Assembly: GCA_038496445.1 (NCBI GenBank)
Contig: JALMLS010000585.1
Location: 248,001 to 312,000 of the forward strand
Direction: 5' to 3'
DNA from: Trichosphaerium sp. ATCC 40318
Taxonomy: Eukaryota; Protista; Tubulinea
DNA length: 64,000 nt
Part shown: positions 1-64,000 of the stretch, piece by piece
Numbering within the stretch: the stretch's first letter is position 1
Layout: every line of letters starts with the position of its first letter
The notes under the pieces: model-generated
Databases searched by the model: none
The model's input: the letters and a program-made list of their open reading frames with translations, nothing else
Told to the model about the DNA's origin: nothing
Made by a program: the position numbers and the translations under genes

Positions 1-3000
1 AAGAATTACATGGTGCCAATGAATCATATTTTCTTGGCAACAAATGAGATATTCGAGCGCTTTATGTTAGATCATAAACTAACACGTGCTGTGCGTAGTA
101 ATTTTTTGAACGAAAAAAAAGATTTTGTTTTGGACTTATTTTATTGTTTTAGGAGCTTGCTGAAAGCATTCAACGCCAAAAGATTGTTTTGAGTTTATTT
201 GGACATCCTCGTGTCATTATTGTAGCACGTACGTACCCGTAGCTTTATATGTTGATAGTGTAACCAGTGAAGTAATTACAACTTTAGGGAGTTTTATTCA
301 ATTTGTTTTTGGTCTTTATCCTGAAGATGCAGGTTTGTTTAAACTAAGTAGTACTGAAGAATCTCGCCTATACCTTATTAATAAGGTACGTTGTAAAACC
401 TATCTTTGAATATCAATAAGGTGGGTTTAACAAATGTCTCTTTAGGTTGATGCTATAAAGAACAATTCTGTTTGTATCAATGAGTTTGAAGATTCAAAAA
501 AGATTGTTAAGAAAAAGTTCAACAAGGATGTTACTACTAAGCGTATACAAGATCCTGTCCGTCTTGCTTTATTTGGTGTTCCTTCTGTTGGAAAGAGTAT
601 TATGGTTAATTCTCTTACAGAGCAGCCATTAGCTCTTAGTGACGTGAAAGAGACTACAGGAGCAACTACCGAGATTTTGTAAGTTTTAAGACCTTTTTTT
701 TTGCAGAGTTACCTCACTTGTTATTGACTTTATTAATAGATACTGTGAACCTGGAAAGTCTAGAGTAGAGGTTGAGTTCATAAAAGAAGAAGATTTTGAT
801 AATATAGTCAAACCTATCGTCCGTGAACTAAAAAAGAATCAAAGGTTTGTCGCTTTGTCTTTTTACACATTTTTTGAAGTTATTTTCTTTGTCTAACAAG
901 TGACTACACAGGATTCTAAAGAAGCTCAAGAGCTTACAAAACGGTGGAGATGTACGTCTAATTTCTACTGACGCGATTTTTTCCTTATTGTTTTTACAGA
1001 AACGAGGACGTCGTTCTGCAACTTCATCTTCTGGAAAAGACCCAGCAGAATCAGAAACTGAAACTACTACTGGAGGTGGTGATGAAACAAATGATGCTTT
1101 GGCTCAATTATCAGAAGCTGAGCGTAAGAAGCGTATTGAGTTACTTAGGGTCCATATTCGGACTCTAAAGGCAAAGCGTGAGCAGTACTTGGCAATCTAC
1201 AAGGAGTATGGTGTCCGCGCTGTACGTTATTTTCTTTTTTTTCTTTACAAAAATCATGTTTTGACAATGTTTTAGGGCTCTAAGGTGTGGAAGATTACGG
1301 ATGATAATATGGAAGAAGTACTAAAAGATGTGGATAAGTTCGTGTTGCTCGTGCAAGATAAGTACAAGGTACATTTTGTAGAAGACTTGGGAACAATTCT
1401 GTTTTGTTGGTTTATTTTTTTGCTTTGTAGTGCTTTGTTTTTAATTTGTTTCCTAGAACGCTTCACTTGCTGATATTGTAGCAAAAGTAAAGTTTCATAT
1501 TACAGACAATACTTTAAAGTATGTCACCTTCTTGGATACTCCCGGATGGAATTTTACGAGTCATGATGATGCAGAGGACTTTCGGTTACAAAGAAGTCAA
1601 ATGATTGTCAAAGAAACTGATACTTGGGTGCGCTATAACTTTTATTGAGTATTATGATAGTACTCATAAAATACGTTGTACTAATTATTACATAGCTTTA
1701 TTTGTCCCTAGCAACTCGTGTTGATGATCCAGTTGGAGAAAACATTAAACATATTCAAGAAATTAGCGGATATAGATGTCCCGGTGCTATTATTGTTACT
1801 CAGTTTGATCAGTTCCTCAGTAAGCCGGAGATTGCAAAGGTGTGTTTATCTTTCTTTGTTTTTATTGTTAAGAGGTAGTGGTTGATTTCTTTTTAGGGTT
1901 ATAAGTATTGCATGGATTCCAAGTTGAATAAAATGTCGAGATATTTTGAGTCAGGTGGACAGAGAACTTTGATTCCTGTGACTTGTTGTAAAGTCTACTG
2001 GGAGTTCTTATCTGGTTGTGGTAACTGGCAAGAATTAAGTAGATTACTTCGTTTCACAGGCCATGATGTTATATTTGCTTGTCAAGAGCAAGACATGTTA
2101 GGGTAAGTTATTCAAACAAAAATGTCTTTTTAGCGGTTTTTTTCTTTGCTTCTTTCTTGCATCTGTTTGGGCTTTTTTTGACCTATTTTTTATTTCTTGT
2201 TGTAGCAACAACAGGTGTATTATTTTTATTTGTTAGTCATGTGTTTTGTATCTTTTCTGATGTTAAATGTTAGGCGATATGTTACAAAAGGTAACGGAAG
2301 GAGAGGAAGCTTATGGCTTGAGAATATGGAAAGAGAAGAATCGAAGACTGATGCTAAGCTTCATACTATTAAGAATTATAAACCTAGTGGTTCTAAGCAA
2401 CTACAGTACTGGATTCAAGATATTGTTTCAGAAGTAACAGGAATCAACAGGTAAACTATTTTTTGAGAAGAACGACTATATTTGAATTTACTTACTCTTG
2501 TTGTACAGCCTGTACCGACGTATTTTTGAACTGTTAAGCCGTGTTATAACGAAAAGGCTTCTACGTCCTTACCAGCGCATGGATGGATGTGCGCGTGTAG
2601 CGATTCTAGCTGAATTTAACGCTTGTAACCTCACTTTAACTGAACTAAGGTACGTTGTAACAGATTTTTCATTTTTTAAATCTTACATGTATTCTAGATC
2701 GCTTGAAGAGCGACAAGATGTTGATCGTATTATATCGAAATCAGCAGCTCAAATGCAAAAGAATGATCAAGAAATCTCAGCTGTTAACAAGGAGTGGCTT
2801 AATGCCAAGTTGAGAGTACAAAACTTGCAGCAGATAATCTTGTATGAACTGCAAGAAATGATGGATACTGTCATTGATACTGCAGATTTTGCCTATCTCG
2901 TGAAGACTAGGTACGGCTCACCTTGAGTCTTTTTTAATACTGTCGTTACAAAACCGATTAAAGCGCTCTTTACAGCGCTTAGTGAGTGTTAATGAACAAT

Positions 3001-4142
3001 AACGTTCTTTGTTGTTTTGTACCATTTTCGAAGTTTTGAATTCTGACCATCTTGTAGGAAGAAAAAGACTAGTTTTGGAATCACAGAGATTATTATGGGT
3101 AGACCAGAGTCTATTTATCTTAATCATTACTTTGATGAGTTTGTACAGAACCAAGCTGTTGCTATTATCGCAAAGTATGTTTGCCTCCAGCCTGATTGTT
3201 TTAATCTATTTTTTGATATTGCTCTTATGTTAATGGTTTAATAGGCGACTCAACGAAGTGGCGTTCTATATTAGAGAGGCATTTAAAGGAACATTTGCTT
3301 CTTTATCTATCTTTGATGATAATAAATTCTTTGATAAGCGACACTGGATAGCAGAAGCAACGTTTCAATTTGTAAGTTATTAATCGTTCTGCTTTCTGCT
3401 ATTTCTTCTACTTTTTCTTACTCCTTCTTTGCAGGAACGCAAGCAACATAAAGTTGACTATCGTGGTACAATACTTAGATGGGTACAAAGAGCACGTTCA
3501 TCATGTAGAAAGCGAAGAAAATCTATTCTTCAAAGAGCATACACACATTTTAGTACTATAACAGAAGAGTACTTAGAAGATGTTGAAGACAGAGTAAACG
3601 CATTTTTTGAAGATAAAAGGGATGAACGTGGACGTATTTTAGCTTTTATAAAGGTACTGCTTAGATTTATTATCCTTTATTATCCCACCAAAATCAAAAA
3701 ATCCATGAAACAGTTTTTTTACGCAGAGAAAACTCTTACGCCTTTGATCACTAGAAATCATCATTTTTTTATGGTCCAGTAAATATACGGAAATTTTATA
3801 AACGATAAGTAGCCTAGGTTGCTGCCAATTGGAGTTGTAAAAGAAATTGCTTTTTTTTTTTTTTTTTTACCAACTTTCTTCATCTTGTGACTCATGGTTT
3901 GTTTATCTAATGCTCTTTTTTTCTTCTATTAGGAGTGTGAAAAATCTAGATCGCAAAATCCAGCAATTTCATTTGCTATGAGGACTAAGAAACTAAAGAA
4001 TGAGGTTAAAGCACAAAGACTTAAACTTGTTGAATTATCAACTGTTTATGCTGATGCTGTATTTGGTTCTTGCTTAATGCATCACCTTAAAGATATTGGA
4101 TTCTGTTTAGTACCTCTATACCCTTCAGCAAGTTCAACATGA
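1..4142 (+). CDS. Dynamin-like large GTPase (NUGGC/SLIP-GC-like), multi-exon, 5' end outside window
   Basis: GT-AG spliced reading gives G1 LFGVPSVGKS (~570-600), G2 region ETTGATTEI..VEVEFI, G3 FLDTPG (~1530) and G4-like IVTQFD (~1795), then a helical C-terminus. Stop TGA at 4140-4142. Confidence 0.75.
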
Positions 4143-4664
4143 GTAAAAGAGTACTACCGAGGATAAAAGATATCTACAGATTTTTCTGAACCTACACGTG
4201 ATTATACATTTATAATCACCTCAACAAAAAGTAAGAAAAAAAGAAGAAACCCATCTTTTAACTTGTAAGACAACATGTTAATTGTATTTACCAAGTGTAC
4301 AATAAATAAATAATAAACAAAGAAAACGCAAGTGTTCAAGTCGCAACATTGTTAGCAAGATCTACAGATGTTTCTTTGACCTCAAAAAAAAACCTGAATA
4401 ACAGGAGACGTGCTGGGAGGAAACTCACTCGGTTTAGTGACTCTAGTGTAGCCATTTGAGTGGATTAATCTACATAACACTATGCTATACTCATCGACGA
4501 TTATCTACGTATTCAATTGGTCTTATTCCTTGTTGTCGAGTAGTACCTTGGTTCCTCTGGTGTTACCCAGTAATAAACGGTTTAAACTTTAAGTCAAGGC
4601 CAACTTCCTGAGACTTCGATTAAGGTAAAAACTAATAATATCTCGTTCCCTGATACACTAACTC

Positions 4665-6796
4665 ATGAATTTTACCGGTTTTTCTGTAGAACAGGCTCTA
4701 TTATACTATCATGAGCACCACAAAGAAGTTTTCAGTAAAATTACGACAAAACAGCACGAAACACTCGTAAAACAAGTTGAAAGTATCGTAAAGGCTGTAA
4801 ACGAAAACCTCGTAAAACAACTCACCTCAGCGCTTAAAAAACACTTGGATTCTATTCCCAACATTAAAAAGAGGCGTTCGACATCACAGCCAAAGGACTT
4901 TGAGTCACGTAAACGTAAACAAAAAGAGAGGTACGTTTTCTCCACTTTGAAGCTTGTTTTACTTACTTGCTGAACAGTAGCCAATCGATACAACATGAAG
5001 AACTGAATAACATTGTTTATTTTCCTCCAGAAGTCATTTCGAATATTCTACAGCTTACAGATGCCGAGGATAGATTTTCTGTTGCTCAGTCATGTCATCT
5101 CATGGCTGATATTATTCACGGTATTGTTGGATACAAATACGTTTATCTCAAGAGATATCAAGATATTCTAAAGATTCAACAATACAAAGGCGTTATGAAC
5201 AACAGCATTATTCAGTTGGACTCAATGAGAGATAACACAATATTTTCATTACTTGCTGGTTGTCGTAATATCAAAAGATCACCAAGGAGCAAGAGAGTGA
5301 ATGATAGTGATCTCAAATTAATAAGTAGTGTTAAGCAAGTCAGTTCTATTGATATCAGCGACTGTAAACATGTTACAGATGACGGCATAAAGACATTGAA
5401 AGGTGTCCATACGATAAATCTGAGTGAGTGTAAGCAATTAGGAGATGAAGGCATCAAGGCACTAAAAGGTGTTCATACTATTGTCCTTAATCGTTGTGAT
5501 AAAGTGACTGATGAAGGTATCAAAGCATTGGCAGGAGTACATACAATTGAACTTAGTGGTTGTAAGCATATAACAGATGAAGGTATAAAAGCACTTGCTG
5601 GAGTTCACAAAATTTTCCTTAGTCGTTGTAGACTGGTGACAGACGAAGGCATAAAGGCATTGGCAGGGGTTCATACTATTGTTAGTATGCGTGGTACTTC
5701 AGTAACTGGTGAAGGTATCAAAGCACTCACGGGCATACACTCAATTAGTGTCAGAGGCTGTAAGCGAGTAACTGATGAATGTATCAAAGCTCTCAAAGGT
5801 GTTCATACGATTGATCTTAGTTTTTGTGACCAAGTATCTGATGAAGGTGTAAAAGCGCTTGCAGGCGTACACACGATTGATCTTAGTTGTTGTGAACAAG
5901 TATCTGATGAAGGTGTAAAAGCACTTACAGGTGTACACACGATTGATCTTTCAGGGTGCATGCAGGTGACGGATGAAGGCATCAAAACTTTACAAGGAGT
6001 TCATAAAATTACGCTTTGTGGGACTTCTGTGAGAGATGAAGGTATCAAGGCATTGGCAAGCGTACATACAATTGATCTTCGTAATACCCAAATAACAGAT
6101 GAAGCCATAAAAACTCTGGCTGGTGTTCATACAATTAATCTTTGTAACACCTCTGTGACAGATGAAGGCATAAAGGCATTGGCAGGGGTTCATACTATTG
6201 TTAGTATGCGTGGTACTTCAGTAACTGGTGAAGGTATCAAAGCACTCAAGGGCATACACTCAATTAATGTTCACGATTGTAAACAGATAACTGATGAATG
6301 TATCAAAGCTCTCAAAGGTGTTCATACAATTAGTCTTAGCTGTTGTGAACAAGTAACTGATGAAGGTGTTAAAGCGCTTGCAGGTGTACACACGATTGAT
6401 CTTTCAGAGTGCAGACTGGTGACAGATGAAGGTGTAAAAGCACTAAAAGGAGCTCACACAATTGATCTTCATAATTGTACCCATATAACAGATGAAGCCA
6501 TAAAAGCTCTGGCTGGTGTTCATACAATTAATCTTCGTAACACCTCAGTTACAGATGTAGGCATTGAAGCACTGGTTGGTGTGCATACAATAGGCATTTT
6601 GGGTTGTGACAGGGTAACAGATACAGGTGTCAAAGCACTCAAGAGTGTTCACAAAATTAGTATTGGTAGTTACTATGTGACAGATGAAGGTATAGAAGCA
6701 ATAGAAGTTCATACTGTAGAAGATCATTTCGAAACTCTTTCAGATGACTGTGTTGCAAGGCTTGAAGCCTTTTCGGTGAACATCCAGTATTTCTAG
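4665..6796 (+). CDS. F-box/LRR protein, copy A (2 exons; ~21 LRRs of 21-22 aa)
   Basis: Exon 1 is 4665-4930 (basic KKRR..RKRKQK). Intron 4931-4980 runs GTACGT..TAG; the acceptor is supported by the paralog. F-box FPPEVISNIL..VAQSCHLM, then repeats GVHTIxLxx(C)xxVTDEGIKALx. Confidence 0.9.
5636..6410 (+). repeat. Internal block duplication in the LRR array of copy A (offset 519 nt = 8 modules)
   Basis: 5636-5745 and 6155-6264 are nearly identical (GVHTIVSMRGTSVTGEGIKAL.GIHSI). Similarity continues into the following modules. Confidence 0.85.
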
Positions 6797-7091
6797 TTGT
6801 TATTTGATAGAATAAATTCAGATTCATTGTAAGTAAATTGCGTGTTGGATCTCAAAATAACTAGTTTGGGATTCACTGGGATTGGCTTGGAAGCAATAGT
6901 GTGCATCGCCTTTTATCATAGATACATGGATAGCATTCAATATGAGCAAACAAGCCCCATTGCTTGCAAAATAGTGCTGTGGCTATACTATCCACAAAAG
7001 CAAATAATTGATTTGCGATTTTTCATTGTGGTTTACATCTTGTTAAGTTGTGCTCTATGCCTTACTTAGCATCTAGAACTAAGCGTAGTAC

Positions 7092-9082
7092 ATGGCCATA
7101 GACGTATCTAATGAAAGTAAGCCAATTTATGAACATTATGAAGAGCTCAATCTAAGAGAGCCAGTATTGAGGTAAATATTACTACAAATACGTTAAACGC
7201 ATTAACGTGATAAAGGGGAGTATATGATTATGGCTTTGAGAAGCCTTCTAAAATACAACAGCAAGCAGTTATCCCTATATGCTCTGGTACGTGTATACTA
7301 TATCTAGGGAGTTCTATAACGTCCTTGTTTTCTTCAAACGCTCATTTCTTAGCAAAAACCTCCGATATGCGTGAACTTGTGTATTTACTTCAAACTACCC
7401 AGAAAATAGCACTTTCATCAACTTTGAGAAATTTCTAACAAACAGTGATCAGAAGAGTTTACGGTTTCAGTGAATTAGCAGATTAATTTTTGACGTTCGT
7501 TTAGGATCAGATGTCGTTATAGAACAGGATTTGTCATCTGATTCAGTTGCTGCGTATCTAATTGGTATTTTAAATAGAATCAATACTGAAAATCATCATG
7601 TTCAAGCACTAATTCTATGTCCTACTCGTGAACATGTTTATAATGTTTCACAAGTTTTTTTGATGCTTGCTAAGTACACAAACGTTAATACTACTCGTTG
7701 TATTGGAGGTGTTTCACTAAAAGGAGACATAGAGACGCTCAAAACTACAATACATGTTATTTTTGGTACACCTGGAAGGGTGAATGATCTTTCGAATAGG
7801 GTACTCAATTTGTCATAAACACTTTTGTAATTGTCACGTTTTCTACTCCCTGGATAAACATCATGGATAATGCCAGTGTTTTCAACTGTAAATACAGAGT
7901 TCAAAACATCTCTTTAAACTTCCTGTGATCCATACAAGCAACTTTTGATTTGGTCTTGATTCTTAATGTTTTTTAATTTGACTATTCCAAATGCTGATTG
8001 AATCGCATAGGGAGTCTTGGATCTCTCATATCTTAAAATTTTTTGTATTGGTTCATTGGCTAGGGTATTAGGTAATGGATATGATGCCCTTATAGATGAT
8101 ATTCACGCAAAGCATCCCCATCATACTCAGGTTATTCTAAGATTTGACAAAACATCACCAGTAGTAGAAACTGCTATTGAAAAGTACACAAGAAATGCTA
8201 TCAGATGTGGGTATTTAGCTAGTAGAGGATTGAACCTTAATGTACGTTTTGGTATCCTCACTTTTGTGTTGTAAACAATATTTCTTCTTGTTTATGTTAG
8301 ACTAACTAGACCAAAAAAGGGGATTAAGCAGTTTTATGTCAAAGTGGATGATAGACAAGAAAAGTTAAATGTTATGCTTGAAATACTGGAATCATCAGTT
8401 TCTTCTTCAGCTCAAGTTATTATATATGTTTCTGATTATAGACAAAGAAAACAGATTGCACAACAGCTTAAACAAGACTATCCGGTAATATTTAAGTCCA
8501 AAACTTTTTCTAAGCGAAATGCTTCTGTTTTACATTACTTTGTTGTGCATCGCATGTGACTGACTGAATGCTTTTATAGATTTCTTACATTGACAATAAT
8601 ATAAAAGTAAAAGAGGAGGAAAAATTAGAGCAATTAGAGGTAATAATAGTTAAAACAATCAACATAGTTTTGGTCAATTGTGACCTCTTGTGTCATTTTG
8701 CACATTAATTCAAACCATTTCAAGGCCAATGTCAGCCTTATAATTTAATGACGATTTTAATACTAGTCTACATAACATGTTATCTAACTAACTTTTGTTT
8801 GAACAGAAGTTCCAAAGAGGAAGTACACGTTTTTTGCTTTCTGATGACTACACAATGACACATAGAAAAGATGCGTCCATTGTACATTTGGTTATAAATT
8901 ATCACCTGCCCTATTCTCCTGAAAGATATATTACACGTGTTGGAAGGATTGGTCGTTATGGTAAAGTTGGGACTGTTATTAATTTTAAAGTAGGAAATGA
9001 TAACACAGTTGATAAAATAAGACAATACTATCAAACAGAAATAGCTCTTTTGGAACCAAACAAACTTTCAGACTTGTGGTAA
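7092..9082 (+). CDS. eIF4A-like DEAD-box protein with degenerate ATPase motifs (pseudo-helicase), multi-exon
   Basis: Q motif GFEKPSKIQ, QALILCPTRE, CIGG, GTPGRV, VINYHLP and YITRVGRIGRYG are collinear with eIF4A. Walker A, DEAD and SAT are replaced. Confidence 0.85.
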
Positions 9083-9607
9083 CAGCCTAATAAAATGAAT
9101 ATACTCTTGAAAAGTGTAAATTACCCAAGATATTACTGCCAGATATGTTATTTTACACCTACAGCGCCTGATAGATCAATCAAAATCAGTTATGGGTAAA
9201 CTGTTATTTTGCCATTGTTTGTTGAAATTAGGATGGATTCGGCACTTGTTCTAAAGAAACGCATACTCTGTATATTCGTCTAACAGAAGACATTGAACTA
9301 TATATATTAATAAAAATGTTGAAGCATTTAAATCTTGCAGTAGTTAGTAACTATGAGCATTTTATTATTCTTTGTAAAAAACTCTACAATATGATTGGCT
9401 TGTTGCAAATACTGCAGCATTATTCCTTTTGCATAATGCCAGTTCTGATTTCGTTTCACTAAATCTAGCTCCTAGGACTTCTCCTGAAAGCTTATGCTGA
9501 ATAGTGACAAATCTGTCTTTTGATAAAACTACAAAGCCACTTAGCAAAAAACTATAACATCCAAAAACATGACAAACTTCAAAAAGTGAAGGAAACGTTG
9601 GAGTAAA

Positions 9608-10923
9608 CTATGAAGAACAATTAAAGTGCCAAGTATTGTTGACAGCAGTCAAGATGTTCAAAAACTCCGATAATATTGTTGCCTTTGACCAACCTTTGCT
9701 CTTATGCAATAATATTCTGGTTGAGACCTTTTATATCAGGAGTACAAGAATAACTTGATTGCAGACAATAGTCAATTTTGAGGGCAGATTGTACTTACTT
9801 TCAAAGTTGTCTTTAAATCTACCTCTAAGCACTCCTCTCCATTCTTTTTTATCTTTCAACTGAACCCTTACTTTAAAGTATCCAGTATGCTCTCCATTAC
9901 ACTCATTCAATACCAGACTGAATGGCTTTTCCTGGTTTTTTCTTAGTATTGGCCGATTCTTTAAACACCAACTAATACAAACCTTTTCATATGGGTTGTC
10001 GCTTGCAAACCCTTTTATGTTGTTGAGAAAACTAAAGTCACCTTTATACCAACCAAGTTTTTCTTTGTTTCGAAATAACTCAATCTCAAGGAGTACTTGA
10101 TTTAATACACCTTTTATCGGTATTGTGATATCACAATGCTTCCAGCCTACACGAGGAAAAATAAGTTCGTAGAAAACGCCAAAGAAAATGCATTGCATCT
10201 GGGTTCAACATACAGCGCTAGTAAAAGCTATTGGTTTCAAATATGAAGCGTTCTTTAAAGGCAATATTTTCATGTTTGGATTTTCTATAGCTTGTTTCTT
10301 TTTTTGGCTTACGTATTGGGTGTAGGAAGTCTTGTTGAAATCTCGACTTTTTAGAACGAGACGGTTTCCGTGGGATATCAACTAGCGTGAAGACGCGTTT
10401 TTTACTATTTTTTGGAGTAATATGGATCTTGCACGTGTATCTAGAAGCCTCTAAACGAAACGTTAATTTGTTTTTTCCTTTTTTGTTTTCTCGTGTACCA
10501 AAGTGTTTCTCCTTCTTAGTTCCGGGTAAATTGGTCATCTGTGGCGCCTTGGTGTTGACAGGAACGAATGAAAACGTCGCTTTGTCTTTTTCAGTTCTAT
10601 AAAGCCAACGCGCTTTCACAACCGTTCCAATCATCTTAGTCCTAAAAAAAAGCGCCTTTGAAGTATTCTTAGGTCCATAACATGCTAATTAAACTTCGTA
10701 CCACCAAGTAGGACTTTAAATCATCTTGTACATTATACTGTCGCCTTAGAATAGACTCAGCATATTTATTAACAGCGCAGCGAAATCCATTACAAGTCCG
10801 TGAGAGTGGCAATACTTTTTCGATATTTGATCGACTTGTGACATGCCCTACTATTTCATATAGTATCTCAAGTGGGAAATACTGAAGTGATAAGCTGCTG
10901 GTTTGTTTGTTTGATGTACACAT
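9608..10923 (-). CDS. F-box-like protein with unknown C-terminal domain, multi-exon (boundaries approximate)
   Basis: N-terminal LQYFPLEILYEIVGHV..LSRTCNGFR is F-box-like. Downstream ORFs 10218-10634 and 9731-10198 are on the same strand with splice signals, but not every junction was resolved. Confidence 0.55.
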
Positions 10924-11402
10924 TATACAAAAAGCGTCGTATCGCATGAAACTTGCTGCTTCGTTGAAAATTAGCTTTTATTTTCCTTTTGCAGAAATTT
11001 GTATGACACATACCATACTAGCTTACCTTACACGTATTGATACTATTACACCATACCGCCGGTACAACGTTAGCATACTTGCAATGCTTCTGTAGTAGTA
11101 AGCAACTAAATAAGGAATAAAATGAGAATTAATACTGCAACAATTGTTGTGTATGAAGTCAAACTAAAGTTCATGCAAACACATTCCAATCTAATACTGT
11201 TATGTGTTGGGTAGAGTGTCTTGGAACATATGAACTCTGACTAGTATTTTGTTTGATCTCCCACACAAGTTTGCACTGCACACATTATTCACCATTTAGC
11301 GCTGAATTCACTTTACTGTTTAAGGCAACATGTAAACTTACTGTTTAAGCTCCAATACGTAATATAAGTGCATCAGACAATCATTCAGCAGTATCCAACC
11401 CC

Positions 11403-11663
11403 ATGTCATCTTCTACTGATACTCAAGTAGCGAATTTTGGCATGAGTATACCTGGTGTGCTTCTAGCAGCGGCAAGTGGATTATTAACCGGTGCTGGCTA
11501 TTGCTTACTCAGTAGCCGTTGGGCTGATGACATTACATCATCAGTAGCCTCAGAAAGGAGTAAAGCGTTTATAAGACTTGTTGTGAACTCACTTGGAGGT
11601 GGTATATTCGTTACAGGACTCTACATCATGGCACCTACTGGTTTAAGGGCATTATGGATGTAA
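11403..11663 (+). CDS. Small 86-aa membrane protein, two hydrophobic Gly-rich segments
   Basis: Intronless ATG-TAA ORF with two TM-like segments; AATAAA immediately downstream. Confidence 0.55.
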   Translation: MSSSTDTQVANFGMSIPGVLLAAASGLLTGAGYCLLSSRWADDITSSVASERSKAFIRLVVNSLGGGIFVTGLYIMAPTGLRALWM

Positions 11664-12281
11664 AATAAACAGCTCGTGTTAATAAATTGTTTATAGTCCG
11701 TTTCTACGCGTAGGTAATGTCTTATTGTCTCTTAGGCGAGGTTTTATCGTGATATAGCTAAAATGTCATTTTTTCAGTTTAAAACTCAACGCGCGATTGT
11801 TTAACGCAAACTATAGTTATTTTCTTCAACAATTTTAAGGTACACGTGCAAGTTAGAACCTCAGTTGTTCTTCAAAAGTTTTTCTTTGATATCTGTGGGT
11901 TTTCGAGTTTTAGTCAGATGTGCGAAGACCTTATTAGGAGTGAATTGCAGGTGTTCTACAGCCAAAGTTTTACTATGTGAGTGGAGCGTAATAGCTCTTT
12001 CAGTGTATACTAGTGATTCTAAAGTAAACAGCTCAGCGTATTTGCAGAATAAGTCCATCATCCATTTTTTATCAACAAAAAACAAATGACCTAACAGTTA
12101 TTGCAAACACTTGATGCTATGAATCAATAGTATACCACAGCTGCAACTCTTCGGGAACTTGAGGTGTAGTACAACATTCATTTTTCGGAGGCTTCTTTCT
12201 GTTTCTGTCGAACCTTCTAGATTTAGAATTTGCCTTATCTAAATACTAAAACAACTTTAAACTTGGCACTACAACATCTCA

Positions 12282-12707
12282 ATGCGTTCAGTTACAATTG
12301 CATTCGCTCTCATTCTTTGCTGTGGGCTTTCTCTAGTTCTTTCAAGCTCCCGTAGAGGCAGAGTACCACAGTACTGGGAAGATGCACTTGAACACAACTC
12401 CAACATTAACGCATGCACCAGAAACTGTTTTGAAGAAGAGGAATTATGCTTGGATGAAGCAAACGAAGTCCGAGTACCTTTTATCTACAAGGTGTTTGGC
12501 CGTAGTCGTGCCTTTAGACGTGATGCGATACGTGACGCGAAACAAGTATGCTCTAATGAGTCAACGAAATGCACAGTAGAGTGCACAAAGAACGATATTA
12601 GCTATAAAACCAACACTCTATTGCCCGAGATGCTAAGAAAGGCTAAAAAAGATCGTGAAGCTGCTGATGAGTGGCTCGAGAATTTCAGAAAAGAACGTAG
12701 GTACTAG
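12282..12707 (+). CDS. Secreted Cys-containing protein, 141 aa
   Basis: Signal peptide MRSVTIAFALILCCGLSLVLS, mirror-spaced CX3CX6C..CX6CX3C, and AATAAA downstream. Confidence 0.7.
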   Translation: MRSVTIAFALILCCGLSLVLSSSRRGRVPQYWEDALEHNSNINACTRNCFEEEELCLDEANEVRVPFIYKVFGRSRAFRRDAIRDAKQVCSNESTKCTVECTKNDISYKTNTLLPEMLRKAKKDREAADEWLENFRKERRY

Positions 12708-12995
12708 AAATCGGTAAAATTACAATAAACAATGTTTAAACGCGTAAGCAGAGTATATATTGTAGTTTGAACAGTTTCGAAACGGGAATTGCTATACGCT
12801 AGTCATAGCTAGTAACCTATGCCTACGCTTCATCATAGAAGTATTTAATAGGGCGTGGAGGAATTGGCTAGCGATGGTTTGCAAACAAAAATAATATGCT
12901 CATAGAGTCTTGAACGCGCTTGCTACGTAACATATTTGGTAAAGCGTCGTTAACATAGCCGTTGATGAGAAAAACAGCTTTTTATGGAATATTTT

Positions 12996-14905
12996 TTACT
13001 CAAACTTGGCTATTTTTTGTTTGAATTCTTCAAAAAGATCATCAAGTTTAACAGGATCAGGTCTTCCTTTCTTCGCATTTCTATCTCGTACATTAACTGT
13101 TGATGTCTTTTCTTCATTACCACCAACAACCAAGATATAATTATACTGATCAACTTGAGCCTGATGAAAAACAAAAACGTCAATACAAAAAAAACATAGA
13201 ATCTCGTACACTTCTAATTCTCTTTCCAAATGTCTCACTTCCTCCATGTATATCCACAAAGTACCCAGCCTTTCTTATTTCTTCTTGTACTTTCTCTGCA
13301 TAGGCGTAGTGTTCAGGTTTTATTGGAATTACTTTAACTTGTCTAGGTGATAGCCAAAAAGGCCATTTTCCGTTTGTATGCTCCATTAAAATAGCCATGA
13401 AGCGTTCAACCGAACCAAAAATAGCACGATGAATCATCACCTAATAGTGAAATGAATAAAAGGGCAAGTATAACAACCAGCAGATCAAAAATCTTTCAAA
13501 CAAAAACAATTAATTTGACATATTTCTTCTTTAATGGTATTGATGTCAGATCGGGTCGTTTAAAAATATCAATTGGGCAATTTAAAGAAAACAGCGGAAG
13601 AGATGTAATTAAGGTCATAACGAGATATTCCGAAATGCCAATAAATAATGTAGTGATTGAAACAAAACAAGAAAAAAGGTGTCTTACCGGTCTTTGTTTT
13701 GTATCATCTTCAGCAATATAGTTCAAATCAAATCTCTCAGGTAAGTTAAAGTCTAATTGTATAGTTCCACATTGATGCTGCCTTTCCAAAGAATCTGTAA
13801 GCACAACATCTATTTTCGGACCATAAAACGCTCCATCTCCAGGGTTGACTTCATAATCAATTTTTCGTATTTCTAATGCTTTTTTAAGAGCAGTCTCAGC
13901 ATCTTCCCATCCTTTTTCATCACCGATTGCTTTCTCTGGACGCGTAGAAAGCCGAACTTTATACTTAAATCCGAAAGATGTATAAACACGTGATAAAAAG
14001 TCTAAGGTATTTGATACTTCATCTTGGACTTGATCTGGTTTACAAAATATATGCGCATCATCCTGACAAAATTGCCTGGAAAGAAATTAGCTTCAACTCA
14101 AAGTCTCAAAACTAAATACTACCTCAATCTTGTGAGACCTGTAAGACCTCCACCAAGCTCATTTCTATGAAGAGGAGAGAAATCTGCAAGACGCAGAGGT
14201 AGATCTCTGTACGAATATGTCGCAGCCTTAAATATCAAAGCATGACCTTAAATAACAAAAAAATTAGAATCTAAAAGAACTTTGTTACAGTACCAGGGCA
14301 ATTCATAGGTTTAATACCAAGTGTAAGTTTCTCGTCAGTATCAGATCTACGTGTATTACTTATATGAAACATATCTTCCTTGTAGTGTGCTGCATGACCC
14401 GATTGTTCCCAGAGTTTCCAATCATAAAGAATTGGAGATTTTACTTCTTGGTATCCTCTTGTGTTGTATTCTGACCTTATCATGTCTATAAGACCATTGT
14501 ATATACGCGTTCCGTGAGGTAAGAAGAATGCTCTAGATAATACATGTTACAGATAGAAGTGAAACGAATTGCAAAGGCTTCTGTTCATTTGACACTTTTT
14601 TTTTCCGTTTTTGCAGAAATGATTCTCACGTACGAGCCAGGTGATAACGGGTGAAACATGAAAAGTTTTTGTCGTTTACCGATACTTCTGTAGTCATTTT
14701 CTGGGACTACAACAAGAATGTCATGTTTAAAAACGTGTGAAGTGGTAAATTGTTTGCTTCCTTTATTTTAGGCTTTAAATTAGTACGTACGTTCTTCTTC
14801 AGCGTCAACAACTGTTTTGCACCCATTTCTGATTACTTTTGGTTGAATTTTCGTATTAACGCGCCTAGACGCTGATCTGAGCGTAAATTGCGCGATTTTG
14901 AGCAT
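12996..14905 (-). CDS. thrS: Threonyl-tRNA synthetase, probably mitochondrial (transit-peptide-like N-terminus, no editing domain)
   Basis: Spliced motifs [66 protein letters not shown] and [21 protein letters not shown], followed by the anticodon-binding domain. Confidence 0.95.
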
Positions 14906-15119
14906 TCTGAACTGAAGTTAAATTAAATATGATAACAGAGCCTATTTGGATGAATTAGTGTCTGAAACTTACATAAACTAGCAAATGCGTGTATAGTGAG
15001 GTCAGCGGTCAACCCAAACAGCCCTCTGACACAAACATTAAGCGAACGTGCATTCTTATGACCAATCACTTAATAACACAGAAACGTGCACCTTCTTAGA
15101 ACTACCAACAACAATACAC

Positions 15120-17205
15120 ATGGAGCAGGTAAGAGTTGTTTGACGCGAATCTTGATAACACGAATTACGTTAGGGTGACGTACATGATAGTACAAGCGCT
15201 GTAAAGGCATGGTTAGCGTCAATTAACCTATCTTCGTACTCGGAGATGTTAATTGAGAACGGTAATTACAATACTCACAAAATACGTCCAAACTGACGGC
15301 AAAAGGCTACGATAACATGGAGATTTTCAAACGTTTGAACGAGAACGATCTTAGAGAGTTTGGAATTAAGCTCGGACACATTAGAAAAATACAACACGAG
15401 GCAGAAAAGATCTCTCTATCAACGCCAGATGTCAGTAAAAAAGAAAAACTGTACGTGAAATTTCGTTACAGTAACGCCTTACTTCGACATCTATCTGACG
15501 TTTTCTAAGAGCCAGTAAGCCAAAGAAACCAAAGAAAGCTCCAAACTCAGCTCCTATAGAACGTCGTTCCCTACCACAGTGTATGACCCTTTTTTTCTCA
15601 ATATAGTTAAACGAAAAAATTAACAAGATTTTTTTTCATCACAGGGCACTTGGAGCGTGCTAAATGCTGTCCCTCAACGCATGCCAAGAAATCACGTAAA
15701 AATAGAAAGAGAGATCCACTTTCTCTATTATTAGTAAGACATGGACACTCAGAAGCAAATGCAGGTAAGATTTGGACACAAGTTGTTTTTTTTGGTAAAA
15801 AATTGAAAGAACTCGCGTTTTTTTACGCTTGAATCTGTTTTAACTATGTCATTAGACCCGTCTCTTTATACTAAGCTTGCTGATAATGTAATACGATTAT
15901 CTGACAAGGGAAGAGAACAAGCAAGAGCTGCAGGAAAACGTATAAGGGAATACTATGAGTATGTACTTGAAACTTTTTTATTCTCTTTTCAACCTCTCCC
16001 TTTGTTACTTCTTTGGTATTTATTGAATTATAGAAATTTGCATGGACGTCTTCCCCCAAAAGATTGGCTATGTTGTATATGTACAAGTCCATATAAACGT
16101 GCAGCAGAGACAACGGATCTTATTATGCAGGAAGCTGGACGTATGGAAATTAAACAAACTGATTTTTTTTCTTCTCCACTGTATTTGTTCTAAGTTGCTT
16201 TTAGCATGGATAACAAGTAAAAGAGAACAAGTATGTTTTATAGAGCAACAGTTTGGTCTATTCGAAGGTGTAGATTGGTCTTCACAGGAACTAGAAAAAG
16301 GTTTATAGTAACATGGTCTTCCTATTGATGATATTTACTTTTTTCCTAGAATACGAAAAAGAGATTGCTTACTACCGTGTACGCTTTAAACGGCCTATGC
16401 TAAAATCTTTTTCCAAAAATGCATATGAGTGACAATTTCTTTAGAAAATGAGCAAGTTCGGTGGCCGTTTCTATGCACGTGTGCCTTTGGGAGGTACTTT
16501 GGTATTTTTTGGTTTTGCAAAGTAAAGTTCTTTTTTTAGAGTCAAGGTTTGATGTTTGCTTGCGTGTATATCAGGCATTTGGTACGGTAAAACATAGTAC
16601 CATATCTTGACATAGAATAGGATCTATACACAGGGACGCATGTGATGGTGTTAGCAATCAAATCATCGTGAGGTGAGTTACCTTTAAGCTTTGTATAATA
16701 TTCTAACTTTGTTGTTTAAAGCCATGGAGTTACAATGAGGGTATGTAATTAACTTCTTATTGCTTGATATATTATTCACCATTACTAATTAACAAAGGCT
16801 ATTATAATGATGTGGCAGCATAAAACTCCTGAGCACGTGAAAAAATCAAAATAAGAAAACTGTTTTTTTCTAATATTTTCATCAAAGGTGGTTTGAAGAG
16901 AGTGCTAATCCAAGTAATTGTGCAATATACGAGATAAAAGAAGACCCTTTAACAAGAGAGTACGTTTCCTCAACTTTTGTAACTCAATTGTACATACAGC
17001 ACCAGGAAGAAGCTGAAACTTTTCTTTAAATGCTAGCTTGTGTTCTTTTAACTAACCCTACAATAGATATAAGGAGAGACACTTATGGGAGCCGCCAAAG
17101 GAAAAAAGTACAGGAGCAGAAGATACAAACCCCGAAGAAGAGGTTGATTTACTAAATAAGATTCCTATGGCAGCCGGCAGGAAATCTCTGACTTCAACAT
17201 GGTAA
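15120..17205 (+). CDS. SAM domain + histidine phosphatase (PGM-like) fusion, many small exons
   Basis: SAM: WLASINLSSY..NGYDN..DLREFGIKLGHIRKI. Phosphatase: LVRHGHSEAN, TSPYKRA, EQQFG, GESRFDV, VSHGVTMR, NPSNC. Confidence 0.85.
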
Positions 17206-17331
17206 TCAAAACAAGAAACAACCATAAAATAAAATTGACAAGATTGATCAACTGAATTAGTTTATTTTTATTTGAGTCATGTGGATAGTATCCAAAAGTG
17301 GCCTGTGAAGTATGAGAATATTTGAAGGGTG

Positions 17332-18565
17332 TCAGAACATCAGTCCATCACGTGCTTCTTTATCTGGTTCCAATACTTCAAAATTACGATGAAACTAAAA
17401 AAATAGTCTCAGTATTTGACCGTTTTATGGAATGAGGTAACAAAATATGTGTATTTAAAAACCTCAACACTTCAAGCTTACTTTGATACTGGGTGTCTTT
17501 GACTTTATATCTCCAACTATGACTTCTTTGTTAACAAGCTTATTCTCCAGTAGCTCATCAACATGTTTTCTAACTGCACTTTGATGATCTTGTCCGCTGT
17601 ATACTCTATTCTTCCAAGTTGTTAAAACAACTATTTCATCATTTGTTACAGTCACCAAACCAATTGAATGTGCTCAATTGTTTTATCAGCTACGAGTTCT
17701 TGTTGCTTACTAATTTCTTTGGCTTACCTTGTTCTTCATAGTATTCGTAAATGGTTAGTGTGAGATGTTGAAAATAACGTTGTCCTTTGCAAACATAATC
17801 AGTCCAGTAATAAATAAACAAGTGGTTTAACTCCGTTGAAGGTCTTTCAACAGAGATTGAAAACCCTACTTTAAGAAAACTCAGGCTTGACAGACATACC
17901 AAGAGGTAATAGCCTTATTTTACCCAAATCTATTTGTTCACCCTGCCATTCTATTGCGCATCTATAAAAACTTAGAAAAAAGGTAAGTTAACTTGCAAAG
18001 CACCTTTCTTCAACTGCTTTTACATGTTTTAGTGACAATGGGAAGTAAATCATCATTTCTGGTATAGAAGCATATTCCATCCACATTGGAACATAAGCAC
18101 CTTTTGTGAGATCCTTATAGCGTCCAACTATCTTGTCAAGAGCGACATCTTTCAAATAAATGCTCTTCCAACATGAAGACTCTGTTCTATTTTTATGTGT
18201 TTCATTGAAGCCTTAAAATAGTAAATATTAGTGGTTTGGTTTAGCTACTATTACTAGATCATACTTGCGCTCTCAATGCAGTTCAGTATTTCCTCTCTTT
18301 TTTCGTCATAAAGTTTGTTTTTTGCTAACTTTTTGGCTTGTTGTAGTCGTTGAAGCCACCTTCTCTCGCATTTTGCTTTCCAGACGCTTGGGTGGTTATT
18401 TATATCTCTAAAACGTTTACAAACCTAAATACGTGTTACCAAGGCGTAGATCGCTTGAGAGTTATAGTCACGCACGTGGGAGCAAGCGGTCGAAATATCA
18501 TGTAAGTATTCAAATACAATGAACCAAACATCTGTAGGTATAGTTGGTTCGTTATTGAGCTCCAT
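17332..18565 (-). CDS. F-box protein with unknown C-terminal domain, multi-exon
   Basis: MELNNEPTIPTDVWFIVFEYL..|VCKRFRDINNHPSVWKAKC is a canonical F-box. The 3' end is approximate. Confidence 0.7.
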
Positions 18566-18798
18566 TGGTGTTAATTATTAGCGCACTTGTGCATGTTGTT
18601 TCGCAATAAGTCAGATGAGCGGTCTTATCCATTTCCAAAGGAACGTACCATCTTGGGACATAACACACCAATACTAATATAACTCTTACGGCAATGTTTG
18701 GGTCAAGGTACAGAGATGTGTTCCGCTGACGTCGCTTTTTCACTGAATTAATGTTTAAAACTTCTTTTTGCCTTCGTTTAACCCACAACGCATCTACT

Positions 18799-19981
18799 AT
18801 GGGTAACACGCTCGCAAGTATGTTCAGTTATGCACCAGAGAATAGTCGGATATTCTTACATGGTTTAGATGATTCTGGAAAGGTACTACAGCGTGTTAGT
18901 GCGAATAGCGCTTCTTTTGCTATAAAAAAACGCTCTCATTAGCTCGCCATTGCACAAGTTGCTGCAACCGTTTGTGCGCATACTCACGTGCTGTTTTTTT
19001 GTAGACAACATTGTTGTACAAGCTTAAAGTACGAGAAACGCCAGAGATTATTTTTTTTGACCTTCGAAAATCAGATGGGTGAAATTGTGACAACATCGCC
19101 GACTGTAGGGTTCAACGTTGAAACAGTTCAATACAAAAATACTGAATTCGTATCATTGAGCATTGGTACGTATAATAATAATCTTCAATCCAAAAAAGCC
19201 GAACTAAGTTCTTTGTTAACAAGGTGGGAGACTAATGGCACGTGATATAATTTTGCGTGAAAATTGTACCAATTCCCTGTAATTTTATTTGTTGTCGGTC
19301 TAGTAATATGACCTGTGTGATGAGTAAGAAGTTGATGTGATGAACAGCGTTAGATAAAGAAATATGTCATCTGTAGCAATTAACAACTGAAATACTTACA
19401 TACTGTGTTCTGGATGCGAAGATTGGTGCGGTATTATTATAGAAAAGGTACATGGGATAGCTTGATTGTAACTATCTAACATAGCATCTAAGGAGTGTCT
19501 GGTTTGATATACATCTTGGATTCAAGCAACAAGACACGTTTGACAGAGTTAAAGTATGAAATAGACAAAAATACTGAGTACTTCAAAGAAGAATTTAAAG
19601 GTATTCCAGTTCTCATACTTGCAAACAAGCAAGGTACATGCTATTTGAAAACTCAATTATGTTCTAACATTCATGTGTAATAGACTTACCAAATGCAATG
19701 AGTGTTTTAGAGGCAAGTACTTTACAACATGACAGTTTTCTTTTTGTTTCAAACGTTTCTAAGCCTTCTTCAAGATTGTGGAGGGTTTGGGTCTCTATAG
19801 CCGTTCTGGTAAATGGTTCATTCAAGAATGTTCTGCTTTGTCAGGCGAGGGAGTTCATGAGGTATAAATATTAGCTAATTTAGAACTGTGTAATTGACTT
19901 ACCAAACAGGGCTTGGATTGGCTGAATAATCAAATGAAACAATGTACACCTTATAGGTACACAAAACCAGAACATGCTTAG
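18799..19981 (+). CDS. Divergent Arf-family small GTPase
   Basis: MG myristoylation start, GLDDSGKTTLLYKLK, PTVGFNVETV, LIYILDS, LILANKQD, IQECSALSGEGVHEGLDWL. Switch II is degenerate and one splice junction is unresolved. Confidence 0.85.
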
Positions 19982-20439
19982 TATTTAGATAAATAAAAAA
20001 ACTTTATTTGCAACATGCCGTGTTAGGTTTAGACTAAGTTCTTGTTTCCTTACAAAAATCCTTATGGATGTGTTACAAAAGCTTGTCTTAAACTGTATTG
20101 CAAGGCTTGAAGCCTTATCAGTATATCTGTGCTTGTACCTTTGAGCGCTCTGAACTTTCATCATTCACTTGACTACAGCTTTGAATGCCACCAGCCAGTG
20201 CTTTTAAGCCTCCATTTGTCTACAATGACTGATAACAATATACTAACTGATTAATTTTCAAATCACCATCGTGAATTATCAGCCACGATTGAGCAACATA
20301 AAATCTATCCTCGGCATCCTTCAAAGTTTAGTGAGTATTGTTAACCTACATACTGTGATGTTGTAAGCAAATTATTTCGCTTTTATTTTCCCGATTTATT
20401 TACCATCAACTTACGCTTTGTGCACAACGAACTATTGGA

Positions 20440-20946
20440 ATGAAAGCAGTGCCAACAGCTTCAAAGTCAGTAGTGTACATGTTTACGATGGCAGAGAGAT
20501 TGAAACATAATTATTATCATAAAGAGACATCAGACAGTTTAGATGCTATGAAGAAAGTATCTTCTTCTAGGTCTCTTCTCTGCAGATTTAAGAAATTAGG
20601 CGATAATATACAAACCTCTGAGCCTTTGTTGGCTAGGATGTATGTGTTCTTGTTGTATTACAGTAATAATGAGAAAAACGAATTAATCGGATTTATCAAA
20701 GAACTACTGTTGTATTTGAGGACTAACAAAATCTCCCTTAGCAGAAGGGACCAACAAGACAAAGCTCATATGCTTTTATTTGGGATAATCATGATCGGCA
20801 GTTTTTTGAAGCGAAACAAAAATATTGTTCGACATGAACGTGATTTCACGAAATACATACACTATCGTCACTTTGTGATGAGCTCACGCCATACTATTGG
20901 GAAAAACAAACGCCACAGCGCTGAAAGCCATCTATTTACTGAGTAA
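20440..20946 (+). CDS. Hypothetical protein, 168 aa, intronless
   Basis: Long ORF in AT-rich context; no recognisable motif. Confidence 0.45.
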   Translation: MKAVPTASKSVVYMFTMAERLKHNYYHKETSDSLDAMKKVSSSRSLLCRFKKLGDNIQTSEPLLARMYVFLLYYSNNEKNELIGFIKELLLYLRTNKISLSRRDQQDKAHMLLFGIIMIGSFLKRNKNIVRHERDFTKYIHYRHFVMSSRHTIGKNKRHSAESHLFTE

Positions 20947-21348
20947 CGGCGTTCCATGAGTCGTTTTCAGGGTTTAGTCAGAATTTCTCTGTTTTTGCTC
21001 TACGTAAAACATGACTGTAATTAGTCTTATTGTTTTAACAACGCAACCTTACTGCGTCGCCAATGGTTTTCCTTCAGTATAATCCACTTTTAGTTATGTA
21101 AATAAAATAAAAAAAAAACAAGAGTAAGTGTATCTTGATAATATTATTGGTCACGTGATTAAAACTAAAACGCGACAAAAAAAAGTATCGAAGTCTCGAA
21201 ACAAAAAATCAAAATAACATTTCCCAATCAGAAGCGACTTTTACACAAGTAGACGCGTATAGATACAGACTAAAGACAAAAGGGAAAAAATAATACGCCG
21301 GTGTAGTAAGTGAACAAGTTTTTATTTTTTTTATGTTGGAAAAACAGC

Positions 21349-21912
21349 TTAGGAAGCAAGTGTAGTAGATTCAGTACAAAGGTGAGGCCACCCATAATCG
21401 TAGGTAATACCAGACCAACTGGGGCTTAAATTGAAATCTTTGCACTCCCCGCGGTCCATAAACCATAACATTTGCCTGTTGCAATCGGTGCAAAAATTAT
21501 CGCAAACTACATTAGGATAGGTTCCAACGCATTTGAAAAGGTCTAAATGTCTAAGAGGTGCACCGTATGTTTGGTGTGATACCCATCGCGCCTTCCAAGG
21601 TTGGGGTGGATTATCTCTACCAGGAGCGCAATCCATATACTCAAAGAACTCTGAATCTGGAGTGGGTTGAGCAGAATAGTAGCCGTTGTGTGGAACTATG
21701 AACCCACTAAAAAGAGCTCTCGTTGAAACGCCATATCCAGGGCATTCTGATGGAAAAATGAGTCTACCTTCTGCTGGGTTGTGAGAATCAGCCTGAATCC
21801 CTGTTGTACATGCACCGTCTGATGCGAAGGGCATTACGCCTGTAGGATTGCCGGTACACGCGTGAGATACTGATACGTATAGGGCCAGTAATAGAACCAA
21901 TAGTACGCGCAT
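21349..21912 (-). CDS. Secreted Cys/Pro/Gly-rich protein, 187 aa, intronless
   Basis: Clear signal peptide, 10 Cys in the mature part, elevated GC, followed by an A-rich 3' region. Confidence 0.8.
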   Translation of the reverse strand: MRVLLVLLLALYVSVSHACTGNPTGVMPFASDGACTTGIQADSHNPAEGRLIFPSECPGYGVSTRALFSGFIVPHNGYYSAQPTPDSEFFEYMDCAPGRDNPPQPWKARWVSHQTYGAPLRHLDLFKCVGTYPNVVCDNFCTDCNRQMLWFMDRGECKDFNLSPSWSGITYDYGWPHLCTESTTLAS

Positions 21913-23754
21913 TTCGTTTGTTGTAAGGAGAAGGTGCGTTGTTAGTTGTTTGTTTACTTTAATGTTTTTTTGGAAGTTTTCTTAAGCGTTCTCGCTAGCG
22001 TTAGTGCACGATAACAAAGTTTGTGAAACATAACGCTACCATTTTTTCCGGCCTGTATTTTATGTGTTAGTAAAATAATTCTCTATATGGTGAAGCCTTT
22101 AATTCTTCTTCCAAAAAAAAATCCAAAAAAAAAAAAAAAAAGAATTGAAAAACATTGTTGCGGTAAGGTAGTAGTTTATTAAACGCGCGTTGTACGAGTG
22201 GCGTTTAAACATATAGCGTATTTTAGCTTTGGTGAATCTAAAGATTGAACAAACTTTTGTATGCAATTCTTAAACCACAAACTCGAACGAGTCCGTTATT
22301 AAATCGTCAACGACGCCTGCGTTAGCGCTTACCTAAGTGTTCCAGCAATTTCCGAGAGAATTGCGACTATTACGCTTCAAAACCTTCGAAAACGGTTTAA
22401 AACAGTCACGTGATTAATTATAAATGTTTTACGTAAACGAAAAAAACTGGAAACCAAAACGGAAGGCCTCAGCAGAATTGCAGTTTACCTTTTTTTTGGT
22501 TAAGGTAAAAACCTTGTTAGACCCTCTCCCTGCATTTGTTTCAAGCAATATTAGGTCCTCGGGATACGAAGGACAAACGTAGAAACGCTCGTAAAAACAA
22601 AACGCGAAAAAAAAAAAAAACTATTAAAAAAGTGCACTTACCTAATGCGTTCATAAAACGCGCTTTACAAAGCCAGTTGTTTGCACTACCAAATCATTTT
22701 TATGCAATCTCGTCCTATCCCGGTACAAGTCTGTTTTGGGCGAAGTGCAGTATTTTCAAACAAAATATTGGCTTCTTGTTCTTTGTGTTCTTTTTATTCT
22801 TATAACGTTATTAGTTTTTTAATATGCTGTTTAAAACATACATCACGTGACGTGACAGGTAACGTACTATTATAATTTTTGTATTACCACAAGGAAATTT
22901 CTCCTAACACAACGTAATAGCGGAGAAAATAATTAGCGTTATGAAAACGAGCAAAGCTTGTAGTAGTTGGTACCTTGTTCAGATCTATTTCCCAAAACTA
23001 CACTGTGTCGCATATGTATGCTTTATATAATGCAGGTGGATCAACGAAAAGCCAATCAGAATAAATAAGGTGAGCGCACATCTATAATACTGCACTTTGT
23101 TTTAATCTCGCTATAATCGGAATACTCAAGTTAAACGGTTTTTTTTGTTCTAGTTGTGCAAATGTTACGCTCTCAAGCATCATTAACACCTGTTGTAGGG
23201 TTTTAGCGAAACCACATGAAAAAATTTAAAAAAACGTTTCGTTTGTTTTGGGAACTATTTTACGCGCTGGGCACGTGATTTTTAGTACTAAGTTACTGCA
23301 CCAAAGAGAAAAAAAAAAGTAGCGTACACTTTGCGCTCATATCTTTGAACAACGCCTGTTTTTGACACTACTATGTCAAGTAAGGAGAATGCAGCTGTTT
23401 ATAACCTTTTCGCGAACATGTATTTTTTTTTCATTTGGGAACAGGTTTACGCAGGCTAACCACTTGTACCTTTCATCGCATTACTTCTATTCATACAATT
23501 GTAGGATATGAAAACACATACCCAACAGAGATCTAAAAACACGCCAGCGCTCTTCCACATATCAAAACGATGAATAAAAGTTTCTGGCCGTTCGTAAGAT
23601 TAGTCTTGGGGTTTCTGAATCTACCTGCTACGAACGTCAATCAAATCACTAGCTAGTGCATACCATTAGTGGTAGCGGACGGTACAACACCTTTTTTCCA
23701 AAAGGAATCAAATGAATAGTCTTCATTTCTTGTGAATACACCAGTTCGCCTTCA

Positions 23755-25794
23755 TCACGACCCTATGGTCGTATGCTCTGTAATGAAACAGACTTCATCA
23801 CTATAAACAGAGCGCTTCGAAACAGAAAAAATGGACAGGGACGTCCCTATCGTTTTCACCTTGGACGACGCCAATGCATAGATATGGCCGATCGATATAT
23901 CTGTGATAAGTGTTTTTAATAAAGGGGTGCTTTGAGACATTTTGAAAGATGCACCAAGAAACCAAAAATTGAAAGAGCCAGCTTGCAGTGTTATGTCCCT
24001 GATACGCTAAAACAAATTCACATGTAGTTTTAGCTATCACGTGTTTTTTACCCAGCTAGCCTGGCATGTCCATCTCCAAATGTCATATTTGACCGACGCA
24101 TTCTTTGGAGATTGTGAGGATGTACTCCAAATTCAATATTTAGTAAAACGGTGCATCAACGCTCATGTTATTTGCGAGTTTGACAAACTTTCTGAATTTG
24201 CTAGAATTAGGTTACTGTTTATTGCATGAACGTTAACGGGTGACACAACAGGTGAGAACATGTCCGTTAGCCGTGAGGTAATTGCATCCTTTAACAGCGC
24301 AAGACATTTATAATACTCGTAGTATCTCATTGGCACTATTAGTTCTTGCAAGGTGTTTACATCTTTTTAAAACAATGATAAGAATCAAATCATTTTGGTT
24401 AAAATTAATCAGTTTATTCATAAAGCTAGACGTATTGTTGACAACAATGTCACATATACTCGCTCATATCTGCAATAATACCTGTAGCTTTTCTTGCTTT
24501 ATGACTTGTAATTTTTATGCTATCATATGCACTGTCAAGAGCAACAAAGAAATACCATTTTTTCTTTCTTTTATTTTTCTTACTTTTTGGCAGTGGAAAC
24601 CTCACTAGGAATAAATATTATATTCATTTCAAGGAAAGCACAAGTCTTGTACCAACTTCATATCTATTAAGGTAGAAAGAAACTTGCTTTTTATCAAGTT
24701 CTAAACAAACGCCTACCATGTCTCCTTCATTAAAAACAATCTCATTCTGAGTAGTTGCAGTACATTTCCCCATCCATTCAAAAGTTGTTACTTTCAGCTC
24801 ACTACAGAAAAAGATTAAGAAACACAATTGCAATTTGAAGAAAGTTCTGGCTGGCATTCAATTTTTATAAACTGACTCTTTTCAATTACCCGTCATAAAA
24901 GGCAATAGTGCTTGAGTGATTTTGAACATTTACATTCTTCTATCATAAAATGGGTTAGCTGCAGGTAAAAAACAAACAGGACAGTATTCGCCATTATGTT
25001 GAATTTCAAACAAGTTTTCTAGATTTTGAATTGGACACTTTTTTTATTGTACCTTTGATAAAGCCCTTCTATTGTTAGTGACACCAATCCACATGTCATC
25101 TTCTTTGTTATTTATATGAAACTCTATATATTTATTTTCCTGACCAATGGATGGAAGCACAATAGACACTACTGGGCCACTTTGAGATTTTCTTCTTGAA
25201 ACTCTTCTACTTGGCTTCTTCAAATGATAATATAGAGAATCTCTATTTAAAGTAGAATCGAATCTAGGGGTTGAAATCTATTGTAATATTAGTGTATGAA
25301 GCAATAAGAAAGAATGGGTATTCTAGAGTCTCTGCTTGAGATGAATTGAACTTTTCTTCCATGAACTGACAAAAAATTTTCGATGTTGACTGTTGTTGGA
25401 GTTCACGTATGTACATGTTTTTCCAAACGTGCTACCTATTTTACATAGACGTACCATAGATTTATAGTAATTCTTCCATGACATTCCATCCTTTCTTTTA
25501 GTTTTTAGTGGAGATAAAAAACCTACAATATTGTTTGTGTTGGAATCCATCAAAGAAAAAATAAAAAGAGGTGAGTTTGTCGTATACTTTCACACAATGA
25601 CCGCCATTTGTTATCATCATTTGATATATTGTACCAGTACTTTGATACTACCATAGTTTTTGGTAATACGTGACCTGGTAGAAAGCCAATGATGATTAAC
25701 TGTATTTCGGGTGGCAAACCTTTGTTATTGGCTTAAAAAAGTTGTATTTGTGCCGATGGTCAGCGTACTTGCGAAATCCATGCTTGGCTACCAT
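23755..25794 (-). CDS. F-box + SPRY(B30.2)-domain protein, multi-exon (3' end uncertain; may stop near 24163)
   Basis: F-box LPPEIQLIIIGFL..VVSKYWYNISNDDNKWRSLC. SPRY motifs YIEFHI..MWIGV and GDMVGVCLELDKKQVSFYLN. Confidence 0.75.
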
Positions 25795-26173
25795 TGTTCA
25801 ATGTCAAGAGTATTCACCTACGATTTGCGAGTTATTTTTAGCGAATCAGTTAACGATTTACCGCTGAGCTGGAAACCGGTTTTTAAGACGTGGCGTTTAC
25901 TAAACGTGTTCACTCTTTTAAGTGGCATTTGTATTGGCGTTTCATGCCTATCTCGTTCTCTATAAAACGATATGGTAAACACTCCAGCTCGTTGTTGAAG
26001 TCCGAAATTCAGTGATTTTACAAAGTTTTCGCAGAAGTTAAACGAAAAACTAACGTTTTTTGACGAATTTTTCATTTACATTTTGTGCTACCAAGGGCAA
26101 TGCGAGGCACAAGTTAAAAACAAATAACATTGCTAGTATCAGCTACGTTCGGGTGCATGTAGAGAGCAGTCAC

Positions 26174-26573
26174 ATGAATGAAAAAAGTAGTTCCAAGGTG
26201 TTTTTTGATTGGAAACCTTTTACGAAATGCTCTGATAATCCGACAAACCCCAAGCAAGCCAGTGTAATAAAACTGAAGCCGTATGTTGCGGAGTACGTTC
26301 AGGTTGCCCCAATCTAACAAGTTAACAGATACTAGCCCTCCACAAGATAAGAAATCTCAAAGTGAAGTGACGGTTTTAAGGCAGCCTTCGGAGCTATTAC
26401 TACAAGCTATTAAGTCGAGAAGAAAAGAATTGTCAAGGATGAACCGACTAAATCCCTTTAAGAATGATGTTCCGAGGTTTACAAGGCTTAGTGGATTCAA
26501 GAAAAAAGTAAAGAGCAGGACAGAACACAGATACTCTTTGAGAGTCCAAACGATAACTGCACCAAAAAAATAA
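26174..26573 (+). CDS. Small basic hypothetical protein (2 exons predicted)
   Basis: ORFs 26060-26317 and 26283-26573 join in frame through a GTATGT..TAG intron. AATAAA overlaps the stop. Weak WH2-like LLQAIKSRRKEL. Confidence 0.4.
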
Positions 26574-26834
26574 ATGTATTTTTAGATTAAACAATTTTAA
26601 CACCCTTGAAAGCGTTGACTACAATAACAGTGTTATGCTACGACAACGAAACCATTGATACAAGGTGGAAGACCAATAAGTATCTTTCTTAGCCTACCAT
26701 TTCAGCTACAATACCAAGTTGTTGTGGTCACTTAAATGTCCTCTACCGATCTTAACTACTTTGCATATCAACCTTTCTATAATACAAGATTACTTGAAAC
26801 TACACGTTTCAAAATTATCATTTATTTATGTACA

Positions 26835-28445
26835 TTAAAAGTACTTTGAATTCGTATCACGATAGAGGCTTGGTCCAAATCTACCTGGAGTGACTGGAGC
26901 TGAGGGTTTCTCTGGTGGCAAACGAGGAGCGGTTCCCGTACATTTTTCTATAGCATCAAAGTTAACTCCTTTGAAGAAAGCACGTTTTTTGATTTCGTTA
27001 TAACTTTGTAATCTCATGTCAACATTTCGTTCTAAAAGCTCATCAAGTAATGCAACAAGCTCCCATGGCATAGATCCATTATCAAATTTAGGTATACGAA
27101 AATTAACAACCATTTCAAAACTCTCTCTAGGATTACGACTATAGAATAGACGTTGTGTTGTAAAGAGCTCAAAAAGAACAACACCTAAACACCAATAATC
27201 TGCCACTTTGAAACTTTTGACTTTCCTCGTCAATATCTCAGGTGCTATTATCACGTGTTAAAATGATGAAGTTTTATTACTACTCGAGATAAATTTAACA
27301 TACCTAGATATTCTATTTTACGCTTGGAATAACCCAAGGAGTCCCTAAATAGAGAATAAATTTTATTTCTTTGCAAAAATTTTATAACCTTCATCATGCT
27401 CAACATACCTTGGTACTGCATTCCATTTGGCAAGCATAACATGTCCATTCTGTTGTATTTTAACACACGAAGGGTTAAAGTAACCACTATAAGAAACACC
27501 ATGATCATGAAGATGCTTCAATCCTTATCAACAAAAAATTAGTTCATGAAACAAACATATTTCTTCTTTCTCCTCTTTATCGTACCCACTAATATCTCAG
27601 CAGCATAGAACTTAAACGCTGAAAACCCCATTTTCCTCTTCCATATGAAGCTCGACAAGTCATAATTTGGTTCATCGAGAATAAGATAAACGCAATTTTC
27701 AGCGGAATCTTTGAAGAAAGTTTGGACCGTCTGTACCAACGGAAACCGTGGTATAATCAATACTTGTGGTGTGCCCCATCTCCTGATAACCAGTTAATAC
27801 TGTTTACAGTACAAGCAGTCTTCTGATGGGCTGTATTGGCCAAGCGAACATTTTTCCAATACGTACTTGTGTGGTCGTAGAGAGTATTTAGCAAGGTGAT
27901 ACACTTTACTTCCGCGTCGTCCATAGAAATAGGCCACCTGTTGCGCGATTTTAGTCTTTTGTTAATTGTTTTGTGCGAAACCGCTAATAATAAGCTTACC
28001 TTGCCGTCATCACAGGCTTGAGTCGCAGCACGCAACTGTAAACGAGTTAACAAATAACAAAATAATGGCTTACTTTGTATCGATTACTCTGTCCTGGTAC
28101 TTCTCGTTGCTCAGAGATGCGCTTGGAGCCTCGAAATATTGTAAAATCTTCAATTACCCAATTTCGTCTATTACGATCTAGTGACGTCAGTTAACCATTT
28201 ACTAACGCTACCGAACCTGTGTACATCAATTTCCAGTCGTTTTGGTATGGTTTTGCTAATTTAGCCAATGCTTGTTTATCAGGGCAATATACGCGTTGTA
28301 TAGCCTTTTTCCATACATATCCATCACTTAGAGCAAATTTCCAAGCGGTACACGCTGCAGTGCAGTCCAGAAGCGATTCTGCATTTAAATACGTAAATAT
28401 ATGTCCTAGAACTTCGTTTGGTAGAGTTTCAATGCCAGTAGTCAT
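26835..28445 (-). CDS. F-box + AGC-type pseudokinase
   Basis: F-box LPNEVLGHIFTYL. AGC landmarks EDF, FYAAEILVGLKHLH, EYLAPEIL, DYWCLGVVLFEL and FFKGVNFD are present. HRD, DFG and the Gly loop are absent. Confidence 0.85.
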
Positions 28446-28677
28446 TGAACCTTATGTGAAATTCAACGCAAAAAAGTACGAGAAAAAAACAGGAAGACAA
28501 ACATGAACGACTACGATTTCACAGCTTGTTCTCAATTAATACCATATGCTGACGTTGTTTTCGAATATTATAGCCAACTATGAGAAACTGAAAACAACAC
28601 CACGTATGCTGTTTAAGCGACATTTCTCCGTGCTTAATTTTAAGTGAACTGATTTTTTTGTCACAAAAAGCAAGAAA

Positions 28678-29524
28678 ATGGCGGAAGGAGCTCAAACGTT
28701 TAATGACAATAGGTGGGGCGGCGGTGGAGTACTCATTTTTGCTGTAGATGATAAAGGAAAATATTGGTTTTTACTAGGTTTTAAAACAGTTTTATGGCAC
28801 CAAAACTAACTACTGATAGGCGAAGAGATCCGAGGGGAATGCTTTGACGATTTTGGTGGGAGTAGAGACAAAGGTTCGTGTAAATTTGTTTCAGGAGCTC
28901 ACATACGCTAGGAGAGAATCATCCTTCCATTACAGCGGCCAGAGAATTTTATGGTAAATTGTAACTGAAAAATACAATGTGACGTCATTTTAGAGGAGTC
29001 AGCAGCTTCCATAATGTCACTAGAAGAGATGACTAGCATTATAGCAACTAAACAATACTCACGAGTTGCGTTCCATAAAGTACTACCGAATTCGTTTGCT
29101 ATGCAATGCTAACGCGTAGTAAAAGGGATTCCAGCAGTATTGGGTTGAAATTGACTTCGATGAGAAGATGCCCAAAAAATTTTTAAAAGCTAGGGGAGCG
29201 GCAACCGATAGGCACTTTCAAGAAAAAACGCGTGTGCTATGGGTACAATAAAAGAAAAAATGTTAACTTAATCAAGTCAAACTCTACAATTTAGGTTTCT
29301 GCCAGTGATCTCATACAAAGGATAAAGGACTTTAAAGGAAGGACGTTCCCCAAAAAAGCAAATGTTACGCTTGAGACAATGGACGGGAAGGACACAACAA
29401 TCTCGGTTAGGCGACATTTGATGTATATGCTTCAACAAGCAATAAGTGATGGTACGACTTCCTCCTAGCTCTTGTGTTTGTTAACCTTATTCCAGGTTTT
29501 GACGGTTTCGCTAAAGAGCGGTGA
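28678..29524 (+). CDS. Nudix hydrolase, multi-exon
   Basis: Spliced Nudix box FGGSRDKGENHPSITAAREFYEES. The last exon is uncertain (alternative stop at 29468). Confidence 0.8.
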
Positions 29525-29739
29525 GGGATTGGTCTGCTGGATAGAGTCTTTGTCAATCCTGTATGTCTCAAGCCAAACTCCTTGACGCTCAGTAAACACC
29601 GCGTAATGCCACATAGTAGTTTAGAAGTTAGAACTGCCATGATCAAGTTTCGCTGGCATGAGTGTTTTTTTTCGTGTATTTCAACAAAAAGTCTACTGTA
29701 CTCTTTTATCTTTGTCTAATTCTTATTAAACACACAACC

Positions 29740-30638
29740 ATGGCGTGAGTTGTTTATAAATTACTTTGTTTGGTTTACTTACTGAGGCTGTAGCGCGCCT
29801 GCAAAGACATACAAGCCAAGAACCGCTTTGGGCGAGATAACTGATAAAAACTTGAAGCAAATGCGTGTATTGAATGCTTCTGTGTTTCCAGTACATTACC
29901 ACGATAAATTTTACTCTGACTTGCTCAACACACCAGAATTATCGCGAATGGGTACGTACGACACTACAAAAGTACCGGCGGGAAAAAATTAGCGATTTTT
30001 TTTTCGTATTTGTCAAATGGCGCTTAATTACCATAAACTACACGCAATACGCTTTGCTAGATCATTACTAGACCATATTGTTGACATTCGTTTAGCTTTC
30101 TACAATGACATGTTCGTTGGCGCTGTCTGTTGCCGATATGAGTATTTCGACAAAGAACAAGCGAAACTAAACAAAGAGAAACAAAGCAAATCAAAACGTA
30201 AAAATAATGGACCAAAAGGACCTCTACGCGTATACATCATGACCCTTGGCGTCTTGGGCCCATACCGCCGCCTTGGCCTAGGTAAAGAAAACTTTTTTTT
30301 GTCGGACAAGAAAAACGCTCAGCAACAAAGTAGTATCCTTATTTAACTCTACTATAGGTAGAAAAATGCTTGCATACGTTTTAGAGTTCGTACAGAAGAA
30401 AAAGGCTGAACTGAATATTGTTGACATTTACTTGCACGTCCAAATATCTAACGAAGCAGCGATCGCATTCTACAAAAAGTTTGGCTTCGAGATTGTAGGC
30501 GAAAAGAAGGAATACTACCATGATATTGATCCTCAAACAGCCTACATCTTATCTAAGAAAGTAGCTAAAACAATGCCAAAACTTGCATCTGAAACAAAAG
30601 CGGAGGAAGAAGAAACAAAACCAGAACTAACAGGTTAG
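29740..30638 (+). CDS. NAA50: N-terminal acetyltransferase NatE catalytic subunit (Naa50)
   Basis: LNASVFPVHYHDKFY, VGAVCCR, YIMTLGVLGPYRRLGLG, IYLHVQISNEAAIAFYKKFGFEI and YYHDIDP match the Naa50 family. Confidence 0.92.
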
Positions 30639-31490
30639 ATGGTAAAATAGTACATTCTCGTGGTTTTTGACAGGCAATGTCTCACTGTTTTTTTTTGGTT
30701 TTTTTTTTTTTGAGTTTTCTGGCCTTTACTTTGTTCTTTTCTTTTTTTTTGGTATATATATACTGACAATATACGATTAGCGCAAAAGTTGCAAGATATT
30801 GACTAGCCTGTAAATTACCGTCTAATAAATTTGGTTTGCACGTCATTTTTTGACTTTAAATATTTCTAGTTATCATTTTGTCTGTGTGCAAAGTAAATGA
30901 GTGTTGCAGTTTTGGTTGTGTATTAGTTCTTTTGATTTGAGTCGTACTCCAATGTCAAACATTTGGAAAAATAATTGCAAAAAAGGCGTCTAGGAAGGTA
31001 TACAAACCAGCATGTCATCAAAATCGTTAACATTTCGTTGTGACTTTTTTACAGCATTTGTTTATTTCGGTCTAACTTCACGTTTTCTATACGATGGTTA
31101 CTTGTTCATTTTTATTGGCGAGACCACTGAAGGGCGACTACCTTCTTCATACCTTATCAAAGCTGAAAAACTGTTTAAGAACTGAACTACGAGCCACAAA
31201 CTTGTGAGCTGGCACTACCAAGTATGGATTTGTACAAGCAACTGTACAGGTTGTCAACGCATTAATACCAAAGTTCATGCACAGAAAATATGACCACTGT
31301 TAAAGGACAAGCAAGTTTATTAACATGGAGTATCACAGTATGCAGTGATGTTGCAGCTTTATGACATACAACAATCCCAATGACCTGCAAAGCCAAACTT
31401 GTGGCGGGCAAGCAGTTTAATGTCCTAAAATATTGTTCTGTGTATCTTCTGAGCAGCAAGACTCCTTACCGTAGAAGACCTATTGGAGTG

Positions 31491-31934
31491 TTACTCACTA
31501 TAATTGTAACAACATATTGAAGAAGCTGTACGTACTTTTACTTGCAGATTAGATATCTGTATTGCAGATCGGAAACTACCGTTACACTGTAGTGGAACAG
31601 CCGCGGTTGTTACATTGTTATGCCAAGACCCAGAGACGACTTTATTGCTTAGCTTGATTGGTATCACCGCGAGGTCGTTGAAATCAGGTTTACATAGACG
31701 CCATATTTGGTTTTGTACATTATCTATATCTACACAACCGCTTCTAGAAGCCATCCCTTGAAATGTGCAATCTTCATTGTGTTTAAGAAGTTTCAGAAAG
31801 CCAAAGTCACCTGGTTCATCTGATACACTCCAACACATCCTTGGGACGCTACAAGTCCACTTTTGGGAGTTACAAACAATTGCCATTGCTACAACTAGTA
31901 GAAGTAATATTGTTGGTTTGTATGATAGTTGCAT
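31491..31934 (-). CDS. Secreted Cys-rich protein, ~147 aa, intronless
   Basis: Signal peptide MQLSYKPTILLLLVVAMAIVCNS and multiple Cys; no recognised family. Confidence 0.6.
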   Translation of the reverse strand: MQLSYKPTILLLLVVAMAIVCNSQKWTCSVPRMCWSVSDEPGDFGFLKLLKHNEDCTFQGMASRSGCVDIDNVQNQIWRLCKPDFNDLAVIPIKLSNKVVSGSWHNNVTTAAVPLQCNGSFRSAIQISNLQVKVRTASSICCYNYSE

Positions 31935-32664
31935 TGATTGAGAGAAGGTTTGGATAATGTTGGGTCGAAAGTAAAATGCAAAGAAAGTAAAGCTTTCAGT
32001 TTTGAGAAATTTCCCCAATTTACGAGAAACGTGCAACACAAATGTTGTACGATAAACCGTTTTCTTTGTAAAAAGCGTTATAAATGACAGGAAACTCGCA
32101 CAATTTTACAGCTTTTTTGCCACAAAGCGGAAATGTTTAAGTGGATGCCGACATTGGCAACTTTATCTTTGTAGAAGTACCAGAATTTTCCTGAAGTTCT
32201 GCCGTCATTCCGGAAACATGTGCTTCTCCACGCAACTTGTGTTAAACACCTCAAGCAATATGCCTAAAAGTTCGTGTCATAAAGCTGTCAACATACCATC
32301 CGCATGACAAAGGCTCAAGTGGCAAAGTGAGTACTATCAACAGATCAAGCCGTGGGCTAGCGGTTTAATTCCCACCCAGATCACAGCTTCTCTGAGTCAA
32401 AACGAATCCTGACAAACAGGAATTAGTTTTAAGTATTGATGTAAATACAAAAGAAACTAATACCTACTATCTCGACTCGTACAATGTTCTTATTTCAGAT
32501 TTAACAAATACAGAAAATTGTCTTTATTTCCTATCACCTGACATTACAGTTACGTGGTTGAGTAAATAATTACGCTAGTACTCTTCTATTATATACAAAA
32601 TACAGTTTCGCTACTTGGTCATCACGTGTGGTACATGTGACTCTACATAGTGCAAGACTAACAA

Positions 32665-33456
32665 TCAACTATCTAAGACTTTTTTACCATGACTAAAATT
32701 ATACGCTATATAAACATCTCCGTCAAAGTCTTCAAAGCCTTTACCATGAAGTTTACCATTATCATAGTTATAATGACACGTGTGCTTACCAGTATGTTCG
32801 CACCAAGAGTCCATAGAACCATGTAGTACGCCATTACTATAAGTAACAAGTTCGATTACATCTCCTTTATAATTATACTCTTTTTCTTCTCCATGCTTCT
32901 TGCCAAGCTCATAATTGGTTGTTTTAGCCACAAAGCCTTTGATATTCCACCTCGTTTGTTTACCGTGAAGCTTACCGCCGAAAATAGTAGACGACTCTTG
33001 AAGCTGCTTATTAGGGTACCATTGTCGATGAGCGCCTTGTTCTTCGCCATATTTAAACACTTGCATCTCTTTTAGGGAAGGTTCAGAGCCTTCAACGGAT
33101 TTCCACTTGTACCAAGTGCCATGCTTCTGTAAGTCTTCGTTAAACCTCGAAACCTCGCAACACGCCGTATCGAGGCATAATAGAGGCCATTTTAAGTATA
33201 CATCACGGTTTTTGAGTAATTTACGCTGTACTAGTATTGGTAGTGCCGCTAGACTAAATTGTATTTAGCGAAACAGTTTTCAGAGAGTATTAAACGGTTT
33301 TGTGTTTTTTCAGTTCTATTGATAGTTCTCATTGCTCTATGGCATTTCTACGCGTAACAGACGCGATTGTAGTTCCTTGTAGATGTATTCGTTCACGTAC
33401 GCGTTGCCAAAGTCTAAAGGGTCTTGTTGATCGTTATTAATTGTATTTTGGGCCAT
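32665..33456 (-). CDS. F-box-like N-terminus + MORN-variant (YwqK-like) repeat protein, 2 exons
   Basis: Exon 1 MAQNT..FGNA, then a GTACGT..TAG intron, then LAALPILVQRKLL..RFNEDLQKHGTW and repeats G(K/V)LHG....W/Y. Confidence 0.75.
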
Positions 33457-33825
33457 ATCTTGCTATTGATTTGGTTGTTGAGTTGGCCAGTTATAAATAA
33501 TGGTGAGGGTTATGTCAACTTGTCATTAAAATATTTCAATGAAAAGCACAGGGTAATTCCGCTTAAACTCCTGGAAAGTTACCGAAGCCAAATGTAAAAT
33601 GCGCAGCTAGAAATATGTCTGTGTTGAAGATGGGGATCAGAAGAAGCGAAAATAAATAGAGCATTTTAAATGGTTGAACTGTTATTCAGGTATACTTTCA
33701 GTTTATAGCACTTGGTTTTTTTTCGTATGGTAGTGTCTTGAGAGCAGGCTCTACCCAAAATGAAACGTGTATGTTCTGGTGCTGTTTCTTAATAACTTGT
33801 TTTCAGATTCCCGGTGTGGAAATCA

Positions 33826-36800
33826 ACTGAGGCTTTGATGTCGAATAAGACTAATAGCAGCAAAAAGCACATGATGTTTTAATGCGGCACACAAAGGCTA
33901 ACTTCATAATGAAAGCAAGGTTTAACTTAGAAGGTGTTATGAAGTCAACAAACAAGCAGCCAATAGGTACAAGAAAAGTGTAGAAAAGCATATGATTTGC
34001 TAGATTCATGATTTTACTTTATGCTTTGCTTTTGTATTTCTAAAAGTAATCAAATCTAACCTTCCACCCACATGCGTATGCTGTAATTATTATCCTGTAA
34101 CAACAATCAAAACAACATGAGTATATAGTAATAACATTAGTGAAGGTCTGCTTAGCATACATTATTAGATTTGGCATCACCAGTGCTACAACCAATACTG
34201 GTAAAAATCTTGTATTATCTTTCACACCTTCTAAACTCCAATGAACCTGTACTATGTTGAGTGGATTGTTGCCTAAATTGGAGTAATTGTGTAGTATCGA
34301 AGCTTGTGTTATGGCTGGAAGTGCGTCTTTGTATGAAACTCGAACACCTTGTGTAAGATTTACTATTAAAAGCTGTGAAAGGTTTGGTTTACCAATGCTT
34401 GCATTTTGGTTCCATTTTTCAGTACAGTCATCCTCTGGACATTTAATGTTTACTAAAGATTACTCTACTTAGCAATACAATAGAGGCGAAGCACTACATG
34501 TATAGATTTTTACACGTGCCTGTATTACAAACAGCATAGAACGCAACATCATAAAGAAAAGTACCATTGGGCTATTCATGAATAAATATCAAGATAACCT
34601 TACCCAAAAAACATACATGTAAGAACCCTTCTGAGATGATAGGAGCAACACAATAGTGATTATTGGTTGGATTCCAAGCTGAGAAGTTTGTATCTACAAA
34701 TGTCTTCTCAGTGAACAAGAATACATTACCATGACCGTCGTATAGCTAAAGACATTGTAGTTAAAAAAATAAATCACGACCTCATACCTTTTCTGCAGAA
34801 ACATTAAAAACTGGCTCTGGTATAAAGTCCTACAGGCTTATTTAATGTTGTTTTAAGCAACCTAGGCACATACATAGTACTCGTTGTATAATGCTATGCC
34901 CACTCCAGCATATATTAATAATCCTCCGAAGAAGAAACCCCAGCCAAAATATTCACGTTTGGGATACCTAAGCATGAATAAAACTATATAGTACATACAC
35001 AAACAGAGTCTGTAAAGGAGAAGGTGGACATGGAAGGAAAAGAGAATACATAAAATGGTAGCAGACTTATCACGTGATTTACATTGACAAGACTGTCACA
35101 ATTAGCAACAACTTTTTTGATTAACTTCTTAGTTTTGAACTTACATTTGCCAGTGAAGAGTTAGATACAGTATAAATAACATTCCTGCACAAACTGCTCC
35201 AATGAAGAAGGCCTTGGGTGGTATAAAGATTTTGCTTAGGATAAAGCTAGCGTTTGATAGAATAAGCATCAGCGTGCACTAATTTGTTAATTGTAACGAA
35301 CTGAATAACAATAATGAGCTAACCAGTAAGTGCATCCATGTGTAAGAGTTATCTCCAATCCAAAAAGAAACGAATTTGTATCCGCACATTCGATTCTCGC
35401 CAAAGGAGCAACGAACAGTATTGGTATACCAATATCACGTGGGTCAACACCATTAAACAATTCACTTTCGTCAGGTTTACCCTCTTGGTCTATAGACTCT
35501 ACAAGCTTCAGCGGAAGGTACTTATATGTCTGACTTGAGAGATTATGTTCAAAAGGTACACGTGAAAGTAAAGTAAAAAACATATTACACTAACATTTAA
35601 ATACTACAAAGTTGTTTTTTGATGTTTACGACTGTTTCATTCACCAGATGACTCATAAACTTTTCTTTCACCCTTAATTGAAACCCATGGATCAACAGCA
35701 CATTCGCTTTTATCATCATATCTGTTGTATTTGAATGAGGTACCAAATATATCCTCATCTTCAATGACGTAATCATATTCACTTCCTTCAACAATATTTG
35801 GACTGTTCCAACCTTTTCCGACAATATTCGGTTGTCTCATAACAGACTGGCCTAATATTCCTGCAACAACAAGTTAAAACAATCATAAACATTTAATGTG
35901 CAAAAGAAGAAAAATATATGAGGTGCATACCGTGAGGAATATCAAAGGTTTCTGAATAGGTAAAATGAGTGCATCTAATATTCAGATGACATGAAGAATG
36001 AGAAGATTGCGAGAATCGAATATCGATATCATAACCACTCATGATATTAATAGATACTTTACTGTTTGATAGCTTGGAACTAAATGATAAAAACAGTTAG
36101 TAAAATAGAAAGAAGAAGAAAAAAATATCGAACCGTTTTATTGTTGCGCCTTGGAATTCCTTTTGTTCTCCTGGTTTTAGTTCTTTGTTGTTAACTTGTA
36201 CCACGTGTTCTTGGTTTATTCTATCACACTTAAAGTAGAACAAATTATCTCCCTTAGGGTCACATATACGCATGCCAATGGCGCCAAGATAAGTCTTCTT
36301 TTTTTGAGGGTTTAGGTCAGCATCATAGAACAATGAGTTCATTTGAAAAGACTTTGACGTAATGATACTATAATCTCACGTGTCAGATTTTAAATTAAGT
36401 TAATAACATTTCTAGTACTTGTATATTGTGTTTCTAACACCATGAAAGTCGTAACGCTGTCCCAGAAAGCCTCGGAAATGAGGATCTTAAAAAGTAGTTA
36501 AAAATAGAATAGAAGGTTTCTGTTTTGTTTTAGTCTTACCTCCACTTACTGAAGACGGAGGAGGTGGCGGTTGCACTTGAAATGCCGAAGCCGTTGGTGC
36601 TTGACAAAATTGCTGTGTTCCTGCACTAATAAAAAAATGAGAAAGAGGACATTCAAAGACAAGTATTGTACTTGTTTCCGTTGGCAGTAGAACGAAATTG
36701 CGTCATTCTGTTTTGATTTGTTATTATAAAATTCAAGTCTCCACTATCTCCTTGCATATCAAGATCAACGTTAAAAGAGCAAGTAATATTCTCTCGCTCA

Positions 36801-37937
36801 TCCAATATTGCACTAGCTGAGAAGTCATTACCAGAAATGTCTTGCATCGTCTAGTAAGTTTTTTTAGAAGAAAGAAAAAAATTAGAAAAAAAACCGTACG
36901 TGTCCTCTACACTGGAGCGATCCACTGTCCATTGTACCAAACGAAGGGAATGAAAAATTAATTGATATATTTTGAACTGTTTCAGGTAAACTGTAATAGT
37001 TCAAACAAGTCACTTGGAAGCCGATTGTCGATCCTAAAAAAAAAAAAAGTTTGAGTACTCGAAATGTTAAGACTTTTTTGCCAATTACGTACCTGCTTGA
37101 AGCATGTCAGGGTCGTTTCCCATGAAGTCGATTGTGTGCCAACACGATACTGAAGATGCTGCACAGAAGTACCCAACAAGATTGTCAGCACTATCAGTAC
37201 TTGCGAAAGAAACATCAACTCCTTCCACAGAATCTAGTCCGGGCGTATTAGGCGGATACGGAAGGCAGAAATCTACACCAGGTGATTCAACTATCATATT
37301 TACGACTAAAGAAACATTGAGACTATTCCCAAGTGTGCTATTAGCTTCAACAGTAACCGTTACAGGTTGTAAATCACCCTCTACCCAGCGAACAAGAAAA
37401 CAATCTAGAAAAAAAATAAATTAAGAAAACTCCTTCCGGCACGTGAGCAAAAAAAAAAATCTTTTTTAGCGCACCTGTGTTAGATATATCCATAGGCGGC
37501 ATGATACCTTGTTGATTTAACCCAGCATACGCAAGTCTACAATAACCACTTATACCAGTGTCTGTATTAATGACAAGACCAGCAGTTACTATGAAACAGC
37601 GAAGCTGAAGCGTTCCTAAGACAACTGGTAAGTTTTTATCCCGATGATCAAAAGAAAAAGCTTGTGTCATTGTAACCGCGTTAATTAGTTAATAGTACGT
37701 CGATACTTATATCACGTGGGGTAAAAAGGTACCTGCAGGTTGCGGGTTAGTAACCACAGCTGAAAATTTTCGTTCTCCACCATAGATCCTTGGATCTGTC
37801 ATTGTGAGCATATCCATTCGGTCGCTTGTTGTAGCGGCGAGTGAAGCTGGTAATGTAAAGTTACTTATCATTATACCAAAGCCATAAGCATTGTAAACCA
37901 AGCAAGAAAGTGATAAAAGAAGCAACAAGGAGCGCAT
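33826..37937 (-). CDS. Large multi-exon cell-surface glycoprotein with signal peptide and C-terminal TM segment (3' end approximate)
   Basis: Signal peptide MRSLLLLLSLSCLVYNAYG. A chain of minus-strand exons with GT/GC-AG boundaries joins in frame where checked (34.0-34.75 kb). N-X-S/T sites present; TM FLPVLVVALVMPNLMIIITAYACG. Confidence 0.6.
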
Positions 37938-38560
37938 CTCAATTGTATCTCGACGGAATGTATTTTTTTTTGTGACCTTAAGGTCTTGAGTTTGAAATTT
38001 TTCGACGCCCTTTTGGGCTTACAAAGTTTTCCACTTGTACCTGGTGTTACATTACGCGTAGGTAAGTAGTATGAAGGCGAATGGGAGTTGTTTTGGCCTT
38101 TATAGTTAAGATTCACTCCAGTTTACCGGAGTTTACATAGCTGTATCTAAGGCGTACCGTCATATGTATAGAACCTTTGCAGGAAAGTATCGTTTGAGAA
38201 TAGAATCGTACGAAAGGTATTAATCATGAGAGATTGAAAAAACGTCACTACGTTGAGTCTTTGCAGGCTACTGCTAGTTTAAGGCCTGGCAGCCTGAAAT
38301 CAAGGAAGTTAAGACGTTTCGAACAGAGATGTATTTTTGTTCGAACTATACCCGATCACGTGATTAAACTAAGACCGTAATGGGTAAAAAAGGAATTGAG
38401 CAAGTTTTTCTTCAGCAACAAGTTTATTTACATTAAAGTGTAATCTTTCAAAGTTATCAAACATCGCGTCATTACAAGAAAAGGGGTTTACGGCCCGAAC
38501 CGACTGATCTGGAAACGGGCCTTATCTGTAAACTTACACTACTAAAGCAACACTTCTTCA

Positions 38561-39778
38561 ATGGCAACAAACTCTTCAGCCTTAGAACCTAGGCACAAAG
38601 GCACCTACAGTTACCTACAGAGCATTCCTCTTGAATTACTTCTATATATTATGGACAAACACCACGAAGCATACGTTAAGATGCCTATGTTATCAAGAAA
38701 AATAGCTCTAACAAGGTTCAATGATCGACTCGAGAAGCACGGCAAATGGGTGAAAAGAGAGCGTATTATGTTTGCATACCATCACCCAGAGGAACATATT
38801 GTACAAGTACATTACTGGATACATGGTGAACTAGCACAATTTATCAAGTTTCTTTGGGCACGTGTAGAATTTAACACCGAGTCCTCGTGCAGGGTACCAA
38901 CTGAGAAGCTACAGTGTGTAAATTTTGAACAACAAGAAAAAGTACATATCGCGTGGTACAGCACTAGTCCCATACGGAACCTAAGTTTGTCAGACGATAA
39001 TATACTGCAAGGAGAGTTTAGGAGGTGGTACAAGTGTCACTATGTGAAGGGTAAACGTGAAGGAGAATATACCGAATGGTATGAAAACAATCACTTGATG
39101 AAACAATATTTTTACATGAATGGTAAACGACATGGAAAGTGCCAGCAATGGTATGATAACAGTATATTGAAAGTAGACGCTACCTACAAAAGCGGGAACA
39201 AAGATGGAAAGTATAGGAGTTTCCATTCAAATGGTCAAGTTAAAGTGGAGTGCAACTATAAAAAAGGCAATCAACATGGGAAGTACAGAGCGTTTTATGA
39301 GTCAGGAAGTTTAAGGAGTGAACGAAAATATGTCAATGGCAAAATCAAAGGCGCTTATAGAACCTGGTACAGTAATGGTAAGATAAAACTAAAAGCCATC
39401 TATGTCAACGGTAAAAAAGATGGGCTGTTCCAGACATGGTACAGAAATGGAAAAATGCATAAGCAGTGCTATTACAGCAACAATGAACGTCATGGAGAGT
39501 ATAAAGAGTATTACGATAATTGTCAATTAAAACTTGAATGCCAGTATGTCAATGGTACACTCAAAGGAAGATACAAGGAGTGGTCCGTAGAAGGAAGATT
39601 GCGTACAAGTTTCAGGAGTGGAGAACGAGTTTTAAGTCCTACCCAGCACAGACTTGGAATAGTATTTAGGACACTCCGCAATTCTTTTGATGGCTCTTTT
39701 ATCAATATACCCCCATTGTCACAGCACCTCTATCCTACTAGCATTTTTAGAACAAATTCAAATGACTTGCACAAGTAA
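38561..39778 (+). CDS. F-box-like N-terminus + MORN-variant repeat protein, 405 aa, intronless
   Basis: YLQSIPLELLLYIM..RFNDRLEKHGKW, then ~8 repeats of 24 aa (Y.NGK..G.Y..WY.NG.LK). Confidence 0.85.
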   Translation: MATNSSALEPRHKGTYSYLQSIPLELLLYIMDKHHEAYVKMPMLSRKIALTRFNDRLEKHGKWVKRERIMFAYHHPEEHIVQVHYWIHGELAQFIKFLWARVEFNTESSCRVPTEKLQCVNFEQQEKVHIAWYSTSPIRNLSLSDDNILQGEFRRWYKCHYVKGKREGEYTEWYENNHLMKQYFYMNGKRHGKCQQWYDNSILKVDATYKSGNKDGKYRSFHSNGQVKVECNYKKGNQHGKYRAFYESGSLRSERKYVNGKIKGAYRTWYSNGKIKLKAIYVNGKKDGLFQTWYRNGKMHKQCYYSNNERHGEYKEYYDNCQLKLECQYVNGTLKGRYKEWSVEGRLRTSFRSGERVLSPTQHRLGIVFRTLRNSFDGSFINIPPLSQHLYPTSIFRTNSNDLHK

Positions 39779-40197
39779 AGAGCCATCAGCTTTACCAGGA
39801 TTGTAGCAGCCATCCAACCCAATACTTGCTCTCAGCTTGTGTAAACTGTGGTGTTTACTTGCTTAATGTACTTAATATACATGACTTAGCAGAAGAGCGT
39901 AATATGAAAGTATTGACTCTCGAGAATCAATTTAACCTCACCTTGAGCTTAAGCATAAAACCACAGTTTATTGAAATATAGCAGTTGCACCAAAATGACA
40001 ACACTGACAATACCAGGAGAGCTTTCGCGGATAATATAGACACAACACAAGCGATGGCTTGTGTTTGCTCTTATTGGTGTGATATCATTGTATCTTTGAT
40101 ACCAACAGTATTGCTTACATTGTCGATTTACTATATTTAGTTTCATTGACATGTGAATTCTAGAATCTAGTATTGCCACTTAGTGTCATATACGTAC

Positions 40198-40213
40198 GTG
40201 ATCACGTGATCAC
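40198..40213. promoter_or_regulatory. Perfect 16-bp palindrome GTGATCACGTGATCAC containing a CACGTG E/G-box, upstream of 7TM copy 1
   Basis: Read directly from the sequence; the regulatory role is inferred. Confidence 0.4.
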
Positions 40214-40721
40214 TTAGATAGGTTACACTTACTTATATTCATTGCTTGATCGTTATCGTTCTGTGAAAGCGTACATATGATAAATTAGGTTGCTATTATT
40301 ATTGATAGTATGAATTTTTTGGCGTGGAATGTAGGTGGACAAAGTCGAACCGAACTTGAAATTGCACACAATACTCTTCCTCGTTTTTTAATTCAACCTT
40401 TGTCCTAGTAAGGGTACCTGTAGCACTTAGTGCTTAGCCTTCTTGATTGAAACGTATAGCAGTACATATATCCAACCATCATACCGCACGTACATGCACG
40501 GGAGCATTGCTTCTGAGATAGTTTCAAAAAAAAGGCTGATTATTGCTTTTTGATGGGAATGGCTTTTTGGAATTACGGGCTCTTTGAGACGCTTTATCAC
40601 CCCATTAGCTTTTTAAGTTTAGGCTGCTATCTGTACCTGCATAGCTAAAGAGTTTTTTTGACTAAAAAAATGTGATATTTTCGATACTTCCTTTTTACGT
40701 AAAAACACCGTTTCAACCAAC

Positions 40722-42316
40722 ATGTCATTGATGAAACCAATAACATCCGATGAGCTACTGTACTTCTCTACTATTCTAGTAAGCTTAGTGTCAATAGTAG
40801 CCTCATCTTGGATGTTTCTTGCTATAATCATGTATCGATCTACTAAACCATTTTCAACGCGTTTACTAGTGTATTTAACAATTGTTGGATTCTCTTTATC
40901 GTTAACTCAGATCATATACGGTATATCGTCCCTAAACCCTTCAAGTACGTTATAGAGTGTGTAATATACACTCTCTAGTGTTTTAAATACGTCCTGACCA
41001 ATAATAACAGAAGAGTTTATGGCTTTTGCCTACTTCGCGGTTTTTTACTCTGATTTGGGGTATAACGTCATAACAATCGTTCTTTCGATACATATGTTCT
41101 CTTGCGTCAAATTCAAGTACGTTTTAGTAATATCAGAGTATTAGGTTGTGTTTTAGATGAACAAGAAATACGTACTTCTGAAATCGAATACTGAACACGT
41201 GCGTTTTTTGGTTTTGTTTTTTGAAATGTTGTAATTTTTATCTTATGTTAACATTGTGTTTAGACACTGCCACTACTTTTTTATCTGATCAATTTTTTTC
41301 GTATACTTATATGAAAGAAATACCTTCAAGAAGAATTTCTAACTGGTCGATACAGGAAAGGTGTTGGTCAGCGAGAAAACATCATTTTGTTTGGTGTTTT
41401 TGTTCTTCCTTTGGTGTTTGCAGTTACTCCATTTGCATGGAACGGATACACACTAGCTGAACAGAATGCGTACGACAAAATGAACACGGCTTCAAGTAAA
41501 CTAAAATATTGTAGTTGTCACGTGCACGGCCGCTCTAAATCTACAACAGCGTACTTTAAAATTCTGCTTGTTTTCAACTATTTTTTATTGAAAACTCATG
41601 AATTGTATAGACTCTATGCCTCAATGGCTGGTGTTCCTTATATATTGGCTATTATCATGACTACAGTATTAAATACGTATTCTTTAATCTATGCTTTCAT
41701 TGTTTACAAGTACAGGGTATGCATAAAATAGTACATTCTTTGTTTTTTTGTTAATTTTTGTTGGCAGCAACCACTTCACCTTTCAAATGAGACACAACAT
41801 GTATGGCCTATCCTGGGCAAACTTGTTCTTTATCCGTATGCGTTTATAGTTATATATGCTGTACCTATAGGGGTATTATTTGGTACATGTTATAACTACG
41901 ACGGTGATGTGGTAAGTGCACTTGTACCTTATTGTTCTTATAATTTTCTTTGTTTTTAGGACTTCTTACTGGTCTTATCAACAGCACTACTTCGATCACT
42001 TATACCTTTTGCAAATACTATAATATTCATTTATTCCTCTGATATATGTGAATGTGGTAAAAAACGTAAGTCTGTTAATCATAACACTAATGTTAACATC
42101 CCTGACTTGTTTTTTTTTTTAGCATCAGCTCAGCTTGTAGTTAACTATACAACAACATTAGATGTCAAACCTGAATTCAAAAGACCACCAGTACCTAGTG
42201 GTACTGATATTGAACCGTTGTGGGGAGGAATGACAACAGACATTGAAGTTATTGCTGGAGCTGCAACAGATATTGAGGTTGTTGGTATGACAACAGATGT
42301 AGAGGCAGATGATTAG
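40722..42316 (+). CDS. 7TM receptor, cAR/CRL-like family, copy 1
   Basis: Seven hydrophobic segments across the exons: RLLVYL (TM2), KLVLYPYAF (TM6), NTIIFIY (TM7). The tail carries TDIE repeats. Confidence 0.75.
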
Positions 42317-42736
42317 AACAACAACAAACCAAGACCTTTTTGTAACATTTGTACATAAAAGAAAACTGAAGTTTATAAAGCGGTCAATCCATGAGTAAAA
42401 AGTACAAATATTACTGATAGTACCCACGTGGTGTAGATGATACTTAGGCTAATGTTACTTACAGTTTGACTCACGACACGCTCTTCCACTTACCTAATAT
42501 AATTTACCACTCGATATTCCAGAACTTGTTGTGACCAAAAGGCACGTGACTGTAAAACTACAGCAACTCAGATTCTTGGCCAAGAAAGGTTTGGAGTTAG
42601 GCGTCTTCAGCCCTGAAAAGGATAATTTAGAAGCTTATGATTTCAAAACACGTCACTGAAGTATTGACAATGAGGGTAAACACTAGGTGAAGCTACTGAT
42701 AAAAATGAAGAAAACAATGTAAAATAATGTGATAGT

Positions 42737-43757
42737 TTATTCTACCGGTTCATAATCTACTCGGAATTTGATTGAGCCAGATTCTGTTTTATCAAGTTCT
42801 ACATCATAGGTCTTGTGAGAAGAATGATCTTTCTTGATTAGTTTTGTCAAATCCACACAGGCTCTGAATACAAGTGTAAGTAGAAGACAAGTTTGGTGAA
42901 GACACAAAAAAAAAATCAACAGAAATGTGTTGACATTTCAACGAAAGTGTCTGGCCGAGAATTTAAGGGAATTGATTGATGTCAAAGTAAAAGTACACGT
43001 ACGATCCCATAAAGTCATCTGTACCCATACGATCCCAGTCACTCATACTTAAAAATAGTGAATGGACAGAGAAAAGTTGATTGATATCAAAAGCGAATGG
43101 CTGGTCTTTATGAAACGTCAATTGTAAGCTGTGCTTGTATACTGCTGTTTTCTTTACTTGACCATGGAATTTAATAACAACATAAGGGTCTGATGACTTC
43201 TTATCTCTTACAGCCAGATTTGAAGCTGAAATAAGTGTAACCTATTGAAGCCATTTAACAAAAAAACAAGAAAATAAAAAGGAGCAACCAAGCTCTTAGA
43301 AGTATTCAATAAAGTAGTAAATGATTTTTCACATGGGCAACAATATCCCATTATAAAAATATAGTGTACCTTGATAGATCCTGTAGGATTTCCAATAGCA
43401 GAGCGAGCCGATAAAATTTTACCTTTTTTGACTTTTGAAAAGTCACGTTTCTTTTTGTTTTTAATAGGTGCACTGTTTATACAAAATATAAGTGTCATGT
43501 ACTGATATTTTAAGTGTTAAATATATTACCTGAGGTACTTATGCTTGAATTCATTAGCAGCTTCGGATGTCAAGTACTCAAAAAGAAGAGGCTCAAAAAG
43601 TTCCCAAAAGTATCTAGTAAACCCGTGCAACATACTCATATATTGTACCCTACAAAAGAAGTACTTGATTTAGCTTAGAACGGAATACGATCGAAGTAAT
43701 CCAAACGTGTATGTTTTCGGAATACGCAAAAACTGGCGCGCTGGTGTGTTTAGACAT
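42737..43757 (-). CDS. C2-domain protein
   Basis: Spliced GSIKVTLISASNLAVRDKKSSDPYVV..DWDRMGTDDFMGSACVDL..GSIKFRVDY; the Ca2+-ligand Asps are retained. Confidence 0.85.
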
Positions 43758-44570
43758 GAAAGCGAAGCGTAGCGTACATTATAACGTAACCAATGAAGCT
43801 TAGAAAGTGTACTCCAACCATACCCAAGAAATACGACAAAACACCGCATAATACTATGGAAATATGCGGTTTAAGGCGAATAAACCATTTATCGAGCCAT
43901 TGTAACTCCAACTCAGTTTCAACACCTGCCAGGTCATTGGCAGTGATACCAGCTGCATTTTACAGTAAGCTTTGCATTATTTAACATGAAACATCATACC
44001 TGTTGTAACAACAGACTTAGCACGCGAGAGCTTCATTATAAGGTGTTTACGGGTATTCAGGAGTACTTCGATAGTCAAAAAAGGTAAAAGCAACTCGTAT
44101 GATGTCATTTGTACAGTGTTTTATTCCACAACAATCGTAGAACAATTCAGCAAGAATACAAGTAGCGTACAGTCCTTTCTTTTTTTTTACAAACTTTGTA
44201 GTCGTTCAAAAAAAAAAAGTCCTTTTTAAGCGCCTTTAGGGTTAGTACATACACCAAAAAGTTATTGGCGTATATTTTTTGAATAGATTAATTATGACCT
44301 CAAAATAATTGCAAATTCCAAAAAGGTCCAGAAGAGATATGAGATCAAAATTGCCTGGACTTTTTTTTTTTTTGGATTTATGAAGGTCGTTTCTTTCTCT
44401 TTTTTGTGGCAACTTTTAGCTCTTCTATAACATACAAAAGGTAAGTACACAATATAATTTGATATAAAAACAATAAAATAGGTTCGGACAGGATAAGGAT
44501 GACGTTCAAAAAGCAAACAAACATCCCTTCTCCAACAAAAAAAATACCAAAAAAAATCTTCTTGCCACGA

Positions 44571-45880
44571 CTAGTTGGACGTACCAAACTGAAAATCTTG
44601 CTTAGTAACTCGACGAAAGTTACTGTGTTTATCAAAGTGCCGGTATAATTTTTGTTGCAAGTGAAACGTTAGCTCTTTTCCTGTCAATTGAAAATCCAAG
44701 GTTATGCGCTTCGGAGAGAGACTTATGCACTGTTGGTAGCACTTTAAGGCAACATCGAAATTTTTTGCTTCTAGAAACATATTTGCTTTGTTCATCCATG
44801 CAGGTGTGAAGTTGGCGTCAATCTCTAAAGCGCGCTCAAAACAAAATAATGCCTCCTGTAATTCGCCGATTTCTTGTAGAGCACATCCCTATACGCAATA
44901 AGCAATCGAATAATCAGCGTTTAACACCAAACCAATGCGAAAAAAAAATATAAAAAGCAAACAAATCGAAACAACACGAATACAAAGCAAAGCGCGCTAT
45001 ATAACGAGCTACACTCACCTTGTTATTCCACGCATCTCTAAACTCTTTATCTTTACTAACAGCCTGAGTAAAACAAGCTATAGCTTCTTCATATTGATGG
45101 TTGTGGTAGAACAGTAGACCTTTGTTATTCAGTAATGAACTGTTATCAGGTAATAGCTCCAATCCTTTATCATAACTGACCAATGCTTCGTCTCTCTTAC
45201 CCAATGACTCGGCTATACATCCTATAAAAACGTTTAGAGATAATATACAAATAAAATCAAAATAATTTGCGCGTATTCTCTTGAAACGCTATAAAAGAGC
45301 GTCTAAAAGATTAAAATAATATAAATCTTTAGTTTAAACAGTATTGTAGAGTGATTAAATAATAATCCGGTTTTCTAGTTTTTGTTTTTCACAAAAAATC
45401 TGCAAAAACGGCGTTAACGGTATATGTAGTTGTTTTAAATAAAACATAAGGTGATATGCTATTAGCTTGTACCTTTATAAAAGTATGCAAGGCCTGATTT
45501 AGGGAATAGTGTTATACACTTTTCTAACGTCTTTAACGCGTCCGTAAACTTGCATAGAAAGTAAAGGGCAACTGCTTTGTTTATCCATGTATCCAGTTGA
45601 TCGCCGGATTGCTTCAGTGATGAACTGAACGCTCTTTGTGCTTCACTGTATTGACCTTTTTGCATAAATGTCAATAAAACCCTTTGTTTTGTTTTTTTTT
45701 TTTTTTCAATCGTTTTTTTTTGGGGCTATTTGCAGTGCTATCGAAAGGATAGATACAAAAAAGACGTTCAACAATCATTTTTTTGGGCAAGGTACCTTTG
45801 TTAAAGAACTGGCAGCCTTTTTTGTAATAGTATCGCCAATCGCGGGACCCGTCTCTTGTACTCCGTAGTCTTAACGACAT
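44571..45880 (-). CDS. TPR-repeat protein
   Basis: Several TPRs: WINKAVALYFLCKFTDAL, LNNKGLLFYHNHQYEEAIACF, AWNNK, WMNKANMF. Confidence 0.85.
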
Positions 45881-46523
45881 TGAGATAAGGGCTATTTTAT
45901 AAACGATAAGCGCTAAATTGTGTCATTGGTGCTGCGCATCCAAGTTTGATAATTCAAAGGGTGTTTTTGGTACCACTGGTTAGGCTATGTGTAATGGAAA
46001 ATAAAAATAAACCAATACACCAGTAACCTTATTTTAAGCCCAGGGCACATACGCCGTTGCTTCGTACGCAAACAAAATAATGTTTTTTACCATTTTGCAG
46101 TAAACTCGAGGGTACCTGCTTCGTAGAAGACGCGCAAGCGAGATAGTTATCGTGCGTTGGTAGAAATATATTAGTTTCCTGTTGGCTACTGTTTGCCTCC
46201 GGTGTCTATATCATGCACTAAAAACGCCCAATTGGCAGTGCACGGAGGTTGGTTTGACAATAACTGCTTTGCAATGGTCAAAATGAATCTCAGCGAGGTT
46301 GCTAAGATCCAACCCTTTTTCAAACACCATACGAAATTCTGTAGCGATTTATCCTATTTTCCCTTTGAGTGCGTGCTGTTTATAACTTTATTTCCGAAAT
46401 CGGTTCTATACGATAGTAGCCACTATTGGTAGTACTAATTCGTCACTATTATTGCCAACGCTTGTTAGTCTCGCAACTTTAAAACGTTACATTTCAATAC
46501 GATAATCTACCGAGTTTGCACAA

Positions 46524-49500
46524 ATGGAGGATTTAGACGTAGATTTGGATTGGGTACGATACAGAATCGAAATTGGGCTCTTTGTTTAGCCCAATTTTGT
46601 TGTACGCTCCAAATTTACTTATTCATACGAAACAGGATGATTTAGAGAAGATGGTAGATTTAAGCGCCCAAGGACTTGATTTTGGAGAAATTCAAATAAA
46701 TGATGAAGCTCTTCTGGAAGGCTTTGAAGATATAGAAAGCCTAGCTGGTACGTAACAGAGACACATACATTTCGTTGACACTTGACTGTCATATCATTTT
46801 AAAACAGGCGCAAACGGACCCATCATGCCACGAGCGGTTCTCATTTAGTTTTTAGCCACCACAGCCCAGCTTGATACATCACTACAAGACGAACAAGCAA
46901 CAAAACAGGAAACGTTTGATTTTGACGACACTTACGGTTTCAACACTTACTCCGGCGTGGAAGATAGCTCTATGAGCTTTACCATTACCGCACCAAATGA
47001 CGCGTCTGTTAAAACACCAGAGTACAGAGAGTCTATTAAAAGAGCTCCACTCTCTGCTAGGGATTTAACTAGCACAATGCCTCCTACGTCCACTGGAGAC
47101 GGCACATCCTTAAATGTCGAGTATGTTTGCCAATAGTTTTTATGATTTATCGTTAACCTATCAAAAAGGGAGCGAAGGTTCACGCGGCGTGCATCTGCGC
47201 CAGCTTTACCGCAAGTATGTCAAGTTTTTCCGTTATTATTTTTTTAAATGCCGTTTGCTTATGGGTCACAGACAGCGCCTCAAACAAACGCCAGAGAGAG
47301 TGGTGCTATTCGTTTAAGTGCTACTGAGTTTGAAGAGAACTTGGAAGGACAAACAAAAGCGAAAAAGGCGCAAGACGAGGTAAGAAAGGTTATTCGTGAA
47401 AAGTAAAGTTACAAACTATTTTTACAAAGGACACATCGAAGTTATATCGAGAAGGTTGGCTTATTAAGAAGGGAGAAGTTAGGAGAAACTGGCGTAAACG
47501 TTGGTTTGTTCTTGATGATCGTAAAGTACATTACTACAGAAAGAAAGAAGATGTCAAAATGGTACAGTAGTTTATTTGATATTGGCTGTTTGTTTAATTT
47601 TTTTGTCCGTTTTTAGGACATCCCTCCTCGTGGTACTATTCCTCTGGATGATGATTGTATAGAGGTTAACCCTGTCAAGTACCCAAAGCGTAGTTTTTGG
47701 TACGTTACTATTCATCAGCTGTCAATCATCAGTCCCCATAAATTACTCACATTTTCATAGCTTTATTGTAAAAACTCCTTGGCGTACATTTTTAATGCAA
47801 GCTTTCTCTGGTAAGTTGTATTTATGGATTTGTACTCTCGTTTGTTGATTGTACTCTTAGCTAAGGACATGTCTGGATGGATTGGTGCTATAAAACAAAT
47901 GATTCCAAAGACCAGCTTGGAGCCTTCTTTTGAGAGGTACAAAGCAAAAAAATAATGTTTTAGTACTTTCTCGTTTGACGAAGTACTAGAGAACGCTCGT
48001 TTTCTGCGCTCCCTGATTGGACTGTAAATTGGTTACATTGTGGTACTCTTACTAAATTGCCGTTGGCTGGAAAGAGAAAAGGATTTTTTGGCACTACACC
48101 TTGCTGGTATATTCTAAAGAATACAAATCTTTATTGTTTCAAAGAGCAACCTCAGGCTGTTGATGATAAAGCTTTTGTGGCACGTGTTTTTGTTTTGTCT
48201 GTTTCTTGAATGACCTGTCGATTGTCTTGCTGATTTTTACGCTAGAATGTAAAACCAATAGGTGTACAGTCTATACTTGGTTGTACAATACTAGAACATG
48301 AGAAAGGAAATGATATTTTTGCTATTGGATACAGTGATGGTTCGTTTCAAATCAACTCTTTGTTATTGTGCTAATAGATTTTTTTGTAGGATCTGTTGAA
48401 GCTTATCAGTGTCCCTCTTCACAAGATAAACAACGATGGATGGCGGCACTTTTATATGGTGTTATTATGGCTGATTTAAAGACTTCTCCGAGCAGTATCA
48501 TTTCTCAGATTAAAACAAAGTTAAAGGTTAGTTACTGCTGATAGCTGCCATAACAAAGCTGAGATTCCATTTTTCTAGGATTACATATTCGCAGAAATGT
48601 TGATAAGTATTGGTGGTGTACATATGCTTATGAAGCTCCTTACTATAAAGCAAGATAGAGAACAGATACCTGCTATCATAACTCTAAAAGTGCGTGCAGT
48701 GTTTGTTCTTACCTGTGTTGACTATAAATGGTTTAACGCTTAAATTTAGGAAGCTATGAACTATGTCAATTGCTTGAAGATTATTGCTGAGAGTAATAAA
48801 TATATCACAGCAATTTTTTCGTTGACGCAGTCAAAGTGTAAGTTGTAACTTTTAGATTAATGGGCGTAACTTAACTATCCTTTAGTCACTGCTGTTTGTC
48901 GGTTTTCTTTAGAAGCACTCCTCCTTTTGTTTACTTTTAATGAGGGCCTTTTCTCTCGAATTAGAGCTGGTGCAGCAAAAGTTAGCGGTAGTAATGAGCG
49001 TAAGTATAAATTGTTTGTTCTTTCTGAATACTAAAATTATTTTCTACAGAACCTTTTGATGGAATTGTTGCGTTTGTAGCTGGCCAAGGAGAAAAAACAG
49101 CACTCAATGCTCTTGCACTACTTAACGTTGTACTAACAACATCTCCGATCGAAGAAGCATTAATTTTCTTGGAGCATTGGAAACAACTAAGTGAGTACTT
49201 GTTGTGTTTTTGAAAAATAACTTTTTCAATAGAACTTGAAGATACTTTGCAAGCCAAAGTTGAAGCTAAAAACAAGTTGTTTTATCAACAGATTAGGATG
49301 TACGAGGTACTATACACAGTTTATTATTAGACCGTGCTTATAAGACATTAAAGATAACTACTGGTACTTCATTTGGTGTTGAAGAGTTACTTGATCAAGA
49401 ACGTATGACAACTGAAAGTTTGACTATGACACGTACACTTCGAAAAACAAGTCCGAACAATAACGACACAGATGATGTTGGTGAACTTAAATCGCGAATT

Positions 49501-52265
49501 GAACAATATCGTAAAGAGATAACAACGCTAAAGGAACAAGTAAATACATACAAAGACCACATGAACACTTATAAAACGTCATGGGAAGATGTACGACCTT
49601 GTTGATTTTTTTGATCCCATGTTAAAACACGTGGAACCTTGTTTACTAAGATAGCTTTTTAGACAACGCAGGAGTTAGGTGTAGCACAGAAAGAGTTCTC
49701 CAAGCTTAAAACAGCGCTATTAAGTGCTGGAATTGGTGAAGATAAGATAACAGAGGTAGACGAGAACGGTCAAGTCACTTTACCTTACTGAATTTCGTAG
49801 GCTTTTAAAAATGCAAACGTTGCTGCTATGGCAGATGTAGGTTCTTGGGAAGTCCCAGAGGCCAATGTTCGCACTCAATCAGTAGCGTAAGTAAAGTAAT
49901 TATTCATTTGTTATAAACGCAAAGCTAGGTCACACAAAAACAGTAATACTGGTCCTACTCCGTTTGTTCCTCTTGTAGTTGTACGCAAAATAATTTATTT
50001 GTTTGGATGATTTCTAAGTTTGTTCGAAGGGTGAAGGAGCTCCTGCACCACCAGCACCTCCAGGAAATGCACCAGCGCCACCACCTCCACCAGGTTCTGG
50101 TGTCATGGCAGGTACTGTTTTTTTTAATATTCGTTTTGCGTTGGTCTAAGTTACTTAAAGGTCCACAACCAACGAAGCCACCTATATATCCTGAGGCTAA
50201 GATGAAGCCTCTATTTTGGACAAGGTTTATAATAGATCCTATGAGCCCAGATTTGTACGTATAGCACTGTTTCAATTTCGACAATGTTGACATCTTCTAC
50301 GAAGAACGATTTGGGAATCTATAAAAGATGAAGTTATTAGTCCTAAACTTCTTGAGCGCTTATTTTCTAAGAATAAAAAGAAGCAACTTAAACCTGCCAA
50401 TGATATTTCATTCCAAGGTATTATGATTAATCTAGTGAAACTAAACCACTTTGGCGTGCTTTTACTACTGTTTGTATTTATCTTGTTTTTTTCTTACTTT
50501 TGTACACTTTAGAGAGCTCGAATAAGGCGACAACAGTACTTAGTACTAAGCGTTATAATGCAGTTGTTATACTCATAAAGAGTTTACCACCTGCTAAGGT
50601 TATCAAAGAAGTTGTATTTACTTTTGATGACAGTAAGATGGACACAGATATCCTACCAACACTTATCTCTTGTGTACGCCATTTTTTCTTGTTTTTTTTT
50701 AACATTCCGTTGGCTTTTTGCTGATCGTTTTGATAATAATTAGCTTCCATCCAAAGAAGAAGTACAAAAGATACAAAAGCAAGAAGTATCTAAACGTGAT
50801 TTTCCAGACATGTACGTACTGTGCAAGTTTTCTTATTTTTTTTTCATTGCTAATTTGCGAGAAGATTCTTGTTGCGGTTATATGCTCTTCCTAATCTAGA
50901 GCCGCGCCTTGCATGTTGGCATTATAAAATGATATACAGTCGCGAGTATGATGCTATAAAAGATCCTCTTGAACAAATTAAGAGAGCTTGTGAGGTACAT
51001 AAACTAAGCACCTGTTGTTAAAATCCAAGAAGTTATTAACTTTAATCTAGGAATTAGAGTACAGCGTTGCATTTAAGACTATACTCGCAACTGTTCTTAC
51101 TGCTGGTAACTACCTTAATGGAGGTACAAGACGCGGTCAGGCAGATGGTTTTGAGCTTGCTGTATTGACAAAACTTGATACATTAAAAGATACTACTGGT
51201 ATTTAATTCGAAGTAAACTCTTTGTCGTGCTAACATACATCAACAGGAAAGTCAAGTCTTCTTATGTTCCTTGTTAAGAAGCTAAAAGCTGAGCAAGGTA
51301 TGCTTTTCTGGAGCCAACTTGATGATCTATCTATGGCAGTAGAAGTAGCAACACAGCACAGCTTTAAGTAAGTTCCTCTTTTTTTTTCTCGAATCTTGAA
51401 TGATATTGTTCCTTCTTGCTTGTATCAACACTAAACTCTGTTTAGAGAACTTTGTAACGAAGTTAAGACATTACAGCAGAGCTCTAGAGGTACGTAGGAT
51501 TAGCACTAAGTGGTGTTTGAGATTTACAGTTTAATCGATTCAAACTGACAAAGAGTAGTGGCAATGACATATGCCAATGAAATAGTTATTGATGGTCCTA
51601 AGGACCGATTTGATAGTGAAGTTCGACCATTTGTAGAACAGAGTGCGCCACTAAGCAATCTTTCAATTGCTTCGCTCTGACCTCTTTTTTTTAGCCGTAG
51701 AACATACTAAGGCTTTAGCTGCAGGCTTTGAACGTTGTAGAGGGCAATTTAAAAACCTTGTAACTTACTTTGGTTACAAAAAAGCAAAAGCAGATAAAAC
51801 ATGTGGTCAATTTTTTGGAACTATAAATACTTTCCTAAAGGCTCTCTTACGTGGTAGAGCATATCTAGATAAGATTAAAGAAAATGCAGCAAAAGAAGAG
51901 AGAGCGAAGAAGACCTTTGAAAATATGTACGTTCTTGATATTTGTGATGCAGTAGAGGCCATACGTTGGTAGTGCTCTTATTTTCTTTTGCTATCTACAC
52001 GTAGATGGCTGGTGCCTACGCGTGTTTTTTTATACTTCGCCTACTCGCGTAGACGGTGATGTCTACTCGAGACAGCTTTTCTTCTTGAAGTGAAAATCGT
52101 TTTTGCTTTGCTATTTGTTAACTAACGTTGTTTGTTCTTAGACGTGAAAAGCGGACAAAGGGTAAAATAGTTGATACAGAAAACGCTTTTGATGATTTAG
52201 CTTTTAAAATTGCTGAAGGTCTTGTATCTCCTGCACCAAGGCCTATTAATATTGTACATCAATAG
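46524..52265 (+). CDS. Formin with two N-terminal PH domains, GBD/FH3-like region, short FH1 and FH2
   Basis: PH1 [21 protein letters not shown]; PH2 [21 protein letters not shown]1 [17 protein letters not shown]2 [22 protein letters not shown]. Confidence 0.9.
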
Positions 52266-52431
52266 ATAATATTTTTATTATAATAGCATCTTGTTACCTC
52301 ATCCCCTAACTAAGGGAATTTCATGTGCTATTGTAGCTGGTTGTAGTAAAATCTCTGTTTTTGTTGTAAATTTAGAAAAAAAGATTTCAGTTTTTTTTTG
52401 TTGGCCTTATCACACTGTTTAAAAATACTGT

Positions 52432-54146
52432 TTATAAAAGTTCTACATTATTATCTGCGTAAGGAGACTCAGTATTGTCTGAATCCTCTACAGACTCATT
52501 GCTTGATGATCCTTCATCAGAATCGGAAGTGTGATTTGAACCTTCACCAGAGTGTTCGGAATTCTCAGATTGGTGTGAAGCTGATTGGCTTATCTCTTTG
52601 TTACCCATTTCAGTGTCTATATTTTTTTCTGTATTCTCGTTGTCATCATCCTCGTGTATCACACCACAAGCCCAAAACAAACAGCAAGACATACAAACAA
52701 TAATAATACCAAAAGCAGATAGCATTCCAATAAACAGTCTTTTTGCATGACCAGCACGTTTAGATATTATTTGATTCTTTACCATAACAATATCATTAGA
52801 ATCGCTTTTTGATGTTGTTTGTAAGTTAACAGCCTGCAATAAAAAAGAAGTTAGGTACACTTGAGTAAAAAAATGGAAAAAATGTCTTCACAGTTTAACA
52901 AAAAAGTGTGGCAACCGTGAATAGCCAGGTTTTTTCGAACAAAAATATTAGTATGTATTGTTTGAATATGGCATTTCATAGAGTTTAAAACCATCAAGCT
53001 GGTACACGTACACTTGTATATCTGTTAAGGTCATCATGAATTGAATAAATCCTTATTGCCTCACCATTTTGTGGGTTCTCATCCCAATCGCTAAGACATT
53101 TTACAGACGACCTTGCTGATTCACATCCATTCTCTTTACTGTATAGAAATTTACATCCCATCCAGAACTTAATGGTCTCCTGTAAACAAACCATTAACTT
53201 TGTGACACAAGTAGTTTCGCATAGGATGCTTTTGTCTCTATCGACTTGTATCCTTATCAAACCAAAGGTTATTGAAACTAATGAACACAAACAAGAGAAG
53301 ACGATGTCAAGAATTCGAGTCTTAGATATCAACTGCCTGGTGCAGTCGATAACAGTTTTTTTTTTCATTGAAAATAAGTCACTTTGAAGACGGGAAAAAA
53401 GTGTCGTACTGTTCCATTTAGTGCTTCTGTTCCAGGATAAAACGATATGGGTACAACACACTGAAAGCAATTAGTTCCGGCTAACAAGTTCCTGCTTCTA
53501 CATTCCCATCGGTTTTCACCCCAACTACAAACAAGTAAACACAATTCACTGGTTTTTTTTTCAAAGAAAGCACGTGCTTTCGTTGTTCTAAATACGTACT
53601 ACTTTGTATCAGTTAGAATCTCATACGGAGTATCAAACTCATATCCATACGCATCTCTGCGTATGACTTCAACAGTACCATTAACAACGTCTTGTGGCGT
53701 TATTGTAACAACTCCTGAAAAAAAAAATTGTAAGAAATTGCATTTGTGTTTTTTGAGCGAAGCTCGCTTCCTTAGCGTTGCTTACCGTCTTTTTCTATTG
53801 CCCAATAAGGATGACCATGTATAGCAAGCACTGCGCTTGTTGTTATTGTTGATACAACGACAATAACGAAGATTGCTGGTATTGTTGCTTCTAAAGACCC
53901 AGCAACACATTTTAGGAGTCCAATGAGCGTTGAAAACAAGCAAACAATACACAAACAACCAAATACGAGAATAAGAGTTCTAGGTAGTTGGCTCTATTTG
54001 TAGCTTCTTAAAAACGCGTCGTAGGTCATTTTGCGTACTACGTGTGCTCCTATAAGCCAATAACAAACAGATATACCCAAAAACAGTATTAGACCCACAA
54101 AAGTGAATAAAACTGTGAATCTTAAGCGCTTTGAGAAGCTTATCAT
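52432..54146 (-). CDS. Four-TM membrane protein with tetraspanin-like topology and acidic tail
   Basis: Three N-terminal TMs, a large Cys-containing loop, TM4 LFIGMLSAFGIIIVCMSCCLFWACG, and a Ser/Glu/Asp-rich C-terminus. Confidence 0.6.
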
Positions 54147-54548
54147 TGCTTCTCCTTGTTTTCGATGTCTTGAATTAAATGCCTTAGCTCTTTTTTTTTT
54201 TTTTCACTGAACACTTTCGGATCTTACAAATAACCACAAAAAGTGATCCATACGCCTTTGGATACAATATCTTTTCATGGCAACACTTTAATGCCTGAAT
54301 CAGTAATTGATCTACAAAACTTCAAGTAAATAGTATGAACTCCTGCCAGCAATAGTAAATCATAGTTGTCAATAGCAAAGCAGGGTGTTATGTAATAAAT
54401 TGTTGCAACGCTAGGTTTTTGGTTTGTTGGAGACACTGAAGCCACTGTGTAGATTGTAATTGTCTTTTTATTTTGCAACAGTTAAACTAATTTATACCTC
54501 TTTCAAAAAGATCTGCAATGATGTTACAAATACTCTAAGCAACAGTCT

Positions 54549-56598
54549 TTACACATTCACTGATAAGGCCTTAAGCCTTACAATACATTCTCTTGAGATG
54601 CTGTTGCCATAGTTTTTTAAGGTATGAAGACCCACAAGTGCTTCTATACCATTATCAGTCACATATCGATTGTTAATAGAAATTGTATGAACACCTTTGA
54701 GCGCTCTGACACCTCCATTAGTCACTTGATTACATCTTTGAATATCAATAGTATGCACGCCAGCCAATGCTTTTAAGCCTCTATCTGTTATTTGTGTACA
54801 AGACTGAAGTTTAATTTTATGTACTCCAGCTAGTGCTTGAATACCGTCATCTGTCACTGAAGTGTGATTGAGGCTAATTGTATGAACTCCAGCCAAAGCT
54901 TTAATTCCGTTATCTGTTACTGAGGTGTTACTAAGGTAAATTGTATGTACACCTTTCAGCGCTTTGATGCCTTCATCTGTCACTGAGGTACCTCCAACGT
55001 AAATTGTATGTACTCCAGCCAATGCTTTGATTCCGTTATCTGTTACTGAGGTGTTACTAAGGTAAATTGTATGTACACCTTTCAGCGCTTTGATGCCTTC
55101 ATCTGTCACTGATGTATTAATAAGAGTAGCAGAATGAACTCCAGCAAGTGCTTTGATACCTACATCTGTAACTTGAACACATCCAAAAAGGAAAATCTTG
55201 TGAACTCCAGCAAGCGCTTTTATACCTTCATCTGTCACTTGATGGCAACCGCCAAGGTTAATACTATAAACACCAGCCAGCGATTTGATACCTTCATCTG
55301 TCACCGAGGTGCCTCCAAGGCGAATAGTATGAACTCCAGCCAACTCTTTGATACCTACATCTGTAATCTGGCTACACCCTGAAAGACTAATTGTATGAAC
55401 ACCTTTGAGTGCTTTGATACCATCATCTGTAATATGTTTACAACCAGTGAGTGTAATTTCATATACCCCTATCAACGCTGAAATGCCTTCATCTGTAATA
55501 TCACAACCATACAGGTTGATCGAATGTATGCCTTTGAGTGCTTTGATACCTTCATCTGTGACTTTGGTTAAACGAAGACTACGAATGGTATGGACACCAG
55601 CCAATGCTTTGATACCTTCATCTGTCACTGAAGTTTCTCGAAGACTAATTGTATGTACACCTTTCAATGCTTTGATACCTTCGTCTCCTACTTTCCGACA
55701 AGTAGAAAGGTCAATATTGCTAACACCTTTAAGTTGTTTGATGCCCTCATCTGTAATTGAGTCGCAATTACTAAGATTAATTGTATGGACACCTTGTAGT
55801 GCTTTGATGCCCTCATCTGTTATTGAGCAGCATCCAGTTAGGTTAATTGTGTGGACACCCTTCAATGTTTTAATGCCTTGATCTGTAACTTGTTGACAAT
55901 GACTGATATCAATGTAGCTAACTTGGTTACTGCTACCAATTAATTTCAAATCAGTATCATTGACTTGCTTGTTCCTTGGTGATCGTTGGAGTTTACGGCA
56001 ACCAGCAAGTAATGAAAATACTGTAAAATTTCTCATATAATTCAACTGAATGATACTGTTGTTCATAACACCTTTGTATTGTTGAATCTTTAGAACATCT
56101 TGATATCTCTTGAGATAAACATATTGGTATCCAACAATATCATGAATAATATCAGCCATAAGATGACATGATTGAGCAACAGAAAATCTATCCTTGGCAT
56201 CTGTAAAGTGTAGAATATTCGAGATAACTTCTGGAGGAAAATAAACAATGTTATTCAGTTCTTCATGTTGGATAGATTGGCTAATATTCACCGAATAAGT
56301 AAAAACAAAGTTTCAACTGGAATTAAACGCACGTCTCTTTTTGTTTGCGTTTATGCAAACCAAAGTCGTTTGGATGTGTTGAACGCTTCTTTTTCATGCT
56401 TGGAATAGAATCCTGTGAGTTTTGTAACAGCGCTGAGGTGAGTTGTTTTACAAGGGTTGCATTTATGGTCTTTACGATACTTGTAACTTGTTTTATGAGT
56501 GTTTCATGTTGTTTTGCCACAATTTTACTAAAAACTTGGTTGTGGTGCTCGCGATAGTATGCTAGAGCCTGTTCTACAGAAAAACAAGAGAAACTCAT
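54549..56598 (-). CDS. F-box/LRR protein, copy B (2 exons; ~20 LRRs)
   Basis: Same exon 1, same intron position (GTGCGT..TAG) and near-identical F-box region as 4665-6796. Confidence 0.9.
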
Positions 56599-57121
56599 GA
56601 TTTATTGTTTCGTAGAACAAATATGATTATAACAGGACTTAACGCTAAGAGTGTTGGATTTAAGTTTGGTTGGAAAGAGGACTAAATTATTACTCAATAT
56701 CAAACTGTCAACACTGTACTTAAACAACTGAAGGTAGTATTAGACTAGAGGATGTAATTGATTAACATTTAACAACATATTGCAATTCCATTGCAAGGAT
56801 TAAGCAAGGTACACTGTACTTACAACACTTTAGATTAAAAATTGTCCTAAGAAATCACTGCTACTAATTATACATTAATAGAGTGATGTCCAGCTTTTGA
56901 AGGAGCGAAAGTATCTATGGAATTTCACTCTTGAAAACTCGCAAAAAAAAAGTAACTGCAGTTTTCATGATTTCTTTTGGTAATAAACAATGTCGATACA
57001 CTTGAAAAGGATATTATTGTAGCAGATTATGTTAAGTAACATTCCACCAAAAATAGCTAGACATCTAAAAGCATTAAGTGTATGTAGTTTGTTTTAAAAA
57101 CCATTACAAGCTAGACGATGT

Positions 57122-59864
57122 CTAATATCCTCCTGCATATCCATCTTTTCTCATCTCAGAAGCAGCGCTGTATGTTCTTAAATAACATTTAATTAGTTCC
57201 ATCGCATTACAAAGAAGAAGCAAGAAGTAGAAGCAAAATAAACAATTTTTTTTTTGAAGTTTTTTACTTACTTTGTATCTGCGTTCCACTGAATTGCTTG
57301 GTATCCGCCATAACCACTTCCTACTGTAGTATCTATAACATGGCCACGGCTTCTCAGTTCAGCTCTAACAGTTTCATTGATGCCTAGGTAGATTCTTAGA
57401 ATTTAACCGTTTTTCAGTTCAAGTCATGTCATCACTTACCGCTCTCCATTCTGACCCTTCCTCCATTTGTCATGAAGAACCCTTCAGGTGTGCTGTCCTA
57501 ATTACCTTTATTAGTTCAATATTAGTATTAATAGGTGTAACTCCGTAGTGCTGCCATCTAGCAAGGTCTCCAGCTGCTTGAACATCCATTCCAAAGTCAA
57601 CCATATTTTGTATTATTTGTACGTGACCCTGTTTTCTTGCATTAGTTTATCCTTTTGATAAGTTCAAAATCATACCATTGGCTGCATATCACCACCCATT
57701 ACGCCAAAACTTAAAAACGGATTACCGTCTTTCATTACAAAGGCAGGAATAATTGTGTGAAATGGGCGTTTTCCTTCAAAAAAGGTTAGAAAAAAAACCC
57801 ATGATACAACGAATATTGTCTTTACCTGGCATGTACTGATTATTAGATCCAGGTTTCATATCATAAAGTTCTCCTCTATCTTGGAATATAAAACCTAATC
57901 CTGGTACTACAACTCCAGAACCCATACTGCAAAGAGCTTTAGCATGACTTTTTTTTTCTCGTAATTTTTTATTGTTTTTTTCGAAAAGGCCATACCCACG
58001 AAAGTTAGATTGAATAAAAGACACCATGTTTCCGTATTGATCGGCTGTAGTCAAGTAAATAGTATCAGAATGACTTATAGCGGGGTTTCCTGGTTCAACA
58101 CTACGCAAAGTTGAAGTCATACTTATCATTTCACCTATTAAATTGTAGTCAGTTTTGTTTAAACACGAAGTTTTTTTTTGGATATTACGTCTCAGTTCGG
58201 CGTATTCTTTCGATACTAACGCTTCTATTGGAATAGAAGCAAACGCAGGATCTAAAATAATACATCAAAAAGTCTTTTAGCTTAGAGTATGGAGTACCAG
58301 AGTAATAATAAGCGCGATCAGCGAAAGCAACTTTTTTAGCTTCGATATTAACATGAAGGTAATCTGACAACTGTTAACCGTAGGTTTTTCTTCCAAAGTA
58401 CACGTGCCTGGAGAGTTATAACCCATTCCTTTTATATCATATCCTTCAAGTAAATTAAGCATTTGAAGTACTGAAGCGCCCTACAAACTTGTTTAGAACC
58501 TATTCTGTTCAAGGGAAAAAAACGTTACTTGGGTGCTTGGATGAAGTTCATAGACATCGTAGCCTCTGTAATTAGTTGATAGTGGATCTTCCCATGTTGA
58601 GGTATGAGTTTCAAAGTCATTCATACGAAGAAAGCATGTATCAGGGTGAGATTTGAAGAAGGCATCCATCTTTGCTGCAATACTTCCTAGATATGGATAT
58701 CAGCAACTACGAGAAAAAAAATTGTTGTCGGCAACCTTTGTAGAATGAGTCACGTCCTTCGGTAGCAATAGTCTCGAGTGTGTTAGCCAAATCAGGATTC
58801 TTGAATATCTGACCATCAGAAGGACCAACTGGTCCAAAAGCATCAACAACAGCTGGAAACCCAGGAATACTGTTTTGATTGCTAGAGAGAGTTAATAATT
58901 CAACTTACGATTGAGAAAACTCAGCAATTTTGTGTCGGTTAATCGTACTTAATAAAATTCCTGATACCACTGCGCCATCCTCCAGAAATAATAGGAGAAG
59001 CGGCAAATCCGTTACGAGCATAATCAATTGCGGGTTGAAGTATTTCCGACATTGGTAATTTTCCGAATTTTCCATGAAGCTCAAACCACCCGTCAACACA
59101 TCCTACCTCATTGTAAGTCTTGCAAGTGTACGTAATATATTCTTATACATACCTGGTACACTTATTGGAAGACATCCATATGGAGGTATGGTAGTTCGTT
59201 GCATGTTTGTGAGCAAGGTTTGCATTTGAGAGAACGACAATCCCTTTGGAGATCTACCACTGCCATTCAAACCGTATAACTTCCTTGTATCATTATGCCA
59301 AACAATAGCCATAACGTCACCGCCTATACCAGATCCGGTAGGCTCCATTAAACCAGTACATGCGTTGGCTCCAATAGCAGCATCGACGGCAGTACCTATT
59401 GAAAAGAGCATCAAAAACCAAGCTTACTTTTTTATCGACTTCGAAACGGTTTGTCATACCTCCTTTTTTAAGTATATCTAGAGCAATTTGAGTACATTGT
59501 GGTACAGAAGTAGCTGCAGCGCCATTGTGTGCGTTTACCTAAAAGCCGTTTGTAAAAGTCACGTGACCACAAAAAAAAAGTACTGAATTATCAAAAAACT
59601 TTTCTGTATTACCTTACTTCTTGTAGACCATGCAGATTGGCTGCTTGGACGATCTCCACCACCTTTAGATAGCCCAATTGGTGCTTGAGCACGCATATTT
59701 ACAACTGAATTTGTTAACAGGTCAAAATAACCTTTAAATGGTCTATAATGTTTACCTTTATGATAAGCGGGCTGTACAATAAATAACGTGAACAAAGATA
59801 CGAATAACGCAAGTACTGTAGCTTCGCATAACGTAAACGTTATCTTGGTACGCGAGCGTTTCAT
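57122..59864 (-). CDS. ggt: Gamma-glutamyltransferase family (Ntn hydrolase) with N-terminal membrane anchor
   Basis: [23 protein letters not shown], nucleophile SD|[38 protein letters not shown], and C-terminal RKDGYAGGY. Confidence 0.92.
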
Positions 59865-60467
59865 TTTTGGTGTATGTTCTCCGTTCCCTGTGGAGTGTCA
59901 AAAACGTTTTTGTCGTGATGATACTTAATAACACTTTACTTAAGTACGCCTTACTACTATTGTTTATCAGTATCATTGTAAGCGTTACATTATCTTTATT
60001 TTTAACCTGCTTTGGATTGTACGAAAGGGTATTTTTGTTAAACTAAGGCACAGTTTTTTCAATTTTTTCTTGTTTTTTTTCTCGTTTTCTTCATCTTTTT
60101 GTTAAACTGTACAAAAACCTTTGCCTAAATAAAACTATTCAGTTAAAAAGACTGCTTAAAATACAGAAGAAAACTTGTTAAACACAAATCTATTAAGAAC
60201 TTGAGAAGATACAACAAGCTTTCCCTAGAAAGTATACCAATTTTGCTTTTATTGGTACAAACCATCGCGTGATTTATCTAGACTACCTTATAGCTTTTTA
60301 CTCTACTAGGTTTGCAGGCAAGTCCATTGCTGAAGATGTCTCATCATAGCAGCACTCACAGGTTAGCAGTAAAAGTACTGGTACAAAAAGAATACAGGAT
60401 TGACAGTGCAGATAATTTCGTAAAGCCATAGACATTTCTAAAGTAAAATCTATGATGTTATTTGTTT

Positions 60468-61808
60468 TTACATGTCCTGTGACCGATATAGCCATATGGA
60501 CTCCGTGTCAGTTGAACTCTTGCCAGGTTGAGTTAGCGTATAATCTTTCTTGTTTTCAGTTGTAGACGAGTAGTATGTTGTAATAACCATATTTTCTAAG
60601 TAAAAAAGTTACGTGCTTGTAACTGGAAATTGTACATGACATTATTAGTTCGTACTTGGTTTGCAGCAACTGAAAATGTTTGAACCATACATAAACAAGA
60701 ACGTATTAAATATTGGGAATAGGATATGTGGTATTGATTCAAGCACTTCAAGAACAAACGGCTAAAAAGGTGAGTTTAAAAAAAGTTAGTTTACATACAG
60801 TGTTCTGGTAATCAATAAGTGCGTAGACATATAACACTCCTGAGAATACATAACATAATAGAAACGCAAGAGGATATCCAATAAGTTTTACAATAAGCGG
60901 TACTAGTAAATCCTTGGCACTGTTTACATTCATAGCTTTCTGGCAAAGAGGTTAATCGTGCAAACAAACCAATAAAGATTGAACGTACTCTGAAGTTCAC
61001 AACAAAAAATAGCTCATATATTGACAATGCGTTGAGTACAGCAACGATAGCAAATGAAATAAAGAACGGGAATACAGTTACAAGTCCAAATAGTCTACAT
61101 CAGTTACCACAACAACTTTATGAACCACGTACAACTTATCTAAGAGGGACTGACCCTTCATGAAGCACCTATTAACAGCTGTTAGTAACCCCTTTGATAT
61201 TACGTCACTTACCCACCCCAAGGCTCTCGACCATAAGTTCTTGTAGCAAAAGGTGCTAGAGCCATGACAAGAGGAAACACGAAAACGATGAATAGTATGT
61301 AGGGTTCGGCAACTCCAACCGTTTTCCTACAAATACACGTGTTAGTTTCAAAAAACGCTAGAAACCACGTGATTTTTGTAGAACTATCGATAACAGCGTA
61401 CTTGTATTTGATACAGAAGAATATGTTTACAGAAATTGCCGTAACAATAAAAAATACAGTCATGTGAGTGTATACAACACAATAAGCAGCCAAAGAACAG
61501 AATGGCCCTAAGTGTGAGTGAAATACAATCAATGTATTCGAAACAAGGTTTCTGCATCAAGTAGTATTGTGTTAACGCTTACTAATTGTTTTTAGGGAGG
61601 ATAGAGCAAATACGATCTCGCTAAGGCACAACATCCAATCTACAATCGATAAATACAATAGTAGACGCGTGGAAAAGTCTGTCATGTCTCTGTAGAAGAA
61701 TAGAATCAAGAACATCCATGTTGCTAATATTAAAGCTAAAAGGCCAACTACCACTGTAGAGAGTAGAAACAATTGTTCTTTGCTTATCTCTATCAGCACC
61801 AATACCAT
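60468..61808 (-). CDS. 7TM receptor, cAR/CRL-like family, copy 2
   Basis: FSTRLLLYLSIVD, PFCSLAAY, YGREPWGC, KLIGYPLAF, NTFLFMYG; tail SSTDTESIW. Intron positions are shared with copy 1. Confidence 0.8.
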
Positions 61809-62024
61809 CGTAATCGAGCTCCAAAAATATTCAGCTTAATTTGTACGAGTTTTCAAGTGAAATTCTGGAAATACTTTCGCTCCTTTGTAAAGCTACTCAC
61901 TATATTAATTTTGTGTTAATACTATTTGTAGTAGCGATTATATTGGGACAATTTTTAATCTAAAAGCATTGTGTTTTGATACAGTGCACTTTGCTTAATC
62001 GTCGCACTAAACATTCATCTGCTT

Positions 62025-62757
62025 AAAGGTGTTCATCATCGACCTACTCTGACTAGAGTGACTGATGAATGCTTAAAAGCTTTGGGGGTGTTCACACTAT
62101 TATACTGAGGTGCACAAAAATAACAGATGATGGCATTCATGCGCTCAAACGTGTTCACACAATTGGCCTTTCAAATACAAGTGTAACAGGTGACTGTTTC
62201 TCTTCTTTGGCTTGTCCACACTATTGCTATTTCGAGTTGCCCTATTGCTACTGGTGTACAGAACTCAAAGGTGTTCATTCAATCTGCTTAGCTGAAAAAA
62301 CCATCACAAACAAGGATCTATGCGCTCTTGCTGGTGTACATACCATTCACCTTACTGGCACATCAGTGACAGATGAAGGTATCAAATCGCTGGCTGGTGT
62401 TTATAGTATTAACCTTGGCGTTGCCATCAAGTGACAGATGAAGGTATAAAAGCGCTTGCTGGAGTTCATTCTGCTACTCTTATTAATACATCAGTGACAG
62501 ATGAAGGCATCAAAGCGCTTAAAGGTGTACATTGGATTAACCTCAGTGGTTGTACACAGATAACAGATTATGGCATCAAAGCATTAAAAGGAGTACAGGC
62601 AATTACCCTCAGTAACACCAGTAAAAGATGAAGGCATTAAAGCGTTGAAAGGAGTTCATACAATTATCCTCAATCACACTTCAGTGACAGATGACGGTAT
62701 TCAAGCACTAGCTGGAGTACACCAACAAACCATAAAGCTAGCATTGCAACAATTATA
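62025..62757 (+). pseudogene. Start-less, frameshifted array of ~11 LRR modules related to F-box/LRR copy B
   Basis: No F-box or exon 1; several indels. Tracts 62366-62468, 62458-62519 and 62668-62721 match the reverse complement of 55201-55304, 55084-55145 and 54820-54873. Confidence 0.85.
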
Positions 62758-62784
62758 ATTTTTTCGTATTTTACAAGATTTTTG

Positions 62785-64000
62785 CTAGTGCCATATTGAA
62801 TCTGTGTCAGTAGAACTTTTTACGTATGGTACAGAAGGATTTTCTTCCCTCCAGTTTTCAGTCGTAGACGAGTAGTATGTCGTAATAACCGTAGTTTCTA
62901 AGGTGTAAAAGTTACATGCTTGTAGTTAACAATTTAGGTTTTTGCTACATGATATTATTGTATTCGTACTTGGTTTGCAGCAACTGAAAACGTTTGAACC
63001 ATACATAAACAAGAACGTATTAAATATTGGGAATAGGATATGTGGTATTGATTCAAGCACTTCAAGAACAAACGGCTAAAAAAGTGTATGAGTTTCGAGC
63101 GTGTTGACGTTTTCTTTACATACAGTGTTTTCGTAATCAAGAAGCACGTAGACATATAACACTCCTGAGAATACATAGCATAATAGAAACGCAAGAGGGT
63201 ATCCAATAAGCTTTACAATAAGTGGTGCTAATAAATCCTTGGCACTGTTTACATTCATAGCTTTCTGGCAAAGAGGTTAATCGTGTAAACAAACCAATAA
63301 AGATTGAACGTACTCTGAAGTTCACAACGAAAAATAGCTCGTATATTGACAATGCGTTGAGTACAGCAATAAATATGAATGAAATAAAGAACGGGAATAC
63401 AGACACAAGCCCAAATAATCTATCGAGTTAATGACAGCGAGATATTGGTACAAACGTACAACTTATCTAAAAGAGACTGACCCTTCATGAAGCACCTATT
63501 AACAGCTGTTACTAACACCTTTGATATTACGTCACTTACCCACCCCAAGGCTCTCGACCATAAGTTCTTGTAGCAAAAGGTGCCAGAGCCATGACAAGAG
63601 GAAACACAAAAATGAAGAATAGTATAAAAGGCTCCGCAACCACAACTGTTTTCCTGTGCAAAACAGTCAACTTAAAAAACACGTGTTATATTTTAGCATG
63701 TGCGAGCACGTGATTTTAATACAATAAAAAAAATGTACACGTGATTTTACATGTAAAAGGTAAAAAAAATAAAAAAATGGATCACGTGATTTATGTACAC
63801 CGATAGATAAGCGTACTTGTACTTGATGCAGAAGAATATATTTACAGATATTGCTGTGACTACGAAAAATACTGTCAAGTGAGCACAAACAGCGAAATAA
63901 GCTGCCAAGGAGCAAAACGGTTCTAAAGTGTCTTTAGCAAAACTTTCAGGCATTCAAGCAAGTATAAGTCTAAGGTTGCTTGGTTTTGTGCGTACTAATA
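62785..64000 (-). CDS. 7TM receptor, cAR/CRL-like family, copy 3 (recent tandem duplicate of copy 2; 5' end outside window)
   Basis: High nucleotide identity to 60.5-61.5 kb, including some introns; tail SSTDTDSIWH*. Confidence 0.8.

Follow-up and report, generated by a model that had tools for sequence, protein, structure and literature searches.

The window considered here (the whole stretch of DNA that was analysed, 64,000 nucleotides) carries at 7092-9082 on the plus strand an eIF4A-family gene of seven exons, with a CDS of 1179 nt and a product of 392 aa, in which the sequences of the canonical ATP site have been replaced and the RNA-binding strip of the first RecA domain has been kept. 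The best explanation overall, which we hold at about even confidence, is that the gene encodes an ATPase-dead eIF4A paralogue under selection, that is, a pseudohelicase acting as a binding subunit on eIF4G or another MIF4G partner, on mRNA, or on both.

All six introns are of the GT..AG form. The parts of the gene are as follows.

7075 to 7091, plus strand: mRNA 5' end and 17-nt 5' UTR; a cDNA contig of public run X1 begins at 7075.
7092 to 7171, plus strand: exon 1, beginning with the ATG at 7092 and encoding aa 1-27 with a split last codon; the junction 7171/7216 is present in cDNA.
7216 to 7286, plus strand: exon 2, with the Q motif GFEKPSKIQ intact (7232-7258) and, by motif comparison, an Arg that corresponds to R45 of human eIF4A1; both flanking junctions are present in cDNA.
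7505 to 7800, plus strand: exon 3, the RecA1 core, with EQDLSSDSV at the Walker A position (7522-7548) and intact motifs Ia (PTRE, 7621-7632), GG (7705-7710) and Ib (TPGR, 7768-7779).
8011 to 8241, plus strand: exon 4, with GSLA for DEAD (8050-8061) and FDK for SAT (8143-8151).
8320 to 8484, plus strand: exon 5, the start of RecA2, with GIKQFYVKV, motif IV VIIY and the counterpart of the human acidic patch D265/E268, which reads E/E.
8580 to 8639, plus strand: exon 6, 20 aa, with the HG and QxxR region lost (ISYIDNNIKVKEEEKLEQLE).
8807 to 9082, plus strand: exon 7, with an eroded motif V (SDDYTMTHRKD, 8840-8872), motif VI TRVGRIGRYG (8933-8962; His replaced by Thr, both Arg kept) and the stop TAA at 9080-9082.
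9089 to 9094, plus strand: an AATAAA hexamer 7 nt past the stop, read from the sequence as the likely poly(A) signal.

Where a canonical Walker A has the form A-x-x-G-x-GK-T, the Gly-Lys-Thr is gone from this protein, and the letters in cDNA are identical; motif II reads GSLA against the canonical DEAD (GSLD in the single close relative, P0001, described below), SAT of motif III has become FDK, ARGxD of motif V has become THRKD, and HRIGR of motif VI has become TRVGR. At motifs I, II, III and VI the protein thus departs from a competent SF2 DEAD-box helicase. The two-RecA-domain framework is retained at the level of sequence, together with the Q motif, Ia, GG, Ib and the motif VI arginines. 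None of the 16 ATP-site residues is kept, against nine of the ten RNA-contact residues of RecA1 (Fisher p=3e-6), so the pattern of motif loss is not random; in RecA2, the window copy no longer has QxxR and motif V, both of them RNA-contact elements. The initial annotation had described a full-length, intron-bearing frame with Walker A, DEAD, SAT, ARGID and the motif VI His replaced and the Q motif, PTRE, GG and TPGR kept; the gene model, most of it confirmed by cDNA, bears out the frame and each of the motif statements. We infer that the protein is catalytically dead, with ATP binding and hydrolysis through the canonical motifs lost.

Expression, for which a check of RNA-seq had been proposed, is evident from a small run (X1), three short contigs of which match the genome at 100% identity and have introns 1, 2, 3, 5 and 6 of the six spliced out. 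These contigs cover 7504-7617 and 7732-7799 in exon 3 and 8010-8213 in exon 4, each without a difference and with the junction 7800/8011 present, as well as 8348-8483 in exon 5; both junctions of exon 6, including 8639/8807, lie in a single contig. The regions of the replaced Walker A and of the replaced DEAD and SAT are therefore present in RNA exactly as in the genome. The contig that starts at 7075 has 21 loose letters ahead of its genomic match, which we take to be the tail of a SMART-type template-switch oligo, and this places the mRNA 5' end at 7075. Intron 4 (8242-8319) lies outside the RNA coverage, which also ends short of the 3' end of the gene; the intron contains an in-frame stop, and the junction 8241/8320 as modelled gives a gap-free alignment to the transcript-derived P0001. 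Rescue by an alternative exon, raised in the initial annotation as a way in which GKT or DEAD could be restored, is ruled out: neither is encoded in any of the introns or in the six frames of the whole window. A processed (retro)pseudogene was also considered and rejected, given six GT..AG introns, five of them RNA-confirmed, and an intact frame.

Database searches used single exons or P0001 as queries, and the joined 392-aa model entered only local alignment, trees and simulation. Exon 3 matches Pfam DEAD at 5e-13 and exon 7 matches Pfam Helicase_C at 9e-6; the best PDB matches of single exons are eIF4A-I/II/III and DHH1/DDX6, with eIF4A and DHH1 at ~1e-14 for exon 3 and eIF4A-III at 1e-13 at the top for exon 7. 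An exhaustive HMMER search of 1.84 billion proteins returned one close relative, P0001 (E=4e-34), all other matches having at most 46% identity. P0001 is a complete ORF of an MMETSP transcript (cluster record mmetsp Transcript_18432, from a marine protist transcriptome); it is 56% identical to the window protein over 387 aa, is dead at the same motifs, and differs from it by indels that are all in frame. Its own matches to Pfam are 2e-20 for DEAD and 2e-19 for Helicase_C, and its PDB scores are 246 bits for eIF4A-I (E=4e-72), 236 for eIF4A-III, 168 for DDX6 and 164 for DDX39B. A single-sequence structure model reached pLDDT 37 and was unusable. The public protein collection holds no near-identical entries for the dead eIF4A or for a 405-aa single-exon ORF of the window, so P0001 probably belongs to an organism other than that of the window, and it could be either an orthologue or an old paralogue of the window gene. 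Two scans of JGI metagenomes, one with the pair alignment of exon 3 and one with P0001, gave no further relatives, and a word search for pieces of the two dead proteins about as long as an exon (54-171 aa) found none. Two members of the family are known, each from a poorly studied marine protist.

Descent from eIF4A is clear from the Pfam DEAD and Helicase_C matches, which extend across both halves of the protein; identity to any canonical eIF4A is only 35.6% (about 35-38%). In a careful ML tree the window protein and P0001 group together at 100/100 and fall within the eIF4A group, which is split from the DDX6 outgroup at 100/100. The PDB scores of P0001 likewise place the pair with eIF4A to the exclusion of DDX6/Dhh1 and DDX39/Sub2. 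In the comparison with eIF4A1 and eIF4A3 proposed earlier, the ML tree has the pair inside eIF4A, among eIF4A-I-type sequences and outside the eIF4A3 clade (itself 100/100); a tree that forces it together with eIF4A3 as a sister is, however, worse by only 10 lnL units and is not rejected by the AU test (p=0.17), the branch being long. The stem branch of the pair measures 2.2-4.4 substitutions per site. Other degenerate eIF4A-like public proteins were tried as kin and rejected, since none groups with the dead pair.

The dead state is common to both proteins, so catalysis was lost before they diverged, and the ensuing sequence change can be compared with neutral expectation. In simulations with substitutions only, run to the divergence between the window protein and P0001, both ORFs remained open in 0 of 1000 replicates (mean, 15 stops); run to the divergence from canonical eIF4A, both remained open in 0 of 300. 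The two proteins agree at 68% of the canonically invariant positions, compared with 44-52% of the others (p=8e-5); shared-derived states occupy 106 of the 382 columns. As judged from this comparison, both proteins are shown to have been kept open and constrained by selection since their divergence. The replacement motifs are themselves conserved across the pair (S..SV, CIGSL.RVL and R[FY]DK), the former P-loop of both fitting E-x-[DE]-[LF]-S-x-[DE]-S-V, a sign that what was once the active site has come under a new constraint.

On a contrary reading, the gene is a duplicate that is transcribed but is turning into a pseudogene, its intact ORF a matter of chance. The low identity to any canonical eIF4A and the tiny size of the family would fit such a course, as would the loss from the window copy of a few conserved residues of motif V and the HG region that P0001 retains. 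Neutral runs, none of which kept both ORFs open, speak against it, however, as do the five introns spliced in RNA, the in-frame indels, conservation that follows structural constraint, and the lack of a significant difference in rate between the two copies (41 unique changes against 32; p=0.29). We consider it very improbable. Neutral decay, a possibility voiced in the initial annotation, is contradicted by a relative at 56% identity with the same dead motifs, by the simulations and by conservation that tracks constraint. Because both ORFs are open and constrained, we take the pair to be pseudohelicases and not pseudogenes; the earlier preference for a pseudohelicase is supported by expression, by the want of a rescue exon and by evolution that is not neutral. 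In the usage applied to Utp25 (PMC9539457), a pseudohelicase combines homology to an active family with degenerate motifs, both of which are found here, and is expressed and maintained by selection, for which cDNA, P0001, the simulations and constraint-correlated conservation argue in the present case.

What such a protein does is a more difficult question, for which clamping of RNA, competition for eIF4G or other MIF4G partners, and decoying of pathogen factors had been suggested. On the explanation we prefer, the window protein would act as a binding subunit without ATP turnover: its retained RecA1 strip would contact RNA, and it would occupy the eIF4A site on eIF4G or another MIF4G partner, or mRNA, or both, without unwinding. 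In this it would parallel, as a natural gene, the engineered eIF4A mutants whose dominant-negative effect stops eIF4F-dependent translation. The kept RecA1 strip and the eIF4G-docking charges make this site occupation the likeliest mechanism. In human eIF4A1, the residues that dock on the MIF4G/HEAT1 domain of eIF4G are R45, D265, E268, D296 and T298 (PMC7470955); the equivalents of the first four are R, E, E and D in the window protein, and that of T298 is Pro in both it and P0001. With four of the five similar in both proteins, enrichment at these contacts is not above background (P=0.33), though the residues are compatible with competition for eIF4G or MIF4G.

That background level of conservation would also suit a different role, in which the eIF4A fold was recruited as an RNA platform and as a hub for nucleases, tailing enzymes or ribosome-biogenesis factors, making the protein, like MUT-15 or Utp25, a noncatalytic scaffold of an RNP with no part in translation initiation. 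Those two, the best-documented of the DEAD-box-like pseudohelicases, function in this way, the stem branch is very long, and the 106 shared-derived columns, which include the conserved rebuilt active site, suggest a new interaction surface. Set against this are the retention of the Q motif and of eIF4A length and architecture, with no extra domains, unlike MUT-15, and the fact that translation-type eIF4A sequences are by far the closest homologues. We regard a scaffold as rather unlikely.

RNA clamping fares less well. DEAD-box proteins normally require ATP to close on RNA, and the case for clamping is weakened here both by a RecA2 domain that has lost QxxR and motif V and by the absence of ATP-driven closure. 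A nucleotide-free clamp, binding RNA stably like eIF4A3 in the exon junction complex yet independent of ATP, can still be pictured if acidic and serine residues of the former P-loop pair with the motif VI arginines and so close the two domains. Nine of ten RecA1 RNA-contact residues, motif VI arginines that outlasted the ATP site, and a former P-loop pattern conserved in both proteins are in keeping with it; the eroded RecA2 contacts of the window copy, and the change of the second motif VI Arg to His in P0001, are not. On balance we think such a clamp unlikely. An extension of the idea, which we consider distinctly improbable, is a self-latched nucleotide-free eIF4A whose acidic and serine residues mimic the phosphates of a bound nucleotide and, paired with the motif VI arginines, keep its two RecA domains in a permanent "ATP-like" state, making it a built-in dominant-negative or an EJC-like clamp. 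If true, it would occupy eIF4G and/or mRNA and throttle cap-dependent translation, for instance when the life cycle passes from one stage to the next or when a giant virus infects the cell.

Infection also enters into the last alternative, that the protein serves as a decoy, drawing off pathogen factors aimed at eIF4A such as giant-virus or bacterial effectors. The lineage of the likely host reportedly carries much giant-virus-derived DNA (PMC10521059), but an IMG/VR scan found no viral relatives, and the rebuilt active site is conserved, not hypervariable, so that the pattern of an arms race is not seen. We hold a decoy to be extremely unlikely.

A dead paralogue that binds eIF4G, mRNA or both thus remains our preferred reading. 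Among DEAD-box proteins eIF4A is the archetype; it is also a drug target, and its engineered dead mutants inhibit translation potently in a dominant-negative manner. We found no description in the literature of a natural ATPase-dead derivative of eIF4A itself, and pseudohelicases are a very small known class: in 2022 Utp25 was just the second to be proposed (PMC9539457), and MUT-15 followed in 2026 (bioRxiv 10.64898/2026.09.04.749402). In a dead eIF4A maintained by natural selection, evolution would have tried out the eIF4A fold without ATP, with the P-loop and DEAD box rebuilt into new conserved sequences while the Q motif, RecA1 strip and motif VI arginines were kept. Should docking on eIF4G prove true, it would represent a new type of endogenous translational regulator.

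Among known systems, the nearest in form are eIF4A-I/II and yeast Tif1/2 (about 395-406 aa against 392), which likewise consist of two RecA domains with nothing added. The window protein shares with eIF4A-I/II the Q motif, Ia, GG, Ib, the hydrophobic residues of motif IV and the motif VI arginines; unlike them, at 35-38% identity, it has Walker A, DEAD, SAT, QxxR, motif V and the motif VI His replaced, so that the ATP-dependent cycle of eIF4A would be unable to run as known. Some features of its RecA2 domain (GRxGRYG, QYY and AINF) resemble eIF4A-III (DDX48). As the core of the exon junction complex, eIF4A-III clamps RNA in its ATP-bound state, whereas the window protein is without a canonical ATP site.

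The functional logic proposed here is that of engineered dominant-negative eIF4A mutants such as R362Q (Pause et al. 1994, as related in PMC4838371), which, as described there, are defective yet enter eIF4F and block translation. Those mutants are single-site laboratory products, whereas the window gene is natural, is represented by two sequences, has had its whole ATP site rebuilt and is a putative eIF4G binder. Utp25/DEF of the SSU-processome combines a DEAD-box-like fold of two RecA domains, in which the motifs are vestigial and dispensable, with an essential noncatalytic role (PMC9539457). Both it and the window protein are DEAD-box-like with degenerate motifs, the window protein's role being a proposed one; Utp25 is ancient and pan-eukaryotic, with an N-terminal extension and remote similarity to eIF4A, whereas the window protein is lineage-restricted and clearly eIF4A-derived. 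MUT-15, the scaffold of the C. elegans CPUG complex, has NNAE for DEAD, lacks ATPase activity and serves as an RNA-binding platform (bioRxiv 10.64898/2026.09.04.749402). Its degenerate ATP motifs are what the window protein has in common with it, but MUT-15 has no Q motif and is recognizable by structure search only, while in the window protein the Q motif is intact and homology to eIF4A is apparent at the level of sequence.

The gene at window positions 7092-9082 of the forward strand comprises seven exons, with a 1179-nt CDS encoding a 392-aa product. All six introns (44-218 nt) run from GT to AG, which bears out the initial annotation's description of an intact, full-length frame with introns. 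The window is AT-rich (GC 33-40%). For the Trichosphaerium draft genome, PMC10521059 gives 37.7% GC, 8.7 introns per gene, and single-cell transcriptomes out in 2023, values with which the window and the cDNA run X1 (below) agree.

Exons of the gene model
7092-7171, forward strand, exon 1
7216-7286, forward strand, exon 2
7505-7800, forward strand, exon 3; Pfam DEAD, 5e-13
8011-8241, forward strand, exon 4; former DEAD and SAT motifs
8320-8484, forward strand, exon 5
8580-8639, forward strand, exon 6
8807-9082, forward strand, exon 7; Pfam Helicase_C, 9e-6

PDB sequence searches were run exon by exon, while the spliced protein was used in local alignment, trees, and simulation. Exon 3 best matched eIF4A-I/II/III and Dhh1/DDX6, exon 7 matched eIF4A-III and yeast eIF4A, and exon 4 matched eIF4A-I alone and weakly (E=0.19). 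Origin as a retro-copy is ruled out by the six introns.

Other features of the window
4967-6796, forward strand, 609-aa open frame encoding an F-box and an extended LRR_6 array; it stops 296 nt before the dead eIF4A start codon
12999-13440, reverse strand, two exon-sized ORFs with an HGTP_anticodon domain (5.6e-8, 1.5e-6), parts of a class II aminoacyl-tRNA synthetase gene
38561-39778, forward strand, 405-aa single-exon ATG ORF with MORN_2 (YwqK-type) repeats (Pfam 2e-26)

The best relatives of the MORN_2 ORF among 5.8 billion proteins reach at most 39% identity; most are entries named "YwqK antitoxin" of bacterial or metagenomic origin. The ORF may represent a bacterial-type gene acquired by a protist genome.

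All motif readings in the initial annotation, both of those lost (Walker A, DEAD, SAT, ARGID, and the motif VI His) and of those kept, proved correct on comparison with canonical eIF4A. The Q motif is intact (GFEKPSKIQ), with the upstream aromatic Phe replaced by Tyr, and so are motifs Ia (PTRE), GG, and Ib (TPGR).

Motifs, canonical form and state in the window gene
Walker A: AQSGTGKT; (E)QDLSSDSV
Motif II: DEAD; GSLA
Motif III: SAT; FDK
HG / QxxR stretch: present; gone
Motif V: TDLLARGID; DDYTMTHRKD
Motif VI: HRIGRxGR; TRVGRIGR

Exon 3 was searched exhaustively with HMMER against 1.84 billion representative proteins and gave a sole match below 1e-30, P0001 (63% identity across exon 3). P0001 is an ORF of 387 aa, labelled "complete", in an assembly of the Marine Microbial Eukaryote Transcriptome (MMETSP); the remaining matches were canonical DEAD-box proteins at no more than 46% identity. 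The spliced window protein and P0001 are 56% identical over 387 positions, with all gaps in-frame. P0001 is equally dead (EKEFSGESV, GSLD, YDK, ARVGR), and this common state implies that catalysis was lost before the two split. Retention of canonically invariant residues in both dead proteins stands at 46%; against that background, 0 of 16 ATP-site residues are kept (P=5e-5) and 9 of 10 RecA1 RNA contacts (P=0.006; Fisher versus the ATP site, 3e-6), so that the split between motifs is not chance erosion. A DEAD-box protein that has lost the P-loop Lys/Thr and the acidic residues of DEAD lacks canonical ATP binding and hydrolysis, and the ATP-driven closure and unwinding cycle would thus be absent. 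Alignment of the pair shows an ATP site that is wholly replaced, by a replacement that is itself conserved.

A gene in decay, the neutrally evolving pseudogene that the initial annotation had set against its own reading, finds little or no support. When neutral substitutions were simulated from the window CDS until protein divergence reached the observed level, 0 of 1000 runs kept both frames open (premature stops: mean 15, minimum 5; substitutions only). Within the pair, identity is 68% where 109 canonical eIF4A sequences are invariant versus 44-52% where they vary (Mann-Whitney p=8e-5), and 106 of 382 columns hold shared-derived states, among them the rebuilt motifs (S..SV, CIGSL.RVL, R[FY]DK). 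The window copy's own losses are more radical than those of P0001 and affect motif V and the HG stretch; a Tajima-type count (41 vs 32, p=0.29) shows no significant rate difference. P0001 probably comes from another protist and would hence be an orthologue, since public entries (a collection including MMETSP) hold no near-identical protein for either the dead eIF4A or the 405-aa window ORF. The alternative is an old paralogue within the same species, and the argument for long-term maintenance holds either way. Metagenome scans (JGI) with the exon-3 pair alignment or P0001, a word search for exon-sized fragments of either dead protein, and a look-up of P0001's encoding contig were blank.

Transcription, on which the pseudohelicase reading had been made to depend, is documented by X1, a small public run from 2023 with three short contigs matching the window at 100% identity. 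These skip introns 1, 2, 3, 5, and 6 (five of the six), with every splice border exactly where GT..AG was modelled. One contig starts at 7075 after a 21-letter non-genomic tail, which we take to be a SMART-type template-switch oligo; X1 is therefore cDNA, with the mRNA 5' end (transcription start) at 7075, 17 nt upstream of the ATG. Contig depth in X1 is not readable as expression level. Because the contigs span the dead Walker A and DEAD/SAT regions with no differences from the window, the observed transcripts contain neither editing nor an alternative exon. Intron 4 (8242-8319), outside RNA coverage, contains an in-frame stop, and its modelled junction is gap-free against P0001. An alternative exon restoring GKT or DEAD would have overturned the dead assignment; neither GxGKT nor DEAD coding potential was found in three frames of the introns or on scanning all 64 kb for these motifs in six frames.

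Full-length P0001 scores 246 bits with human eIF4A-I, 241 with yeast eIF4A, 236 with eIF4A-III, 168 with DDX6, and 164 with DDX39B. A word-indexed search of 5.8 billion proteins returned, below P0001 itself, only canonical eIF4A at up to 38% identity (35.6% at most for the window protein). A maximum-likelihood tree (LG+C20+F+G4) of 33 rows, with hand-picked eIF4A-I-, eIF4A3-, and DDX6-type representatives and leaving out highly divergent or doubtful rows of a first tree, joins the dead pair at 100/100 on a very long stem inside an eIF4A group, itself split from DDX6 at 100/100. The eIF4A3 clade (100/100) excludes the pair, and eIF4A-I-type sequences adjoin it with weak support. The comparison with eIF4A1 and eIF4A3 suggested at the outset is thereby settled in part: membership of the eIF4A group stands, but grouping with eIF4A3 is not rejected (10 lnL units lost, AU p=0.17). 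From these scores, searches, and trees, descent from the eIF4A family is firmly indicated; a translation-type paralogue is the favoured, though unproven, source. An IMG/VR scan found no viral relatives.

Degenerate Walker A and/or DEAD motifs were also seen in the public eIF4A-like proteins P0021, P0038, P0095, P0100, P0027, and P0005, from the mite Dinothrombium tinctorium (RWS05142.1), several metagenome/Logan contigs, and a gene model of Dissophora in which two eIF4A N-domains lie in tandem, the second degenerate. These group apart from the dead pair, and dead copies may therefore have originated more than once; errors in gene models may explain some of them.

The gene is thus expressed, spliced, under selective maintenance, and eIF4A-derived, and its product is very probably a functional pseudohelicase. 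It would act through binding, with the RecA1 RNA strip (Ia, GG, Ib), retained beyond background, as one candidate surface. A nucleotide-free RNA clamp is possible, a reading that the erosion of RNA motifs in RecA2 weakens. The other candidate is the eIF4G-docking surface: residues R45, D265, E268, D296, and T298 of human eIF4A1 pair with eIF4GI (PMC7470955), and at the corresponding positions the window protein has R, E, E, D, P, and P0001 has R, D, E, E, P. Such residues look compatible with docking; since their retention is not above background (P=0.33), they do not discriminate. Passages of PMC4838371 citing Pause et al. 1994 describe engineered ATPase-defective eIF4A, such as R362Q, as a classic dominant-negative inhibitor of eIF4F-dependent translation. 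On this precedent, the single most likely mechanism, put forward tentatively, would be a natural non-catalytic occupant of the eIF4A site, a regulator or competitor in eIF4F-like complexes. A decoy for pathogen factors, also raised initially, has little or no support. The main rival is a scaffold in another RNP, which the protein might form by analogy with the pseudohelicases MUT-15 and Utp25.

Full-text literature searching found the papers on Utp25 (PMC9539457) and MUT-15 (bioRxiv 10.64898/2026.09.04.749402), other hits being unrelated, and no description of a natural dead eIF4A. A pseudohelicase of DEAD-box fold is a kind already known; what is new in the window protein is its direct derivation from eIF4A, its retention of the Q motif and RNA strip, and a former active site that has been rebuilt and conserved.

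Follow-up and report, generated by a model that had tools for sequence, protein, structure and literature searches.

The question raised by this locus is whether an LRR array that has lost its start is a store of modules kept for the diversification of an intact gene, or simply a broken gene copy. The window, i.e. the whole stretch of 64,000 nucleotides analysed here, is intron-rich eukaryotic DNA of about 36% GC from Trichosphaerium sp. ATCC 40318. Array C (62028-62721, plus strand) lies inverted relative to gene B and has neither a start nor an F-box. A first-pass annotation saw in it a possible donor reservoir resembling the VLR cassettes of agnathans or the VSG pseudogenes of trypanosomes, and named a decaying duplicate as the alternative. 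Here, we argue that C is probably a decaying inverted paralog of a B-like F-box/LRR locus, which was recently refreshed by conversion from B; the decaying duplicate fits best only once this conversion is added.

Gene B (54549-56598, minus strand) consists of exon 1 (56598-56333, about 89 codons) and an exon 2 that comprises an F-box-like segment, a spacer and 20 LRR modules. A predicted intron of 52 nt (56332-56281, phase 2) would restore the frame between them, and the same exon layout recurs in complete transcripts of relatives. Gene A (4665-6796, plus strand) is an intact paralog and is used as outgroup. Both are complete genes with open frames and 20-21 modules each, and both carry internal duplications, one of 126 nt in B (108/111 nt identical) and those of A with 113/121 nt identical in one case. 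B was searched and folded from exon 2, and exon 1 was scanned alone; the spliced exons were not joined. The best solved relatives in the profile search are FBXL2 (E = 1.5e-18) and FBXL17 (E = 7e-18), and FBXL2 is also the top solved match when the predicted structure is compared by fold. These matches rest on the LRR part, which is modelled as a solenoid with a pLDDT of about 90, while the F-box-like segment reaches 40-50. What B shares with FBXL-type proteins is this solenoid; its F-box-like segment (E = 3e-4) scores 21 bits and thus stays below the Pfam cut-off of 24.3, and C has no F-box at all. The earlier designation of B as an intact F-box-LRR gene is plausible from these matches.

The modules are LRRs of 63/66 nt with a constant scaffold and few highly variable positions, which are located within and after the predicted beta strand. 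Their pairwise identity has a mean of 0.64 and a 95th percentile of 0.75. The closest relatives of B are marine-protist transcriptome proteins, one of them labelled MMETSP0405 Trichosphaerium, and the closest transcript to the genes of the window shows about 78% DNA identity. Protein searches yielded a few transcriptome proteins but not one gene model from this genome, and a related-locus search of metagenome and viral contigs returned no family member.

Array C holds 11 modules (62028-62713). The old modules C1-C5 (62028-62332, plus strand) reach 58-75% identity to the nearest known module, with no match above 70% in A or B, and three of them have frame-breaking lengths. The following part (62333-62532, plus strand) is made up of C6, C7, C8 and the first 9 nt of B14, where C7 equals B11 with a 1-nt deletion and C8 equals B13. 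C6 shows 86% overall identity to B10 and its second half is identical, so the B-like run begins half a module earlier in kind. Within module 11 (62366-62468 vs 55201-55304), an exact block of 55 nt (62366-62420 = 55304-55250) and one of 49 nt (62420-62468 = 55249-55201) together leave a single 1-nt deletion, which falls in a GG pair. The clean skip of module 12 falls within the LAGVH linker, where the adjoining blocks overlap by 14 nt (62455-62468), and an exact block of 65 nt (62455-62519 = 55148-55084) leads through module 13. C9 and C10 (62524-62650, plus strand; a 2-nt deletion in C10) have their best matches in A and B at 75-77%. C rejoins B at module 17 with 54 identical nt (62668-62721 = 54873-54820). 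Over the full modules, the identities are 65/66 for C7/B11, 62/63 for C8/B13 and 62/63 for C11/B17; across B modules 10b-11, 13 and 17, 236/238 nt match. The coordinates of the first-pass annotation are all confirmed, and so are its modules that occur in neither gene.

The uniqueness of C9 and C10 is no argument for cassettes, since "private" modules are normal in this family: the A and B modules show a mean identity of 0.75 (0.67-0.81) to their nearest module in another gene, which is level with C9 and C10. Moreover, B modules 14-16, which stand opposite to them, result from B's own 126-nt duplication, and part of the contrast between C and B is thus a recent change of B. The reading frame of C is more damaged than the single frame-breaking indel of the earlier annotation, as five of the 11 modules (C1, C3, C4, C7 and C10) have frame-breaking lengths; in addition, C3 deviates from the module scaffold at five positions. 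A frame of 121 codons (62069-62434) is kept open via two compensating shifts. The modules of C contain no in-frame stop in their own frames, where 0.5-1.8 would be expected (probability of none 0.17-0.64), a weak indication at most.

Similarity to B extends beyond the LRR modules. Upstream of C, a 167-nt homolog (61840-62006, plus strand) of B's upstream region (56947-56792), overlooked in the first-pass annotation, is identical in 130/150 ungapped columns (87%), with many indels. Its counterpart at B is a non-coding element of about 160 nt (56792-56947), 195-350 nt upstream of B's start, which is kept before C and absent from A; it is a candidate promoter piece that could allow transcription of C. 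Downstream, 33 nt (62722-62754, plus strand) match 54430-54398 behind B at 30/33 positions, with a chance expectation of 0.00 in 100 shuffles. This match had been described as a jump to B's 3' flank; the match itself stands, but the piece actually lies inside an LRR relic behind B's stop (relic E, 54281-54470, minus strand), an in-frame remnant of a spacer and a first LRR. Relic E has an open frame of about 64 codons that resembles another family member over its spacer and first LRRs.

The five B-homologous blocks of C (upstream, B10-11, B13, B17 and downstream) follow the order of B, flanks included; by simple arithmetic, a random order of five blocks would do so in 1/120 of cases. Upstream, module and downstream pieces in B's order thus argue for C as a copy of a whole locus. 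Judged from its sequence, C is an inverted B-like locus shortened by two large out-of-register deletions. The upstream piece is joined to the LRR array out of register, and C lacks everything that lies between them in B, from exon 1 and the intron to F-box and spacer. The 3' joint is blunt and likewise out of register, with 0 shared bases, and skips 389 nt of B, i.e. modules 18-20, C-cap, stop and 3' region. C thereby has the marks of an unprocessed duplicated pseudogene: non-coding flank homology to the parent, a lost start and frame-breaking lesions.

Start-less LRR debris is common. In addition to relic E, the window contains relic D (20137-20331, minus strand), in which an F-box scrap, a module-1 scrap and module-18/19 scraps follow each other in B's order; here, many deletions have reduced about 1.5 kb of gene to about 200 nt. 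The 3' region of a transcript of an unrelated Memo gene (L004, 920-1337) likewise contains, behind the stop codon, a decaying LRR array of this type that has no start, and thus an orphan array that is transcribed. C itself is bracketed by a direct duplication (60491-61515 and 62790-63931, minus strand) of an unrelated, intron-containing gene, about 91% identical and higher in the exons. The duplicated gene probably encodes a membrane protein and has no Pfam match. Between B and C, an intron-rich gene (about 57300-59900, minus strand) looks gamma-glutamyltransferase-like by eye.

The similarity of C to B falls into two age classes. Two patches stand out as putative conversion tracts, tract 1 (62366-62532, plus strand, about 167 nt) being a nearly B-identical patch and tract 2 (62651-62721, plus strand, about 71 nt) comprising B17 (62/63) and 8 nt of B18. 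The tracts are identical to B in 236/238 nt and the flanks in 160/183 nt (Fisher p = 2.4e-7), and 99% against 87% identity points to recent gene conversion. Because the tracts were selected post hoc, the p-values are inflated; even so, the module background (mean 0.64, 95th percentile 0.75) lies far below the identity of the tracts. Third codon positions within the tracts are identical at 75/76 sites (p = 4e-4 at the flank rate), so purifying selection alone is insufficient to explain the tracts. The ages of the two tracts are compatible (p = 0.5), and the 33 nt adjoining tract 2 are older (p = 0.003). The whole-module swap by recombination or conversion proposed in the first-pass annotation is thus borne out: to judge by the tracts, in-register exchange between C and B is real and recent. 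Conversion is the likely mechanism, and one discontinuous conversion between inverted neighbours would account for both tracts. A simple recent duplication of B does not account for C, given that divergence is ten times higher in the flanks than in the tracts.

For the direction of copying, gene A provides an outgroup in one case. The junction A4|A5 (5573-5620) matches B11|B12 (55235-55188) in 46/48 nt, which is the top value of 380 A-B junction pairs (mean 33.7, sd 3.1). As this junction is common to A and B, B's order is taken to be the older one and the skip of module 12 to be a loss in C. Most likely, module 12 originally followed module 11 and was lost in C at the 14-nt overlap. As A has the junction too, B is unlikely to have gained module 12. 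The polarisation holds for this one rearrangement only, and the match between the A and B junctions could itself reflect an exchange between A and B. A second junction, A15|A16 (6290-6337), matches B8|B9 (55430-55383) in 44/48 nt; the shared junctions are out of positional order, which suggests that modules were reordered between or within live genes. The frameshift in C7 and the 389-nt deletion at the 3' end would be derived in C, unless they are sequence errors. Modules 13 and 17 are without an outgroup. Overall, copying most likely ran from B to C.

A source for the C-specific modules was sought among known relatives. In the small sets at hand (A, B, six related transcripts and 305 retrieved proteins) they are absent, and a degenerate pattern for module C9 hit nothing in the metagenome collection. 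C3-C6 share a GDxFS motif with the P0009-type subfamily, with an alignment-dependent protein identity of 36-43%. At the DNA level, a possible P0009-type origin of C3-C6 gained no support, with no blastn hit to C and a longest exact match of 14 nt.

The colinearity with B, the two age classes, the derived skip and the frameshifts are borne out by nucleotide comparison, and the following history would join them. A whole B-like F-box/LRR locus would have been duplicated and inverted to give C. C would then have lost start, F-box and C-terminal cap via the two large out-of-register deletions, while frameshifts accumulated. As C lies 7 kb from B, inverted and with a shared repeat scaffold, ectopic gene conversion or repair synthesis may have made the two patches (about 167 and 71 nt) identical to B, perhaps in one discontinuous event. 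Module 12 would have been dropped in C by slippage at the 14-nt overlap. As a pseudogene, C is presumably not translated into a useful protein.

An alternative is a passive two-way reservoir, where C is likewise a decayed paralog but conversion runs both ways over evolutionary time without dedicated machinery, and modules of C sometimes enter B or other intact genes and increase their variety, a view put forward for the entire pool of NWD repeats in Podospora. In three modules, the variable patches are covered by the recent conversion between C and B, with the variable positions lying in and after the predicted beta strand as described, and copying could have run either way for B13 and B17, B13 being atypical as the only one of 38 modules with A at the conserved Ile position. 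On the other hand, the events that can be polarised are losses in C, and none of the sets searched above, small as they are, contains a C-specific module, be it A, B, the six transcripts, the 305 proteins or the metagenome scan. We therefore consider two-way traffic unlikely. Its extension to the whole genome is doubtful: pseudogene arrays like C would keep exchanging with intact F-box/LRR genes and supply binding-surface modules for an intracellular, ubiquitin-linked repertoire, possibly directed against giant viruses that share the repeat type.

We further consider that amplification chimeras, long-read error or mis-polishing could have produced the near-identity of the tracts, the skip of module 12 or the 1-nt deletion. 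The published Trichosphaerium genome, from which the window presumably stems, was obtained from REPLI-g amplified DNA, and its assembly relied on Canu, Pilon (three rounds) and Redundans (PMC10521059). In MDA, inversions with deletions account for more than 85% of the chimeras, and overlaps of 2-21 nt prime most of them (PMC1855051). The 1-nt deletion falls in a GG pair. However, a chimera copies its template exactly, whereas C has diverged flanks, seven modules or half-modules that are absent from B and two substitutions within the tracts. Two in-register entries into and exits from B would also need four chimeric joints. An artefactual origin of these features has thus only a slim chance; C as a whole is not chimeric, and single features such as the GG-to-G deletion and the skip could be errors.

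Last, C could be a silent library in a programmed, VLR- or VSG-like system with high and perhaps inducible copying within a lineage. The modular 63/66-nt LRRs with their constant scaffold and few highly variable positions, together with the in-register switches, count in favour of this reading. Two assemblies of one transcriptome (L005) contain records of one protein cluster, P0002 and P0121, from a related gene, which differ by exactly two whole modules (43 aa) and two residues. This gap may as well represent an allele, a close paralog or the repeat collapse that is expected in short-read assembly. The switches at the linker, to which the first-pass annotation had drawn attention, are indeed located there; they carry little information, as unlike modules share little beyond the linker. 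It makes up 55-75% of a module, four switches there have a probability of 0.10-0.31 by chance, and the duplications inside the intact genes A and B have the same bounds, so that linker-located switches were discarded as evidence for a programme. A VLR-type system would start from an incomplete germline gene that has a non-coding intervening sequence instead of the LRRs, while A and B are complete, and would draw on many donor cassettes devoid of gene flanks, while in the 64-kb window C keeps both flanks of a normal B-like locus and D and E are deletion relics. Multiple distinct family members were recovered as complete transcripts, which speaks against a single expression site. As C is a colinear, deleted B-like locus with frameshifts in 5/11 modules, tracts already drifted by three changes and the losses on its own side, a donor library of this kind is highly improbable.

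The exchange at C can be compared with several known systems. In the NWD/HNWD genes of Podospora anserina (het-d, het-e and NWDp1-3), tandem units are exchanged within and between loci and pseudogenes are refreshed, as in C. Repeats of the Podospora pseudogenes are fresher than the rest of their locus, and the authors proposed that they were replaced from active loci (PMC1805685; PMC13449251). One of these pseudogenes has no start codon and is tied to an inversion, and, like here, few surface positions vary per unit. In the window, too, diverged loci including a pseudogene have near-identical repeat units in common, and units are exchanged or duplicated inside the intact genes, as the internal duplications of A and B demonstrate. 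The systems differ in that the repeats of the NWD proteins are of the WD40 type and belong to a NACHT receptor that has been demonstrated to act in allorecognition. Furthermore, all NWD repeats are highly alike, in contrast to modules of about 64% mean identity with patchy exchange and hence no family-wide concerted evolution.

LRR exon shuffling in the ROCO genes of Ectocarpus (PMC3341825) shows a fast LRR turnover with many pseudogenes and recombination within and between genes, and non-coding LRR units were proposed there as a reservoir. Likewise, the LRR genes of Tetrahymena with their 90-bp exons (PMC6564038) recombine modules among genes and pseudogenes. In both organisms each LRR is an exon, while here a single exon holds the array together with an F-box-like segment. 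Agnathan VLRs (PMC12264053) share with C and B the LRR modules, silent LRR sequence near a gene and conversion-like copying at short homologies. In these receptors, however, an incomplete germline gene is completed somatically with sequence from many donor cassettes, a process that depends on cytidine deaminases. Since B is complete, the cassette reading is weakened; C is one deleted paralog, and the readable flow goes into it. The VSG archive of Trypanosoma brucei (PMC3708902) has in common with C broken copies that exchange sequence with an intact relative; VSG mosaics, however, arise in the course of infection, when an expressed copy takes up sequence from hundreds of silent genes. By analogy, C probably works like the pseudogenes of Podospora, brown algae and ciliates, but it belongs to another family and is without family-wide homogenisation.

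The repeat type of B also occurs in F-box/GVHTI-repeat proteins of giant-virus-like contigs. Short F-box/LRR genes of this type are found on two such contigs of 354 kb and 102 kb (L008 and L009), which also encode mRNA capping enzyme, NAD ligase, Erv1 and ubiquitin. Among the virus-like genes of the Trichosphaerium genome, F-box and MORN are the commonest domains (PMC10521059). An intronless gene for a MORN_2 repeat protein of 405 aa (38561-39778, plus strand) represents the other virus-shared repeat family of this genome in the window.

In our best reading, the exchange between gene copies at C and B is of the ordinary kind known from fungal recognition genes, and a lamprey-style donor library is not shown. 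On this reading, the locus is a clear small example of turnover in a fast-changing repeat-receptor family, in which a whole locus is duplicated, decays and undergoes patchy conversion with its inverted neighbour. Similar patterns are on record for fungi, brown algae and ciliates, and the locus contributes one from the Amoebozoa; it also calls for caution, as mosaic pseudogenes by themselves are not donor cassettes. Should modules be shown to pass from pseudogenes to live genes, a free-living amoeba would have a way to diversify its receptors, and ideas of a protist "immune repertoire" would become testable.
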